From Gammaproteobacteria bacterium (lineage in GTDB: Bacteria > Pseudomonadota > Gammaproteobacteria > JBCCGL01), in NCBI GenBank assembly GCA_965277715.1, contig OZ255836.1, positions 1,056,001 to 1,120,000 of the forward strand: a DNA stretch of 64,000 bases, in the 5' to 3' direction. The notes beneath the pieces are model-generated. The model was given only the letters and a program-made list of their open reading frames with translations, was not told the DNA's origin and searched no databases. The translations under genes and the position numbers were made by a program. Below, in pieces: positions 1 through 64,000 of the stretch; position 1 is the first letter of the stretch; each line of letters opens with the position of its first letter.

Positions 1-1568
1 CTGAATACGACTCCGGGCTGTTCAACATCAAGCCCAATCCGTACAGGCCTGAACTGACCCACTTCGTCCATACGAATTGCATCAAGGGTGCAAATGCCGA
101 TGCCGTGCCAGCACGTTTTTTGCTGGCTTGCCGTAACGGTCATTTGGACGACTTCCCTTGGCACTGGTTCGTGCATGGCGGTCAGTCCGATTGCAGAGGA
201 ACGCTCCGTTTCTTCGAGTCAGGGGCTTCGCTGCAGACCGAAAATCTCTGGGTCAAATGCGACGCTTGTGGTGCATCAAAACAGCTGGCGAAAGCCTTTG
301 GTAAAAGCGGTCAGGAAAACCTCCCGGCTTGCCGGGGCCGCCATCCTCATCTCGACAAATTCGATGCGGATTGCAACGAGCAGCCTCGGGCGGTGCTTTT
401 GGGTGCCACGAACAGCTGGTTTCCGATCACGCTTTCCGTGTTGGCCATCCCCCTAGAGAAAAACCAACTGTCCCAGTTAATTCTCGATGGATGGGACCAC
501 TTTTACGAAGCTGAGTCTGTCGAGCAAATCAAGTGGATTGTAAAAACTCTATCCAAGACAAACAGTCTTCCCGGAATCGACAAATATGAGGCGGATGAAA
601 TCTGGCTTGCGGTACAGGATCGAAAAGATGGAAACGCTGCCGAACTCGTTTCCGAAGGTGACATCAAGGGGCCAGAATGGGATGTATTGATATCCCCGAA
701 TCCGCCGACGGACTGGCCGCACTTTTTGAGCAGCAAGGTTGCGAGACCGGAAACCTACAAGGATGTTCTGGAGTCGGTTCTCCTGCTCGAGCGCTTGAGA
801 GAAGTGAACGCTTTGATTGGATATACCCGTGTGGAAGCTCCCGAGGAATCGGCTGACGAAGACGAGCGACCACCAATGGCCGACCTTTGTAAAGGGAGAC
901 CCATCTGGATTCCTGCCGGTGAGGTCCATGGTGAAGGGATTTTTATCCGTTTCAACGAAAAGACCACTTCCGATTGGGAAAAGCTGGAAGCCGTCAAACG
1001 CAGGGACCAAAAAATCGAACAAGGTCACCGTGGGTGGAGAAACGCCCGTGGCCTCGACTCGGAAGTCGGCTATCCCGGAATCAGATATACCATGCTGCAC
1101 TCATTCGCCCACCTGTTGATCAGGGAGCTGGCACTGGAATGTGGTTACAACGCGGCAAGTATCCGGGAACGGATCTATGTCGGTACTGGTGAGTCACCTA
1201 TGGCTGGTGTTCTCATCTATACCGCCGCTGCAGATTCCGATGGAACGCTCGGTGGTCTGGTCGAACTTGGAAAACCCGAGAACCTCGGCCGTCTGATCGA
1301 ACAGGCGCTGAACAGGTCCATGGTATGTTCATCCGATCCTCTCTGCTCTGAACACAATCCAAGCGAAGACCGGTCACTCCATGCAGCCTCATGTCACGCC
1401 TGTACATTCGTTGCCGAAACATCCTGTGAAAGAGGCAACCGCTATCTGGACAGGGCATTGCTGGTGGAGACGTTCGAATGCAAGGATGCCGCATTTTTCA
1501 AAAAAGTGACCAAGGACTACTATTGCGTCGCTGAGGAACAAGCTCCATACGGATCGGCGGAGAAGTGA
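1..1568 (+). CDS. drmB: DISARM DrmB (DUF1998 helicase-associated protein), 5'-partial
   Basis: Frame is open from the window start (EYDSGLFNIKPNPYRP...PARF). It has the ACRNGHLDDFPW, LHSFAHLLIRELALECGYNAASIRERIY and CSSDPLC...CHAC...ETSCE motifs typical of DUF1998/DrmB, and is directly followed by a PLD gene. Confidence 0.9.
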   Translation, partial: EYDSGLFNIKPNPYRPELTHFVHTNCIKGANADAVPARFLLACRNGHLDDFPWHWFVHGGQSDCRGTLRFFESGASLQTENLWVKCDACGASKQLAKAFGKSGQENLPACRGRHPHLDKFDADCNEQPRAVLLGATNSWFPITLSVLAIPLEKNQLSQLILDGWDHFYEAESVEQIKWIVKTLSKTNSLPGIDKYEADEIWLAVQDRKDGNAAELVSEGDIKGPEWDVLISPNPPTDWPHFLSSKVARPETYKDVLESVLLLERLREVNALIGYTRVEAPEESADEDERPPMADLCKGRPIWIPAGEVHGEGIFIRFNEKTTSDWEKLEAVKRRDQKIEQGHRGWRNARGLDSEVGYPGIRYTMLHSFAHLLIRELALECGYNAASIRERIYVGTGESPMAGVLIYTAAADSDGTLGGLVELGKPENLGRLIEQALNRSMVCSSDPLCSEHNPSEDRSLHAASCHACTFVAETSCERGNRYLDRALLVETFECKDAAFFKKVTKDYYCVAEEQAPYGSAEK

Positions 1569-2341
1569 TGAATACCGATATCTGGCAAGTCATAGCTGAC
1601 ATCGGGATTGAACTTCATCCCGATCGGGTAAACGCTATAGCGGACAAGATAGCCGGTCTGTCTTCGGTGGACGAGTTTTGCAAGGCGAGTTCGGGATTCG
1701 GCCCGGCTGCCAACAAACCGATGATGAACGCACTGGAAAAGGCATGGAAGAAAGATCCCGGGGTTTCACCTCTAGAACTTGCTGCCGCTTTGCGTGGCGC
1801 ATCCGGAACGGCCTCGATCATGGAAAATCGGGAAGCGGTCGAAATGGTCTGGACAGGTCCCTTCACGGGGCTGGTCGCCTCCAGGCATACGGAACAGGTT
1901 TTACTCGAGGTGATAGGTTCCGCGAGATGGCGGCTCTTCATTATCAGCTTCGTCGCCTACAACATCGACTCGGTCAAGAAGGCACTGCAGGATGCTGTAG
2001 GTAGGAATGTCAAGATTGACATCTTACTGGAGTCGTCGAAGGCCCATGGTGGGAAGATCGATATCGACTTGATAGACGCTTTTAAAAAAGCGATACCTTC
2101 GGCCAACGTCTATGCGTGGAATTCAGAATCGAAATCCTCTGATCGCTGGAACGGAGCCGTCCATGCCAAATGCGCCGTTGCCGACGGCGCCCTCGCTTTC
2201 ATCACCAGCGCCAACCTCACCAGAGCGGCCATGGAAAACAACATGGAACTGGGAGTGCTGGTCCGTGGAGGCAATCTGCCGGAAAAACTCGAAAGGCATC
2301 TGGAAGCCTTGGTGACGACGGGAGTAATAGGGAAAATCTGA
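1565..2341 (+). CDS. drmC: DISARM DrmC phospholipase D-family nuclease
   Basis: VWTGP motif and a single HKD motif (VHAKCAVADG...ITSANLT...NMELG); overlaps the drmB stop. Confidence 0.88.
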   Translation: MMNTDIWQVIADIGIELHPDRVNAIADKIAGLSSVDEFCKASSGFGPAANKPMMNALEKAWKKDPGVSPLELAAALRGASGTASIMENREAVEMVWTGPFTGLVASRHTEQVLLEVIGSARWRLFIISFVAYNIDSVKKALQDAVGRNVKIDILLESSKAHGGKIDIDLIDAFKKAIPSANVYAWNSESKSSDRWNGAVHAKCAVADGALAFITSANLTRAAMENNMELGVLVRGGNLPEKLERHLEALVTTGVIGKI

Positions 2342-2769
2342 TGGATACAGTCGACACCAAAACCCGTTCCAAGATCATGAAAAGTGTCCCTCAGAAGGAC
2401 ACAAAGCCCGAAATGCGCCTCAGAAAAGCGCTGCATGGGATGGGGTTTCGGTATCGACTGCACGACAAAAGGTTACCCGGTTCTCCGGATCTGGTTTTTC
2501 CGAAATACAAGGCCGTCATCTTCGTGCATGGCTGTTTCTGGCACCGGCATGGCTGCAAGCAGACCACGACGCCTTCGACGCGTGAGGACTTCTGGAAGGC
2601 CAAATTCGAAGCCAGTGTCGAACGCGACAAAAAGAATGTCAGTGACCTCGAAACGGCTGGTTGGCGCGTGATGACCGTGTGGGAATGCGAACTGAAGAAA
2701 GCGGCTGAGAATGACCTTTTTGAAAAGATACGGGAGCTTTTGCTCTATCGAATGAACGAGACAACCTGA
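2341..2769 (+). CDS. vsr: Very short patch repair endonuclease Vsr
   Basis: MDTV...RSKIMKSV..KDTKPE, LPGSPD, IFVHGCFWHRH, GWRVMTVWEC. ATG at 2341 overlaps the drmC TGA. Confidence 0.93.
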   Translation: MDTVDTKTRSKIMKSVPQKDTKPEMRLRKALHGMGFRYRLHDKRLPGSPDLVFPKYKAVIFVHGCFWHRHGCKQTTTPSTREDFWKAKFEASVERDKKNVSDLETAGWRVMTVWECELKKAAENDLFEKIRELLLYRMNETT

Positions 2770-2778
2770 AATAAAGGA

Positions 2779-5328
2779 TCAACCATGACTGTAGATCTGT
2801 GAAATATTGTTGAGCTCCGCGCCATCACCCGACTTATCACCCATTTCCTGTTGAATCGCCAGAGACTGTTCCAAGTAGGCCAGCGCTGTTTCGTAATCAC
2901 TTAAGTGAAGATATTGCTTGCCAATCTGCCCCAAGGCAGTTGCTCTAATCTGGCGATTACTGGTTTTTAACAACGGTTGCAACCATTCTTCCAACAGCAC
3001 GGTATAGCGACCTGCACGATTTAGCGGCCCCACTACCCAGCGCAACACCAACTGATGCGCTTGATCATCCTGTTGCGCCACCGTCAATGCTTGATGGGTA
3101 GCCAAGCGGTGCTGCCAACTTCGGTTTAACCCTTCTTCTAATTGCCAACGTAAAAAGTCTGCGGCGGCACATAACCATACCCCCTTCGGTGGTTCTACAG
3201 CGTTTTTCGGCAGCCAGCTAAGCACTAATGGCGAGAGCAGGTATTCGGTTTGCCCACTGTCTGGGTTGTGGTATTGCTCCAGCAGTGAAACAGCCAGTAG
3301 CTTGTTTGTTAGCAGCAAAGCTTTTTGTGGATGGTAATCACTCTCAAATATACGCATCAACACTTTGATGCCTTCTATTGGCACCGGTGTTTGGTAAGCT
3401 TGCAGTGCGTGCAATAACGTCACTTCATCGTCGCTACGCTGCGCGACGACTTGTGCCAATGCCATATTGGTTTGTATTTCTGCCTCCGCTTGTTGCAGGC
3501 GGTTAAGAAAATTGTGCTCCTCGGTTATATCCATGCCTTTGATTGCGCGGGCGAAAAATTCCAATGCGCGAAAGTTACCCCCCAGCGTTTCATAGGCCTG
3601 GCGCATCCGCTTCGGCTCTAAGCACAGTTGCTGGTGACGGGCAAAGGTCAGGTAGTCGCCGTATACCGGACGCCCCAGGGCATAGTGTTGTGCATCCGGC
3701 CAATCCGGCAATCGCCAACGCGAGGTTAACAACAGTTTTAACCCTGGCGATTCAGCGCCTTGGCTAAGGCGGTAAGCGCTGTTGATCCAAAGCATTAGCG
3801 CTTCGTTTTGAAGTCCATGAGGTGATTCAGGCTGCTGTATCGATTCCAGGTTATCAAACAGTAGAACCAGTTTGGACTGGTGCGCACTCACCAGTTTGTT
3901 CAAAAATACTTCAATAGCATCGGCATCGTTAAGCCCGGCGTCTGTGTCTTTTTCTCCTTCCGTCAGTTTTTGCAACGAAGTGGCCATGCTCCCAATGGTT
4001 TGCCGCCAATCGTGCCCCGGGCGCAGTGAAAAAGTAAATAGGGTGTAGCCGTCTTTGCGCAGGGTATCTAACAGCTTGCCCGCCAGTGCAGTTTTACCGG
4101 TGCCGCCTGCACCGCTAATTAAGAGGGCGCGAATATCGCCCCGCCGCAGGCCGTTTTGCCATCGGCGCAATTCTCGACGGCGACCGATAAAGCGTCCCGG
4201 AACCGTAATGCCCCCCAGCATATTGACCAAAGCAGGTCGTTTTCGGGGTTTCGGGGTGAATCGCCAGTCGATTAGCTCTCGTTGATAGGCGTGGCTAAGC
4301 AATTGTGGCAGGCACCATTGACCATAGGAAAACGCTAACCGCTCCGGGCTGAGGCTGTCTTTGTATACACTGTCTTTTAACGGTTGGGTGATCGCCGCTC
4401 GTGCTGTTTGTAATGAGATTGCCACCGATTGTTGATTACCAATGCTCGCCAATAACGCCTTGGCGAATTGAATGCCGATTTTGTCAAAAACCGACTCGCG
4501 CATCCCAATAACGTGGGGAATGCCCGCTTGGTAAAATGCTTGGCTAAGCCCGTTTTCCGGGTAGTCCGGGTGTTGTCGGGCGCTTAAACAAGCCGATAAC
4601 ACCAGTAATTCCACACGCGTATTTTGAAAACAGCGAACCATATCTTCCTCAAAAACCTCCTGGTCCTCACCCCATTCGCCTTCAAACAAGAAACTGCCTT
4701 GGGCGTTTTGCTGGTGTAATTCGTGACGAAATAAACCGTGGCCACTGAGGTAGACGATATGGGGTTGGAAATCTTGCAGGCTTTGACGAAAGTGATCAAG
4801 GCGGCCATCGTCGGGCATTTCCAGCTCGATCAGCCCGGCTTGTTCAGCGGCCATTAATGCTTCTTGTACATCGGCCTGCTCAGCTTCTACATCCAGCCGT
4901 TGGCCCTCCTCTAAACCATCTGGCAGAGATGTAAATAAGAGCACGCGCAAAGGGCCAATCGCGCTATCTGGCAAGCCGATTTCCAGCGCTGGATTGTGCC
5001 GGGATAAGGTAAAGCCAGGCTCTCGCCCAACAAAACCATATTTCGGGTGATACAGGGCTTCCCACGGTAGGGACAACACCGCCGGATCGGCGGACTGAAC
5101 AATAATCGGCAAGGCCTGCTGGCCGCAGCGTTGTTTGGCTTTGCTTAATGCCTCGTCTTGTTGTAGAGCGTTGGCCAGCGCACTACCGATGTGACGCAGC
5201 ACGTCGTCGTCCACCACTTGTCGTTTTTCGTAGGCTTCACTTAAGCGTTTGGCCAGTGTTGTGAGCTCGGGGTGTTGGGCCAACCAATCCGCAGTCGGGG
5301 CAATAATTAAAGGTGCAGGTGCTGGCAT
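2779..5328 (-). CDS. CHAT (caspase-like) protease + STAND/NB-ARC-like NTPase + TPR protein, C-terminal TPR array apparently truncated
   Basis: CHAT dyad YLSGHG / VLSAC; Walker A GAGGTGKT, Walker B LLFDNLE, sensor LLLTSR; one TPR (ALGQIGKQYLHLSDYETALAYLEQSLAI) then the start of a second (ELNNISQIY) ending abruptly in SHG*. Confidence 0.85.
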   Translation of the reverse strand: MPAPAPLIIAPTADWLAQHPELTTLAKRLSEAYEKRQVVDDDVLRHIGSALANALQQDEALSKAKQRCGQQALPIIVQSADPAVLSLPWEALYHPKYGFVGREPGFTLSRHNPALEIGLPDSAIGPLRVLLFTSLPDGLEEGQRLDVEAEQADVQEALMAAEQAGLIELEMPDDGRLDHFRQSLQDFQPHIVYLSGHGLFRHELHQQNAQGSFLFEGEWGEDQEVFEEDMVRCFQNTRVELLVLSACLSARQHPDYPENGLSQAFYQAGIPHVIGMRESVFDKIGIQFAKALLASIGNQQSVAISLQTARAAITQPLKDSVYKDSLSPERLAFSYGQWCLPQLLSHAYQRELIDWRFTPKPRKRPALVNMLGGITVPGRFIGRRRELRRWQNGLRRGDIRALLISGAGGTGKTALAGKLLDTLRKDGYTLFTFSLRPGHDWRQTIGSMATSLQKLTEGEKDTDAGLNDADAIEVFLNKLVSAHQSKLVLLFDNLESIQQPESPHGLQNEALMLWINSAYRLSQGAESPGLKLLLTSRWRLPDWPDAQHYALGRPVYGDYLTFARHQQLCLEPKRMRQAYETLGGNFRALEFFARAIKGMDITEEHNFLNRLQQAEAEIQTNMALAQVVAQRSDDEVTLLHALQAYQTPVPIEGIKVLMRIFESDYHPQKALLLTNKLLAVSLLEQYHNPDSGQTEYLLSPLVLSWLPKNAVEPPKGVWLCAAADFLRWQLEEGLNRSWQHRLATHQALTVAQQDDQAHQLVLRWVVGPLNRAGRYTVLLEEWLQPLLKTSNRQIRATALGQIGKQYLHLSDYETALAYLEQSLAIQQEMGDKSGDGAELNNISQIYSHG

Positions 5329-5352
5329 AGTATTCGTCCTTATCGGCGTGGG

Positions 5353-5619
5353 TTATTCTTCGTTGGAACCGCTCAGTGCATCGGGTAGTGTCAGTTCGAT
5401 AGGTGCTGTGTTATCGACACCACCTATTTGCCCTCCTCTGTAGGCAGTCATTTTATTCATCGCATAAACGCTTAGATCCACATTAAACCGACAATCACAA
5501 TACGGGCATCTAACAGAAATGTTGGGATCATCGTCCGCGTCCAATAGGCTGGGATAACGAAATTTAAAATGATCTTTACACTGCTTACAATGTGTGGTTC
5601 GTAGAACGTAATGTTGCAT
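5353..5619 (-). CDS. Small Zn-ribbon protein (CxxC...CPxC) with a low-complexity acidic tail
   Basis: HCKQC ... CPYCDC; AAGGA RBS upstream; 24 bp from the CHAT gene, same strand. Confidence 0.7.
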   Translation of the reverse strand: MQHYVLRTTHCKQCKDHFKFRYPSLLDADDDPNISVRCPYCDCRFNVDLSVYAMNKMTAYRGGQIGGVDNTAPIELTLPDALSGSNEE

Positions 5620-5631
5620 GGATATATTCCT

Positions 5632-6099
5632 TTAAATAAAAATACTCAGCACCGCTAAAACGATGCCGAAGAAACTGCTGATACAAGCCCAAACCAGGTA
5701 TTTAAGCTTAGCGCTGGCGGAATCACTAAAGTAACGCTGAATCGCCAAGAGATCGTCAGGGTCGACTTCTCGCTTTTGCGGTAGCAAACAGGCTAAGGAG
5801 AGGCCAAGCGCGAGTAACCAGAGTACAAAGGAAACGCCGATTGAGGTTACATTGCCAATCGCTTGATCACCGCCACTCAGCAGTTTTAAAACCGCCGCGT
5901 AGACGCCCGGTACGGCGATATTCAGGGTAATCAGTTGTTTAGCCAAATCATCCATTCGGTTGGCTTGCGCAGCCACATCGCTGGCGAAGCATTCCAGTAG
6001 TTTTTCGTCTACTTTACTGAGTGGCATTCCCTCAGCTTGATAAACCGGTGGATCGTTATCCGCAGGGCTATCCTGATTGGCGGGGTTATCCTCGGTCAT
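5632..6099 (-). CDS. Three-helix membrane protein resembling PycTM/DUF5706-type effectors
   Basis: Three hydrophobic segments with the pattern MDDLAKQLITL.. / ..LACLLP / SAKLKYLVWA..; acidic N-terminal extension; 12 bp upstream of the Zn-ribbon gene. The family resemblance is judged by eye. Confidence 0.6.
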   Translation of the reverse strand: MTEDNPANQDSPADNDPPVYQAEGMPLSKVDEKLLECFASDVAAQANRMDDLAKQLITLNIAVPGVYAAVLKLLSGGDQAIGNVTSIGVSFVLWLLALGLSLACLLPQKREVDPDDLLAIQRYFSDSASAKLKYLVWACISSFFGIVLAVLSIFI

Positions 6100-6394
6100 T
6101 ATTCGTGTTCCTAGTGATTAATACCTTTATTAAAAAAGCAATGCCATTATTTGCTGGAACAGCATGTAAGAAATTTGTAAAGCTATCGGTTTGGCTATCT
6201 CGATTGGTTTTGTTGTATAAAACATCACCCTATTATGTTTTTAATTATAGAAAACGCCCATCAATAATCAATAACGGCCTTTTTCACCCCCGTAAAAAAG
6301 GAAGAGACGATCAAACCATGTATCCACTCGCTAAATTGATCGCCGCGCTTTCGCGCCTATTTGGTAGTAGCGATTGCCTTGAATGTGCTATCTA

Positions 6395-6453
6395 CATCGC
6401 CTCAACAGCCAACGCAATGCCCTGCCCACCGCCAATGCACATTGTGGCAATAC
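6395..6453 (-). repeat. Displaced copy of the thiolase 3' end (continues at 8061-8071 beyond the IS)
   Basis: 6395-6453 + 8061-8071 equals 8827-8896 (70 bp, 3 mismatches); encodes ..KHYGIATMCIGGGQGIALAVEAM*. Confidence 0.9.
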
Positions 6454-8056
6454 CCCTGTGTGTCAACCTCACCTCAAGCCAATATGATTTAAGTTAACAT
6501 CTAAATCAGGGCAGCTATCGAGAGTGAGAACAATGCCAAAACCAATGTTAGATAAACCACAACCTGAGTCATGTGAGATCAAGCCTGATCGGACACTTGA
6601 GAAAAAGACTCGCCGCACTTTTACAGCAGCCTATAAGCTAAAGATGATCAATCAAGCTGATGCTTGCCAGCATGGACAGCTTGGCGCTTTGCTACGCCGT
6701 GAGAAGCTTTACTCCAATCAATTGTCTCAGTGGCGAAGAGAACTGGCCGAAGGCGGTTTGTCAGGGCTATCAAAAAGTGCGCCCGGCCCTGCACCGCAAA
6801 TGACGTCTGAGCAGCGCCGGATAGCGCAGCTTGAAAAACAAGTAAACCGTCTGGAAAAACAAATCGTCCTTAAGGATGACTGTCTGGAACTCCAAAAAAA
6901 AGCCTTGGCGATGCTCGACCGATTGAACAGCGGGATCGAGCAGTGAATACCGCGTTGACTGACCGCCCACCCTCAGTGTCCCAACGTCTGGCTTGTAAGG
7001 TATTGGCATTGTCACGGTCACACGTCCGGGCCAAGCAAAGCCGCCGCCATTTCTGTGGCCCTCCCAAACCAGCAGGAACCGTGCGAATCACTTGCCATCA
7101 GCCACGCCAACTGAGTGAAGAAGAATGCTCTGTGGTATTGAATACGCTCAATAGTGAAGCGTTCTATGATCAACCACCGGCGCAGGTTTACCATACCTTG
7201 CTGAGTCGCCGTATTTACCTCTGCTCCATCAGCACCATGCACCGCCTGCTGCGTCAGTCCGATCAGTCGGGGGAACGCCGAAAACAGCGTCCTGGGCAAA
7301 CCAACGCAGTGCCAAGGCTTTCGGCCAGTCAGCCTAATGAGGTCTGGACATGGGATATTACAAAATTGGCCACCGTTAAGCGCGGCGTTTATTTATCGCT
7401 CTATGTGGTGATGGATTTATTCAGTCGCTACATCGTGGCCTGGATGCTTTCCCATAAAGAAAACAGTGCACTGGCACAGCAGCTCATTCAGGAGGCCAGT
7501 ACACGTTACGCGATTAGACCCAACCAGCTGACGCTGCATCAGGATCGAGGGGCACCGATGACCGCACATTGCTACCTTGACTTACTGGGCGAGTTGGCGG
7601 TCACCGCTAGCCACAGCAGACCCCGCGTGAGTAATGACAATCCTCATAGTGAAAGCCAATTTCGAACACTGAAGTATCAGCCTGACTACCCGCGTCGCTT
7701 TGATAGCTATAGCCATGCCAATGGATGGTGCACTGAGTATATTGATTGGTATAACCATCAGCACTGTCACAGTGCGTTGGAGGGCTTCACACCTTGTCAG
7801 GTGTTTACTGGGCAGTACATACCACTCAGTGAGGTTCGTCAGCAGGCACTCAATGAAAAGTATGTCCAACATGCAGAGCGATTTGTCAATCAGCGGCCTG
7901 TTGTCAGGATGCCGCCTGCGAAGGTCTACATTAATCCCGTGCGCGATGAACTGGGTAATATAGATCACGATGCACCCGTCAACTTCCCAACACTAAATCG
8001 GGCTAAATATATGGTAACTTGAGTAACTGTGGCTTGAAACAGGTTGACACCTTCCG
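6454..8056 (+). mobile_element. IS3-family-like insertion sequence (orfA 6524-6946, orfB 6943-8022)
   Basis: HTH orfA plus rve DDE orfB (WTWDIT, LHQDRG, SNDNPHSES). Terminal IRs GTGTCAACCT..TCAAGCCA; ATAC duplicated at 6450-6453 and 8057-8060. The A-run at ~6894-6901 puts orfB in the -1 frame of orfA. Confidence 0.92.
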
Positions 8057-8072
8057 ATACCATAATGCTTAG

Positions 8073-8102
8073 TTGAGCTATTGTAGCCTATCGGCTACAA
8101 TA
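8073..8102 (+). promoter_or_regulatory. TA promoter with overlapping operator palindrome
   Basis: TTGAGC-17 bp-TACAAT overlapped by the inverted repeat TATTGTAGCC-tatc-GGCTACAATA (8079-8102). Confidence 0.75.
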
Positions 8103-8107
8103 ACCCT

Positions 8108-8413
8108 ATGGAATATGAAGTCGCTTCCACAGCCATTTTTAAAAAATGGCTAAAAAGCCTAAGAGACCGGCAGGCCGTTAGGGCTATTGCAATGCGTATC
8201 ACACGTGCCGAAACAGGTAACATGGGTGATGTGAGCAGCGTGGGTGGTGGTGTCAGTGAAATGCGAATTTTTGTAGGCAAAGGGTATCGGCTGTATTTTA
8301 CGATTCGCAAGCAAAAATTGATCATATTGCTGAACGGCGGCGATAAATCCAGCCGACAACAAGACATTGATCACGCAAAAAAATTGGTGGCGCAACTATT
8401 AGAGGTTAGGTAA
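8108..8413 (+). CDS. RelE/HigB-like addiction module killer toxin (HI1419 type)
   Basis: F..WL.SLRD..A...I..RI.R...GN.GD..SVG.GVSEMRI..G.GYRLYF...IILL.GGDKS. Confidence 0.9.
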   Translation: MEYEVASTAIFKKWLKSLRDRQAVRAIAMRITRAETGNMGDVSSVGGGVSEMRIFVGKGYRLYFTIRKQKLIILLNGGDKSSRQQDIDHAKKLVAQLLEVR

Positions 8414-8694
8414 TGGCAATTAAAACGACAGCGTTTAATCCGGTTGATTTTTTTGAATCACCAGAAGAGATATCAGATTATCTGAACGACGCTTACCAAG
8501 ATGCAGACCCTGCTGTGTTTGTGGTGGCGCTGGGACATGTTGTGCGCTACAAGGGGGTTGCAACACTAGCTGAAAAGACTGGTTTAAATCGTGAAAGTTT
8601 GTATAAGGTGTTCAGCGGCAAAGCTCAGCCCAAGTGGGATACGCTTCACCGTTTACTGCACGCACTAGACGTGCGGGTAACGCTGGCAGTGTAG
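8413..8694 (+). CDS. HTH addiction module antidote (HI1420/HigA-like)
   Basis: F.P.DF.ES.EEI..YL...ALG.V.R.KG...LAEKTGLNRESLYK; coupled to the toxin stop, toxin-first order. Confidence 0.9.
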   Translation: MAIKTTAFNPVDFFESPEEISDYLNDAYQDADPAVFVVALGHVVRYKGVATLAEKTGLNRESLYKVFSGKAQPKWDTLHRLLHALDVRVTLAV

Positions 8695-8820
8695 CGGGTT
8701 CAATTCCGCGATTCTAAGAGCTTGTCGGATTCAGGGCTGCTCTACTGCGGAAAAGCCGCCACTGTCATTTCATGCGTGGCGCAATTGCGTAACAACTCAC
8801 AAAACGCCTGGAAAGGCGCC

Positions 8821-10014
8821 CTACTCCATCGCCTCAACAGCCAACGCAATGCCCTGCCCGCCGCCAATGCACATTGTGGCAATCCCATAACGCTTACCCG
8901 TGCGCCGCAGTTCGTGCAGCAGCTTCACGGTAATCACCGCCCCTGTCGCGCCTATCGGGTGCCCCAGAGCAACCGCACCACCGTTTGGATTGACTTTCTC
9001 AGCCGGTAAGCCCAAAGCTTTACTCACGGCACATGCCTGCGCGGCAAACGCTTCGTTGGATTCGACAATATCAATATCGGCAACGCTAAGCCCCGTGCGT
9101 TGCAGCAATAACTGCACAGCCGGTACCGGACCAATCCCCATTTCAGACGGTTCCACCCCGGCGTGCGCATAGCCAAGAATACGCGCCATAGGTTGACAAC
9201 CACGCTGTTCTGCCAGTGCACGATCCATCAACACCAACGCCGCAGCACCATCATTCAGGCCAGAGGCATTGCCCGCCGTCACAGTGCCGTTTTCTTTTTG
9301 AAAGGCCGGGCGCAACTTTACCAAGTCATCGATAGTCGCGTTTTCACGCACATGCTCGTCTTGTTTGAACACACTCACCTGGCCACGGCGTTTCAGCTCC
9401 ACCGGCATAATTTGTGTTTCAAACCAACCTTGCTGGATGGCATTAGCCGCCCGGCGGTGACTTTCCAGCGCAAACTCATCCTGCTGTTCCCGGCTAATAC
9501 CCCATTTTTTCGCCACATTTTCAGCGGTGATCCCCATATGCCCATGGCCAAAGGGGTCGTGCAGGGCCGCCATCATCATATCCACGGCAGTACTATCGCC
9601 GAGACGTTGGCCCCAACGCATAGCCGGTAACAAATGGCCTGCTCGGCTCATGTTCTCGGCGCCACCGGCAAGTGCCACTTTTGCATCACCGAGCATAATC
9701 GCCTGCGCAGCGGAGACAATCGCCTGAATACCGCTCCCACACAAACGATTAACCGTTAGCGCGGGCGTCTCTTTGGGAATGCCTGCATTGATTGCTGCAA
9801 CGCGTGAGATATACATATCACGCGCCTCGGTGTGGATCACATTACCCAATACCACATGGCCCACGGCTTCAGGCTCTACTTCTGCGCGTTTTAATGCCTC
9901 ACTACACACCAATTGTCCCAACTCACAAGGTGATTTGTCTTTCAGGCTACCACCAAAACCGCCCACCGCCGTGCGTACGCCATTGACAATTACCACTTCA
10001 TTAATGCTGGACAT
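8821..10014 (-). CDS. Acetyl-CoA C-acyltransferase (beta-ketothiolase, BktB-like)
   Basis: VNRLCGSG, NEAFAAQ, GHPIGATG, MCIGGGQG motifs. Confidence 0.95.
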   Translation of the reverse strand: MSSINEVVIVNGVRTAVGGFGGSLKDKSPCELGQLVCSEALKRAEVEPEAVGHVVLGNVIHTEARDMYISRVAAINAGIPKETPALTVNRLCGSGIQAIVSAAQAIMLGDAKVALAGGAENMSRAGHLLPAMRWGQRLGDSTAVDMMMAALHDPFGHGHMGITAENVAKKWGISREQQDEFALESHRRAANAIQQGWFETQIMPVELKRRGQVSVFKQDEHVRENATIDDLVKLRPAFQKENGTVTAGNASGLNDGAAALVLMDRALAEQRGCQPMARILGYAHAGVEPSEMGIGPVPAVQLLLQRTGLSVADIDIVESNEAFAAQACAVSKALGLPAEKVNPNGGAVALGHPIGATGAVITVKLLHELRRTGKRYGIATMCIGGGQGIALAVEAME

Positions 10015-10143
10015 AGAGTATTTTCCTGTGATCGAAAGAGGGAAGTAAGTTGAGTCAACAGAAGCATCATTAGCCTAGAAACAACTTAGCAGATAAATCT
10101 GCCGTAAATTATAATCATTATTTTTAGCAAATCGAAGGTCATT

Positions 10144-10905
10144 ATGCCGCTACTCAACTACACACGTGCCGGTGAAGGTTTCCCTCTGGTACTACAGCAC
10201 GGCTACTTTGGCGGTGCGTCGATGTGGGGCGAACAAATGGATTACTTCAAATTCCAATTTGATGTCATAGCGCCGAACCTGGCCGGGTTTGGCGACAGCG
10301 CTGCACTACAGGCACCCGATTCAATCCCCGACTGTGCCCAACAGGTATTTGACTTGCTCGACTCGCTGGGTATCGAACAATTCTTTCTACTGGGCCATTC
10401 GATGGGCGGCATGGTTGTACAACAGATGGCTGCCATGCAGTGTCAACGCATCAAAAAACTGATTTGTTACGGGACAGGCCCGGTCGGTGTACTGCCTGAT
10501 CGCTTTGAAACACTCGATGAATCACGCCGACGCCTACACACCGATGGGCTGGAAACCAGCGCCCGGAGAATCGCCGCAACCTGGTTTGTCGAAGGAGAAA
10601 ATGCACGTGGCTTTCCCGTTTGTGAAACAGTGGGTAAAAAAGCCACGATGCAGGCGGCGCTGGCCAGCCTGAGTGCCTGGGAAAAATGGAACGGCAGTGA
10701 CGCTTTAGCGACGATCAGCTGCCCAGCCCTGGTGTTATGGGGAGACCGTGACCGCTCTTATGGCTGGCAACAACCGCAGGCGCTTTGGCAGGGTATTCCC
10801 GATAGCTACCTGGCGGTAATGCCGGGGTGTGCGCATAACGCACATATGGAAAAACCAGCACTGTTTAATGCTATTGTTAAGGATTTTTTAAAACCAGCAG
10901 ACTAA
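10144..10905 (+). CDS. Alpha/beta fold hydrolase
   Basis: LQHGYFGG, GHSMGG nucleophile elbow, C-terminal AHNAHMEKP. Confidence 0.9.
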   Translation: MPLLNYTRAGEGFPLVLQHGYFGGASMWGEQMDYFKFQFDVIAPNLAGFGDSAALQAPDSIPDCAQQVFDLLDSLGIEQFFLLGHSMGGMVVQQMAAMQCQRIKKLICYGTGPVGVLPDRFETLDESRRRLHTDGLETSARRIAATWFVEGENARGFPVCETVGKKATMQAALASLSAWEKWNGSDALATISCPALVLWGDRDRSYGWQQPQALWQGIPDSYLAVMPGCAHNAHMEKPALFNAIVKDFLKPAD

Positions 10906-11206
10906 GCAAATCTTTAGATCTAAATCATGTAGCGAGATCCACTTAAATAGCAAGCAAGTGATAAAACCTCATTTGCTAAATTATTAATTAGGCAAATATA
11001 GGCATGTCGTCACTTGAAACACAGAGTCTAGTACCTGGCGTTGAGAAATTATTCAGAGGTATACTTAACCCATCTTTGACACTCATTCTTAAAAATTTAA
11101 ATTACAACAATGAGTTAAATTTTTTTGTTCAGTCAATTAACATTTGTACCACCCTCCCAGGTTTGTTGATATTTCCAACCCATCACTCTCGCAACGGGCA
11201 GGCTCA

Positions 11207-11690
11207 ATTCTTTCTACTGCCAAATGGCTCAGGAAGTGTTCAAGATATCCTGTTTCAAGCTGGTTAATGGATTTATCCAGATGCTGACTGAAAAAACGCT
11301 TGGCCCAATGTATATAAGACAGCTCCGTGCGAATGGCGTATTGCCGCGTGCGGATCAAAGTACGCATTGCATCGAGTGTTTCTCCATTAAGGGCATGCAC
11401 CGCAGTATTATGTATCGGCCTTGGTTTTTCCCTGGGTAATTTCCCAGGGTAATTTCCCTGGGTAGCTTCCCTGGAGACTCGGGCAATAGACAGATGATCA
11501 ACCGGCAGATCGCGCACAGTATTTTTCCAACTATCCCAGTTGAATAAACTGCTCCAATCGAGTTTGACGACATCCACCAGCATAATTTCTATTGCGTGTA
11601 ATAGCTGCGCATATTGCCAGTCCAGCATCCAACTCTGGCGGCCTGTTCCCCGTAAGTAGCCCGTTAGTTCGCTTCATTGATCTTGCTTCG
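11207..11690 (-). pseudogene. intI: Integron integrase N-terminal remnant (SAM-like domain; catalytic domain missing)
   Basis: MRTLIRTRQYAIRTELSYIHWAKRF...FLSHLAVER matches the IntI N-terminus. It is preceded by the LTGYL..GRQ..DWQY..W extension of long IntIs, has an in-frame stop upstream, and similarity ends after LAVER. Confidence 0.8.
11428..11479. repeat. 13-bp tandem repeat x4
   Basis: TTCCCTGGGTAAT, TTCCCAGGGTAAT, TTCCCTGGGTAGC, TTCCCTGGAGACT. Confidence 0.85.
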
Positions 11691-11734
11691 TGCTGTGGCT
11701 ACTGATTTTGTAGATATTCAAAAGACTAGACAGA

Positions 11735-11907
11735 TTCTGTATAGTCCTTTAACCTAAATTCCGCAGTTGAATCGTAGCGAGGGCGTCTAGGGTGCTGAAG
11801 CTGAAATGCTGGTAAAAGCGCTTTAGATTCTGTGCATCAGGTGCTCGCAGTAGATTCAACTGCGGAATTTAGGTTAACGTCGTGTTCTGTATAGTCAACT
11901 GTTATAT
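11735..11907 (+). other. Putative attI site interrupted by the MITE
   Basis: Direct repeat TTCTGTATAGTC at 11735 and 11885 and a GTTATAT core at 11901, between the divergent intI remnant and the first cassette. Confidence 0.55.
11753..11873. mobile_element. 121-bp MITE
   Basis: Perfect 21-bp terminal IRs CCTAAATTCCGCAGTTGAATC / GATTCAACTGCGGAATTTAGG, with TTAA on both flanks. Confidence 0.85.
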
Positions 11908-11955
11908 TTCAGTGTCTCCCATAACTTGTGAGAGTTTTTAAACTCAGGAGTAGTA

Positions 11956-12501
11956 ATGAAGAAAGTAAGTATAATTTTATGTTTTTTAATGTTGAGTGCA
12001 TGTTCATCTCTTAAAGTGGCAAAAGTCGATCCAAAAACAGGGTATTTCCCAAGTGAAACCAAAGCAACAGTTGTTGTAAACAAAGCAGTGGACTTAGACC
12101 AACGAAATTCATTAATTTTAGTCGCGAACTCCGATTTCGAAGAAAATCAAATTCGGAATATAAACTATTTTAAAGAAGTCATTACTTTTGAGGATCTCGA
12201 AGCAATAATTGTCAGAAATGATTTAGGTGATAAAGTACCATCTATTAAAGATCGTATTGGAATTAATAATGCAGCGAAGCACTATAAACCGTTCTTATGG
12301 TTTAGATTTGATACAAGAGGTTCAGGTAACGACGAGTATGCTCAGTTTATTCTTACCGATCCATTAACGTTAGAGGACTATTTTGTAACTGAAACTCACT
12401 TAGATCGCATTTGGTCAGGTGTAAATGACCAGAGCAACTGGTATCCGATGTATAATTCTTTTATTGATTACATTAAAGAGCATTCCAAATCGTATAAGTA
12501 A
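11956..12501 (+). CDS. Hypothetical lipoprotein, integron gene cassette
   Basis: Lipobox LSAC, AGGAG RBS, AT-rich; bounded by GTTATAT (11901) and an attC-like site. Confidence 0.75.
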   Translation: MKKVSIILCFLMLSACSSLKVAKVDPKTGYFPSETKATVVVNKAVDLDQRNSLILVANSDFEENQIRNINYFKEVITFEDLEAIIVRNDLGDKVPSIKDRIGINNAAKHYKPFLWFRFDTRGSGNDEYAQFILTDPLTLEDYFVTETHLDRIWSGVNDQSNWYPMYNSFIDYIKEHSKSYK

Positions 12502-12504
12502 AAA

Positions 12505-12558
12505 ACATAACAAATAAGGATAAGTTGTGCGCAGCCGCGCCTTATTCTATTGTTGAAC
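12505..12558 (+). other. attC-like recombination site
   Basis: ACATAAC...imperfect hairpin (AACAAATAAGGATAAG / CTTATTCTATTGTT)...GTTGAAC right after the stop. ACATAAC is near-complementary to the cassette-start GTTATAT. At 54 bp it is short for an attC. Confidence 0.62.
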
Positions 12559-12953
12559 GAACCTGTTCAAACCGATGTTGACTTTCTTAATAAGGAAACA
12601 AATACCGTTTTTTTCAGTGGGACGACAACATGATGTATTGTTGTCGTTTTTACAAGGCGAACGTAGGCCTCGTCCGTTGTAGCGATTTAAAAAAATCGTG
12701 TTAACTCATACGATTCACTGCCCTGCAAAGTGTGCTGTAAAAGTAAATAAATGAACACTTCACCGCGCAGTATTCGGATAGTCAAGGCGATATTCGGGTC
12801 GAAAAAAAGGGGATTGGGTAATCCGCATGGAGTGATACCGGTAGAGCTGGAGGCTGCGTTTATATGAAAGCACTTCGGTGGATAAAATGCCTGACAACTT
12901 TTGCTTGCGAACTTAGTTATGATAACGATATTAGCTGATCAGAGCATAGCGAT

Positions 12954-13211
12954 ATGGCACAAGCACTACAGGCGAGCGTAAGCTTTGATGAGTATTTAGC
13001 CGGTGAGCGTGACGTTGATTCGCGTAGTGAATACACTGGTGGTGAAGTCTACGCAATGGCTGGGACCAGTGAACGACATAATACAATCGCTGGTGATTTT
13101 GTCGAGGTGTTATCTCAATCGACCCGGCGCACTGATTTGAAGGACATGCTTAATTATATTCAAACGAACATAAACCTGTTTAAACACATCACTCAGAAAG
13201 CCACCAGATAG
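12954..13211 (+). pseudogene. Uma2-family endonuclease, internally deleted
   Basis: EYLAGE...SEY..GEVYAMAGTSERHNTI is joined directly to VEVLSQSTRRTD; the central PD region and C-terminus are absent. Confidence 0.8.
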
Positions 13212-13395
13212 ATCACACTTCATCCTATTAATCGCTGAAGAAAAGCTACTGACACAGCTACAACCAAACATATCAACGGTCACTTTCAACGGCATACCAC
13301 CCCGTTGCGGACCGCAGTATGCGGTCACTTTGCGGGGGCGGTTCGCTCGTTGCCTTCCCTATTGGCGGGTCAGTATATCGCTTGCGTCAACTTCA

Positions 13396-13821
13396 TTAGC
13401 TTAAAATTTCTTTCAGTTTATCTAAAATATTGCACCAACCACTTTCATGATTACCTCTACTCTCTTCGTCAATAAATTTGACATGAGTAAGTTCAACGTT
13501 GGTTTTATTTTCACCTAAAGCGTGAAAAACCAAGGTAACCGTGCTGCCATCTGTTGAAAATGGAGACACCCAGGTAAATACTAATTTATTTGGTCGGCTA
13601 ACTTCCAGATACTTACCCGTATGCGGTATTTTGTTTTCGCCGACTTGCATGATGATCGTAAAATTTCCGCCTTCACAAGCATCGGCTTCGATATGGGGTT
13701 GCGGCATACCTGGCATCGGTAGTATAAATTGCGACAGAAGTGCTGGGTTTAACCACGCATCAAATACTTTTTCGATAGGCGCATTAATCGTTTTTTTTAC
13801 ATTTACAGTTAAATCAGTCAT
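13396..13821 (-). CDS. SRPBCC/AHSA1 domain protein
   Basis: INAPIEKVFDAW, GKYLEV..PNKLVFTW, HESGW..LDKL. Confidence 0.9.
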   Translation of the reverse strand: MTDLTVNVKKTINAPIEKVFDAWLNPALLSQFILPMPGMPQPHIEADACEGGNFTIIMQVGENKIPHTGKYLEVSRPNKLVFTWVSPFSTDGSTVTLVFHALGENKTNVELTHVKFIDEESRGNHESGWCNILDKLKEILS

Positions 13822-14161
13822 TCTTTATATCTCTCTGATTCAAAACATCATCCAGTCTTTCTAAGCGTAATGCCCAAATCGATTTTAGTTCTCTGAACCA
13901 ATTACTAACCAAATTAACATGTTCCAGGTTTGCTTCAATCCAATGGGTTCTACCTTTTGTCTTTCTTGTTACCAGTTCCGCTTTTTCGAGAACCTTTATA
14001 TGCTTGGATATTGCGTTTAGTGACATATCATAATAATTGGCTAAGTCTGTTACACGGCTGGGGCCTTGTTGGCAGATCTGCGTTAAGAGAGAACGACGTG
14101 TTGTATCGCTCACAGCCTTTAACAATTCAGAAAGGAATACATCATTCGCATTTTCCACCAT
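13814..14161 (-). CDS. ArsR/SmtB family transcriptional regulator
   Basis: AVSDTTRRSLL...SKHIKVLEKAELV; overlaps the SRPBCC gene. Confidence 0.9.
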   Translation of the reverse strand: MVENANDVFLSELLKAVSDTTRRSLLTQICQQGPSRVTDLANYYDMSLNAISKHIKVLEKAELVTRKTKGRTHWIEANLEHVNLVSNWFRELKSIWALRLERLDDVLNQRDIKND

Positions 14162-14192
14162 ATTGCTCAGTATAATTGTTACTCAATTATAG

Positions 14193-14208
14193 TCAACCAT
14201 TTGGTTGA
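14193..14208. promoter_or_regulatory. Probable ArsR operator
   Basis: Palindrome TCAACCA-TT-TGGTTGA about 30 bp upstream of arsR. Confidence 0.65.
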
Positions 14209-14325
14209 ATGTTGTTATAAAAACTGTATTAAAAAAATTATGGGTAAGTACCAGATAGCAGTGTACGGTGCACCTCTCTATTTATTTGCCTGTAAATAGT
14301 TTTATAGAAATCATTTAGTTATCGA

Positions 14326-14982
14326 TTAAAACAAGCGGGATTCAGGTCTAGCCGGTTTAAAAGGTATCTGTGCAGCCCGTTTGGGCACTTGCCCGGCGGT
14401 CGGCCTGAAACCAACCACACCGCAAACCGATGCAGGCGAACGCAATGAACCACCGAGGTCACTGCCATCGACCATTGGCACCAGGTTTGCTGCCAATGCA
14501 GCAGCAGCGCCACCAGAGCTACCTGTTACCGTTTTTGTAGTATCCAGCGGGTTTTTGGTAATGCCAAAAACCGGGTTATCGGTTTGTGCGCCCGAGGCAA
14601 ATTCGGGCGTATTCGATTTGCCAATAACAATAGCCCCCACTCGCCGCGCTCGCTCGACGTGTAGTGCATCCTGTTGTGGGATATGATTTTCAAACAATAG
14701 CGAGCCAAAGGTCGTGCGCACCCCTGCAGTGGGCAAAGTATCTTTTACCGCATACGGCAGGCCATGAAGTACACCGAGTGGCGTATTAGCGGTCGATTGC
14801 CGGTCTGCGCGCCTGGCCTCATCAAACGCACGATCGAGGCATAATGTTACAAGTGCATTGCTATCCGCATTCGCTGCGTCGATGCGCTGCGCATGGGCAT
14901 CCAGCACTTCGACTGCACCAACATCACGGGTACGTAGCTTCGCCACCAGTTGAGAGGCGTTAAGTTGAACAAGCTCATTCAT
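14326..14982 (-). pseudogene. Amidase signature enzyme, C-terminally truncated
   Basis: LHGLPYAVKD, GKSNTPEF, GSSGG, GSDLGGSLRSPA; stops at 218 aa, about half the usual length. Confidence 0.8.
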
Positions 14983-15066
14983 CGACGGAGGAAATGAAGG
15001 ATAGACATCAAATAATTGGCAGCCAGCCCTACTCTCTTTAATGGGTGAAAGCCTTGATGTTAGTCA

Positions 15067-16272
15067 TTAGTCATCTTTAAGGTTTTTCAGGTGCGGATCA
15101 ATCGCATCACGCAAAGCATCACCGATCAGGTTATAGGCAAATACTGTGAGAAAAATAGCACCGCCGGGAAACAGGGCCATCCACCAATAAAATGTCGATG
15201 ACTGCACAGCCTGGCTAAGCATTTGCCCCCAGGAGGGATCATCGATAAGTCCCAACCCCAAAAAACTCAGCGTGGTCTCGGCCAGGATGGCGGAGGCGAC
15301 ACCAAAGCTGCACGCCACCAGTACCGGAGCAATACCGTTTGGCAGCATATGGCGGAATAAGATCGAATGCAACGGCAGACCGCAGACAATCGCCGCCTGT
15401 ACAAACTCCTGTTGGCGCAGGCGCAGAAACTCGGCACGCACGTAGCGCGCATACCCCGGCCAACTGGTGATGCCAATAATCACCATCATCAAATACAGAC
15501 TGCGACCAAAAAATGCGACAAAAGTAAGCAGTAAAAACAACGTGGGAATCGCCTCAAACATTTCAACCAAACGCATACCGAACATATCCAGTACACCGGA
15601 AAAATACCCCATCAAACCACCGATAAGAATACCCAATAACATAGCGATACCCGTGGCGACAAAGCCGATTCCCAGCGCAATGCGCGAGGCGTGAATCATC
15701 CGCGATAAACTGTCGGCACCGTTTTCATCGGTGCCCAGCCAATGTACGCGCTGGGCGTTTTGTAGAGGCGCTTGTAGACCGGTATCCCCGGCATCACGCA
15801 GGTAGTCTTTGGGGGAATACGGGATCGGCGCCTGTAGCACAAATTCATAGCGATCAGACTTAATTGCCTCCCGGTATTGCTGGTAAACAGTCAGTTGTGG
15901 TGGGTCGAGAAAAATACTCCCTATTACGGCACTGGATAATGTCACACCGACCAACCATAAACAGCGTGTACGCCAATGTGAAACACAAAAACAAACCGCC
16001 ACCAGGGTGATAAAGGCACTGAGCAAAGCCACGTCGGGCGTGGATAAGAAATGTAAGACCGGGCTGCTCCACTCACCGTTTTCACGCACCAGTAATGGGT
16101 GGCTGCTGGCCAGAAAGGGGGCGAACACAGCCACCACCACCAGGGATAAAATCCAGGCCAGGCCAAGCCTGGCTCCCCAGCGTGAAAACGATCGGCGCAC
16201 CACGCTATCCGCCCGACTATCGACTGGCCTGGCCGGTGTTTGTGGATGGTTTGAAATGGGAACGTCAGTCAT
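15067..16272 (-). CDS. Peptide ABC transporter permease (OppC/DppC-like)
   Basis: HWLGTD..G.D, EFVQAA, LSFLGLG...SWGQML; start set at MTDVP. Confidence 0.9.
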   Translation of the reverse strand: MTDVPISNHPQTPARPVDSRADSVVRRSFSRWGARLGLAWILSLVVVAVFAPFLASSHPLLVRENGEWSSPVLHFLSTPDVALLSAFITLVAVCFCVSHWRTRCLWLVGVTLSSAVIGSIFLDPPQLTVYQQYREAIKSDRYEFVLQAPIPYSPKDYLRDAGDTGLQAPLQNAQRVHWLGTDENGADSLSRMIHASRIALGIGFVATGIAMLLGILIGGLMGYFSGVLDMFGMRLVEMFEAIPTLFLLLTFVAFFGRSLYLMMVIIGITSWPGYARYVRAEFLRLRQQEFVQAAIVCGLPLHSILFRHMLPNGIAPVLVACSFGVASAILAETTLSFLGLGLIDDPSWGQMLSQAVQSSTFYWWMALFPGGAIFLTVFAYNLIGDALRDAIDPHLKNLKDD

Positions 16273-17647
16273 AGCTGATGCGCGGGTCTGCCAGTGCATA
16301 GCAAATATCAGAGAGCAAATAACCCACCAGGGTGAGCACACCACTGACCAATGTGATTGATAGCACCAGTTCGCGATCCCGCCCCTGCACGGCTTCAATC
16401 GCCAGTTTACCCATGCCATCGATACTGAATATTGATTCGACAATAATCGAACCTGCCAACAATCCCGGTAGTAGGCTGGCCGAGACGGTAATCAAGGGCA
16501 GCAAGCTGTTGCGGAATACGTGGTGCCATAGCACAGTGTGCTCATCCACGCCTTTGGCCCGCGCTGTGCGCGTATAATCCGCCAACAGGTTTTCCAATAC
16601 CGCCGAGCGCATTAACCGTGAGAGGAAGGCAAAACCACCGTAACACAGGCAAAAAGTGGGCAGTATCAAATGCCATAAACGGTCGAATAAAAAACCGCGC
16701 ACAAAATCACCTGTGGCAATTTGCACAGCCAGTAAAACCCCAAAAAACATCCCTATTAGGGCAAAGCATGGCACCCGGATAGCCAACGATGAAGTCGTAG
16801 CCAATGTCGCGCCAATACCGACAAACAACAGTGTTAAGCCGCTGTGAAAGACCACACCAGGATACTGGTTGAGTGCCTGGCACATCATCCAGGCGGCCAG
16901 GGTAGACAAAATCACCATGACAGCAAGCCGCAAAGCGGTGTGTGACGATTTGCCCACTACCAACATTAACGCAAGCGAAACAAGTGTGCTGACAAACAGT
17001 TTTACAACATCGCCGCTGGCCTGCCAATGCGGTAAAAACGGCATATCCAAGGCGCTGCGTTCGCTCAGACCGGCTGTTGGAAACCAGTGCCAGTATTGCT
17101 CGCTGGCAAAAAAACCAATCAACAGTACACCGGCCAGTATGGTCGGCACTGACCAAAAGCCCAGCATCACGATATTTGAACCGACATCGAAGCGCCCACC
17201 GCGCTGGGTGGCAGCGCGCACGCCCACGGTAATCGCAATGATATAGATCAGTGGAATCGCCAGGGCATTGAGTAACAGGGTAATCGGCACGCGCTCGGCA
17301 ATTAAATCCCCCACCGGTCTGCCATAGCGAAAGCTGCGCCCCAGGTTGCTCCCTTTGACAAGTGAAAAACCATCGATTTCACCGTCGGTATTATGGGTAA
17401 AACCAATCGGTGAGACGTTGTTTAACCAACGCAGATATTGCAGCGGTGCGGGGGAGTCCAGGCCATAGCGTTTATTGTAATAATCCTCCAGGGCTTTTTT
17501 GGTTTGTGGTTCCAGGTTTTGCCCTTCCACCAGGCTTTGCGCGCTGATGCCGCCAGGTGACAACGCCATCACAGAAAAGACAATGATGGTGATACCGACC
17601 AGGGTCGGCAACATCAACAATAAACGACGGAGAATATACGTTGACAC
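16265..17647 (-). CDS. Peptide ABC transporter permease (OppB/DppB-like)
   Basis: YILRRLL, DYTRTARAKG, HVFRNSLLP, ESIFSIDGMG. Confidence 0.9.
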   Translation of the reverse strand: MSTYILRRLLLMLPTLVGITIIVFSVMALSPGGISAQSLVEGQNLEPQTKKALEDYYNKRYGLDSPAPLQYLRWLNNVSPIGFTHNTDGEIDGFSLVKGSNLGRSFRYGRPVGDLIAERVPITLLLNALAIPLIYIIAITVGVRAATQRGGRFDVGSNIVMLGFWSVPTILAGVLLIGFFASEQYWHWFPTAGLSERSALDMPFLPHWQASGDVVKLFVSTLVSLALMLVVGKSSHTALRLAVMVILSTLAAWMMCQALNQYPGVVFHSGLTLLFVGIGATLATTSSLAIRVPCFALIGMFFGVLLAVQIATGDFVRGFLFDRLWHLILPTFCLCYGGFAFLSRLMRSAVLENLLADYTRTARAKGVDEHTVLWHHVFRNSLLPLITVSASLLPGLLAGSIIVESIFSIDGMGKLAIEAVQGRDRELVLSITLVSGVLTLVGYLLSDICYALADPRISYD

Positions 17648-17662
17648 AGAATACCCGCCAGA

Positions 17663-19546
17663 TCAGTCGTGGTATTTTTGTGCATTGGCGGGCACGTAGG
17701 TTTCGATGGGTGTGAAATCGATGTTCAGGCCCAATTTGGTCACTTCAAGGTTTTGCAGGCGTTTATCGACAAACAAGAGGGTTTTGCGCCGCATCAAAAA
17801 AGTATAGGGCTGCTCGCTGTGAATAATACCCTCCGCCTGCCGCCACAGGGCCATGCGGGCATCTTCATCGACACTGGCACGGGCGGCATCGATCAGTTGG
17901 TCGAGCGCCTCACTTTTAAAATGAACAAAATTATCGCCCCGGTCTTGAATCTGTGCACTGTGCAGCATTTGATAAATATCGGTCTCGACACCGCTGGTCC
18001 AGCCTAGCGTGATCGCATCAAAATCGCGCTTATCGATTAAATCAATCATCACCGACCATTCTGTGGCAACAGGCTGCATGACAATACCGGCCTGTGCATA
18101 GAGGTCTTTTAACAACAGCACAATACGCCGGGTATCTTCACTGCCCTGAAAGTAAACCAATTCAAATTCAAAGGCATTGCCAGTGGTATCTTCCAGCACA
18201 CCATCACCGTCACGGTCTTCATAACCCGCTTCACCGAGTAGCTTTAATGCCTTTTCAACACTATAGACGTGCGGTTTCAGGTTTTTATCGTGCTGTGCGC
18301 TGCGCGGGTTAAACGGGCTGATCGCCTGCTCGGCGTAGCCTTGCATAACCTCTTCGATAATCCGCTCGCGGTCGGTTAGCCAGGTCATCGCCTGGCGCAC
18401 ACGCCTGTCGGCAAAGTGGGTGATTGTGTCGCCACGTTTTTGGTTCCAGCCGATATAGCTATAACCGGCAACCGGGTTCATATACTCAAACTGTTGGCTG
18501 TGCCGGGTAAAATCGGGGTCTTCGCGTAGCGACTGGTATTCGCGGGGTCTGGCGAGGTACATATCGATATCACCGTTGCGAAAAGTGGTTAGGCGCGCAT
18601 TGTCATTCTCGATGATTTTCCACAAAATTCGCTCATAGGCAGGCTGTACCGGCCCCCAGTAACGCGGGTTTCGCTGTAACTCGACCAGGCCGATATCGGG
18701 TGTCCAGGCAGTGGGGTCGTTGAGGCGGTATGGCCCCGACCCCATTAGCAACCCTTTTGATTCGTTAAACGTGTGGGGTTGTTCGAGGTATTTTTGGTAA
18801 AAGTGCTGCGGCATAATCTGTAGGCCGCCCGCCAGCGCCATGCTATTAAAATAAGGCGCCCGAAACGTAAATACCACGGTGTATTGATCCGTCGCCACAA
18901 CCGATTCGAGCTTCTCTAAAACGGCCCGTTCACGCGGCGCATTGATCGATGGGTTCATAATAAAATCAAAACTAAACGCCACATCTTCAGCGTCGAGCGG
19001 TTCACCATCGGAAAATGTCACTCCTTCACGCAGTGTAAATGTAATCGTTAACCCATCGGCACTGACATCCCAGGATTTGGCGATATGCCCCTCCCAATCG
19101 AGTGTATCCGGGTTGCGACTGAGCAGTGACTCCAGAACAAAGCTCTGCACTTTTGAGGAATAGGCATCCGCAGACACCAGCGGGGTAATCGTTTTTAAGC
19201 CATTGCCGAAGGCTTTGACCAGCCAGCCACCCGGCGAGTAATCGCCCCTGCCCTGCGCCTGCCGTGCCCGTGCAAACGTCGGTTCTGTATCGTCGATAGA
19301 CGGTATCGTGGTATCTGCCTGCGTATTTGCAGCAGTGGGAACGCCATGCTTGAATTCATTGCGCAAGGTGCGCAAATCTTCGCGTAACGCGCTTAAATCA
19401 CCGGCCTGCTCGACCAGTGTGGTACGCATTCGCGAGAGCATTTCCCACTGCCGGTCGACCATATACATGGACAGCAGAATTAAAACGGCGATGCCGCCCA
19501 GCACGGCGTATAGGAAAAAATCTTTTCGGGAAAAGCGTTGACTCAT
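17663..19546 (-). CDS. Peptide ABC transporter substrate-binding protein (family 5), N-terminally anchored
   Basis: SWDVSADGLTITFTLREGVTFSDGEP, GSGPY, FADRRVRQAM. Confidence 0.9.
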   Translation of the reverse strand: MSQRFSRKDFFLYAVLGGIAVLILLSMYMVDRQWEMLSRMRTTLVEQAGDLSALREDLRTLRNEFKHGVPTAANTQADTTIPSIDDTEPTFARARQAQGRGDYSPGGWLVKAFGNGLKTITPLVSADAYSSKVQSFVLESLLSRNPDTLDWEGHIAKSWDVSADGLTITFTLREGVTFSDGEPLDAEDVAFSFDFIMNPSINAPRERAVLEKLESVVATDQYTVVFTFRAPYFNSMALAGGLQIMPQHFYQKYLEQPHTFNESKGLLMGSGPYRLNDPTAWTPDIGLVELQRNPRYWGPVQPAYERILWKIIENDNARLTTFRNGDIDMYLARPREYQSLREDPDFTRHSQQFEYMNPVAGYSYIGWNQKRGDTITHFADRRVRQAMTWLTDRERIIEEVMQGYAEQAISPFNPRSAQHDKNLKPHVYSVEKALKLLGEAGYEDRDGDGVLEDTTGNAFEFELVYFQGSEDTRRIVLLLKDLYAQAGIVMQPVATEWSVMIDLIDKRDFDAITLGWTSGVETDIYQMLHSAQIQDRGDNFVHFKSEALDQLIDAARASVDEDARMALWRQAEGIIHSEQPYTFLMRRKTLLFVDKRLQNLEVTKLGLNIDFTPIETYVPANAQKYHD

Positions 19547-19675
19547 GCAAATATTCCGGGGTCGGTATTCACCTGGCAATCACTCTCTACAGGATGTGAA
19601 CAGTGAGTGAGTATGGTGACATAGGTCACAGTGGTTTAAACTACAAACACGATTAAAACATAAAAGCACAGGAGC

Positions 19676-20467
19676 ATGAACATGGGTTTTCTAAGCGGCA
19701 AACGCGCGTTAATTTCAGGGGTTGCCAGCAAGCGCTCTATCGCCTGGGGTATAGCACAATCCATGCACCGGGAAGGTGCCGAATTGGCTTTTACCTACCA
19801 GGGCGAGCGGCTGAAAGACCGCGTTGTTGCGCTCGCTGCCGACTGTGGCTCTGACGTGGTATTGCCCTGCAATGTAGAGAGCGACGATGAAATCGCCGCC
19901 ACCTTTTCGCAATTGGGCGAACGTTGGGACTCGCTGGATATATTAGTCCATTCCATTGCCTTTGCACCGGGCGATCAACTCGAAGGGGACTTTCTGGACA
20001 ATATCAACCGCGATGGTTTTCGCATCGCCCACGAAATAAGCTCCTACAGCTTCGCCGCTATGGCAAAACAGGCCCGGCCACTGATGGCAGGGCGGGACGC
20101 CTCACTCATCACCCTCACCTACCTCGGCGCAGTACAGGCACTGCCCAATTACAATGTAATGGGCCTGGCCAAAGCCAGCCTCGAAGCAAATACACGTTAC
20201 CTGGCCAGCTCGCTTGGCCCGCAAGGTATCCGCGTCAACGCTATCTCTGCGGGTCCGTTGAGAACTCTGGCGGCAGCGGGCATCGCCGATTTCAGAAAAC
20301 TGCTGGAATACGTGGAAAACACCGCCCCCCTGCGCCGCAATGTCACCATTGAACAAGTGGGGGATACCGCCGCCTTTCTGGGTTCAGATTTATCGGCGGG
20401 AATTACCGGGCAGGTAATTTATGTCGATAGTGGGTATAACACAGTGGGTATGCCTAATCCGAACTAA
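19676..20467 (+). CDS. fabI: Enoyl-ACP reductase FabI
   Basis: [33 protein letters not shown]. Confidence 0.96.
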
Positions 20468-20592
20468 AGGTTTACCGATAGGGACGCACATAGTGCGTCT
20501 CTCTATAGAGAACCATTGCAATGCCCAACAAGCCTAAAATTGCAATGAGATTATTTTTTGTTGGACTGCCTACTCGTTTAATCACAATAGTT

Positions 20593-21531
20593 TTATCTAC
20601 CTGGTAAAAGCTCGTGTCTCCATGGGGGATTTGCACCCGCACGACAAACGGTAATTGTCGCCACTTGTGTAGCAAAATCTAACGCTTCTTCAATAGCATC
20701 AGAAGAAATGCCCAATAACCTGTCCTTTTGAAGTTCACCTAACGCTGAAAGCTTTGCCATCAAACCGGCGTTAAACGTATCGCCCGCCCCAATAGTATCG
20801 ATGACATCGACTGTTATAGCCGGTACTGATACCTGGTGCTTGTTTCCAAAATAGGCTCGCGAACCGCCCTCTCCGAGAGTCAGTATTACCACCTTCGGCC
20901 CGGCTGATCGCAGTGTATTAAGTTTTTCGTCAATCGATTGTGGTTCTGGATATATCCAGTTCAAATCTTCATCAGACACTTTTACTATATCGGATACGGC
21001 GATCATTCGATTCAGCCTATTTCTGTACAGCGCGACATCGCGGATGAAATTAGGCCTGATATTGGGGTCGAGCATAATGACCCTTGAATTCGAATTGCCC
21101 TCGGCTAGAGCGACATAAGCTTCAGCACAGGGTTCGCATGCCAAGCTTATTCCACCAAGATACAGTGCGGTTATATCCTCTGTGATTTTTTGAATGTCTT
21201 CTGGGTAGAGCATCCGGCCCGCTGAATTCTCATCAAAGAACATGTAAGCGGCCTGACCATCTGTAATCTGTACAAAAGCCAGTGTTGAGGGCCTATCGCT
21301 ATTAATCAGTAAACGTGTATCGACATTGCTTGCGACCAGAAAATCGGTCAGTTGCTGACCAAATAAATCATTGGATATACCGGACAACAGACCGACCTCC
21401 ACACCGAGACGACCCAATGCAATCGACGTATTGAAAATCGCCCCACCGGAATGAGGAACATACCCTGTATCACCGTTGTCAGTGGGCGTCGGAATCATGT
21501 CAATTAGCGCTTCACCACAACATAAAATCAT
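20593..21531 (-). CDS. PfkB carbohydrate kinase (fructokinase-like)
   Basis: CGEALID, DPNIRP, DTIGAGDTF. Confidence 0.9.
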   Translation of the reverse strand: MILCCGEALIDMIPTPTDNGDTGYVPHSGGAIFNTSIALGRLGVEVGLLSGISNDLFGQQLTDFLVASNVDTRLLINSDRPSTLAFVQITDGQAAYMFFDENSAGRMLYPEDIQKITEDITALYLGGISLACEPCAEAYVALAEGNSNSRVIMLDPNIRPNFIRDVALYRNRLNRMIAVSDIVKVSDEDLNWIYPEPQSIDEKLNTLRSAGPKVVILTLGEGGSRAYFGNKHQVSVPAITVDVIDTIGAGDTFNAGLMAKLSALGELQKDRLLGISSDAIEEALDFATQVATITVCRAGANPPWRHELLPGR

Positions 21532-21568
21532 TTTTTATTACCACTTTGTGCGATGACAATGAAACACC

Positions 21569-22627
21569 TTATTGGCCTTGCTCAACATCAATATCGATGC
21601 GCAACCCTGTTGACTTGTTAAAACGATGTACGTGCTCCGGTTGTACATCGAACGAAAGCGTATCGCCTATTTCAGCATTGGGCGGATGCGCCATTTTCAC
21701 AATAAAGTCTGTTCCGATTTGGCACGTCATATGAGCGAGCGCATATTCACCCAGTTGCTCCACTAGTTCGAGTTTACCGTCGACGATCGCCTCGTTCGGT
21801 TCACAATGGCGTAAATGCTCGGGGCGGATACCCACAAACTCATCCACTGAAATGGTTTTGGCAAGTCGGGAATGGGTATTTTTAGCCAAATCATCGACAC
21901 TGAAGAAATTCATTTTTGGACTGCCGATAAACTGTGCGACAAATGTATTGGCTGGCCGCTTGTACAACGCTATGGGGGTGCCGATCTGTTCGATGTTACC
22001 GCTTTTTAGCACAACGATTTTGTCGGCCAACGTCATCGCTTCGATTTGGTCGTGAGTGACGTAGATCATCGTCGCACCCAATAACTTGTGCAAACGCGCA
22101 ATCTCCAGGCGGGTTTGCACCCGAAGCGCCGCATCGAGATTTGACAGTGGTTCGTCAAACAGGAACACCTCGGGCTCACGCACGATAGCGCGGCCAATAG
22201 CGACCCGTTGGCGCTGCCCGCCGGACAATGCACGGGGCGTCCGCTCAAGCAGCTCGGTGATATGGAGAACCTCAGCGGCAGCACTTACGCGGCGTTGAAT
22301 TTCATCCGCAGGGGTCTTAGCTTGCTTCAAGCCAAACGCCATATTATTGAAAACAGTCATGTGTGGGTAGAGCGCATAGGTCTGAAAAACCATCGCCACA
22401 CCCCGCTTTGAAGGTGCCACCTCGTTCACGACTGTTTCACCGATAGAGACATTGCCTTCGGTAATGTCTTCAAGACCGGCGATCATACGAAGCAGCGTGG
22501 ATTTGCCACAGCCAGATGGACCGACAAATACAACGAATTCGCCGTCAGCGATATCCAGGTCAATACCGTGCACGACCTGCGTGCTGCCATAAGATTTAGA
22601 GACGTTTTTTATCGTTACACTGGCCAT
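21569..22627 (-). CDS. Sugar/polyol ABC ATP-binding protein
   Basis: GPSGCGKS, LSGGQRQRVAIGR, DEPLSNLD. Confidence 0.93.
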   Translation of the reverse strand: MASVTIKNVSKSYGSTQVVHGIDLDIADGEFVVFVGPSGCGKSTLLRMIAGLEDITEGNVSIGETVVNEVAPSKRGVAMVFQTYALYPHMTVFNNMAFGLKQAKTPADEIQRRVSAAAEVLHITELLERTPRALSGGQRQRVAIGRAIVREPEVFLFDEPLSNLDAALRVQTRLEIARLHKLLGATMIYVTHDQIEAMTLADKIVVLKSGNIEQIGTPIALYKRPANTFVAQFIGSPKMNFFSVDDLAKNTHSRLAKTISVDEFVGIRPEHLRHCEPNEAIVDGKLELVEQLGEYALAHMTCQIGTDFIVKMAHPPNAEIGDTLSFDVQPEHVHRFNKSTGLRIDIDVEQGQ

Positions 22628-24033
22628 TTCTTTTCCATCTTTTTAATTGATGCGATGACGCTGGGTACGAAATCGGGGAATGTGCTCGGCATGCTTGCCC
22701 AGAGCTGCGGTAAACGTGCAAAAGCCTCTTCCTGCCCTGTGGCGAGCAAGGGAAGAAGCGATTCCCAGTTAGGTTCATGGTACGTCACAGGCATCACCCC
22801 ATTAGCAAATCGGCGTGCGTAGACGTACCAACTGGCGATGCAGTCGTATCCAAATTGCGGGACAATACCTTGGGTCAGGCAACTCTCCAGTGTTGGATGT
22901 ACAAATAAGGGTAATTTGGAAAAACCGTCCATGCAAATTCGCTCCAGTGAATCGGCTATGGCAGCGTTGCTGAAACGCGCCGCTACTTTATCGAGATAAG
23001 CGTATTTATCGAAAGGTAGATCGGTATTCAGGCCAGGTAAAACCTCTTGCTGTTCCCAACCATCAAAATGTGCACGCATCTGAGGGTCGCGCATTGCTTC
23101 GTCAAATGTTGTCTTGCCAGCCAGTGCTGCCAGGTAGGCAAGACCAGAGTGTCCTCCATTGAGGATGCGAATCTTGGCTTCTTCATACGGAGTAACATCT
23201 TCGACTACCTCCACCCCCGCTTTGCCGATATCCGGGAACCCCACGGCAAGCTTGTCTTCCAACACCCATTGTATAAAGGCCTCTCCATGAATAGGGCTAA
23301 GTACCCGCCCCGGAAAGCATTTATCAATTTCGTTTTCCAATTTCTCACTCGTGCTTGGTGTTATACGGTCAACCATTGAGCAGGGGAATACGGCTTTAGC
23401 GCGCACCCATTCAGCGAGATCGAAACGATTGCTCAATTCAAGATACGATAGAAAGTTTCGCTCCAGCATTTGACCGTTTGCGCGGATATTGTCGCAGCAA
23501 AGAATCGAAATAGGATGGTCAGTCTCTTTTGCACGAAGCTCAAGCCCACGAGCAAGATAAGCGTAAATCGATGAGTGCGCACCTTCGGTAATTTCACGGC
23601 TGATGATCGGGTCATCCAAGTTAAGCGATCCCTCGTCGTCGAGGTAGTAGCCGCTCTCGGTAACGGTGATGGTAACTGCATGAACGCTCGGACATGCAAG
23701 CAGCGCCTCCGCAGCCGCCTTATCGACAGACCAATCGGTGAATGACAAATGTGGGCGTACCAAACGAAAATGAGTATCACCTACAGGGCTAATGGCCTTC
23801 AATAAATAACCGTCGTCCGCTCGTGCGGTTTGCGCAAATGTTGCCGCCTCGGAACTGCGCAGGTTTACGGCGGCAATGCCCCAATTCAAGTCACCGGATA
23901 ATTCCATGTAATCATCGAAAAACACCGCTTGGTGAGCCCTGTGAAAGGCACCGTAGCCGACGTGAACCACGCCTATATTGCAGTTTGCACGATCATAAGT
24001 CGTACTAAACAGTGTTGTGCAATCTTGAGTCAT
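22615..24033 (-). CDS. Mannitol dehydrogenase family (D-arabitol/mannitol dehydrogenase)
   Basis: VHVGYGAFHRAHQA, TVTESGY, CCDN, SMVDRITP, KIRILNGGH. Confidence 0.9.
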   Translation of the reverse strand: MTQDCTTLFSTTYDRANCNIGVVHVGYGAFHRAHQAVFFDDYMELSGDLNWGIAAVNLRSSEAATFAQTARADDGYLLKAISPVGDTHFRLVRPHLSFTDWSVDKAAAEALLACPSVHAVTITVTESGYYLDDEGSLNLDDPIISREITEGAHSSIYAYLARGLELRAKETDHPISILCCDNIRANGQMLERNFLSYLELSNRFDLAEWVRAKAVFPCSMVDRITPSTSEKLENEIDKCFPGRVLSPIHGEAFIQWVLEDKLAVGFPDIGKAGVEVVEDVTPYEEAKIRILNGGHSGLAYLAALAGKTTFDEAMRDPQMRAHFDGWEQQEVLPGLNTDLPFDKYAYLDKVAARFSNAAIADSLERICMDGFSKLPLFVHPTLESCLTQGIVPQFGYDCIASWYVYARRFANGVMPVTYHEPNWESLLPLLATGQEEAFARLPQLWASMPSTFPDFVPSVIASIKKMEKKWPV

Positions 24034-24929
24034 TGAGTATCAACTTCTTTTAGCATCAATTCTGACCGCGCCTGTTCCCGATAAGCTGTCGGCGTCATGT
24101 TCTTCATTCGCAGAAATTGACGATTAAAATTAGCGAGGTTTTTAAATCCAACCTCGTAGCAAATAGACGAAACCTGCTCGTCCGTGGAGTACAGCATTGA
24201 ACAGGCTTGCCCGATGCGCACCCGGTTTACAAATTCGATAAAGCGATTGCCAGTATGCTTCTGAAAATGCCGGGAAAATGCCGTGTGGCTCATTCCGGCA
24301 ATCTCCGCCGCTTTTTCCAGCGACATGTCCATACCAAAGTTCTTGGTGATGTAGTCGATAACATCGGCGATACGTGTCTGCTTGCTATTGCCTTCAGGTT
24401 GAGTCAATTTGACGACAGAGAGCATTTTTTTCTCAACATGCGCATTCACGTGAACGAGAAGTTTCAAGAAAGCGACAATCCGCTCCAGGCCCATCGCGTC
24501 ACGAATAGTTTGAAAGTGCTCTATTGCCACAGTGGGGCTGAACCTGACGAATTCGATACCCGACCGGGCAAGTTCAAACATCTGCTCCATTTCCCGGAAT
24601 TCAGGGAAGGCGTGCAATAAACTATCAATGCTGTCCTGATTGAACTGCACAACCATGTCGCGCAATGCCGCCTTGGAGGGAAAAACATTGTCAGTAATCC
24701 AATTATGTGGCAACTTTGGGCCAGTCAAAAACAGTGATCCCGGTTTGAAATCACCCACGTAGTCACCGACGAATACCTTACCTGTCGTCGCAGTAATCAA
24801 GTGCAGTTCATACTCTTCGTGACTGTGCCATCGGCACAGCTCACTCGGCCAACCGTGTTCCAGGTAGCGAATACTTTCCACTGCACGGTCGACATACTCT
24901 ATCTCTGCGACAATGGTAGACATGTGCAC
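24030..24929 (-). CDS. AraC-family regulator (MtlR-like)
   Basis: RWHSHEEYELH...LPHNW; C-terminal VGFKNLANFNRQF..KNMTP. Confidence 0.9.
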   Translation of the reverse strand: MHMSTIVAEIEYVDRAVESIRYLEHGWPSELCRWHSHEEYELHLITATTGKVFVGDYVGDFKPGSLFLTGPKLPHNWITDNVFPSKAALRDMVVQFNQDSIDSLLHAFPEFREMEQMFELARSGIEFVRFSPTVAIEHFQTIRDAMGLERIVAFLKLLVHVNAHVEKKMLSVVKLTQPEGNSKQTRIADVIDYITKNFGMDMSLEKAAEIAGMSHTAFSRHFQKHTGNRFIEFVNRVRIGQACSMLYSTDEQVSSICYEVGFKNLANFNRQFLRMKNMTPTAYREQARSELMLKEVDTQ

Positions 24930-24977
24930 TACCTCAACACGTTGCCGCCATCGGCGCTGCTCGCCAGGGCCGCAATG

Positions 24978-25808
24978 TCACTTCACCGCTCCAAAGGTTA
25001 GTCCTTGAACCAGTTGTTTTTGGGTAAACCAACCGAACACGACAATGGGTGCGCAGGCCAATGTCGATACCGCCGATAGCTTGGCCCAAAACAACCCCTC
25101 CGGGCTCGAAAACGACGCAACGAGAGCAACGAGCGTGCCCGCATCCGATGAGGTCAGAGTGATCGACCAAAACGCTTCGTTCCAAAGAAGGACAATGGAC
25201 AAAAGCGCGGTTGAGGCAATCCCGCCCTTAGCCAACGGCATAACAACCTGTGTGATTTCATTGAAAGTCGAGGTGCCATCCATACGGCTAGCTTCGAGTA
25301 TTTCTTTGGGAATCTCGCGAAAATAGTTGAACAAAATCATCATGATAATCGGCAGGTTGATAAGTGCGAAAATCACAATAAGCGCTATCCGCGTATCCAA
25401 TAGTGCCAATTTTTGGCAGATTAGATAAATCGGCATCAACACACCAACCGCTGGCAGCATTTTGGTCGAAAGCATCCATAATAAGATGTCCTTGGTCCAA
25501 CGGCTTGGGTTGAAGGCCATGGCATAAGCGGCGGGGATCGCAATCAGTGATGCCAATAAGGTACCGCCGAAGCTAGTGATGACTGAGTTCAGCGCATAAC
25601 GGAAATAGTCTGTACGCTCTTCAATTAGCGCAAAATTTTCCAATGTTGGTTCAAAAATCAATGTCGGTGGAACCGCAATGGCTTCAAGTTCCGTCTTAAA
25701 GCTGGTCAGTACCATCCAGAAAATCGGGAAGAAAAAGAGAAGCGCGACCACCCAAGCACAAACGGCCGCGAGCCTGTTCAATATTATTTCTTGCTGCTTA
25801 TCGGTCAT
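24978..25808 (-). CDS. Polyol ABC permease (SmoG/MtlG-like)
   Basis: FFPIFWM, LSTKMLP, EASRMDG, GLTFGAVK. Confidence 0.9.
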   Translation of the reverse strand: MTDKQQEIILNRLAAVCAWVVALLFFFPIFWMVLTSFKTELEAIAVPPTLIFEPTLENFALIEERTDYFRYALNSVITSFGGTLLASLIAIPAAYAMAFNPSRWTKDILLWMLSTKMLPAVGVLMPIYLICQKLALLDTRIALIVIFALINLPIIMMILFNYFREIPKEILEASRMDGTSTFNEITQVVMPLAKGGIASTALLSIVLLWNEAFWSITLTSSDAGTLVALVASFSSPEGLFWAKLSAVSTLACAPIVVFGWFTQKQLVQGLTFGAVK

Positions 25809-25809
25809 A

Positions 25810-26673
25810 TCACGACACCGTCAGGTTCTTGCCAATCAAACGAATAAGGAAAAACGCCACAATGTTAGCCAAAATAATCGCAAATACTCCGCCAGCGGAG
25901 GAGACCCCAATATCAAACCCCTGTAGGGCCTGGGCAAAAATGAGAAAGGTCAAGTTCGTTGAACTGGTTCCCGGCCCACCGCCGGTGGTGACGAAAATTT
26001 CAGCAAAAATCGACAAATGAAAAATCATTTGAATCAACAGCACAATCGCAATTGGCCGGGCCAGATGCGGTAGAGTCAAATGCCAGAATTGAGCCCAGAA
26101 GCCTGCACCATCCAAAAGGGCGGCTTCCTTTTGTTCGTGATCTTGACTTTGCAATGACGTCATGAAAATAAGGATTGCAAAAGGCGTCCATTGCCAGCTG
26201 ACGATAATGATAATCGACAACAACGGATATTGTGCCAACCAATCCACCGGGTCGGCACCAATAGCTTGTGCGACGACAGCAAAGAGGCCGTAAATGGGGT
26301 TCATCATCATGTTTTTCCATAGCAGCGCATTAACTGTAGGCATGATAAAAAAGGGAGAAATTAACATGACCCGGACAATGCCCCTGCCCAGAAACGGTCG
26401 ATTTATCAAAAGTGCAATGGCAAGGCCAAGGATAACGGAAATGGCCAAAACTGAACCCACCAGCAAAAGTGTGTTTAATACCGCTGGCCAGAAAGTCGGA
26501 TCGGTATAGAAAAAGTCATAATTGGACCAACCAACGAATCCAGACCGCTCGGGATAGAGGAGATGGTAGCGAATTGTTGAAAAATAGATGGTCATACTCA
26601 GTGGCACAAGCATCCATACCAGCAAAACAATAATGCTCGGCGCTTGCAACCATCTGACAAGTGTTCTATTCAT
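25810..26673 (-). CDS. Polyol ABC permease (SmoF/MtlF-like)
   Basis: ISPFFIMP, WQWTPFA, EAALLDGA. Confidence 0.9.
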   Translation of the reverse strand: MNRTLVRWLQAPSIIVLLVWMLVPLSMTIYFSTIRYHLLYPERSGFVGWSNYDFFYTDPTFWPAVLNTLLLVGSVLAISVILGLAIALLINRPFLGRGIVRVMLISPFFIMPTVNALLWKNMMMNPIYGLFAVVAQAIGADPVDWLAQYPLLSIIIIVSWQWTPFAILIFMTSLQSQDHEQKEAALLDGAGFWAQFWHLTLPHLARPIAIVLLIQMIFHLSIFAEIFVTTGGGPGTSSTNLTFLIFAQALQGFDIGVSSAGGVFAIILANIVAFFLIRLIGKNLTVS

Positions 26674-26782
26674 TCGTCTACTCCTGTCTAGGTCTCATGT
26701 ATTAACTTGCATACAAGTAAATTAAATACATAGGATCTAGCTTTGAACGTTGACATACAAGCTAGGAACAGTGAAAAGAAAC

Positions 26783-26983
26783 CGGGCGGCGCGAGTACAC
26801 CGTCTACTTTCTTATATTGGCGTGTTCAGTTAGCCCACAAGCGTGACAGAGCAAGGCGTTGGTTAGTAAAAACAACGTAGCTATGGTGCGCTTGTGGGTT
26901 AACCCCTCATGTAAAACTAATGGGTTGGGCGTTGCGCTGAACCCGCCAATATAAGGCAAACGGTGTACTAGGCACGTCACCCG
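26783..26983. repeat. Nested long inverted repeat between the SBP and permease genes
   Basis: AGTACACCGT..CTTATATTGGCGTGTTCAG pairs with CTGAACCCGCCAATATAAG..ACGGTGTACT; inner arm TTAGCCCACAAGCG / CGCTTGTGGGTTAA. Confidence 0.8.
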
Positions 26984-27009
26984 TATTGAGGTATAAGCAC
27001 TATAGGTGC

Positions 27010-28317
27010 TTAGTAATACCCGCCTTTGCGCATTTCCCTATCAGCAGCCTTCTGTGAGTTAGCCAGCGCTTCTTCTACCGAGATTTCTCCCGCTAGTGCG
27101 GCAGTCATTTGCTGACCAACCGCAACGCCGATGGCTTGAAACTCAGGGATCGCTGCAAACTGTACACCAACATAGGGCGATGCATTCAGCGTTGAATCGT
27201 TTGGATTCGCCGACAGAATCGCTTTTAGCTCGGCTTGATCAAAGGTTGCAGCCGCCTGGAACTTCGGATTGTCATACGTTGATTGACGAGTGCCTGTGGG
27301 CACGCTACCCCAACCGTTCTTGGATGCGACTAATGCAATGTAGTCTTTCGAGGTTGCCCATTCGATAAACTTCTTGGCATCATCACCCTGCTTAGTACCG
27401 GCAGGGATTGCCAGCGACCAGGCCCACAACCAATTGGCTCCTTTTTTCGTTACCGAGTAAGGCGATTGAGCAAAAGCTATTTTGTCTGCAACGTTAGATT
27501 GTTTTGGATCAGTGACAAAGGAAGCGGCAATCGTCGCATCAATCCACATACCGCATTTGCCTTGGTTCATCAGCGCGAGGATTTCGTTGAATGAATTGTT
27601 GGCTGATCCAGGCGGGCCGTACTTTGTCAGCAGATCAACATAGAAATTGACCGCCTTATTCCAGGCTGGGCTATCGAGCGCTGGTGTCCAATCTTGATTA
27701 AACCACTGCGCACCGAAGGAGTTGGCCATTGTGGTAAGGAACGCCATATTATCGCCCCAACCCGGCTTGCCGCGTAGGCAAATGCCGTATACACCGTCAT
27801 TTTTATCCGTGATCGCAGCAGCGACATCGCGAATATGATCCCAGGTAGGGTTGTCTTCGATTTTCATGCCCGCCGCTTCGACAAGGTCTTTGCGGTACAT
27901 AATCATCGAGCTTTCGCCATAAAATGGTGCAGCGTAGAGTTTACCGTCGTAACTGAGACCGCCACGCATTGCCGGAAGAATATCATCGACATCATAGGCG
28001 GCACCAAATTCCAACGGCTCAAGCCAATTGCGTGAGCCCCAGATAGGCGCTTCGTACATACCAATAGTCATGACGTCAAACTGGCCACCTTTGGTCGAAA
28101 TATCGGTTGTAATACGTTGTCGCAATACGCCCTCTTCTAACGTCACCCATTTAAGCGTAATGCCTGGATGCGCTGCTTCAAATTCAGGGGTAAATTTTTG
28201 CATTTCGACCATGTGGCCATTATTTACCGTCGCGATGGTCAGTTCACCAGCAGAAGCTGATGTGGCACCAGCGGCGCACAATGCCAAGCTCAATGCAGTA
28301 CTTTTAAATAATTTCAT
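27010..28317 (-). CDS. Polyol ABC substrate-binding protein (SmoE/MtlE-like)
   Basis: Signal peptide; TIATVNNG, LEEGVLRQR, PFYGESS, CLRGKPGWG. Confidence 0.92.
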   Translation of the reverse strand: MKLFKSTALSLALCAAGATSASAGELTIATVNNGHMVEMQKFTPEFEAAHPGITLKWVTLEEGVLRQRITTDISTKGGQFDVMTIGMYEAPIWGSRNWLEPLEFGAAYDVDDILPAMRGGLSYDGKLYAAPFYGESSMIMYRKDLVEAAGMKIEDNPTWDHIRDVAAAITDKNDGVYGICLRGKPGWGDNMAFLTTMANSFGAQWFNQDWTPALDSPAWNKAVNFYVDLLTKYGPPGSANNSFNEILALMNQGKCGMWIDATIAASFVTDPKQSNVADKIAFAQSPYSVTKKGANWLWAWSLAIPAGTKQGDDAKKFIEWATSKDYIALVASKNGWGSVPTGTRQSTYDNPKFQAAATFDQAELKAILSANPNDSTLNASPYVGVQFAAIPEFQAIGVAVGQQMTAALAGEISVEEALANSQKAADREMRKGGYY

Positions 28318-28601
28318 ATTGTCCTCCCAAGGAATACGCACGTTGTTGTGCGGTGATGTATCTTGAAGCGCATAAGTATTTTTCGCCTAATACGAAAACA
28401 CCCAAAACCTATACTTTTATGACATTTTCTCTCTGAAAATGCATCTTTTTTTGTTATTTTTGTATCACTGGCAGCGCGCCCTTTCGCTTTATAGGTGTCG
28501 GTTTTAACTTCCCGGTTTACGGTTTAAATTTTGAGAAATGATTTTGATGTAAGGTAAGGTGATTCACCGCCGCATTCAGCAGTGGCCCGACAGGCTCCTG
28601 A

Positions 28602-28713
28602 CATGTATTAACTTGCAACGAATTGTTCCAGAAGGTTTTTTTCTGGAACAATTATTGGCTAATACATCAGACATCATGTATTTACTTGTATGCAAGTTAA
28701 CACATGGGTCTAG
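28602..28713. repeat. MITE/REP-like palindromic element (related copy at 26688-26740)
   Basis: Ends CATGTATTAACTTGCA / TGCAAGTTAACACATG; internal hairpin AATTGTTCCAGAA / TTCTGGAACAATT; 16 bp identical to 26696-26711. Confidence 0.7.
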
Positions 28714-28729
28714 AATAACTGATACTACC

Positions 28730-30610
28730 TCAAGACTTGTGTGTTTTTATCTGAGTTGTTTTAGGCTTCTTCCCCGGTTTTTTTACTTTCTCCCGCTTCT
28801 TGGGTGCACCACTACCAGCCGCATCGCCCTTCGGCGGTTTACTCACCGCACCGCCTTTACCCGCCTGTAGGCTTATCTTCAACTGCCGACCACGCAACCA
28901 CACTTTCTTTAAAGTCTTACGCAACTCTTTTGGCATACCTTCAGGCAAATCGATGAGGCTATGCTCTTCGTAAATAAAAATTTTTCCCATATACCGAGAT
29001 TCAATATCCCCTTCATTGGCAATCGCACCGACAATATCCCCTTTGCTAACACCGTGGGCTTCACCGACTTCGAGGCGGTAGGTTTCCATTCCCATATCAT
29101 CCCGTTGAAATTTTTTGCCACCCTCTCGCTTTTCAGGCTTTTCTGGACGGGTTGGACGGTCGGGGCGGTCAGAGCGTTTAGCAAAACCTGATCGATCCAT
29201 TGATTCAAAACGTTCCCGTTCACGGCGGGCTTTTTGTACGGTTTCTTTTATATAAAAAGGCTTACCGCCTCCCTCCAGACTGGCGATCGCAGCGGCCAGC
29301 AATAGCGGGTCTGTTTCACCGCGTTGCAGGTATTTGTCGACAACACTACGGTATTCCGCTAGATCTTTTTGTAATTCGGTATCGATACGCGCAAACAGCT
29401 GCTCGATTTTGCGTTCGTTCAGGGCAGCTACCGAAGGGAATTTGAACGGTTCAATTTTTTGCCGGGTGGCGCGCTCAATCGCTTGCAACATGCGCCTTTC
29501 GCGACCATTTACAAATAAGATCGCATCGCCTTTGCGCCCTGCCCGGCCCGTGCGCCCGATGCGATGTACGTACGATTCGGTATCGTAGGGTACATCGTAG
29601 TTGATGACATGGCTGATGCGCTCTACATCCAGACCACGTGCCGCCACATCGGTGGCAACGAGAATATCAATTTTGCCGCTTTTTAAACGCGCCACCGTTT
29701 TTTCGCGTTGATTCTGGGCAATATCACCATTTAACGGTTCGGTGGCATAACCGCGTGCCTGTATGCGGTCGGCAACTTCCAGAGTGGCGTTTTTGGTGCG
29801 CACAAAAATCAATATGCCATCGAATTCTTCAACGTCGAGGATTCGAGTTAAGGTGTCGAGTTTTTCATTGTTATTGAGTTGTAAATAGCGCTGGTGAATT
29901 GTGGCAGCGGTGGTGGTTTTTAGTTTAATCGTGACTTCTGCAGGGTCTTGCAGGTATTTCTTACTGATATTTTTGATTTGTGTGGGCATGGTGGCCGAAA
30001 ATAACGCCGTTTGGCGTTGCGTCGGCATTTGTTCCAAAATCCATTCCACGTCATCGATAAAACCCATGCGCAGCATTTCATCCGCTTCATCCAACACCAG
30101 GGTTTTTACGTTATCCAGTATTAAAGTCTTGCGCCGCATATGATCCATCACCCGCCCCGGTGTACCGACGACGACATGTACACCCCGCTCTAACTGGCGA
30201 ATCTGGCCACGGTAATCGGCCCCACCATAAATGGGCAACACTTTAAAACCCGGCAAGTGCTTGGCGTAGCTTTGAAATGCTTCGGCGACCTGTATGGCCA
30301 GTTCACGCGTCGGTGCCAGGCATAAAACCTGTACGCCTTTGGCTTTATTGTCCATATTGGACAATATCGGTAATGCGAAAGCGGCGGTTTTACCTGTACC
30401 CGTTTGCGCTACACCCAGAATATCGCGCCCGGACAAAAGGTGCGGAATAGCCTGCGCCTGGATCGGTGAAGGGGTTTCATAACCAATTTCTGCAATCGTT
30501 TTTTGCAGTTCCGGGCGCAGCGGTAAATCTGGGAATTTAGTGACTGTGCTCGCTTGCGGCGGGGAGGGTTCTGTTTGCTGATTGGCGTTGGGGTTCACGT
30601 AGAGGGCCAA
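28730..30610 (-). CDS. deaD: DEAD-box RNA helicase DeaD/CsdA
   Basis: AQTGTGKT, PTRELA, DEADEM, SAT, HRIGRTGR, C-terminal DbpA-type domain; exact start uncertain. Confidence 0.93.
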   Translation of the reverse strand: MALYVNPNANQQTEPSPPQASTVTKFPDLPLRPELQKTIAEIGYETPSPIQAQAIPHLLSGRDILGVAQTGTGKTAAFALPILSNMDNKAKGVQVLCLAPTRELAIQVAEAFQSYAKHLPGFKVLPIYGGADYRGQIRQLERGVHVVVGTPGRVMDHMRRKTLILDNVKTLVLDEADEMLRMGFIDDVEWILEQMPTQRQTALFSATMPTQIKNISKKYLQDPAEVTIKLKTTTAATIHQRYLQLNNNEKLDTLTRILDVEEFDGILIFVRTKNATLEVADRIQARGYATEPLNGDIAQNQREKTVARLKSGKIDILVATDVAARGLDVERISHVINYDVPYDTESYVHRIGRTGRAGRKGDAILFVNGRERRMLQAIERATRQKIEPFKFPSVAALNERKIEQLFARIDTELQKDLAEYRSVVDKYLQRGETDPLLLAAAIASLEGGGKPFYIKETVQKARRERERFESMDRSGFAKRSDRPDRPTRPEKPEKREGGKKFQRDDMGMETYRLEVGEAHGVSKGDIVGAIANEGDIESRYMGKIFIYEEHSLIDLPEGMPKELRKTLKKVWLRGRQLKISLQAGKGGAVSKPPKGDAAGSGAPKKREKVKKPGKKPKTTQIKTHKS

Positions 30611-30701
30611 TAAAAAGGGCGCGCAGTTTACACCCCCTACCTTTTAATTGATAGTTAGAAATATAAAACAAGCAAACCATATATACGCGTTATACATAAC
30701 A

Positions 30702-32027
30702 CTACAAAGCCCTAAAGCTCGCCTCCAACCCATCGGCAACAGCATCCACATCCGCCATTGATAAACACAATGGCGGTACAAACCGCAGCACACTCTTGTG
30801 TGGGCCAGATTTGCTTAAGATCAAACCGTTGTCACGGGCCAGCTCAAATACACGCGCAGTGGCACCCGGGTTTGGTGTGTGTGTACGTTGATCGGTGACC
30901 AGTTCGATAGCGAGCATTAAACCTTTGCCCCGCACATCACCGATAACCGGGTAGCGCTTTTTTAAATCGACCAGTCGCTCCAAGAGCGCGGCTCCCACTT
31001 GTTTGGCATTGATCTGAGTGTTTTCACGCTGCATCACTTGCAACACGGCGCGACCCGCCGCACAGGAAGTCGGGTTGGCGCCATAGGTGTGAAAACAAAA
31101 CTTACCATCCATCGACTCAGCCACTGCGCGTTTGGCCACAACCGCACCCAACGGGAAGCCATTGCCAATGCCTTTGGCCATCACCACGATATCGGGAATA
31201 ACATCGTGCTGTTCAAACGCCCAAAAGCTCTCACCAGTACGGCCAACGCCGCTTTGCACTTCATCAATAACACAGACACCACCGGCTGCGCGCACCTGCT
31301 CGAATGCCCCTTTGATGTACCCCTCCGGCATGGCGACGATGCCGCCATAGCCTTGCACTGGCTCGATAATCATGCCCGCCAGGTGGCCACTGGTGGCGGC
31401 GGTAATGGTGCGGTCGAGGTCGTCGAGATACCCCTGCACATTGTCGCCGTGTAACCCACGATAGGTGTTGGGATCAGAGGTGAAGGCGATACCACCCAAT
31501 TGCGGTACGTTATGCCGGAACGATTTGATCCCGGTTAGTGCCATCGCCCCAAAGGTGGCGCCGTGGTAGGCAGTTTGCAGGGCAATAAAGTCGATATTGC
31601 CGGTATAGGCGCGTGACATCAGCAGCGCCAGATCGACAGCCTCCGCCCCCGAGCTGGTAAAGTGTACAACCCACTCATGGCCTTTTGGCAAGGTTGCGAT
31701 CAGTTCTTCGGCATAGTGTGCAGGCACTGGATGGTAAAACATAGTCGTACAGTGTTGCAGAGTCTGTGCCTGCTGTGCGACAGCCGCCGATACCGTGGGG
31801 TTGGCATGGCCCACGGATACGCACACGTTCATACCCAGCAAATCAATAAACTTTCTCCCGTCCATATCCCACAAATACTGCCCTTCTCCCCGCGCAAAAA
31901 TTTGCGGTGTCTGATAGGGCACAAAAGCGCGTTGCGAAGCGGCATACCACGTGTCACGACGCCGGATAATCGCATCAGTATCCCAGTCGACAGGCAGCGC
32001 TGGATGGGTGGTAGGTGTGGTCGTCAT
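30702..32027 (-). CDS. Class III aminotransferase (AGXT2-like)
   Basis: IIEPVQGYGG, DEVQSG.GRTG, MAKGIGNGFP. Confidence 0.9.
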   Translation of the reverse strand: MTTTPTTHPALPVDWDTDAIIRRRDTWYAASQRAFVPYQTPQIFARGEGQYLWDMDGRKFIDLLGMNVCVSVGHANPTVSAAVAQQAQTLQHCTTMFYHPVPAHYAEELIATLPKGHEWVVHFTSSGAEAVDLALLMSRAYTGNIDFIALQTAYHGATFGAMALTGIKSFRHNVPQLGGIAFTSDPNTYRGLHGDNVQGYLDDLDRTITAATSGHLAGMIIEPVQGYGGIVAMPEGYIKGAFEQVRAAGGVCVIDEVQSGVGRTGESFWAFEQHDVIPDIVVMAKGIGNGFPLGAVVAKRAVAESMDGKFCFHTYGANPTSCAAGRAVLQVMQRENTQINAKQVGAALLERLVDLKKRYPVIGDVRGKGLMLAIELVTDQRTHTPNPGATARVFELARDNGLILSKSGPHKSVLRFVPPLCLSMADVDAVADGLEASFRAL

Positions 32028-32045
32028 ATAGTAATCCTCACTGCA

Positions 32046-34463
32046 TCAGGTTTTCATTCGGTGGTTTTGAGGGTCGAAGGGTGGTTTATCTAAAATCGCT
32101 ACCGCGATACGCTGCCCCAATAGTTCAGCAGACAAGGGTTGGTCGAACGCTGAGGCCGGTTCACTTAGCCAGGCGAGCGCCAGGCTTTTCCCCACTCTGG
32201 CACCGTAAGCACCCGAGGTGATAACCCCCACGCAGCGCTCACCACAAAATACCGGGTGTCCACCAAATGCTTCGATTTCGCACGTTTCGCACGTGTGAGT
32301 ATCGAGTGACAACAACTGCATATGCCAATCGCTGGCGCCACGGGCGCTCAGTGCCTGTTTAACGAATAAACCTGCCCCGGCTTCATGGGGGGTGCGTTCA
32401 CTGGTGAAATCCAGCCCCCAGGCACGGTAGCCTTTTTCAAGCCGCATGGCATTGGCGGCAAAAGCGCCGTAGTGGCCAATAGTCAGTGTTCTATCTGTCT
32501 TGGTAATGGCGTCATACACACGGCCAAGTTGTGCATTTTCGACATGCAGTTCCCAACCGGATTCACCGATATAAGATACCCTTAAAGCACGCACAGCACA
32601 CCCGGCGATGCGCAGGTGTTGTGCACTCAACCAGGGAAACTGATTTTGTGACAGGTCGGCATCGACAAGCCTCTGCAACAACGATTGTGCCAATGGCCCC
32701 ATCACCGCCAGAATCCCCATGGATGTGGTGTGGTTGCTCAGTACAACCTCATGGTGCCGGGCGTGTGTGCGCAGTAAATCATCATCCCGCCGCTCGGCCG
32801 CTGCCGCGCTGATCAGGTAGAAATGCCCGGCTGAAAAACGGGTGACGGTGAATTCTGAGAATACTCCTTCACTGGGTGTCAGTGCGTGCGTGAGTACAAT
32901 TTGTCCGTCGCGTTGTGGCGCCTGGTTGGCGCCGAGTGAATCGATAAATGCTTCAGCGCCTGGGCCACAAATATCAAATTTGGAAAACGGTGATAGGTCG
33001 GCCAGCGCAACAGCCCGATTGGCATGTTGGCACTCGACAACCACTGTGTCGAACCAATTGGTGCGATAAAAACTATTGGTCTGCTGCGCATCGTATGTGC
33101 CGCGTGAAAAATAATTGGGGCGCTCCCAGCCATAGGCGCAACCCATTACGGCACCCGCCGCCAGCATACGGCTGTGCAGCGGGCTGGTGCGGGCTGGCCG
33201 ACCCGCCTCGCGCTCTTCATAGGGAAAGTGCACGCCAAACTGTTTGCCAAATGTTTCCACCGCCTTGCTGACGCGGTAATTGCGATCGGCATAGGCACCA
33301 AAACGCCGTGGATCGATAGCCAGTTCATCCATTGGGGGTGCACCATTCACCAGCCATTCGGCGAGAAAACAACCGGCACCACCGCCCTCCATCACACCCA
33401 TTGATGAACCCGTCAACAACCATGCATTTGGCAGGCCGTAAGCGGGGCCAATGAGTGGGTTGGCGTCAGGGGTAAAGGTAATCGGGCCATTGACCACTGT
33501 TTTAATACCGCCTTCAGCGAGCGCGGGGATACGTGCTATAGCCGCTTCGATGATTGCTTCGATGGGTTCAAGGTTGGGTGGCAATAATTCCATACCGAAA
33601 GCTTTTGGCACCTCATCGATTGACCACGGTGTCCCGTTCGCCTCATAGGGACCGAGAATAAAGCCATCGCGCTCCTGGCGCACATACCAGGATTCCTCTG
33701 GATCACGAATAATAGGCAGCTCGCCCGCCAGGTTACGCACGGCGTCAATACCTTCGGTAACGAGGTATTGGTGCAACATCGGCACAACCGGCAGATCGAC
33801 CCCCATCATATCGCCGATCTCGCGGCACCAGGTGCCCGCAGCGTTGATCAGCGTATGTGCTTCAATGCTGCCTTCACGGGTGTGCACACGCCAGGTATCG
33901 GTGGGGCTGCGCTCTATTTTTTCGACCGGGTTATTGCGGTAGATGCCAACCCCACGTTGGCGGGCGCCCGCCGCCATCGCGTGGGTGGCCTGGCTGGGGT
34001 CGACATAGCCATCCAGGGGTTCAAAAATCCCCCCCAATAGACCATCCCCTGTGCTGGCCAGAGGGTGAAACCGGTGTAATTCCCTAGCATCAAAAACGCT
34101 GAAGTCATAGCCGGTGAATTTACCCAGGCCCTGTACATGCCGAAACTCCGCCATACGCGCCTCACTGCGGGTAATGCGCAGCGCGCCACAGGCGTGAAAG
34201 CCAACCGGCAGGCCGGTTTCCTGTGGCAGCTTGTTTTTGTACAAATCAACGCTGTGTGCACGCAAAAACTGGATCGTGGCATTGTGTGCAAAATGTGTAC
34301 ACAAACCCGCCGCATGCCAGGTGGAGCCTGCGGTCAGTTCATTCTTTTCAATCAGCACGACATCACAGTGCCCGAGTTTACTGAGGTGGTACGCCAGTGA
34401 TACCCCCATCACACCACCACCGATAATGACGTATTGTGCCTGTGTTTTCATTTGCTGTGCCAA
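32046..34463 (-). CDS. GcvT-family FAD oxidoreductase (dimethylglycine dehydrogenase-like)
   Basis: IIGGGVMG, LTAGSTWHAAG, NGPITFTPD, RVSYIGESGWE, RLEKGY. Confidence 0.9.
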   Translation of the reverse strand: MAQQMKTQAQYVIIGGGVMGVSLAYHLSKLGHCDVVLIEKNELTAGSTWHAAGLCTHFAHNATIQFLRAHSVDLYKNKLPQETGLPVGFHACGALRITRSEARMAEFRHVQGLGKFTGYDFSVFDARELHRFHPLASTGDGLLGGIFEPLDGYVDPSQATHAMAAGARQRGVGIYRNNPVEKIERSPTDTWRVHTREGSIEAHTLINAAGTWCREIGDMMGVDLPVVPMLHQYLVTEGIDAVRNLAGELPIIRDPEESWYVRQERDGFILGPYEANGTPWSIDEVPKAFGMELLPPNLEPIEAIIEAAIARIPALAEGGIKTVVNGPITFTPDANPLIGPAYGLPNAWLLTGSSMGVMEGGGAGCFLAEWLVNGAPPMDELAIDPRRFGAYADRNYRVSKAVETFGKQFGVHFPYEEREAGRPARTSPLHSRMLAAGAVMGCAYGWERPNYFSRGTYDAQQTNSFYRTNWFDTVVVECQHANRAVALADLSPFSKFDICGPGAEAFIDSLGANQAPQRDGQIVLTHALTPSEGVFSEFTVTRFSAGHFYLISAAAAERRDDDLLRTHARHHEVVLSNHTTSMGILAVMGPLAQSLLQRLVDADLSQNQFPWLSAQHLRIAGCAVRALRVSYIGESGWELHVENAQLGRVYDAITKTDRTLTIGHYGAFAANAMRLEKGYRAWGLDFTSERTPHEAGAGLFVKQALSARGASDWHMQLLSLDTHTCETCEIEAFGGHPVFCGERCVGVITSGAYGARVGKSLALAWLSEPASAFDQPLSAELLGQRIAVAILDKPPFDPQNHRMKT

Positions 34464-34571
34464 GCCTAAATTAATGGGGTAACAATTTACCGGCCACGGT
34501 GGATAGGGTTAATCTGACCCCAACCTGGATTTTTTGACCTGTTTGTCATTGGCAAATCCTATTACTCTCCT

Positions 34572-35516
34572 TTAATGCCTGTTTTGCAGTGCCTTGGCAA
34601 TCGCCACCAGGCCATCATTCATCTTTTTCGACAACGCGGCAAAATCCGCACCCTGCGCCTGCCGCTCACACCCCTCAACCATTTTATCGCGCAGTGCCTG
34701 TGTCAACTCGGGCGCCACCAGGCGCGTCCACGGCAGTTTCAATGCAGGCCCAAATTGGTCGAGGCAATAGGCCATACCCCCTTCACCGCCACCGACATGA
34801 AAGATTTCACAAGGCCCCATCAACGCCCAGCGGGGGCCGGGACCATTGACCACCGCCTGGTCGATCTGTTCGACTGTCGCCTCACCGTTCGCGACCATAT
34901 GCAGGGCTTCGCGCCAGATGGCTTCCTGCAAACGCGTGGCGATAAACCCCGGCACTTCTTTTTCCATCACCAGCGGCGATTTACCCGCCAGTTGATAAAA
35001 TGACTGCGCTGTCTGTAAGGTCTCAGGAGCGGTTTTCTGGCCACCCACCAGTTCCACCAGAGGCATCAGGTACGGCGGGTTAAATGGGTGGGCAACCACT
35101 GTGCGTTCAGGGGTCGGGCAACGCGCCTGAATATCACTCATCGACAGGCCAGACGTGCTGGAGGCAATAATCACTCCCTGCGGCACCAGGTCACCCAGTT
35201 TTTCATACAATGCCTGCTTGAGATCGAGGTTTTCCGGCGCGCTCTCCTGGACAAAATCCGCATCGGCCACTGCCGCAGTAAGATCGGTGGTAATGCGCAG
35301 ATGATCGGGGGATGCCCCTTCAGCTACCCCAAGCGCCACCAGACTGGGCCAGGCTGTATCAATCAGGCGTTTTAACGATGCCTCTTCACTTGCGTCATGC
35401 AGATAGCAGGTAACCTGATAGCCACGCGACAAAAAGTGTGCTGACCAGCCACCGCCAATTGGGCCACCGCCAATGCAGGTGATGCGTTTGATTTCATCTG
35501 CGGGTTTCATCGACAT
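34572..35516 (-). CDS. L-carnitine dehydrogenase-like 3-hydroxyacyl-CoA dehydrogenase
   Basis: GGGPIGGGW, QESAPE, SSTSG, HPFNPPYLMPLVE, QFGPALKLPWT. Confidence 0.85.
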   Translation of the reverse strand: MSMKPADEIKRITCIGGGPIGGGWSAHFLSRGYQVTCYLHDASEEASLKRLIDTAWPSLVALGVAEGASPDHLRITTDLTAAVADADFVQESAPENLDLKQALYEKLGDLVPQGVIIASSTSGLSMSDIQARCPTPERTVVAHPFNPPYLMPLVELVGGQKTAPETLQTAQSFYQLAGKSPLVMEKEVPGFIATRLQEAIWREALHMVANGEATVEQIDQAVVNGPGPRWALMGPCEIFHVGGGEGGMAYCLDQFGPALKLPWTRLVAPELTQALRDKMVEGCERQAQGADFAALSKKMNDGLVAIAKALQNRH

Positions 35517-35517
35517 T

Positions 35518-36342
35518 TCATCGCCCCTTAAATACCGGTTTACGTTTTTCAACAAAGGCGCGAACACCCTCTTGTGCATCTTCAGATTTCAGCATTTGTC
35601 GGTATACCGGCAAATCACCCGTGCGCATGGTGTTAAATGCATTGTGAATGGTCTCCCCTTCAATACTGCGCAATACCTCTTTGACCGTTTGCAAGGCCAA
35701 CGGGGCCGATTCGGCCAGTTGATCGGCCCAGGCGCGTGCGCTGTCGAGTAGGTCGGCGGCGGGCACGACTTTGTTCACCAGGCCGTAGCGCATCGCCTCC
35801 TCTGCTGTCAGCCAACGCCCCAGCAGCAGCATTTCCATCGCAATATTGTAGGGAATACGGCGCGGTAACCGTTGGATAGCGCCCGCATCAGGAATAATAC
35901 CAAGCGGTAATTCAGGCAGCGCAAACTGCACGTTTTCTGTGGCGATAATCAAGTCACAGGCGACCGCGATTTCCAGACCACCGCCAATGGCCAGGCCATT
36001 CAACGCGGCGATCACGGGCTTGTTTAAGTCCCACATTTCCGTAATACCGGCAAAACCGCCCATGCTGGCATCTTCGTTTTCCCACCAGTTATCCAGCGCG
36101 ATATCGCCGCTGTTCAACGCCTTTAAATCCCAGCCAGCCGAGAAGATTTTTTCACCCGCGCTAGTTAATATGGCCACCCGCAGATCCGGGTCATCCCGTA
36201 GCATAACAAATGCCTGGCCGAGTTTTTTGCTGGTGGCATCATCAATTGCATTGACTTTGGGCCTGTCGATGGTGATTTCCAATACATGGCCGCGCCGTTC
36301 CACACGGACTTCTTTATCTATATCCCGTTCATTGTTACTCAT
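35518..36342 (-). CDS. Crotonase, carnitinyl-CoA dehydratase (CaiD-like)
   Basis: DRPKVNAID, FSAGWDLK, GGFAGITE, EMLLLGR. Confidence 0.85.
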   Translation of the reverse strand: MSNNERDIDKEVRVERRGHVLEITIDRPKVNAIDDATSKKLGQAFVMLRDDPDLRVAILTSAGEKIFSAGWDLKALNSGDIALDNWWENEDASMGGFAGITEMWDLNKPVIAALNGLAIGGGLEIAVACDLIIATENVQFALPELPLGIIPDAGAIQRLPRRIPYNIAMEMLLLGRWLTAEEAMRYGLVNKVVPAADLLDSARAWADQLAESAPLALQTVKEVLRSIEGETIHNAFNTMRTGDLPVYRQMLKSEDAQEGVRAFVEKRKPVFKGR

Positions 36343-36587
36343 CTTTTTCCTCACACTGAATGGATCAAAACACAGGTAGGCAAGTTACGTGGGCAATCGT
36401 GCAACACGTCGTATTTTTCGACAAAAGCAAAAATATTCCGACGCGATGTAAGGCCAATAAATGCATTGCTTACAACACCTGCCCAGGAGGCGAATTATGA
36501 CCAAAGCTGTCGATTTTTATAAAGCGACACATTGTACTTTTACCAATGATGCCAATACCGACAGGAGGCCACACAATAAGCACTGCG

Positions 36588-38711
36588 ATGACACCGAAAC
36601 AACAACATAACCTACGCCGCCTGCTCAACCCCCGGCACGCCGTTTTTATCGGAGGCGACGCCGCTGAATTTTCCGCGCAGCTCTGCGCAAACGCAGGCTT
36701 TAAAGGCGCGATATGGGGTGTCAATGCCAGGCGTGACACTATGGCGGGGTTTCCCTGCTTTTCGCGTATTGAGGATCTGCCCGAGGCGCCAGACGCGGTG
36801 TTTCTGGCCATTCCGCAACCGGTGGCTCTGGCTGCCGTAACCGCACTCAACGCCCTGGGTGCAGGTGGTATCGCCTGCTTTACCGCTGGCTTTGGCGAGC
36901 TGGGCGATGAGGGCGCGGTACGCGAGCAGGCGCTTACTGCAGCGGCGGGCGATATGGCCCTGATCGGCCCAAATTGCCAGGGCATTCTCAATTATATTAA
37001 CAACGCGCCCCTGTGGCCTTTTGGCTTTCCTGTTCAGCATTTTACCCAGGGTGCAGCGATCATTTCCCAAAGCGGTATGCTGTGCTCCAACCTCACTATG
37101 CAACAGCGTTCGATTCCTTTTTCCTACGTTATCAGCGCGGGCAACCAAGCCGTTTTGGCAGTTGAGGATTACCTCGAAGTACTGATTGATGACCCGGCAG
37201 TCACCGCCATCGGTTTATACATTGAAGCCCTGCACAACGTTGCCCGCTTCAGCGAAATGGCCTTGCGCGCACTGGACCGTGGCAAACCCATTGTGGCACT
37301 TAAAGGGGGCACGTCGAGTGTCGGTGCGCAACTCACCGTTACCCATACCGGCTCGCTGTCAGGTTCTGAGCGGTTGTACAGCGCACTGTTTAACCGCCTG
37401 GGCGTTATCCAGGTGGACAGCCCGGCGGTGATGCTGGAAACCTTGAAGCTGGTATCGGTAGCCAGTGCCCCTGCCGGTAGACGAATTGCTGCATTTACGC
37501 TGTCTGGCGGTGATGCGGCGATGCTCGCCGATGCCGGTGAAAAGCTGGGTCTGGCACTACCCCAGCCCAGCGCGTGCACACACCGGGAATTAAAAACCCT
37601 GCTACCGGCAATTGCCACGGTCTCCAACCCACTTGATCTCACCACGCCGCTTTGGGGCGACGAGGAAAACGTGCCCAAAGTCATCGCCAATTTACTCGCC
37701 GATGGCTTCGACGCCGCACTGTTTGTGCAGGACTACCCGATGCCCGATATGGGGGTTAGCAACGCCGAGTACCGCGCCGATGCACGTTCGCTGATACGTG
37801 CCACCCGTGCCGCCAACATCCCCGCCGTTGTCGTCAGCAGCTTGCCGGAAAATATTGATAAAGAGACCCGTGACTGGTTAATCGAAAACCGGGTGGCGCC
37901 CCTACAAGGTATCAACGAGGCATTGCAGGCACTGGTTGGTGGCGCCCTACACAGCGCACGGCGTGCGCAGCAGGCCGCCTCTACACCCCACGCGCTATCC
38001 ACTACGCACCCAAAAGCGCCTGGTGCGCTCACGTTATTGGACGAATGGCAGGGAAAATGTTGTTTGGAAAACGCGGGGATCACTGTACCCGATGGGCGTT
38101 TAGTCAGTGCTGAACGTGCCCGGGCAGCGGCGGAATCCATCGGCTATCCACTGGTCGCCAAGCTGGTCAATAAGCACTTGCCACACAAAACGGAAGCGGG
38201 CGCCGTTGTGCTCAATATTCAAAATGCCGATCAGCTAACGACTGCTATCAAGGCAATACGTCACTCGGTGAGCGCTTGGTCATCAGAAACAGCCATGACA
38301 ATTGCCACCGACACATTCCTTATTGAAAAAATGCTCGATACGCCCGTGGCTGAGCTATTACTCGGGGTGCGTCGTGACGATCATTTTGGCCTGGTGATGT
38401 TGCTTGCCAGTGGCGGTATTTTGGTCGAGCTCATCGACGATGCGCAAACCTTGCTGTTACCGGCGAGTCGTGACAGCGTAGAAGAGGCATTGAGCGCATT
38501 GAAAATCAGCCGCTTGATCGATGGTTATCGCGGCAAACCCGCCGGTGATAGAGAACAGCTTGTCAATACAATCCTGGCGATTGCCCAATTTGCATTACAG
38601 CGGGAAAACCAACTGGAGGAACTCGACATCAATCCTTTGATGATCTTGCCGGATGGTGTTATCGCCGCTGATGTATTGCTGCGCGTCGGTGCGCCCGACG
38701 ACAAAGATTAA
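36588..38711 (+). CDS. ADP-forming acyl-CoA ligase family protein (CoA-binding + ATP-grasp)
   Basis: LIGPNC, ISQSG, HTGSLSG, SNPLD, HKTEAGAV, LDINPL. Confidence 0.9.
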   Translation: MTPKQQHNLRRLLNPRHAVFIGGDAAEFSAQLCANAGFKGAIWGVNARRDTMAGFPCFSRIEDLPEAPDAVFLAIPQPVALAAVTALNALGAGGIACFTAGFGELGDEGAVREQALTAAAGDMALIGPNCQGILNYINNAPLWPFGFPVQHFTQGAAIISQSGMLCSNLTMQQRSIPFSYVISAGNQAVLAVEDYLEVLIDDPAVTAIGLYIEALHNVARFSEMALRALDRGKPIVALKGGTSSVGAQLTVTHTGSLSGSERLYSALFNRLGVIQVDSPAVMLETLKLVSVASAPAGRRIAAFTLSGGDAAMLADAGEKLGLALPQPSACTHRELKTLLPAIATVSNPLDLTTPLWGDEENVPKVIANLLADGFDAALFVQDYPMPDMGVSNAEYRADARSLIRATRAANIPAVVVSSLPENIDKETRDWLIENRVAPLQGINEALQALVGGALHSARRAQQAASTPHALSTTHPKAPGALTLLDEWQGKCCLENAGITVPDGRLVSAERARAAAESIGYPLVAKLVNKHLPHKTEAGAVVLNIQNADQLTTAIKAIRHSVSAWSSETAMTIATDTFLIEKMLDTPVAELLLGVRRDDHFGLVMLLASGGILVELIDDAQTLLLPASRDSVEEALSALKISRLIDGYRGKPAGDREQLVNTILAIAQFALQRENQLEELDINPLMILPDGVIAADVLLRVGAPDDKD

Positions 38712-38718
38712 ACCCCCT

Positions 38719-39654
38719 TTACTTCAGCGTATGCACTTTACCCTGTTCGCTGTCGCCCACATAAACGCTATAACGTCCACCCAGTGATTCATCGATATAG
38801 CGGTGCAACATAATATCCGTCTCTTTATTTGGCAACCGTGACCAGGGAATATCGCTGAAGGCATACCACTGAACATGTGCAACACTATTGCCGCTGCTTT
38901 CCGTTGTGCCCCGGTAGTACACGAGCACACCTTCTGACTCACTCTGTATACCGTTCTCAAACACCGAGAAGACAAAACCGATTTCAGCGGAGATACCATA
39001 AGAGGCCAATATGCCCAACAAACTATCCGGCTGCTCAGCCCCACCGATATGGCTGCCCCAGGGCAATTGCAACTGACCACTCTGGTGATCTTCAACCAAC
39101 AGGATTTTGCCCTCGTGTTCGAGAATGGCACCGACATGCCCTCTGCGCAAACTGGCATCGCTGGCGCGGTGCTCCAATAGTGCAGAGACATAATTGCCTT
39201 TCCAATACCCCAGCGGGTTCGCCGCTGAATGATCAAACGCCAATACGCGGCCAATAACAATGATGTGATCCCCCGCCTCTACCGTATTGTGGAGTACACA
39301 GTCAAACCAGGCGGCCGCCCCATCGAGAATCGGGCTACCGGATTCGACCGTCTTCCAACTCACCCCGGCAAAGCGATCCGTGGCGTGTGGTGAGGCAAAC
39401 GTACCCGAGATAGACTGCTGGTCTTCAGCGAGGATGTTGATGGCAAATTTCCCCGCATTAAGGTAAATGCTACGGTTACTGGAATTGGCCGCCAAACAAA
39501 ACAGCACCAATGGTTCATCCAGTGACACTGAGGTAAACGAATTGGCGGTAAAACCTGTTGGCAGCCCCTCACTATCCATCGTCGTCACTACCGTGACACC
39601 GGTCATAAACGCACCGAGCGCACGGCGCAATTCGCGAGGGTCGATTGTTTGCAT
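38719..39654 (-). CDS. Flavin reductase family protein with an extra C-terminal domain
   Basis: LRRALGAFMTGVTVVT, GFTANSFTSVSLD, AGDH. Confidence 0.88.
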   Translation of the reverse strand: MQTIDPRELRRALGAFMTGVTVVTTMDSEGLPTGFTANSFTSVSLDEPLVLFCLAANSSNRSIYLNAGKFAINILAEDQQSISGTFASPHATDRFAGVSWKTVESGSPILDGAAAWFDCVLHNTVEAGDHIIVIGRVLAFDHSAANPLGYWKGNYVSALLEHRASDASLRRGHVGAILEHEGKILLVEDHQSGQLQLPWGSHIGGAEQPDSLLGILASYGISAEIGFVFSVFENGIQSESEGVLVYYRGTTESSGNSVAHVQWYAFSDIPWSRLPNKETDIMLHRYIDESLGGRYSVYVGDSEQGKVHTLK

Positions 39655-39790
39655 AGCAAAGCAGCCTTTTTAACCAGTTAAGACAGTACGGAAATCAGAA
39701 TAAAGCACTAATACCCTGAAAAACCAACATGTGACGCATATGCGTACATTTTCCAGATTCAAACCAGAAATTTTAAATACCGCTAAAACC

Positions 39791-39815
39791 AAAAAAGCCC
39801 GCAATCGCGGGCTTT
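39791..39815 (-). terminator. Rho-independent terminator after the tRNA
   Basis: AAAAAAGCCCGC-aatc-GCGGGCTTT. Confidence 0.8.
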
Positions 39816-39822
39816 CGATTTT

Positions 39823-39899
39823 TGGCGCGCCCGGAAGGATTCGAACCTCCGACCACCTGGTTCGTAGCCAGGTACTCTATCCAGCTGAGCTACGGGCGC
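39823..39899 (-). tRNA. tRNA-Arg(ACG)
   Basis: 77-nt cloverleaf GCGCCCGTAGCTCAGCTGGATAGAG...CTACGAA...GGTTCGAATCC...CCA. Confidence 0.97.
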
Positions 39900-40071
39900 A
39901 TGTCTATAAAGCGCGGCATTCTGGCAGTGTGTGCGAACACTGTCAAGTACTCCTAATGCTTGAGCAACCGATATGAAGTCCGGCGACGAAATGACCGTAC
40001 CGCCTCGCTGAAAAGTGGTAGCACCCGTTACATGTACGCTCTGTGGTGTTTTCACTGCCTGGGAGCCGACG

Positions 40072-40890
40072 TTACTTCTTCGCAGTTAAAAATGTTTTTT
40101 CCAGTGCCACAATAGCGTCCATATCTTCATGTGTGAACCCAGCGGCAAGCCGTGCCTCCCGGTTAAAAGGCCCGGATAAATACCCTCTGGTATATTCTTT
40201 CAAAAGTTGTTCAAAAACGACCCGTGAATCTAAACTGCGTTGGTTGCACAGATAGTTAAACCATCGGTTGCCAATGGCGACATGGCCAATTTCATCACGA
40301 TAAATAATTTCCAGAATATCCACTGCACGCTGATCGTTAAGGTTTTTCAGTTTTTGAATAATCTTTGGCGTAACATCCAGGCCCCTCGCCTCTAACACTC
40401 TCGGTACTAAGGCCATACGTACCATCACATCGTGGTCTGTGGCAACGGCCATATCCCATAAATTATTGTGCGCGACAAAATCGCCATAGTCGACATTGTG
40501 TGCATTGAGGTATTCGCGCAATAACGCAAAGTGCCGCGCCTCTTCGACGGCTACTTTTATCCAATCAAAATAATATTCATCCGGCATACCACTAAACCGA
40601 TAAACGGCATCCAGTGCCAGGTTAATTGCATTAAACTCGATATGTGCAAAGGCGTGAAATTGTATCAACCGCCCTGCCTGTGAACCGATTTTCCGCCTTG
40701 GAACCTGGGCGGGTGACACCAGTTCAGGTTTATCTGGTCTGCCTGGTATAGGAAGGCGTACAGCTATTTCACCCGGTGTCAATGCCAACCCCGATTGGTT
40801 CAGTCGATTCGACAATGCGTTAACTTCCGCCACTTTTTCCGCCGGGTCGCAGCGCATTAATGCATGGTAGGCATGCCGATGAATATTCAT
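40072..40890 (-). CDS. Ferritin-like DUF455 protein
   Basis: HAFAHIEFNAINLALDA, EEARHF, LEARGLD, DEIGHV. Confidence 0.9.
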   Translation of the reverse strand: MNIHRHAYHALMRCDPAEKVAEVNALSNRLNQSGLALTPGEIAVRLPIPGRPDKPELVSPAQVPRRKIGSQAGRLIQFHAFAHIEFNAINLALDAVYRFSGMPDEYYFDWIKVAVEEARHFALLREYLNAHNVDYGDFVAHNNLWDMAVATDHDVMVRMALVPRVLEARGLDVTPKIIQKLKNLNDQRAVDILEIIYRDEIGHVAIGNRWFNYLCNQRSLDSRVVFEQLLKEYTRGYLSGPFNREARLAAGFTHEDMDAIVALEKTFLTAKK

Positions 40891-40911
40891 TTCACCCTCA
40901 CCCTTCGCCCT

Positions 40912-41667
40912 TCAGGCACACGGTGGGTCTGGCCTGTTTAACCCGGACCGGAACACCGACCGGAACAGTTCACGGCTCTTCAATGGCCGACCATCGAGTT
41001 GTTGATTGATAAGTACACGTAATAAACGCCGGGATTCTACTCGTGTATCCGATGAGGAAAAATCCCAGTTTGCCAATGCCAATAATGTGCGACCGGATAT
41101 ATTAATACCCGGCGCCTGATTGAGGTCGGCGTAAACAGGGCCTCGATCCACAACATAGCAATACGCGGTGTCCTCATCGATTACATCGCCACTATTGACT
41201 TCATTGTGCAATGCAAGTTGATAGCCAAGGGATTCAAGTAGTGCCAGTTCGTAATAGCGCAGCGCAGGTTCAACCCCCGATTGATCACCATACAGGTGGT
41301 TTATGGTCTGGTTATACAGCACAAAAATATCTTCATGCGGGTCATCTTGTGGGAGTAGTTTCAATGTCAGCTCATTGACGTAATAACCACAAAATAATGC
41401 TTCCCCTGTCAGTCTTATATTCGACGGGTCAAAATTTGCCTCTTCCACATCGGTTAAGCTGAATAATTCACCCCTACCCGTCCACGACAAAAGTAACTGT
41501 CTAAAAGGTTGCAGTTGTGATGCCGTATTTTTTTTACTGTTGCGGACACCCCGCGCCACAATACCCACCCGACCGTGATTGAGCGTTATCACATCGAGAA
41601 TTAAACTGGTGTTGCGGTACTGGCGTTGATGGAGAATAAATGCAGCTTGTTGTTCAACCCGACCCAT
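40912..41667 (-). CDS. recO: DNA repair protein RecO
   Basis: AFILHQRQYRNTSL, LQPF, PLKSRELF; follows era. Confidence 0.95.
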   Translation of the reverse strand: MGRVEQQAAFILHQRQYRNTSLILDVITLNHGRVGIVARGVRNSKKNTASQLQPFRQLLLSWTGRGELFSLTDVEEANFDPSNIRLTGEALFCGYYVNELTLKLLPQDDPHEDIFVLYNQTINHLYGDQSGVEPALRYYELALLESLGYQLALHNEVNSGDVIDEDTAYCYVVDRGPVYADLNQAPGINISGRTLLALANWDFSSSDTRVESRRLLRVLINQQLDGRPLKSRELFRSVFRSGLNRPDPPCA

Positions 41668-41680
41668 GACCCAGGATTAT

Positions 41681-42571
41681 CTACTGGCGTTTATCGTAAC
41701 CCAGGCTACGCAGGGCACGCACATCATCGATCCAGTTTTCTTTTACCTTCACCCATAGTTCGAGGTGTACTTTGCATCCAAATAAGTGCTGCATGGCCTT
41801 GCGTGACAAAGTACCAACCTGCTTGAGTTGAGCACCCTTCTTGCCGATTACTATCCCTTTCTGTCCTTCGCGTTCCACCCAGATTATTGCGTTAATGCGG
41901 TACATTTTCTGTTCGATAGTAAACTGTTCAATCTCTACTGTGAGTGCGTAGGGAAGTTCAGCATTGAGTTTCCGGGTTAGCTGTTCGCGAACAATTTCTG
42001 CCGCCAGGAATCGCTCACTGGCATCGGTGAGTTGATCGGCTGAAAAAACAAACGCCCCTTCGGGCAGTTTAGTTGCCAGCAGTTGTTCAAGCTGTGGTAA
42101 TTGATCGCCGCTACGTGCAGAAATTAACACGACCTCTAATAAGTTTGAATGTGATGGCAGTTGTGCCAGGTACGGTAAAAGTCGATTTTTATCATTGAAC
42201 ATATCCACTTTATTAACGGCAATAATAAACGGACGCTGTGCGTTACACACAGAATCAAATGCCAATGCATCTTCGTTATTCCATTCGCCTGCCTGCACAA
42301 CCAATAGAATAACATCAACATCCTGGAGGGCTGCATTTGCCGAACGGTTGAGTACCCGATTGAGCGCATGGTTTTTTTGCAAATGAATACCGGGCGTATC
42401 GACATAGATTAACTGTCGGTCATCGTTGCTATTAATGCCCAAAATAACGTGGCGTGTGGTTTGTGGTTTGTGTGCGGTAATGCTGAGTTTTTGCCCGACC
42501 AAAGCATTCATTAGCGTCGATTTACCGACATTAGGCCGCCCTGCGATGGCTATATACCCACAATGCGTCAT
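41681..42571 (-). CDS. era: GTPase Era
   Basis: GRPNVGKST, PQTTR, DTPG, NKVD, KH domain. Confidence 0.97.
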   Translation of the reverse strand: MTHCGYIAIAGRPNVGKSTLMNALVGQKLSITAHKPQTTRHVILGINSNDDRQLIYVDTPGIHLQKNHALNRVLNRSANAALQDVDVILLVVQAGEWNNEDALAFDSVCNAQRPFIIAVNKVDMFNDKNRLLPYLAQLPSHSNLLEVVLISARSGDQLPQLEQLLATKLPEGAFVFSADQLTDASERFLAAEIVREQLTRKLNAELPYALTVEIEQFTIEQKMYRINAIIWVEREGQKGIVIGKKGAQLKQVGTLSRKAMQHLFGCKVHLELWVKVKENWIDDVRALRSLGYDKRQ

Positions 42572-43281
42572 GGCTTAACGCGCAGTTTTTCAAGCATTGA
42601 CTCCGCCGCTATTTGCTCGGCGCGACGCCGCCCTGAAGCACGGGCACTCACTGTCTTGTGCAATTGATCGATTTTGCATTCAACCAGAAATTGTTGTTCA
42701 TGCGCCTTGCCCGTTTTTTCTACCACATGGTATTCCGGCACAGGTAATTGACGACTCTGCAAATATTCCTGTAAACGGGTTTTAGGGTCTTTGAGTTGCT
42801 CAACATCGGGAAGGTTCGAGAATCGCCTGGCGTATAAGTGTTGCACGACATCACGGCACCGCTCAAAACCCGCATCGAGATAGATCGCCCCTAAAATAGC
42901 TTCAACTGCATCACCGAGAATCGAGTCGCGCTCGTAGCCACCGCTTTTTAATTCGCCACTACCCAGCTTCAAATGCGCCCCCAACCCTAATTCAGTGGCG
43001 ATTTCAGCCAAGGTCTCTTTGCGCACAAGTGTGGCACGCATACGGCTCAACTCGCCTTCATTAAATGTGGGCTTAAGGTGATAAAGCGCACTGGCAACCA
43101 TAAAATTGAGCACACCATCGCCCAGAAACTCCAGACGCTCATTATTATTTGCACCAACACTGCGGTGTGTTAATGCCTGTCTGATTAGCTGCTCATTGTG
43201 AAAGGTATAACCCAAACGGCGGGCAAGCGAGGCAAGATTCTTACTAATGATTGGAATCCACCATTTTATCGAATCGGGCAA
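42568..43281 (-). CDS. rnc: Ribonuclease III (start uncertain)
   Basis: ALTHRS, NNERLEFLGD, KDPKTRLQE. Confidence 0.96.
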   Translation of the reverse strand: MPDSIKWWIPIISKNLASLARRLGYTFHNEQLIRQALTHRSVGANNNERLEFLGDGVLNFMVASALYHLKPTFNEGELSRMRATLVRKETLAEIATELGLGAHLKLGSGELKSGGYERDSILGDAVEAILGAIYLDAGFERCRDVVQHLYARRFSNLPDVEQLKDPKTRLQEYLQSRQLPVPEYHVVEKTGKAHEQQFLVECKIDQLHKTVSARASGRRRAEQIAAESMLEKLRVKP

Positions 43282-43633
43282 CGATATCGAGGTTATATAT
43301 CAACGGCACACGGGTTTCGTAATTGACGCTAAGCATAATGCCATGCTTAGGGTCTCTTATTACTTTTACTGTATCCTGCACTTCAAAATTCCACAGGTTA
43401 TTGGCCTTGAATCGCTTGCCCAATATCATGCGTATTTCGCGTGGGTGCTTTTCCTGTACGCCCTCTTCTTCCTGTATATCTTCAACGATTTTTACAATGG
43501 TGAGGTAGTTGATATACACCGGTACAATTTTGTAGGCAAAAAACAGAAGCGACCCCACTAAAACGAGGATCAGGGTAAATGCAAACAGGGATACACCCCG
43601 TTGTCGGTTTTTTGAGGGGAGAGTATTTTTCAT
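43244..43633 (-). CDS. DUF4845 family membrane protein
   Basis: Pilin-like N-terminus RQRGVSL; conserved position between lepB and rnc. Confidence 0.85.
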   Translation of the reverse strand: MKNTLPSKNRQRGVSLFAFTLILVLVGSLLFFAYKIVPVYINYLTIVKIVEDIQEEEGVQEKHPREIRMILGKRFKANNLWNFEVQDTVKVIRDPKHGIMLSVNYETRVPLIYNLDIVARFDKMVDSNH

Positions 43634-43679
43634 AGTGCACCCATATTCATTTTGTATAACGGTTTATTAGCTGTAGCTG

Positions 43680-44507
43680 TTATTTTATAGAGCTACCAAG
43701 TCGGTCCCAGTAAAGGTCCAGGTTCATCCAGATGAGTATAGCTTTACCCACGAGGTTTTCTTCTGGTACATAACCCCACGAGCGACTGTCGTTACTGTTG
43801 TCCCGATTATCACCCATGACAAAATAATGCCCCTCCGGTACAGTGAGTTCGCCTCCTGCACCTGTACGATAAGAGTCAATAAGGATGCCATGCTCTACAC
43901 TATCAAATTTCTCTGTCAGTTTTAGCAGCGAATTGTCCGGGGTTTCGTGCCCCGGTGCCAGATAGGGCTGGGGTTCACTCAACGCGACAGGCACACCATT
44001 AATGATTAGTTTTTTGTTGAAGTAAGCAATTTTATCCCCTGGCAAACCAATGATCCGTTTGATGTAATCGAGGTCAGGGTTTTTAGGGTAACGGAACACA
44101 GCGACATCCCCCCGCTCAGGTTCTCCGGTATCGAGTATTTTTGTATTGATAACCGGCAAACGCACACCATAGGAAAACTTATTGACCAGTATAAAATCAC
44201 CCACCAGGAGTGTGGGTAACATAGAACCGGAGGGAATACGAAATGGTTCAAACAAAAACGAGCGCAGAACCAGTACCACCAACAATACGGGAAAAAATGA
44301 ACGTGCGTACTCAACTAAAATGGGTTCGCGGTAGAGTGCCGTTTTTGCTGTAGCAACCTTTTCACCCGCTGCGTCAGGTTGTTGATTATTACCGCCAGAG
44401 CTTGCCATAAGCAGGCGTTTACGGGCAAAGAAAAGGCTATCGAATAACCAAACCCCCCCTGAGAGGCCCGTAATAATAACCAGCAATAATGCAAAATCAA
44501 AATTCAT
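43680..44507 (-). CDS. lepB: Signal peptidase I
   Basis: EPFRIPSGSM, YIKRIIG, GDNRDNSNDSR. Confidence 0.96.
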   Translation of the reverse strand: MNFDFALLLVIITGLSGGVWLFDSLFFARKRLLMASSGGNNQQPDAAGEKVATAKTALYREPILVEYARSFFPVLLVVLVLRSFLFEPFRIPSGSMLPTLLVGDFILVNKFSYGVRLPVINTKILDTGEPERGDVAVFRYPKNPDLDYIKRIIGLPGDKIAYFNKKLIINGVPVALSEPQPYLAPGHETPDNSLLKLTEKFDSVEHGILIDSYRTGAGGELTVPEGHYFVMGDNRDNSNDSRSWGYVPEENLVGKAILIWMNLDLYWDRLGSSIK

Positions 44508-44577
44508 TGTTTACCCTACGCTATATTTTCCCGCATTCACTTATATTTTTATTTCGGTCTACACGTGATACTGGCAA

Positions 44578-46371
44578 TCAATTATCAACTTGTAATACCG
44601 CCAAAAAGGCCTCTTGTGGGATTTCCACCCGACCAATTTGTTTCATGCGTTTTTTGCCTGCTTTTTGTTTTTCGAGTAGTTTTCGCTTGCGTGAAACATC
44701 ACCGCCATAACATTTTGCGGTTACGTTTTTGCGCAATGCCTTAACAGACGAACGGGCAATGATGTGTGAACCAATAGCGGCCTGCACGGCCACTTCAAAC
44801 ATTTGCCTGGGAATGATGTCTTTCATACGCTCGGTCAGGTCTCTACCACGCATCTGGCTTTTATCTTTGTGAATAATAACAGAGAGCGCATCGACACGAT
44901 CACCGTTAATGAGTATATCAACTTTGACCAGGTTTGATACCTGAAAGCGCAGGAACCGGTAGTCGAAGGATGCGTATCCACGGCTACAGGATTTCAGTCG
45001 ATCAAAAAAATCCAACACCACTTCACTCATTGGCAGTTCATATGATAAGGCTACCTGGCGGCCTAAATACTGCATATTTTTTTGTACGCCGCGCTTTTCA
45101 ATGCAGAGCTTGATGACTTCCCCTACAAACTCTTGTGGTACGAGGATGTTGGCTTCAATAATGGGTTCGCGGATTTCAGCGAGTTTATTCACAACGGGCA
45201 ATTCTGCCGGGTTATGAATATGGGTGATGTCCCCGTTGGTTAACGCTAGTTGGTAGACGACTGTAGGCGCTGTGGTTATCAGGTCGAGGTCATATTCGCG
45301 CTCCAGGCGTTCCTGGACAATTTCCATATGCAGCATACCGAGAAAACCACAGCGAAAACCAAAACCAAGCGCTGTGGATGTCTCTGGTTCAAAGTGTAAC
45401 GCAGCATCGTTGAGCCGCAATTTTTGCAGTGCCTCACGAAAACTTTCATAGTCATCAGAACTCACCGGAAACAAGCCTGCGAATACGCGTGGCTGGATTT
45501 CGACAAAGCCTGGCAGTGCTTTATCGGCGGGTTGTGCTGCCAGTGTAATGGTATCGCCCACCCGCGCCGCATCAATTTCTTTAATACCGGCGATAATAAA
45601 ACCGACCTCGCCCACATTGAGTTGTTGCCTGGATTCACGCTTGGGAGTGAACACCCCTACGGTATCAACCTGGAATACCCGGCCAGTCGACATAAATTGA
45701 ATTTTATCGCGTTTCGATAAGCGGCCATTGACAATCCGCACTAGGGTAATGACCCCCACAAAACTATCGAACCAGGAATCGATAATCAACGCCTGTAGGG
45801 GGGCCTGCCTATCACCTCTTGGGGGGGGCACTCTATCGACCAACACCTCTAACAGGTCTTCGATTCCTACCCCTGTTTTTGCGCTGGTGTGTATTGCATC
45901 GCTGGCTTCAATGCCAATAATCTCTTCAATTTCCTCGACAACCCGCAGTGGATCGGCAGCGGGCAGGTCAATCTTATTCAGTACCGGGATAACCTCTAGG
46001 TTCTGTTCGATAGCGGTGTAACAATTGGCAACGCTTTGCGCTTCGACGCCTTGCGAAGCATCGACAACCAACAAGGCACCTTCACACGCTGCCAGTGATC
46101 GCGAGACTTCATAGGAAAAATCGACATGCCCTGGCGTATCGATAAAATTTAGCTGATAAGTAGTACCATTGCGTGCGGTGTAGTCGAGCGATACACTCTG
46201 CGCCTTGATAGTAATTCCGCGTTCGCGTTCGATATCCATCGAATCGAGAACCTGCGCGTTCATCTCGCGCTCAGACAAGCCACCACACACCTGGATAAAC
46301 CGATCAGCGATAGTCGATTTACCATGGTCGATATGCGCGATAATGGAAAAATTTCGGATAGTGTCCTGCAT
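44578..46371 (-). CDS. lepA: Elongation factor 4
   Basis: [16 protein letters not shown]...[14 protein letters not shown]. Confidence 0.98.
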
Positions 46372-46616
46372 TAAATCGGTTTACCCAGCGCCTTACACAG
46401 CGCTACTTTATCTAAAAAATAATGGCAGATTTCCTGTTCTCCCAAAGCCAATACTGGAACCAGGGTATTGTAACGCTTCCGCAAAACAGCATCCTGGTCT
46501 ATATCAACAGACACCACAGTAAATTCCAGTTCATCACTGAAAACCTGTAAAACCTCCAGCATATCCTCACACAGGTGACAACCCACCCGGTTGTAAAGTG
46601 TCAGTTGAACAGTCAA
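46371..46616 (-). CDS. Glutaredoxin-like (DUF836) protein
   Basis: [12 protein letters not shown]...VDID...Y...VPVL. Confidence 0.85.
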
Positions 46617-46816
46617 GGTGAATATCGTCGGTGAGAGGTGATAACTATCGGGTGCGCACATTACCCGTTTACCGCGCTGCACACAATGCATAGATGAGGT
46701 GGTCTTCTCAAAAAGTTAACGTTAAAAAGGGTTTAGGTATGAAAAACAGCCTATTACTTCTGGTTCTAGCGTTCTTTTCTTGCAGTGTTTTAGCGGCTTT
46801 ATTGAAAATTAGAGGC

Positions 46817-46844
46817 GACAACTAGTCTGACACAGGGGGGGTAG
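46817..46844 (-). mobile_element. Solo left end of the IS at 61.3 kb
   Basis: The reverse complement CTACCCCCCCTGTGTCAGACTAGTTGTC matches 61262-61289 at 27/28 positions. Confidence 0.8.
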
Positions 46845-47007
46845 GGATATAGGAGATAGAGCAACGCAGGAGCAGTTGCCGGGGAGCGGTAGCTTCGCTC
46901 TGTAAAGCGCAAAAAAACACCACAGCACCGCGAGCGAACCCCAAAAAACACTCTATGTCACCAATAGAGTCATCTGAAGCTGGCGAGGCACTAAACAACC
47001 CCTTAAA

Positions 47008-48441
47008 TTACCCCGGTATTTTGATAGCCAGAAAAATAGGCCCCTGCTCCCGCCGCACCAACACCGCCACCGTGCGCCCCGGTTCAATATCCTGAATAAT
47101 GTCTTTTGTATGACCCGGCCCTTCGAGCTGTTCATTATCTATAGAGATAATCACATCACCCAACAACACACCGGCCTGTTGCGCCGGGCCACTTTCGAGC
47201 TTACTGACAACAACACCGCCCTTTGGGATATCCAGGCTTTCCCGCTGCACCGACGTGAGACGGGTAATCGCTACACCCAACTTATCCAGATTGATGGTGC
47301 TGGTATCCCGGGTTTGATCACGCGTTGTGCCTGGCCCTACCGTAACTTGATCGGGCAATTTCCCTATCTCCACATGCAGTGTTTTGCGTTTACCGTCCCG
47401 AACCACTTCAACGCGGGCTTTTTTGTCAACCAGAGACCGGCCAACCAGCGGTGGCAAAGACGACGAGCGCTCCACAATCGAATCATTGAACGCGACAATC
47501 ACATCGCCAACCTGTAAATCGGAGTTCTGCGCAGGGCTATCGGGCAGGATTTGCGTAATCAGTGCGCCGTGTGCCCGATCCATATCAAAGGATTCCGCCA
47601 GGTTGCGGGTCACCTCCTGAATAATCACACCAAGCCAACCGCGTGTCACCCTGCCATCATCTTTCAACTGCGCAACCACATTCATTGCCAACTCAATCGG
47701 TATGGCAAACGACAACCCCATAAACCCACCCGTTCTACTGTAGATCTGTGAGTTAATACCGACCACCTCACCTTCTAAATTGAACAGTGGCCCACCAGAA
47801 TTACCTGGGTTGATCGCCACATCTGTCTGGATAAAAGGGGTGTAGTTTTCGCTGGGCAGTGAACGACCTTTCGCACTGACAATACCGGCGGTTACCGAAT
47901 GGTCAAAACCAAATGGCGAACCAATAGCCAGTACCCACTCCCCCACTTTAAGCTGCTCCGATTCGCCAATTGCCACAACAGGCAAACTGTCGGCATCAAT
48001 TTTTAACAGGGCAATATCGCTACGCTGATCGGTTCCGATCAACTCGGCAACCAGTTGTCGTCGATCGTAAAGGCGGACAATAATTTCATCGGCACCGTCA
48101 ATCACATGATTATTGGTCAGCACATAGCCATCCCTGGAAATAATAAAGCCTGAACCCAGAGAGGCAGCCTGATCCTGGTCAGGAGTGGGCGAGCCACCAC
48201 GCTCGTCAAAAAACTTGCGCAGTAGATCGTCAAAGGGCGTATTTCCCAAATCGGGAATTTCAAAACCGGGGGGGAGTGAGGAACCGGATTTCGCTGCGCG
48301 TGTAGTGCTGATATTGACCACTGCCCGGTGGTTATCCTCAACCAGGTCGATAAAATTGGGCAGTTCGCGAGCCTGTACAGCGGAAATACCCGCAAACAGC
48401 AGTATCCACGTAAAAAACACCCGTAAGGCAGTGACATTCAT
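47008..48441 (-). CDS. DegP/MucD serine protease
   Basis: LGSGFI, TNNHV, INPGNSGGPL, two PDZ domains. Confidence 0.95.
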   Translation of the reverse strand: MNVTALRVFFTWILLFAGISAVQARELPNFIDLVEDNHRAVVNISTTRAAKSGSSLPPGFEIPDLGNTPFDDLLRKFFDERGGSPTPDQDQAASLGSGFIISRDGYVLTNNHVIDGADEIIVRLYDRRQLVAELIGTDQRSDIALLKIDADSLPVVAIGESEQLKVGEWVLAIGSPFGFDHSVTAGIVSAKGRSLPSENYTPFIQTDVAINPGNSGGPLFNLEGEVVGINSQIYSRTGGFMGLSFAIPIELAMNVVAQLKDDGRVTRGWLGVIIQEVTRNLAESFDMDRAHGALITQILPDSPAQNSDLQVGDVIVAFNDSIVERSSSLPPLVGRSLVDKKARVEVVRDGKRKTLHVEIGKLPDQVTVGPGTTRDQTRDTSTINLDKLGVAITRLTSVQRESLDIPKGGVVVSKLESGPAQQAGVLLGDVIISIDNEQLEGPGHTKDIIQDIEPGRTVAVLVRREQGPIFLAIKIPG

Positions 48442-48480
48442 ACATTGATATCCAAATAGTGTGTGGTGAAAGTTTAGCGG

Positions 48481-48933
48481 TTATTGTTGAGAAGTATTAA
48501 CAGATGTAATAGCAAGCCCTAGTTTTGGTGGTTTTTGCACGCGATGCGCGCAATAAGAAACCGTCATAAACCCCACCAACAAACCGAGCACACCACCCAG
48601 TACAGAGGCAAATTCACCTACCGGCCACCCGGAAAACCCACTATCCAACAACACCGCGCCTAACAACATTGCCAGCAATGGCAGCATATAAACAAAAAGT
48701 GCAGATTTTAGTAAATGCGTTTCCGGGATAGTAATCAATACCCGTTCACCTATTGCTGCATTGACTGTATTTGGCACTTTGATTTTGCGCGGCTCACCCC
48801 CCATCAGTTTAGCGATAACAGAGGTGCCGCAAAACGATTTTGCCGAGCACGATTGGCAGGTATTATGGCGTTGTATCGACACCCACACTGAACCATCATC
48901 CAGTGAAACAACGACACCCTGCTCTCTAATCAT
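48481..48933 (-). CDS. rseC: RseC/MucC
   Basis: CQSCSAKSFCG, Y.LPL; operon position. Confidence 0.88.
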   Translation of the reverse strand: MIREQGVVVSLDDGSVWVSIQRHNTCQSCSAKSFCGTSVIAKLMGGEPRKIKVPNTVNAAIGERVLITIPETHLLKSALFVYMLPLLAMLLGAVLLDSGFSGWPVGEFASVLGGVLGLLVGFMTVSYCAHRVQKPPKLGLAITSVNTSQQ

Positions 48934-48952
48934 CGACAATGCAGCCCGATCA

Positions 48953-49948
48953 CTACTGTGTTGCCGCAAGCTTTACAGCGCGGCCAATTTTTGTAGCAGT
49001 GCCCATCGGCACTTCGCCAACAACCGTTACATGTATTTGGTTTACCGTCCGGCCAAATGCACTCACCGCGCCCATCTGCGATTCACCCAGCAATATGTTA
49101 TTACCATTTTTTAGCGCAGCTGCATTGTTCTGCTCGACATAGACTGAAACGGATGCGAGGCCATCGGAGAGCGTAATATGGTGGGTCAGGTGTTCATTCC
49201 CCACCATTGGTTTTATTTTTTCAGATACCGAATGAAATCCGGCAGGGAGATTTTCAAATTCCCATGCCACTGAAAAATCCTCTTGTGCCTGCGTATCCAT
49301 TTTTTGCTGCCAGGTATAATTTTTCTGGCTTACTGAAGGTATGAATTGCTCTGCTGGCATTTCATCATTCAGGGTTATCTGGGTAAACATCATTTGCTCG
49401 ATGGGGGTACCACTTGCGTCCAACATTTGTGAACGCAGCAATAAATAATTCTCTTTGTCGATCCACAGGCGATGACCGTAGCGCAACGCGTCCTTTGGGG
49501 TAATGACAATAACGATACTGGCGCGATCGGCAACGCGGTCTTCACCCAGCACACTGAACGTGTACCAACTGGCAATATTCTGTAAATCACTATCCAGCCA
49601 CTCGGAAAAAGGCGTTCGCTGTCGGGACTCGCTGACCGTTACAGATTGACTGCCAGGCCAGATACAGATGACATTGGTATTGTCGCGAATAATTTCACGC
49701 GCCTCACCATTGAGCGAAAACAAACTTTCCTTTTCGCCTTTTTCATCGCGCATATGGCGAATTTTTAGCGTTTCCAGCTTATCCCCATACAGGTATACAT
49801 AGGTACCTGTGTAGTTTTCATTTTGCATGGCCTGTGACATATTGCCCAGCCAGTCGACCGCACCTACAGCACCTGCTGTACTGGAGAACGTCAGTGCCAG
49901 CAGTATGCTGGCAAAATACGCGATGTTACTCCGTGGCGTCATAACCAA
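48953..49948 (-). CDS. rseB: RseB/MucB
   Basis: ENYTGTYVY, LNGEAREI, SDGLASVSVY, VVGEVP. Confidence 0.92.
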   Translation of the reverse strand: MVMTPRSNIAYFASILLALTFSSTAGAVGAVDWLGNMSQAMQNENYTGTYVYLYGDKLETLKIRHMRDEKGEKESLFSLNGEAREIIRDNTNVICIWPGSQSVTVSESRQRTPFSEWLDSDLQNIASWYTFSVLGEDRVADRASIVIVITPKDALRYGHRLWIDKENYLLLRSQMLDASGTPIEQMMFTQITLNDEMPAEQFIPSVSQKNYTWQQKMDTQAQEDFSVAWEFENLPAGFHSVSEKIKPMVGNEHLTHHITLSDGLASVSVYVEQNNAAALKNGNNILLGESQMGAVSAFGRTVNQIHVTVVGEVPMGTATKIGRAVKLAATQ

Positions 49949-50564
49949 CCAATCGTGAATAGGGCAACATACCCTGCACTTTGCTGGAATTTGCGTATTC
50001 CATATGGTCTGCCAGATACCTGTTTAGGCGTTCTTCCAGCGCGGCATCACGTTGTTGGTCAACGCGTTGCACATGCCAATGCGTGCCACTGGAATCCAGC
50101 GACACTCTACGCACATCAATGCCCGGTAGAACAATTTGTGTTGTAGGGGTTTGCGCACCAGCGTTTGTATTGCTGGCAACTGCCGGTATTGAAGGAGAGG
50201 AGGTAGTGGGCAAGCGGTTCAACCCAAACACCGAAACGGCAGCCACTGTAGCGGCGATGGCAAAACCCAGTGCTGGCCTTTGCCAGCGTGTTTCGCGCTC
50301 AGACCGCCGCCGTTTGCCGACCGTATTGGCAACCTGAGGTGCAAGAATAGTGGGTTCTTTATCCAGCGCAGCACTGACCCGGCCAGAGAAACCATCATCC
50401 AGGGTTCCGGTGTAACTACGCTGCATAATAGCGCGTGTACGGTGGTACTCACCCCAGCGGGCGCTCAACGCGGCATCAGTACCCACTCGTTTTAGCAGGC
50501 CTGTAGCATCTTCATATTCACCGTCGACCAACGCGGACAGTGTTTCATATTTGTCTTCGTTCAC
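49926..50564 (-). CDS. rseA: Anti-sigma-E factor RseA/MucA
   Basis: ETLSALVDGE, W..YH, AIAATVA TM segment, RLNRYLADH. Confidence 0.88.
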   Translation of the reverse strand: MNEDKYETLSALVDGEYEDATGLLKRVGTDAALSARWGEYHRTRAIMQRSYTGTLDDGFSGRVSAALDKEPTILAPQVANTVGKRRRSERETRWQRPALGFAIAATVAAVSVFGLNRLPTTSSPSIPAVASNTNAGAQTPTTQIVLPGIDVRRVSLDSSGTHWHVQRVDQQRDAALEERLNRYLADHMEYANSSKVQGMLPYSRLVGYDATE

Positions 50565-51159
50565 ACTCTTGACTCTCATCAGTTTCATTCAATAATGGGT
50601 ACAGGTTGGTATTAATCGCTTCACGTGCACGAAAAATACGCGATCGCACTGTACCTATCGGGCAACCCATAATTCCAGCGATTTCCTCATAGGAAACCCC
50701 CTCGAATTCCCGCAGTGTAATCGCTGTTTTCAACTCATCAGGCAGGTGTTCAATAGTGGTTCGAACAACCTCCTGTATCTCATTGGTTAACAATTCGCGT
50801 TCAGGGCTCGCCTGCTCATGCAGCGCCTGCGCGCCCTCGTACTGCTCCGCCTCCTGTGCATCAATCGTATAACTGGCGCTACGTCGGCCTTGGGACACCA
50901 GGTGATTTTTTGCCGTGTTAATCGCAATACGGTATAACCAGGTATAAAACGCACTGTCACCACGAAAATTTGCCAACCCCCGGTAGGCTTTTATAAAAGC
51001 CTCCTGGGACACATCTTGAATTTCGTCAGCATCACGTATATAACGGGATACGAGTTGAGCAATTTTTTGCTGGTATTTCAGCACCAGCAAATCAAATGCC
51101 GCTTTATCGCCCTTTTGGACGTTGCGCACCAACTCCAGGTCGATACTACCCTCACTCAT
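50545..51159 (-). CDS. rpoE: RNA polymerase sigma factor RpoE
   Basis: AFDLLVLKYQ, FRGDSAFYTWLYRIAINTAKN, CPIGTVRSRIFRAR. Confidence 0.97.
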   Translation of the reverse strand: MSEGSIDLELVRNVQKGDKAAFDLLVLKYQQKIAQLVSRYIRDADEIQDVSQEAFIKAYRGLANFRGDSAFYTWLYRIAINTAKNHLVSQGRRSASYTIDAQEAEQYEGAQALHEQASPERELLTNEIQEVVRTTIEHLPDELKTAITLREFEGVSYEEIAGIMGCPIGTVRSRIFRAREAINTNLYPLLNETDESQECERRQI

Positions 51160-51205
51160 AAAAAATGCTCCAGGGATAATTTCGACCTATATATAGTTGG
51201 CGGCA

Positions 51206-51231
51206 TAGACAATGAGATAACGACATAGTTC
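51206..51231 (-). promoter_or_regulatory. Sigma-E autoregulatory promoter
   Basis: Minus strand GAACT-N16-GTCTA upstream of rpoE. Confidence 0.7.
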
Positions 51232-51346
51232 ATAAGGGCCACATTGTACGTCGAATAACTCAGATAACTCCAGTACACAGGCTTCATTGAAAACCAACTG
51301 ACAGTGTCTGTGTCAAAACAGACACTTATTTAGTAGCATTCCACGT

Positions 51347-52999
51347 ATGAGTAAAACCCATTATTTTGATGTTGTCGTTTTTGGTTCAGGTGCGGCAGGT
51401 TTGGCGCTGGCATTGAATCTGGCCGATCAACACCGCGTTGCCGTGATCGCCAAATCAGAACTTCAGGAATGCAGTACTTACTACGCTCAGGGCGGTATAT
51501 CGGCGGTGCTGGATTCCAAAGATAGTTTTGAATCGCATATTAAAGATACACTCAACGCCGGTGCCGGGTTGTGTGATGCGGAGATTGTGCGCTACACCGT
51601 CGAGCGCGGGCCGGGCAGTATCCACTGGCTACAACAGCTCGGTGTCGACTTCAGTGAGTGGTTTAACGCTGCGGGGCAACGCCAGCCGCACTTAACACGC
51701 GAGGGCGGACACAGCCACCGGCGGGTTATCCACGCAGACGATGCAACCGGGCGTGTGGTTGAAAATACCCTGATCGACAGAGCCAGGGAAAACGCCAATA
51801 TCACGCTATTCGAGCACAGTATCGCTGTTGACCTGATTACCCAACACAAGCTCAGTACAACACCACTCAAACAGAGCCAAAACCGCTGTCTGGGTGCTTA
51901 TGTACTGAACTGCGAAAGCGAAAAAACAGAAACCTTCCTGGCCTCAGCCGTGGTACTCGCCACAGGTGGTGCCAATAAAGTATACCTCTACAGTAGCAAC
52001 CCGGATGGTTCAACAGGTGATGGCATTGCCATGGCGTGGCGTGCGGGCTGTCGTGTATCGAATATGGAATTTATGCAGTTTCACCCCACCTGCCTCTACC
52101 ATTCACGCGCCAAATCGGCATTGATTTCAGAAGCAGTGCGCGGTGAAGGTGGTCGATTGCTACTCGAAAACGGGGAGCGCTTTATGGCTCGGTTCGACCC
52201 GCGTATGGAACTGGCACCCCGCGATATTGTCGCCCGCGCCATCGACCACGAAATGAAACGCACGGGGGCAGACCATATTTATCTGGATATTTCGCACAAA
52301 CCGGCAGACTTTATCACCCACCACTTTCCGAATATTTACCAAACCTGCCAGGCCTTCGGTTTCGATATAACCCGCGAGCCCATTCCGGTGGTGCCAGCAG
52401 CGCACTATACCTGCGGAGGGGTGCTCACCAATGAACATGGATGCACCGACATCGCCTCACTGTATGCCATTGGGGAAACTGCCTGCACCGGGCTGCACGG
52501 CGCCAACCGTATGGCCAGCAATTCACTGTTGGAATGCCTGGTTTTTGCCCGCTCAGCCAGTGAGCATATTCTCAGTACGCTGACACCACAAACCGCCGAT
52601 ATAGCGGTGCCCGCCTGGGATGAAAGCCGTGTCACCGACTCAGATGAGGAAGTGGTGGTTTCGCATAACTGGGACGAGCTGCGTCGTTTTATGTGGGATT
52701 ATGTCGGTATTGTACGGACAGACAAACGCCTGGCCCGCGCCAAACACCGGGTGGATTTATTGATTAGCGAAATTGACGAGTACTACAGTAACTTCCGTGT
52801 AAGCCCCGATTTGTTGGAGCTGCGCAACCTCACCACCGTGGCCGATCTCATTATCCGCTCGGCCTTGTCGCGCAAAGAGAGCCGTGGCCTGCACTTTACG
52901 CTCGACTACCCCGAACCGGGCAGTAGCGCCGATAACACAGTACTCTCACCCGACCTCCCCTCTATCCACGCTGCACAAGGCGCAGATAAAAGCGCTTAA
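51347..52999 (+). CDS. nadB: L-aspartate oxidase
   Basis: YAQGGI, REGGHSHRR, QFHPT, LHGANRMASNSLLE; divergent from rpoE. Confidence 0.96.
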   Translation: MSKTHYFDVVVFGSGAAGLALALNLADQHRVAVIAKSELQECSTYYAQGGISAVLDSKDSFESHIKDTLNAGAGLCDAEIVRYTVERGPGSIHWLQQLGVDFSEWFNAAGQRQPHLTREGGHSHRRVIHADDATGRVVENTLIDRARENANITLFEHSIAVDLITQHKLSTTPLKQSQNRCLGAYVLNCESEKTETFLASAVVLATGGANKVYLYSSNPDGSTGDGIAMAWRAGCRVSNMEFMQFHPTCLYHSRAKSALISEAVRGEGGRLLLENGERFMARFDPRMELAPRDIVARAIDHEMKRTGADHIYLDISHKPADFITHHFPNIYQTCQAFGFDITREPIPVVPAAHYTCGGVLTNEHGCTDIASLYAIGETACTGLHGANRMASNSLLECLVFARSASEHILSTLTPQTADIAVPAWDESRVTDSDEEVVVSHNWDELRRFMWDYVGIVRTDKRLARAKHRVDLLISEIDEYYSNFRVSPDLLELRNLTTVADLIIRSALSRKESRGLHFTLDYPEPGSSADNTVLSPDLPSIHAAQGADKSA

Positions 53000-53038
53000 T
53001 GCATTATTGATTACAGACATATAAGGCCATCTCCTGCG

Positions 53039-53869
53039 ATGAACACACACCAAAAATTACCGCTCGTTATTAGCCCGGAGCAGCTTGAGGCAATAAAAGC
53101 GACGGTACATAACCTCGTCCTGGTTGACCTGCAGAATCAAGAAAACTATTCACAGGCGCATATACCCGGTGCAGTTAATCTCGATTACGCACGTATTGTC
53201 ACCAGTGATGGCGTATCTCAGGGGCTATTGCCCGATGGGGAAATATTCGCCACTGTCGCCAGGGAGTTGGGTATCCGTAGTGACAGCCAGGTAGTTGCCT
53301 ACGATGCCGAAGGGGGGGCCGCCGCCGCCCGGCTAATCTGGACACTGCATGTATTTGGCCATTGGGCCACAGCATTGCTCGATGGAGGGTTGCGCCATTG
53401 GGCCGCTCATAACCACCCGCTTGCAAACGGCTTGGCCGATAACCACCCGACGCCTGGCAATTTTGTAGCAGAACCTGCCAACCATGCTGTCATCGACGGC
53501 GACGAATTACTCAGCCGATTTGAAGACGAACAGCTCACAGTACTGGATGCGCGTTCACTGGATGAATATTGTGGAAACAAAGTGTTTGCCGCACGTGGCG
53601 GTCATATACCAGGCGCCAGACACCTGGAGTGGAGCGATGCACTGAATCCGCACCAGAATCTTTGTTTGAAACCTGACGCTGTGCTTCAGCAAATGCTCGA
53701 TGCAAACGGCATCGAAAAACAACACGAGGTGGTTGTGCACTGCCAGACACACCGACGCTCTTCACTGAGTTATGTGATGCTCAAACACCTCGGTTATAGC
53801 AATGTACGGGGTTATCACGGTTCCTGGTCTGAGTGGGGTAACCGGCAGGATACGCCGGTTACTCTTTAA
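53039..53869 (+). CDS. Tandem rhodanese sulfurtransferase
   Basis: HIPGA twice, HCQTHRRS, YHGSWSEW. Confidence 0.92.
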   Translation: MNTHQKLPLVISPEQLEAIKATVHNLVLVDLQNQENYSQAHIPGAVNLDYARIVTSDGVSQGLLPDGEIFATVARELGIRSDSQVVAYDAEGGAAAARLIWTLHVFGHWATALLDGGLRHWAAHNHPLANGLADNHPTPGNFVAEPANHAVIDGDELLSRFEDEQLTVLDARSLDEYCGNKVFAARGGHIPGARHLEWSDALNPHQNLCLKPDAVLQQMLDANGIEKQHEVVVHCQTHRRSSLSYVMLKHLGYSNVRGYHGSWSEWGNRQDTPVTL

Positions 53870-53992
53870 AGATATCTTGGTGAGGAATGCGATACGCTCT
53901 TTATGGGCGTCTAGTTTTGACATAAACAGGCTCTAACCATGTCTAAAAATACGTGTTCAGAGCCATTGATGCCACCGACTAAGGGTTGTATT

Positions 53993-54538
53993 TTAGATTT
54001 TAAACGCATGCTGACGGTAATAAATCAATTCATTGATCGAATCATAAATATCGTCGAGTGCCAGGTGCTTGCTCTCTTTCGTTATCCCCTTGGCCAGCGC
54101 AGGTGCCCAGCGTTGCACCATTTCCTTTACCGCGCTGACATCCATATTGCGGTAGTGGAAATAATCCTCCAACTCTGGCATTTGCCGCGCCATAAACCGC
54201 CTGTCCTGGCAGATGCTGTTGCCGCACATCGGTGATTTCCCCCTGGGCACGTATTTCTTCACAAAGGCCAGCGTCTGTTGCTCGGCGTCGTGCATTGATA
54301 AAGGGCTATTTTGAATCCGTGTAACCAATCCCGATGCATTGTGCTGGCGGGTATTCCACGCGTCCATCCCAGCCAATACCTCAGCAGGCTGGTAAATCGC
54401 CAACACCGGCCCTTCGGCAATGATATTTAGCGACGAGTCGGTAATAATGGTAGCGATTTCAATAATTTCATCTGTGAAGGGATCCAGGCCCGTCATTTCC
54501 AAGTCGATCCAGATAAGATGGTTCATATCACTTGCCAT
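53993..54538 (-). CDS. orn: Oligoribonuclease
   Basis: [29 protein letters not shown]. Confidence 0.96.
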
Positions 54539-54575
54539 TACATTTGTTCCTCTGCCCTTAAAAATGGCAGTATAG

Positions 54576-54953
54576 GTGATTGTCACTATTGACTACAGCG
54601 AGAAAGGGCTTTTGGATACCATTCCTTTGATACAGCAACACTGCCAGGCTTACAGCGACGATCAGCAGCCACTGACAGCGGCAGCCTGCACACCCTTGCT
54701 TAGCCAACTCGATGGCGACTGGACACTCAGCGATGACGCACAGCAAATCGACCGGCACTTCACATTTAAAAATTACGGCCAAACCATTGCCTTTGTCAAC
54801 GCCGTTGCCTGGATTGCCAACCGTGAAGACCACCACCCCGATCTCGAAGTGAGCTACCGGCACTGTCGGGTACACTATACCACCCACTCCCTGGGTGGCT
54901 TATCACACAACGATTTTATCTGCGCCGCAAAAATTGATGCGCTCATTGCCTAA
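54576..54953 (+). CDS. Pterin-4-alpha-carbinolamine dehydratase
   Basis: [25 protein letters not shown]. Confidence 0.92.
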
Positions 54954-55878
54954 GCGCCGACAATTCATGCCACACGAGCCATCGCAGAAAACCAACCAAC
55001 TGCATCCACTTCGCGTCATCGCCAATCACAATGCGACGATTATCGTGCAGGATGAAAACCAACAGGTTTTTCGTTGTGTCGCACGCAAAAAACTGGGCAC
55101 GGTTGTGGCCGGTGACTGGGTGCAAATCCAAAAACAGGCAACCGGGCACGCCGCTGTTGTATCGATAGCACCACGCCAGGGCGTGCTACAACGGCCTGGC
55201 CGCCGCAACGCATTAAAACCCGTCGCGGCACACTTAACCCACCTGTTGATTGTCAGTGCCATTAAACCGGGTATCGATACGCTGCTTATCGATAGTTATT
55301 GCTGCGCCGCCGAACGGGCAAATATCCAGCCTGTATTGCTGATTAATAAATCAGATATGCTCGACAAAACTGAGCTGAATACACTCACCGAAATGCTCGA
55401 CAGTTACCACCGTATTGGCTACCCGGCGGCATTACTCAGCGCCAAACACGCTATAGGGATGACACCGTTATTCGCGCTATTGCAAGACCACACCTCAGTG
55501 CTCGTCGGCCAGTCCGGCGTCGGCAAATCGTCGATTGTCAACCGGATACTGCCAGATAAAGCCATCCGCACCAGTGCACTTTCTATGACTAATGGGCAAG
55601 GAGGACACACCACAACAGCGACAACGCTGTATAATCTCGACGGCGGTGGGTGCCTTATCGACTCCCCCGGTGTGCGTGAATTTACCCTGATGCATATTAC
55701 ACAAATCGAGCTATCACGCGCATTCAGAGAGTTTACTGCCTATTCCCAGCACTGTAGATTTAGTAACTGTATACACAACAATGAACCGGGATGCGCTGTA
55801 AAACAAGCGCTTGGCAGTGGTGATATAACCACCAGTCGCTACCAAAACTATCTGACACTGCTTGAAAAAAGCACGTGA
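54937..55878 (+). CDS. rsgA: Ribosome small subunit-dependent GTPase A (start uncertain)
   Basis: NKSD, GQSGVGKSS, HTTT, DSPG, CRFSNC.H..EPGC. Confidence 0.94.
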   Translation: MRSLPKRRQFMPHEPSQKTNQLHPLRVIANHNATIIVQDENQQVFRCVARKKLGTVVAGDWVQIQKQATGHAAVVSIAPRQGVLQRPGRRNALKPVAAHLTHLLIVSAIKPGIDTLLIDSYCCAAERANIQPVLLINKSDMLDKTELNTLTEMLDSYHRIGYPAALLSAKHAIGMTPLFALLQDHTSVLVGQSGVGKSSIVNRILPDKAIRTSALSMTNGQGGHTTTATTLYNLDGGGCLIDSPGVREFTLMHITQIELSRAFREFTAYSQHCRFSNCIHNNEPGCAVKQALGSGDITTSRYQNYLTLLEKST

Positions 55879-55951
55879 TAACATCAATCCTTAATGCCGT
55901 TACAAACGGTTTACCTCGCACAACACATTGTGCGAATAACGTGGAGACACT

Positions 55952-57718
55952 ATGGCCTATCAGCATATCCAGCTTCCATCCGGTGGCAAGAAAATCACCA
56001 TTAAAAATGGCAAAATCACGGTGCCGGATAACCCTGTTGTCGGTTACGTTGAGGGCGATGGGATAGGCCCGGATATTACCCGCGCCAGCCTCAGAGTATG
56101 GGACGCCGCCGTAGCCAAAGCCTACGATGGCAAGCGCAAAATCCACTGGTGTGAATTATTTATGGGAGAAAAAGCCGCCAGTATTTACGACGGTGATTAC
56201 TTCCCCGCCGAAACCCTGCAAGCGCTGGGTGAACTGGTGGTTTCGATTAAGGGCCCACTCACCACCCCTATTGGCGGTGGGTTTCGCTCGCTTAACGTGG
56301 CACTGCGCCAGGAGCTGGATTTATACGCCTGTGTACGCCCGGTGCGCTATTACAACGGTGTGCCTTCACCGATGCGTAAGCCCGAGGAAATCGACATTGT
56401 TATTTTTCGTGAAAACACCGAAGACGTCTACAGCGGTATCGAATATAAAAGCGGGAGCGATGACAATAAAAAACTCGCCAGGTTTCTGCGTGAGGAAATG
56501 GGCGTTTCATTTTTTGAGGATGCCGGTCTGGGTATCAAACCCGTATCCGAATTTGGTAGCAAACGCCTGGTACGCAAAGCGATTCAGTACGCCATCGACC
56601 ACAAGCGCGAAAGCGTAACGCTGGTACACAAAGGCAATATTATGAAGTTCACCGAGGGCGCTTTCAGCCAGTGGGGTTACGAAGTCGCCACTGAAGAATT
56701 CCGTGAACACTGCATTACCGAAGCCGAGCTGTACGATCAATACCGTGGTGAAATCCCAGAGGGGAAAATTGTTGTCAAAGACCGCATTGCCGACATCATG
56801 TTTCAGTTGTTACAACTGCGCCCCGCAGAATTTGATGTGCTGGCCACACTTAACCTCAATGGCGATTATCTGTCTGACGCCGCTGCCGCCGAGGTCGGAG
56901 GAATCGGTATTGCACCCGGTGCCAATATCGCCGATCACGTCGCGGTATTTGAAGCCACCCACGGCACTGCCCCCAAATACGCCAATATGGACAAGGTTAA
57001 CCCGAGTTCATTGATGTTATCCGGTGTGATGATGCTGGAATATATGGGTTGGCAGGAAGCAGCGGATTTGATCAACGCCGCCTACCCACAGGTTATCGAT
57101 GAAAAGACCGTAACCTACGATTTTGCCCGGCAAATGGACGGTGCAAAAGAACAGTCGACCAGCGGCTTCGCCGATTGCCTGATCAACCATATCAATAATA
57201 TCGACGATGCCGCTGACGCCCGCGCCCAGCGACGCAAAGTGGCCGAGCAACAACGCAAAAAACTTGAAGCCGAGCGTATCGCCGACCCCGAGCGCGCCAT
57301 GAAAGCCTCTGGTCGGCGCCCGACTAACGCAGCCGGTATTATGACCAAGGTTAAGGGCACCCTGCCTGGCGATACAACTGTGCAAACATCGATGCACGTG
57401 ATGCGCGAATCGGGTATTGGTTCAATTCTGGTAAAAATGGACGATGGCGAGTGGGGCATCCTGACACGCCGTGATATTGTTAAAAAAATCATGAGTGCCA
57501 ACAAATCGCCCGCATTAGTCAAATCCAGCGAAATTGCGACAACACCCTTGATTACAGTAAAAATGGATCAGGATCTTTCCAGCATCGGCGCGCTGCTTCT
57601 GGAAAAGAATATTCACCGCGTCGTCGTGGTCAATGAAAAGGGAGAGCCAGAGGGATTAGTCTCTGAAAATGCTTTATTCAGAACGGTTGAAGCGTTTGGT
57701 TGGGGTGACGACGAATAA
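55952..57718 (+). CDS. icd: NADP-isocitrate dehydrogenase with a C-terminal CBS pair
   Basis: [37 protein letters not shown]; then a charged linker and CBS-like repeats ([20 protein letters not shown]). Confidence 0.92.
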
Positions 57719-57746
57719 CCACATTATTCAGCATTAATGGTTTAAC

Positions 57747-57767
57747 TGGGTGGCGCTAAGCCACCCA
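57747..57767. terminator. Hairpin between convergent icd and hydrolase genes
   Basis: TGGGTGGC-gctaa-GCCACCCA. Confidence 0.6.
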
Positions 57768-57814
57768 TAGGTTTTAACCAAATTGCTTAACTCAAATTGA
57801 TTGGTTCAGCTCGA

Positions 57815-59044
57815 TTAACCCGCTAATGATAAAGCGGCGTGCAACAGGACATTACAACCCGCCTCCAAATCATCCGGCTCAGCACTTTCCTCTTCATTGT
57901 GGCTGATACCACCGGCACACGGCACAAAAATCATCCCCACAGGCACCACCCGGCTGACCTGGCACGCATCGTGACCGGCACCAGAAACAATATCCTGATG
58001 CGCATAACCCAGGTTTTCCGCCGCATCACGTACAGCACTAATACAACGCGGATCAAAAACGGCGGGGGGATTATCCCAAATCTCGTCGATATCGAGCGTG
58101 GTGCCCTCCTCGCGACAGATCTGATCAAAAACGGTGCGCATTTCTGCATCCATTTTACGTAACTGGGTGTAATCGGGCTGACGTATATCGACGCTGAAGA
58201 ACACCTCACCGGGTATGGTATTTCTGGAATTGGGGCTGACATCGACACTGCCGACTGTACCCACAGCATTGGGAGCATATTTTCTGGCAATATCACGCAC
58301 CGCAACAGCCATTCGCGCAGCACACACAAACGCATCGCGCCGACCTGTCATTGGCGTGGGGCCTGCGTGTGAGTCCAGGCCTTTTACGGTTACGTCATAC
58401 CACAAACTGCCCTGCCCTCCCGTCACCACACCTACCGTCTTGTTATTGGCCTCAAGAATCGGCCCCTGTTCGATATGCGCTTCAAGATAGGCGTGCATTT
58501 TATGCTCGCCACACGCCTCGGTACCCATAAACCCACTCTGCTGTAAAGCATCGCCCTGAGTAGTGCCTTCAAGGTCTTCCCGCGCCAGCGCAAATTCACG
58601 GGTAAACAGACCGGCATAAACACCCGAAGCAATCATTGCCGGTGCAAATCGTGCGCCCTCCTCGTTCATCCATACCACGATTTCCAGCGGTGCAGTCGTT
58701 TCAATCGCGTTTTCGTTGAGCGTGCGTATCACTTCGAGACCAGCGAGCACCCCATAAATGCCATCAAATTTCCCGCCGTGTGGCTGAGTGTCCAAATGAC
58801 TGCCAAACACCACAGGCGCCAGGGTATTATCACGCCCGGCCCGGCGCACAAACAGGTTTCCCATATCGTCGGTCGTCGACGTACACCCCTGCGCTTTACA
58901 CCACTGCAAAAACAGATCCCGCCCAGCTTTATCTTCCTCGCTGAGCGCCAATCGACAGCAGCCGCCATTGGGCAGTTCACCAATTTTGGCCATCGCCATT
59001 AAACTGTCCCACAGGCGTTGACCATTGACACGGGCATTGTTCAT
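57815..59044 (-). CDS. M20 Zn amidohydrolase (N-carbamoyl-amino acid hydrolase / beta-ureidopropionase-like)
   Basis: GSHLDTQP.GGKFDG, NEEGARF, HIEQGP, SGAGHDA. Confidence 0.9.
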   Translation of the reverse strand: MNNARVNGQRLWDSLMAMAKIGELPNGGCCRLALSEEDKAGRDLFLQWCKAQGCTSTTDDMGNLFVRRAGRDNTLAPVVFGSHLDTQPHGGKFDGIYGVLAGLEVIRTLNENAIETTAPLEIVVWMNEEGARFAPAMIASGVYAGLFTREFALAREDLEGTTQGDALQQSGFMGTEACGEHKMHAYLEAHIEQGPILEANNKTVGVVTGGQGSLWYDVTVKGLDSHAGPTPMTGRRDAFVCAARMAVAVRDIARKYAPNAVGTVGSVDVSPNSRNTIPGEVFFSVDIRQPDYTQLRKMDAEMRTVFDQICREEGTTLDIDEIWDNPPAVFDPRCISAVRDAAENLGYAHQDIVSGAGHDACQVSRVVPVGMIFVPCAGGISHNEEESAEPDDLEAGCNVLLHAALSLAG

Positions 59045-59060
59045 ACGTCTCTCCTCAAGC

Positions 59061-59939
59061 CTATGCGGGATCGCGCCGCAGGGACTGGCACAAACAGTGC
59101 ACACCGCCGCCATTCAGCGTGAACTGACTCATATCCGGTGCGTAGACCTCAAAGCCACGTTGTTTTAACGCGGCGATTAAACCATCACTCCCCGCCATTG
59201 CCATAATGCGGTTATTGCCGAGGGACACCAGATTGACACCAAGATTTTTTGCCTCGGCAAAACCGACATCGACAAAATCGAACCCCTTGGCGCGCAACCA
59301 ATCAACCACCCAGCCTTCGAGTGCATCGAGGCACGCCACAATCAACTTAGGGGCAATCGGCACAACCAGGCCATCCATATGCACAAATAGCGCGGGGATA
59401 GGTGACACCTCAGCCTCCCACCCCTCATCGCGCACCCACTGTGCAACCTGCTCGGCACCCGCCTGTTCGGAGCGTTCGCCACCGTAACCGATCAACACCG
59501 AGCCGGGTTCAATAATCACAAAATCACCGCCTTCAAAGTGCCCGGCGGTCGCGTGCTTCCAGATGGGGATATTATTGTCCTGATAAAACTTGATGGCGGT
59601 AACATAATCGGCGCGGCGCGTTTTCAATTGCATATGGCAAATCAGCGCGCCCCAGGGGGTCATTGCGCTTGAATCCCGCGCAAAAAAATTGCGGTGCAAC
59701 ACCGGATCAGCATCGATGTAATGGCACTTCACCCCATTTTCCTCGTAAATGCGCACCATTTCAGCGTGTTGCTGCTGCGCCAGATCGTAATCGAATTTAG
59801 CGCCGGTTTTGTGAGCGTTAGCCATAGTACGGCGGGTCAGTGGCCCGGCATCAGTCCAGCGAAAATAAGTCGTTTTACCCAACAACACATCGCGCAACAC
59901 ACCGTAGTCGTTCTCGATACCCGTAATTTGATCACCCAT
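59061..59939 (-). CDS. Amidinotransferase/DDAH/arginine deiminase family protein
   Basis: FARD, FEGGD, HMD, GGGVHC. Confidence 0.88.
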   Translation of the reverse strand: MGDQITGIENDYGVLRDVLLGKTTYFRWTDAGPLTRRTMANAHKTGAKFDYDLAQQQHAEMVRIYEENGVKCHYIDADPVLHRNFFARDSSAMTPWGALICHMQLKTRRADYVTAIKFYQDNNIPIWKHATAGHFEGGDFVIIEPGSVLIGYGGERSEQAGAEQVAQWVRDEGWEAEVSPIPALFVHMDGLVVPIAPKLIVACLDALEGWVVDWLRAKGFDFVDVGFAEAKNLGVNLVSLGNNRIMAMAGSDGLIAALKQRGFEVYAPDMSQFTLNGGGVHCLCQSLRRDPA

Positions 59940-60118
59940 TTTTTACCTCATTAAAGTCTATTATTTATTGTTAGCTCGGTTTGTTAATCGCCCCCCCATG
60001 CTAATGCGCCGGATAAGCGTTGTAAATTGGAAAAACCACTCTCCAAATTTACCTGACCGAGAAGATGTCAATACTGTTTGACTTATCGAGCAATACCGTA
60101 CCATAACCACTGATGCGG

Positions 60119-60568
60119 TCAAATCCTCGGCAATTGAGGGCGAAAATCTGGACCATAAAAAGGATTGATGATATCAACGCTTGCAGGTGAAAAGTCATCA
60201 ACATTTCTTGTAACGATGGTCATGTCATGAACCATTGCTGTGGCCGCTATAAGCGCGTCTCGACCTGACCGAGGATCTGGCACATGCAATTTGGCACAGC
60301 GTTGTGCTACAACAGCATCCACTACAAGGATGCGATCAGAAAAGGCGGGTAAGACATGGGCATTAAACCAAGCGCGTAGTACTGCTCCCTGTGCTGTGTC
60401 ACGCCTCTCTACTAAAAGTATCCCCATTTCGAGTTCCAGAACGGTAATGACGGATAGAAATAGCCTTGTTGCTGAAACACTGTTAGCCCAGTCCACTACA
60501 TTTTTATCTGCTTTACCAGATGCTGCTTTTCTCAATTCAAAAATGACGTTGGTGTCTAGCAAGTACAT
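60119..60568 (-). CDS. vapC: VapC PIN toxin
   Basis: YLLDTNV, LSVITVLELE.G, DALIAATA, VTRNVDDF. Confidence 0.92.
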   Translation of the reverse strand: MYLLDTNVIFELRKAASGKADKNVVDWANSVSATRLFLSVITVLELEMGILLVERRDTAQGAVLRAWFNAHVLPAFSDRILVVDAVVAQRCAKLHVPDPRSGRDALIAATAMVHDMTIVTRNVDDFSPASVDIINPFYGPDFRPQLPRI

Positions 60569-60825
60569 CAGGAAAAATCTGCAGGTTGATGCAGTACTTT
60601 ACTCAACCGAGGCACTTCAAACTCAACTTCCGCTGCCTCTGGCATTGCCAGTAATTCGACAATGCTTTCTTTCTTATCCGTGATTTTTTGATATTCTTCA
60701 ATGGTTAATAACACATGTGCGGTACGACCTCGATCAGTAATAAATACTGGCCCAGACAAAGCGGCTCTTTTTGCCTTACCCACGTCATGATTAAGTTCTC
60801 TGCTGGAAATGGTTGTAATATTCAT
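60568..60825 (-). CDS. Phd/YefM antitoxin
   Basis: TTISSRELNHDVGKAKRAA..GPVFITDRG..AHVLL. Confidence 0.92.
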   Translation of the reverse strand: MNITTISSRELNHDVGKAKRAALSGPVFITDRGRTAHVLLTIEEYQKITDKKESIVELLAMPEAAEVEFEVPRLSKVLHQPADFS

Positions 60826-60850
60826 AGCAAGTTTCACCTACTGATAGCAC

Positions 60851-60870
60851 ATGTAGGTACGTTACTACAT
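60851..60870. promoter_or_regulatory. TA operator palindrome
   Basis: ATGTAG-gtacgtta-CTACAT upstream of the antitoxin. Confidence 0.6.
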
Positions 60871-60958
60871 TTTCCAATCAGATGGGTTGGCATACACCCT
60901 AATTCTGATATATAGACGGTGCCTGATACTGCGCAACGGCACGATTTTCTGAGGTGCA

Positions 60959-61266
60959 TTGACAAGCACCCTTTATCTAATTGAAATACGCTCACCGGCT
61001 ATAACCAATACTGGAGAAAACTCATTGTTCGCCAAGACAGGGTTTGTACTACTCATCGCACTCTTCGGCACACTGATGTTTGCCGCCGGATCGATAGCGC
61101 CAGACACTATCACGACACCACTCAATACGGCCATTGCCCGTGTGCAAAAACTTTGGCAAAGCGACACTGTGATCCCACAAACCACAACCACACCGATTAC
61201 TGAAACCACCGCCGCAACGGATAAACCAATAAGCTACAGTCGCCTGTTGCTAGATCCAGCGCTACC
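60959..61266 (+). pseudogene. Membrane-anchored hypothetical protein truncated by an IS
   Basis: One TM segment and a Thr-rich linker; the reading frame runs into the IS end. Confidence 0.45.
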
Positions 61267-62945
61267 CCCCCTGTGTCAGGCTAGTTGTCCCCCTCCCTAA
61301 ATTGAGATTCAATAAGTTATTACAGGAGGCAAAGAGAGAGTGGTATGCGTTATCCAGTAGAAAGAAAGGCCGCTGTTTTAAAGAAGATGCTGCCGCCGAA
61401 CAATCAGACAATTTCCCGGTTAGCCAAAGAAGAAGGCATTGCACAAGGTACGCTTTATAGTTGGCGAGCCCAAGCAAGAGCGAAAGGCGAACTCATGCCA
61501 GATGGCGATTTGACACCAGCAGGTTGGGGTTCTTCTGATAAGTTTGCAGCGGTTCTGGAAAGTGCGTCATTAAGCGAAACAGACCTTTCAGCTTATTGCC
61601 GTCATCGTGGTTTGTACCCTGATCAGATTAAGGCGTGGCGAATGGCTTGTGAACAAGCCAATGACTGGGATCGCGCCCAAACGAAACGTTTACAAACCAG
61701 TCGTAGAGAAGCGGATAAACGTATTAAACGTCTCGAACAAGACCTGCACCGAAAGGAGAAAGCGTTAGCCGAAACAGCCGCTTTGCTGGTGCTTAGAAAA
61801 AAGGCCCAAGCGATCTGGGGGGAGGGAGAGGACGAATGACCTGCCATTCAGATCGCCAAAATAGTATCCGTTTAATCAAAGAGGCCGTTGTCGCTGGCGC
61901 TACATTAAGTAAAGCGTGCAAAGTGCTTGAGTTACACCCTAAGACGTACCGACGCTGGGCAAACGCGGGTACTGTCCGTGCTGATGGCAGACCCAGCGCT
62001 CATCGACAGGCGCCTAGTAATAAGTTCACAGCAGAAGAGCGGGCATTGATCGTCACCACTTGTAATGAAGCGAAATACCAAGCGCTACCCCCCTCGCAAA
62101 TTGTGCCCAAATTGGCGGATGAAGGTGTGTATATTGGGTCAGAGTCAAGCTTCTATCGGGTGTTAAAGTCGGAAAACCAACTGCAGCGGCGAGGTAAGGC
62201 GGCGGCGCCTAAAAAACGGCACAAACCTAACAGCTACCTGGCATCAAGGCCAAACGAGGTGTGGTCTTGGGATATTACCTTTTTGAAATCGAACATAACC
62301 GGGTGGTTTTACCGGCTTTACATGATGATGGATATTTACAGTCGTAAAATTGTTGCCGGGGAAGTGCATGACAGTGAATCGGCTGATCTGGCAGCGGCGC
62401 TGATCCAGCGTGCCTGTTTAGCGGAGGGATGCAGCCAGAGTCAATTGGTATTACACGCGGATAATGGTGGCCCGATGAAAGGTGCTACCATGTTAGCAAA
62501 ACTGCAATGGTTGGGTGTGATACCTTCGTTTAGCAGGCCATCGGTAAGCGATGATAATCCTTATTCAGAAAGTCTGTTTAGAACCTTAAAATACACGCCT
62601 GCCTATCCGTCAAAGCCATTTGATAGTTTAGCCTCTGCGCGAAACTGGGTGCATGGATTTGTGCAATGGTACAACGACTCTCATTGCCATAGCGGCATTG
62701 GGTTTGTGACACCAGCCTCGCGTCATAAAGGCGAAGACCACGCGATACTGGCAGCCAGAAAAGCAGTTTATGAACAAGCAAAGGCCAAACACCCTGAACG
62801 CTGGAGTCAGGATATTAAACACCTCGAACCTGTATCGGGGGTGTGGTTAAACCCGGAAAAGGAAGGCTTGGCCATGAGACAAAAGCATAATGGAATTGAA
62901 AAGCAAGTAACATAGTAAAATGGACAACTACCTTGACAAACACCG
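61267..62945 (+). mobile_element. IS3-family-like IS (orfA 61345-61839, orfB 61836-62915)
   Basis: DDE motifs WSWDIT, LHADNG, SDDNPYSES; IRs TGTCAGGCTAGTTGTCC / GGACAACTACCTTGACA; AAAAAAG -1 frameshift site; no target duplication visible. Confidence 0.92.
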
Positions 62946-63206
62946 CCTTCATCGTTAGCGGCTTTGTAGCGATAAAAGGTATCGCGTGATAAGCCCATCA
63001 TTTTGCAGGCTTTCGATACGTTTCCAAGCTCTTCGGCCAAATTCAATAGACCAACTTTATGTTTAATGACTTTGTCATTAGTATGAATCATGAGAGTTAC
63101 CTTTAACATTTTGATTGATGTTAGCAATCACATCAAAACGGGTAACTCTCATTAAATCAAGCTTACTGGATTTAATGAAGTGTCAGATCGGGTCTAAACT
63201 TCTACA
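62946..63206 (-). mobile_element. IS481-family remnant (left end + transposase N-terminus)
   Basis: MIHTNDKVIKHKVGLLNLAEELGNVSKACKMMGLSRDTFYRYK; terminus TGTAGAAGTTTAGACCCGATCTGACA. Confidence 0.85.
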
Positions 63207-63301
63207 GCTAATGGCTATTTATCACCTGTGGATTATGAGCTATCTAAAAAGATCGCTTAAACATGTGTCCGATAATGTGTTGACAATGTGTTGACACATC
63301 A
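63207..63301 (+). mobile_element. IS3-family 3' remnant
   Basis: ANGYLSPVDYELSKKIA* followed by a GTGTCC...TTGACACATCA right-end-like sequence. Confidence 0.65.
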
Positions 63302-63539
63302 AACTGCCAATACTCACCTCGTTTGTACACACAAGCTTCGTCAAATATTGCTATTTCGCCTTCAGCAAAGTTTTGTTTTTTTAAATGCCAAGTTTGCTCG
63401 CAGAGTTACTATTATTTTCAGTAGTCAAACGTTTGTGCAACATTCTGTGTAACTGCACGAGAAAACTTCAATTAAATCAATGATTGATTTTTTATGTGAA
63501 ACAAATGTGTAAGTTAAATATCTATAACTTAAATAATAA

Positions 63540-64000
63540 GGTTCTTCCCCGATTATTGTGAAGCCACCGGTTCCATATCCAGCTTTCCGCAGTAAAACAA
63601 AATACTCCGCCGGTAACTTTCAAACGAACGAAACCCTCTTGCATTCGATTTGACTGTCTGAATTTTTGAATTCAAACCCTCTGACACGGCATTACTTATT
63701 GTGTGCTTAAACCATGTCAATATGTTCGGCATGTGCGTTTTTATCATCTTGGCCACTTTCTTTATGCTGTCCAATCGGCACCGAATTGCCCACGCATACC
63801 ATGCGCTAAAGAAACGCTTTGCCCAACCCGCTGTCTTATACGTCCAAAAATCACGAAACAGTTCTTTTATCGCCCAGGCTCGGGCTGTCAATAACTGATC
63901 ATGCTTGAGTGACTCAAAGTGCTCGGCTGCTTTGTCAGACAAATTTTCTTCGTTTTTTAACCAGTGATAACGACTCTTTTTCAATCGAGTATCACCTTGT
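63540..64000 (-). mobile_element. ISL3-family IS, 3' part (runs off the window)
   Basis: TARAWAIKE, ISNAVSEGLNSKIQ..K..ARGFR; GGTTCTTC terminus next to an AT-rich flank. Confidence 0.88.

Follow-up and report, generated by a model that had tools for sequence, protein, structure and literature searches.

Three genes in an island of defense and mobile-element genes

The window, by which we mean the whole 64-kb stretch of DNA that was analyzed, contains a row of three genes on the minus strand, here called A, B and C:

5632..6099, minus strand: gene A, 155 aa, a membrane protein with three long helices and putative effector (open reading frame and translation)
5353..5619, minus strand: gene B, 88 aa, a four-Cys zinc ribbon (open reading frame and translation)
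2779..5328, minus strand: gene C, 849 aa, a CHAT-STAND-TPR protein with a truncated C-terminus (open reading frame and translation)
6244..6271, minus strand: promoter-like site about 145 bp upstream of A (TTGATT, a 16-nt spacer and TATAAT; 10 of 12 consensus matches)

The open reading frames and their translations confirm the three co-oriented genes of an initial annotation of this DNA, with gaps of 12 bp between A and B (5620-5631) and 24 bp between B and C (5329-5352). Each of the three ATG codons is preceded by an AGGA at a distance of 8-10 nt. The promoter-like site is a consensus match only, as the scan found 4 sites compared to 4.3 expected ones; it lies inside the stretch 3495-6299, which is common to near-identical contigs of other runs.

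This copy of the trio is set in an island of defense and mobile elements. The side downstream of C carries the DISARM genes drmB (DrmB, E 2.7e-78) and drmC (DrmC, 6e-99) and then vsr, which is convergent to C, with 10 bp between the two stop codons. On the upstream side, we found an IS3 element, a toxin-antitoxin pair of the Gp49/HigB type and an integrase fragment.

Gene C combines a caspase-like protease with a STAND NTPase

Three features were assigned within gene C:

4264..5187, minus strand: CHAT caspase-like protease domain (C residues 48-355; dyad H197 and C247; Pfam PF12770)
3718..4194, minus strand: STAND P-loop NTPase core (C residues 379-537; Walker A 406-413, Walker B D492)
2791..2943, minus strand: remaining TPR unit(s) (C residues 796-846; TPR_12 and TPR_1, all below their cut-offs)

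The initial annotation had described C as a CHAT-STAND-TPR protein whose catalytic and NTPase motifs are intact, and both the Pfam matches and the invariant residues agree with this description. The CHAT family (PF12770) matches residues 48-355 with an E-value of 5.5e-32 and 111.8 bits, far above the cut-off of 24, and the catalytic dyad of H197 and C247 is invariant in an alignment of 23 sequences of the C family. C thus carries both marks of a CHAT protease, the match above cut-off and the His and Cys dyad. Its dyad motifs align with those of chain 8tl0_A, the closest solved CHAT by sequence (E 2.9e-08), which is a SAVED-CHAT protein.

For the NTPase, AAA_16 matches residues 379-498 with 40.8 bits (cut-off 32.6), NACHT stays slightly below its cut-off (23.2 versus 26.7) and NPHP3_N matches as well. 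G408, G409, G411, K412 and T413 of Walker A and D492 of Walker B are invariant in the same alignment. The arrangement is that of a STAND or NLR-like protein, in which a P-loop NTPase containing Walker A and B precedes helical domains and a sensor made of repeats. Full-length relatives of C have long TPR arrays, of which about 1.5 repeats are left in the C of the window.

Gene B encodes a zinc-ribbon protein predicted to dock on C

B consists of a four-Cys head (residues 1-50), a disordered linker with R61 and a C-terminal tail with a Leu-Pro motif (P79). The four cysteines (C11, C14, C38 and C41) are invariant in all 46 aligned members of a family that comprises 623 representative clusters; position 61 is R or K in 44 of the 46 and P79 is present in 45. 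Zn_ribbon_8 matches 31 of these members, and the PADLOC model PDC-M14A matches 23 (best 2.3e-4) by the zinc knuckle only. The AlphaFold2 model of B has a pLDDT of 74, with values below 50 for residues 56-68, the linker segment that includes R61.

Modeling favors the binding of B to C. The predicted complex reached an ipSAE of 0.65, with 0.00 for the best control; among reference pairs, 58 of 80 solved complexes and 2 of 110 mismatched pairs attain that mark. At least 93% of the contacts recur between runs, and the pLDDT of the partner is at least 61. Residues 650-659, 667, 691-693 and 725-734 of C are predicted to contact residues 6, 16-21 and 36-40 of B, which defines the following surface:

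3127..3381, minus strand: predicted docking surface for the zinc ribbon of B (C residues 650-734, between the NTPase and the TPR array)

No Pfam annotation covers residues 650-734, which presumably form the winged helix or arm within the STAND module. Since the model docks B on this arm and away from the CHAT active site, B looks like a core partner of C, more than a mere substrate. This shifts the picture of the initial annotation, in which the zinc-ribbon protein was proposed as a substrate of the CHAT protease. What suggests that C may also cleave B is the conserved basic residue in the disordered loop, and this Arg/Lys would most likely be the first cut site or a regulatory pin of the protease.

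Gene A encodes a three-helix membrane protein with a putative effector role

The AlphaFold2 model of A (pLDDT 86.9) shows long helices at residues 29-74, 84-105 and 117-154. The N-terminus is cytoplasmic and the loop between helix 2 and helix 3 is rich in Lys and Arg. Q45, W94, K131 and G145 are invariant in 50 aligned members, and 120 relatives of A are among the matches listed. An acidic N-terminal extension, which had been proposed as a second target of the protease, turned out to be peculiar to the copy in the window, with no extension conserved in the family alignment; a basic residue in the N-terminal motif is present in only 24 of 48 members.

The initial annotation had also called A a PycTM-type effector. 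Of this proposal, a weak likeness stands: the PycTM family of Pfam matches 12 of the 50 members below threshold (best E 0.0086), two PADLOC PycTM models match 9 and 5 of them weakly, and precomputed labels place PF18967 on 28 of the 120 relatives listed, including the A of the window itself. Membership in the family does not stand. Protein P0001 has no PF18967 match at E ≤ 0.1 (curated cut-off 27.2 bits), and at E ≤ 0.01 there is none in three of three genomes that each hold an A gene; furthermore, no fourth gene such as a cyclase is conserved in 66 loci and A has only 155 aa and three helices. In view of the precomputed labels, a distant relationship between A and PycTM is possible. Matches of A to CBASS-type 2TM effectors are likewise weak and below threshold, so that its similarity to known effectors stays under every curated cut-off. 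Fold searches returned generic helical bundles only, with NINJ1 at an E-value of 0.07, and the best VIA Z, 9.5, is below the level that is meaningful for helical proteins.

The slot of A is occupied by unrelated proteins in three loci, namely an M35-like metallopeptidase (L013; E 7.8e-6, below its cut-off), a 150-aa protein with two TM helices (L042) and a protein with a C-terminal TM helix (L044). Such replacement is expected of a swappable effector, an argument based on these three loci.

The three genes form a conserved module

A, B and C are a conserved three-gene module. In line with their reading as one operon in the initial annotation, the trio recurred in neighborhood searches anchored on each of the three genes. 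Starting from C, we found both A and B in 49 of the 56 genome loci that extend 900 bp or more beyond the upstream end of the C homologue; the order was A-B-C in 46, C-A-B in 2, and A was inverted in 1, with median gaps of 6 and 22 bp. Neither A nor B was found in the 14 loci that contain only distant CHAT or STAND relatives (L067-L080). In metagenome loci anchored on A, B follows in 63 of the 66 that extend 350 bp or more downstream, and all 27 loci that are informative on both sides include C. With B as anchor, 299 genomes sampled from the class of G001 gave 2 strong matches, and 401 sampled from the phylum of G303 gave 7; A adjoins B in all nine and C is present in eight. One genome (L175) has an A-B pair without C. 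Because the trio recurs in dozens of unrelated contigs, its arrangement is far beyond chance.

There is no fourth conserved gene, as the next most common neighbor cluster is found in no more than 5 of 66 loci. By record label, 66 loci are divided into 31 of Chloroflexota type, 20 of Gammaproteobacteria type, 3 of other Pseudomonadota, 6 Chlorobiaceae, 3 SAR324, 2 Desulfobacteraceae and 1 Bacteroidia. The recurrent neighbors are genes for integrase, ABC ATPase, Uma2 and transposase.

Comparison with known protease-NLR systems

No PADLOC model identifies the trio, and our literature search found neither a description nor a name for it, which agrees with the initial annotation, where it was not recognized as a named system. 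It is apparently an unnamed variant of protease-NLR cell-death systems, the mechanism of which we infer.

The bacterial gasdermin operons share its proteolytic activation logic. According to Johnson et al. (10.1101/2021.06.07.447441), bacterial gasdermins adjoin CHAT or C14 proteases fused to NACHT, TPR, LRR, WD40 or other repeats, and cleavage releases the gasdermins; as in the trio, a caspase-like NLR-repeat protein is thus encoded beside a membrane-damaging protein. The trio differs in its membrane protein, a 155-aa three-helix protein of an unnamed family, and in a dedicated zinc-ribbon gene in between, whose product is predicted to bind the STAND arm. A gasdermin system was rejected, since the Pfam matches for members of A and B include no gasdermin family and no further neighbor is conserved.

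Pfam holds an EACC1 model, and EACC1 is neither among the 25 of 27 Pfam families shown for A nor among the 25 of 122 shown for B members; A, with its three long helices, was not identified as EACC1. The EACC1-caspase system is comparable in layout. As described by Kaur et al. 2020 (PMC7159879), it has a small TM protein gene at the 5' side and, at the 3' side, a caspase fused to STAND NTPases and repeats, and the TM protein is proposed to sense and the caspase to act. C corresponds to this 3' gene with its N-terminal caspase-superfamily domain and a variable C-terminal part of STAND and repeats, and both systems occur predominantly in bacteria of multicellular habit, as read from record labels in the case of the trio. 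In contrast to this two-gene system, the trio has three genes including a zinc ribbon; the source data of Kaur et al. might list this neighborhood.

PycTM of Pycsar (PF18967) and the CBASS '2TM' effectors are, like A, small helical inner-membrane proteins, and theirs are cell-killing effectors; unlike PycTM, A has no nucleotide-binding domain and no cyclase in its neighborhood, and its matches are below the curated cut-off. C has the architecture of Avs and the bacterial NACHT (STAND) anti-phage proteins, in which the effector domain is N-terminal, the STAND NTPase central and the repeat sensor C-terminal. Activation of these anti-phage proteins is driven by oligomerization. They are mostly single genes, whereas the trio has two constant small partners. 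An assignment to Avs or AVAST was rejected, as no Avs or bNACHT model is among the 13 PADLOC families matched by 23 C members, which hit only generic TPR models and the weak candidates PDC-S39 (9 members) and PDC-S73 (7 members). The CHAT proteases of type III CRISPR systems (SAVED-CHAT, Csx29-Csx30) cut a specific protein encoded beside them. They are activated by cyclic oligoadenylate or target RNA; C instead has a fused STAND-TPR part, and the trio is without CRISPR context.

A sensor-executor model and its alternatives

We see about an even chance that these three genes make up a conserved conflict module, most likely for abortive infection or programmed cell death, with C as sensor and executor, B as partner and A as effector. 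C would be NLR-like, with a TPR array that detects a ligand of an invader or of stress; the STAND NTPase would then drive oligomerization, by which the N-terminal CHAT domains are brought together and activated. B would be an obligate small partner, with a zinc-ribbon head that occupies the arm of C located between NTPase and TPR array and a flexible linker that offers the near-invariant Arg/Lys to the protease. A would act as a three-helix inner-membrane effector that damages the membrane once released or assembled. The analysis shows the domains and motifs, the conservation of the trio with no fourth gene, a modeled complex that favors B-C binding, and the truncation; sensing, cleavage of B, membrane damage by A and a role against phages are inferred. 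The defense-island setting is seen for this window and not throughout the family.

A more specific version, which we put forward tentatively and hold to be doubtful, is a compact bacterial counterpart of the inflammasome that has an additional third part acting in trans. A zinc-ribbon adaptor would be clamped on the winged-helix arm of a caspase-NLR. Upon ligand detection by the TPR array and assembly of the oligomer by the NTPase, the CHAT domains would cut this adaptor at the conserved Arg/Lys and thereby license a swappable adjacent effector, in most cases a pore-former of three helices that is not related to gasdermins. In this version, B and C form a general 'sensor plus safety pin' core that could be combined with different killer proteins.

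The roles could also be reversed, with A and B sensing or anchoring at the membrane, the role proposed for EACC1: A would report membrane perturbation, B would relay this signal to C through its STAND arm, and the CHAT protease would be the effector that cuts many cellular proteins. This is how Kaur et al. 2020 assign TM protein and caspase, the gene order is the same as in their system, and both the predicted position of B, on the regulatory arm and outside the protease site, and the sub-threshold similarity of A to effectors fit this assignment. We nevertheless regard it as unlikely, since C itself has a TPR array, large and variable in its repeats, of the kind with which STAND proteins usually sense, and since a soluble M35-like peptidase, as in the A slot of L013, would be expected of an effector more than of a membrane sensor; PycTM and CBASS-type 2TM, to which A has its weak matches, are membrane effectors.

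The module might serve something other than phage defense, for instance cell death in development or social behavior, the discrimination of kin, or regulated proteolysis, in bacteria that grow as filaments or aggregates. Most loci are labeled as Anaerolineae, Thiothrix, Beggiatoa relatives, Thiohalocapsa and the like, which we take to be groups with such growth forms; the bias is read from these labels. Many neighbors in the other loci are housekeeping genes. In Kaur et al. 2020 (PMC7159879) and in the paper on hypermutated antigen sensors, such systems are tied to a multicellular habit and kin recognition is discussed. On the other hand, the trio of the window has a DISARM-Vsr block on one side and IS and toxin-antitoxin elements on the other, the module is rare and patchy (the 2 and 7 strong matches in 299 and 401 genomes), its flanks are variable and often contain integrases or transposases, and it decays readily. 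Setting, rarity, variable flanks and decay are typical of mobile defense genes, and we judge a role outside phage defense to be quite improbable.

The copy in the window is truncated

The decay is visible in the window itself, where C has 849 aa, while the members of its family mostly have 950-1400 aa; judged from these homologues, it is short by roughly 100 to 550 C-terminal residues. We used five C homologues, four full-length ones and the 623-aa P0004, as tblastn queries. The similarity to the four full-length homologues ends at 2788-2791, and all of their later TPR repeats map onto the single stretch 2791..2943. No remnant of the missing C end was detected with the five queries elsewhere in the 64-kb window. 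Homologue lengths and the end of the alignments thus both bear out the truncated TPR array that the initial annotation had suspected, and the junction can be located:

2779..2790, minus strand: truncation junction (family homology stops at 2788-2791; between there and the stop are three unrelated codons)

Near-identical contigs of other runs retain A, B and the first ~611 codons of C, with C cut elsewhere, so that two differently truncated versions of C exist at about 99% identity. As C has lost nearly its whole TPR sensor, the copy is probably inactive, and the trio of the window is probably a disabled remnant. Loss of the repeat domain auto-activates some eukaryotic NLRs, and both small genes are intact, as are the CHAT and NTPase motifs in C, with the 5' part of the operon kept in both truncated forms; a TPR-less C that is constitutively primed and held by B, or that uses another sensor, is nevertheless very improbable, because the sensor domain of all full-length relatives is gone and two different truncations in copies that are about 99% identical look like recent decay and not like design.

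Significance

The copy in the window is itself of less importance, as an example of the decay of such costly systems in defense islands. Protease-coupled NLR-like systems connect bacterial immunity with the inflammasomes and apoptosomes of eukaryotes, and few of them have a defined substrate or effector. The trio is a small and well-delimited case, in which two previously unnamed families of small proteins, A and B, accompany a single CHAT-STAND-TPR family in six or more bacterial groups. It provides a specific predicted docking surface (C 650-734 with B 6, 16-21 and 36-40) and a candidate cut site (R61 of B). If the proposed model is true, the trio would add a new family of membrane effectors and a new mode of control for a caspase-like NLR.

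Gene content of the module

Three minus-strand genes of the window, defined by ORF listing and translation, encode a three-helix membrane protein as putative effector (A), a zinc-ribbon protein (B) and a large CHAT-STAND-TPR protein (C):

5632..6099, minus strand: A, 155 aa
5353..5619, minus strand: B, 88 aa
2779..5328, minus strand: C, 849 aa

The intergenic gaps are 12 bp (A-B) and 24 bp (B-C), and an AGGA lies 8-10 nt 5' of the ATG of each gene. A promoter-like site on the minus strand (TTGATT, 16-nt spacer, TATAAT; 6271-6244) is to be read as a mere consensus match, because the count of such sites in the scan was not above that in shuffled sequences. Pfam placed a CHAT domain on C residues 48-355 (E 5.5e-32), AAA_16 on 379-498 (above cut-off, with NACHT slightly below its own) and one or two TPR units on 796-846. 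Aligned with 22 relatives, the CHAT dyad (H197, C247), the Walker A residues G408, G409, G411, K412 and T413 and the Walker B residue D492 were all invariant, and both dyad motifs could be aligned with those of a solved structure, SAVED-CHAT chain 8tl0_A. The domain matches and the invariant dyad and Walker residues therefore confirm the three-gene CHAT-STAND-TPR locus described in the initial annotation.

A, B and C form a conserved module

Scanning one genome per species with an alignment of C resulted in 80 loci, 66 with true family members and 14 with distant CHAT/STAND proteins. Profile HMMs built from the window copies of A and B and iterated on the ORFs of these loci detected A in 51/66 and B in 56/66 family loci, and A or B in none of the 14 distant ones. 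The order census covered those 56 family loci in which 900 bp or more lie 5' of C: A-B-C followed each other on one strand in 46, two had the order C-A-B and one an inverted A, while three contained only B, one only A and three neither. The last three (L005, L030 and L044) were not scored as true absences; a C-A-B order is possible there because C reaches the contig end in L005 and L030 and is followed by only ~500 bp in L044. Median gaps across the family were 6 bp (A-B) and 22 bp (B-C).

The reverse test, starting from A in 80 metagenome loci, gave the same picture: B was located 3' of A in 63 of the 66 loci whose downstream sequence reached 350 bp or more, C was found in all 27 loci informative on both sides, and the orders were A-B-C in 47 loci, C-A-B in 10 and both in one. 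Searches with the B profile resulted in two strong matches among 299 sampled genomes of one class, both beside A and C, and in seven among 401 sampled genomes of one phylum, accompanied by A in 7/7 and by C in 6/7. The seventh of these, a Chloroflexota genome (L175:7122-9166), carries an A-B pair followed by an integrase-like ORF, with no C within 7 kb. These counts from C-, A- and B-anchored searches rule out chance adjacency and bear out the expectation that the three genes co-occur elsewhere; at the level of the family, the trio is a conserved module, and this is a solid finding.

There is no conserved fourth gene, the next commonest neighbour cluster being present in at most 5/66 loci. Recurrent neighbours are integrase, ABC ATPase, Uma2 nuclease and transposase genes, and the five genomes examined have one A gene apiece. 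According to the record titles, the 66 loci comprise 31 of Chloroflexota type, 20 of Gammaproteobacteria type (including Thiothrix, Thiofilum, Beggiatoa relatives, Thiohalocapsa, Competibacteraceae and others), 3 from other Pseudomonadota, 6 from Chlorobiaceae, 3 from SAR324, 2 from Desulfobacteraceae and 1 from Bacteroidia.

The zinc ribbon B is predicted to bind C

B is a four-Cys zinc ribbon with invariant C11, C14, C38 and C41, and Zn_ribbon_8 matches 31/46 members. In the model, residues 1-50 fold into a beta-sheet head, 56-68 form a disordered stretch, and the C-terminus has two short strands. Within the disordered stretch, 44 of the 46 members have a basic residue at position 61 (Arg in 34, Lys in 10), with two hydrophobic residues before it and Gly, Ser, Asp or Asn after it; in the tail, a Leu-Pro motif is conserved (P79 in 45/46). 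A profile search of 1.84 billion representatives identified 623 relatives at E <= 1e-3 (180 at <= 1e-10), nearly all of them stand-alone proteins of 75-100 aa. With Foldseek, B matched generic zinc ribbons at a best E of 0.54.

Full-length C was folded together with B, with an alignment for each protein, in three runs and three controls. The B-C ipSAE values were 0.57, 0.65 and 0.66, compared with 0.00 in all controls. The same mark was reached by 58/80 solved complexes and 2/110 mismatched pairs, counts that hold just roughly here because self-made alignments served as input. The runs share at least 93 % of their contacts, with a partner pLDDT of at least 61. Confident contacts connect the zinc-ribbon head of B (6, 16-21, 36-40) with C 650-659, 667, 691-693 and 725-734; the linker and tail of B were not confidently placed. 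The contacted stretch of C follows the NTPase core and precedes the TPR array; no domain model applies to it, and we infer that it represents the winged-helix or arm part of the STAND module. Taken together, the models support binding of B to C.

Protein A and its replacements

No Pfam family covers the window A. An AlphaFold2 model based on 50 relatives (pLDDT 86.9) consists of three long helices (29-74, 84-105, 117-154). Q45, W94, K131 and G145 are invariant in the family, and the loop between helices 2 and 3 is rich in Lys/Arg; by the positive-inside rule, this loop and the N-terminus would be cytoplasmic.

The initial annotation had likened A to the PycTM-type effectors, the membrane effectors of Pycsar. 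Pfam PycTM (PF18967) gave sub-threshold matches to 12/50 members (best E 0.0086); three genomes, all of them carrying an A gene, contained no match to this model. Two PADLOC PycTM models matched 9/50 and 5/50 members (best 2e-4), and '2TM' effector models one or two members each. Among the relatives listed, 28/120 carry a precomputed PF18967 label, and the named ones are 'hypothetical protein' save two with other automatic JGI names. The protein atlas contained unnamed clusters only, and VIA-align against ~48,000 chains yielded generic helical bundles (best Z 9.5). Overall, the likeness of A to known effectors appears weak. In Foldseek against the PDB the top row was NINJ1, the animal plasma-membrane rupture protein (9bia; E 0.07, TM 0.33/0.46), which is not significant and a mere lead.

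The acidic N-terminal extension of A, proposed earlier as a cleavage site, had to be given up as a conserved target: the family alignment revealed that it is particular to the window copy. In addition, the N-terminal motif has Arg in just 24/48 members. The disordered N-terminus of A contains a hydrophobic-Pro-Thr element (21-28, consensus Pro-Ile-Pro-Thr-Arg-Pro), which is shared, possibly by chance, with the C-terminal tail of B (78-84, consensus Leu-Pro-Glu-Val-Leu-Pro-Thr). This common element might mark a shared binding or cut site.

In some family loci, other proteins were found where A is missing:

L013:4034-5464: 476-aa protein with a weak Aspzincin_M35 match (E 7.8e-6, below cut-off), 5' of B and C
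L042:5104-5556: 150-aa membrane protein with two hydrophobic helices, between B and C
L044:30-464: 144-aa protein 5' of C, with no B; its C-terminal hydrophobic helix has many small residues

Profile comparison detected no relation between A and the proteins of L042 and L044, and the M35-like metallopeptidase of L013 likewise shows no kinship to A. A fourth locus, L056, has a B gene that appears degenerate and no A. Across these few loci, the core of B and C stays constant and the third gene varies, which is effector-like behaviour as in conflict systems.

C is truncated in the window

A search for relatives of C identified 488 proteins, the best 120 of which are mostly 950-1400 aa long. Their consensus contains a long TPR array, built of 40-residue units that are nearly identical, and after it a distinct C-terminal cap. 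When five homologues (four full-length ones and the 623-aa relative P0004) were compared with the window by tblastn, the four full-length ones ended at 2788-2791, and their later repeats all fell back on the single remaining TPR unit of C. Three unrelated codons past the break, C closes with a stop codon, and a convergent vsr gene has its own stop 10 bp away; tblastn with the homologues detected no remnant of the lost 3' part elsewhere in the 64 kb. The TPR array is thus truncated, as had been suspected from the sequence.

P0004, encoded on a 9010-base contig, is 98 % identical to C and has a different end. Window 3495-6299 recurs at ~99 % identity in contigs of three runs with a sponge-metagenome label (X4, X5 and X6; two other studies); compared with this interval, the 9010-base contig has 16 other letters and 3 gaps. 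The sponge-run contigs agree with P0004 and comprise A, B and ~611 codons from the start of C, with unlike sequence beyond 3495 and 6299; window 1500-2354 and 2697-3380 had no cover in these runs. Since P0004 and the sponge contigs end C elsewhere, two differently truncated versions of C exist, both with A and B retained along with the 5' part of C, and the sponge-run copy is a second, different truncation in another genomic setting. Another disruption of the module was found in L060:5195-10069, where a DDE transposase gene (6698-7867) separates B from a shortened C. The window copy is most likely a decaying remnant; that it retains residual activity, through A, B and what is left of C, is very unlikely.

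On both sides, the module is flanked by defence and mobile-element genes:

3..1568, plus strand, cut by the window edge: drmB of DISARM (PADLOC E 2.7e-78; Pfam MZB)
1565..2341, plus strand: drmC of DISARM (PADLOC 6e-99; PLD-like)
2341..2769, plus strand: vsr, Vsr endonuclease
6392-6454: orphan copy of a thiolase 3' end
6524..8022: IS3-family element
8108..8694: Gp49/HigB-type toxin and HTH antidote
8821..10014, minus strand: intact thiolase gene
11137..11628, minus strand: N-terminal integrase fragment

The 3' part of a DISARM system and vsr converge on the truncated C. To the right of A, an AT-rich spacer leads to the orphan thiolase end, one copy of a 63-nt direct repeat (6392-6454 and 8824-8886, 95 % identical) whose other copy forms the 3' terminus of the intact gene. 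The IS3-family element and the toxin-antidote pair are located between the copies; the layout looks as if an insertion had brought along or duplicated the end of the gene. The integrase-fragment ORF contains a 22-nt unit in three overlapping copies spaced 13 nt apart (11427-11474), and near it lies a perfect inverted repeat of 25 nt, with a spacer of 79 nt (11749-11877). The surroundings are a defence and mobile-element island, and the loss of the 3' part of C at the DISARM-Vsr border fits a rearrangement inside such an island.

Possible mechanism and relation to described systems

Two kinds of system serve as precedents. In type III CRISPR systems, CHAT proteases cut a protein encoded nearby. 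In bacterial gasdermin operons, CHAT proteases fused to NACHT and repeats free a pore-former by cleavage (10.1101/2021.06.07.447441). For the trio, the preferred reading, which we judge about equally likely to hold or to fail, is one in which a ligand would be sensed by the TPR array of C, the STAND NTPase would oligomerise, and the CHAT domains would be activated through proximity. B, clamped on the arm of C, would then be released, by a cut at the conserved basic residue or in some other way, and A would damage the membrane. Of the earlier interpretation, the conserved trio, the architecture of C and its truncation are kept, and the acidic extension of A as conserved target is dropped.

The main alternative follows the proposal for the EACC1-caspase pair, in which a small membrane protein senses and the caspase kills (Kaur et al., 2020, PMC7159879). 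Here A would be the sensor and the CHAT protease of C the killer, which we consider unlikely. Many of the host groups of the module are filamentous or aggregate-forming, and a non-defence role in social cell death is conceivable, if distinctly unlikely.

When the three proteins and members of their families were scanned with PADLOC, Pfam and NCBIfam, all matches were generic or sub-threshold, with no system-specific PADLOC model for the trio and no NCBIfam family for A or B. No description was found in the literature, of which most subscription journals and supplements lay outside the coverage, so that an earlier mention may exist; within this scope, the initial view that the trio is not a recognised named system holds. 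The closest described systems are the EACC1-caspase pair and the gasdermin-CHAT operons. Because their logic is common to the trio, whereas both small proteins differ and the trio has a dedicated adaptor-like zinc ribbon, we class the module beside them, as an apparently undescribed relative of the EACC1-caspase and gasdermin-CHAT systems.
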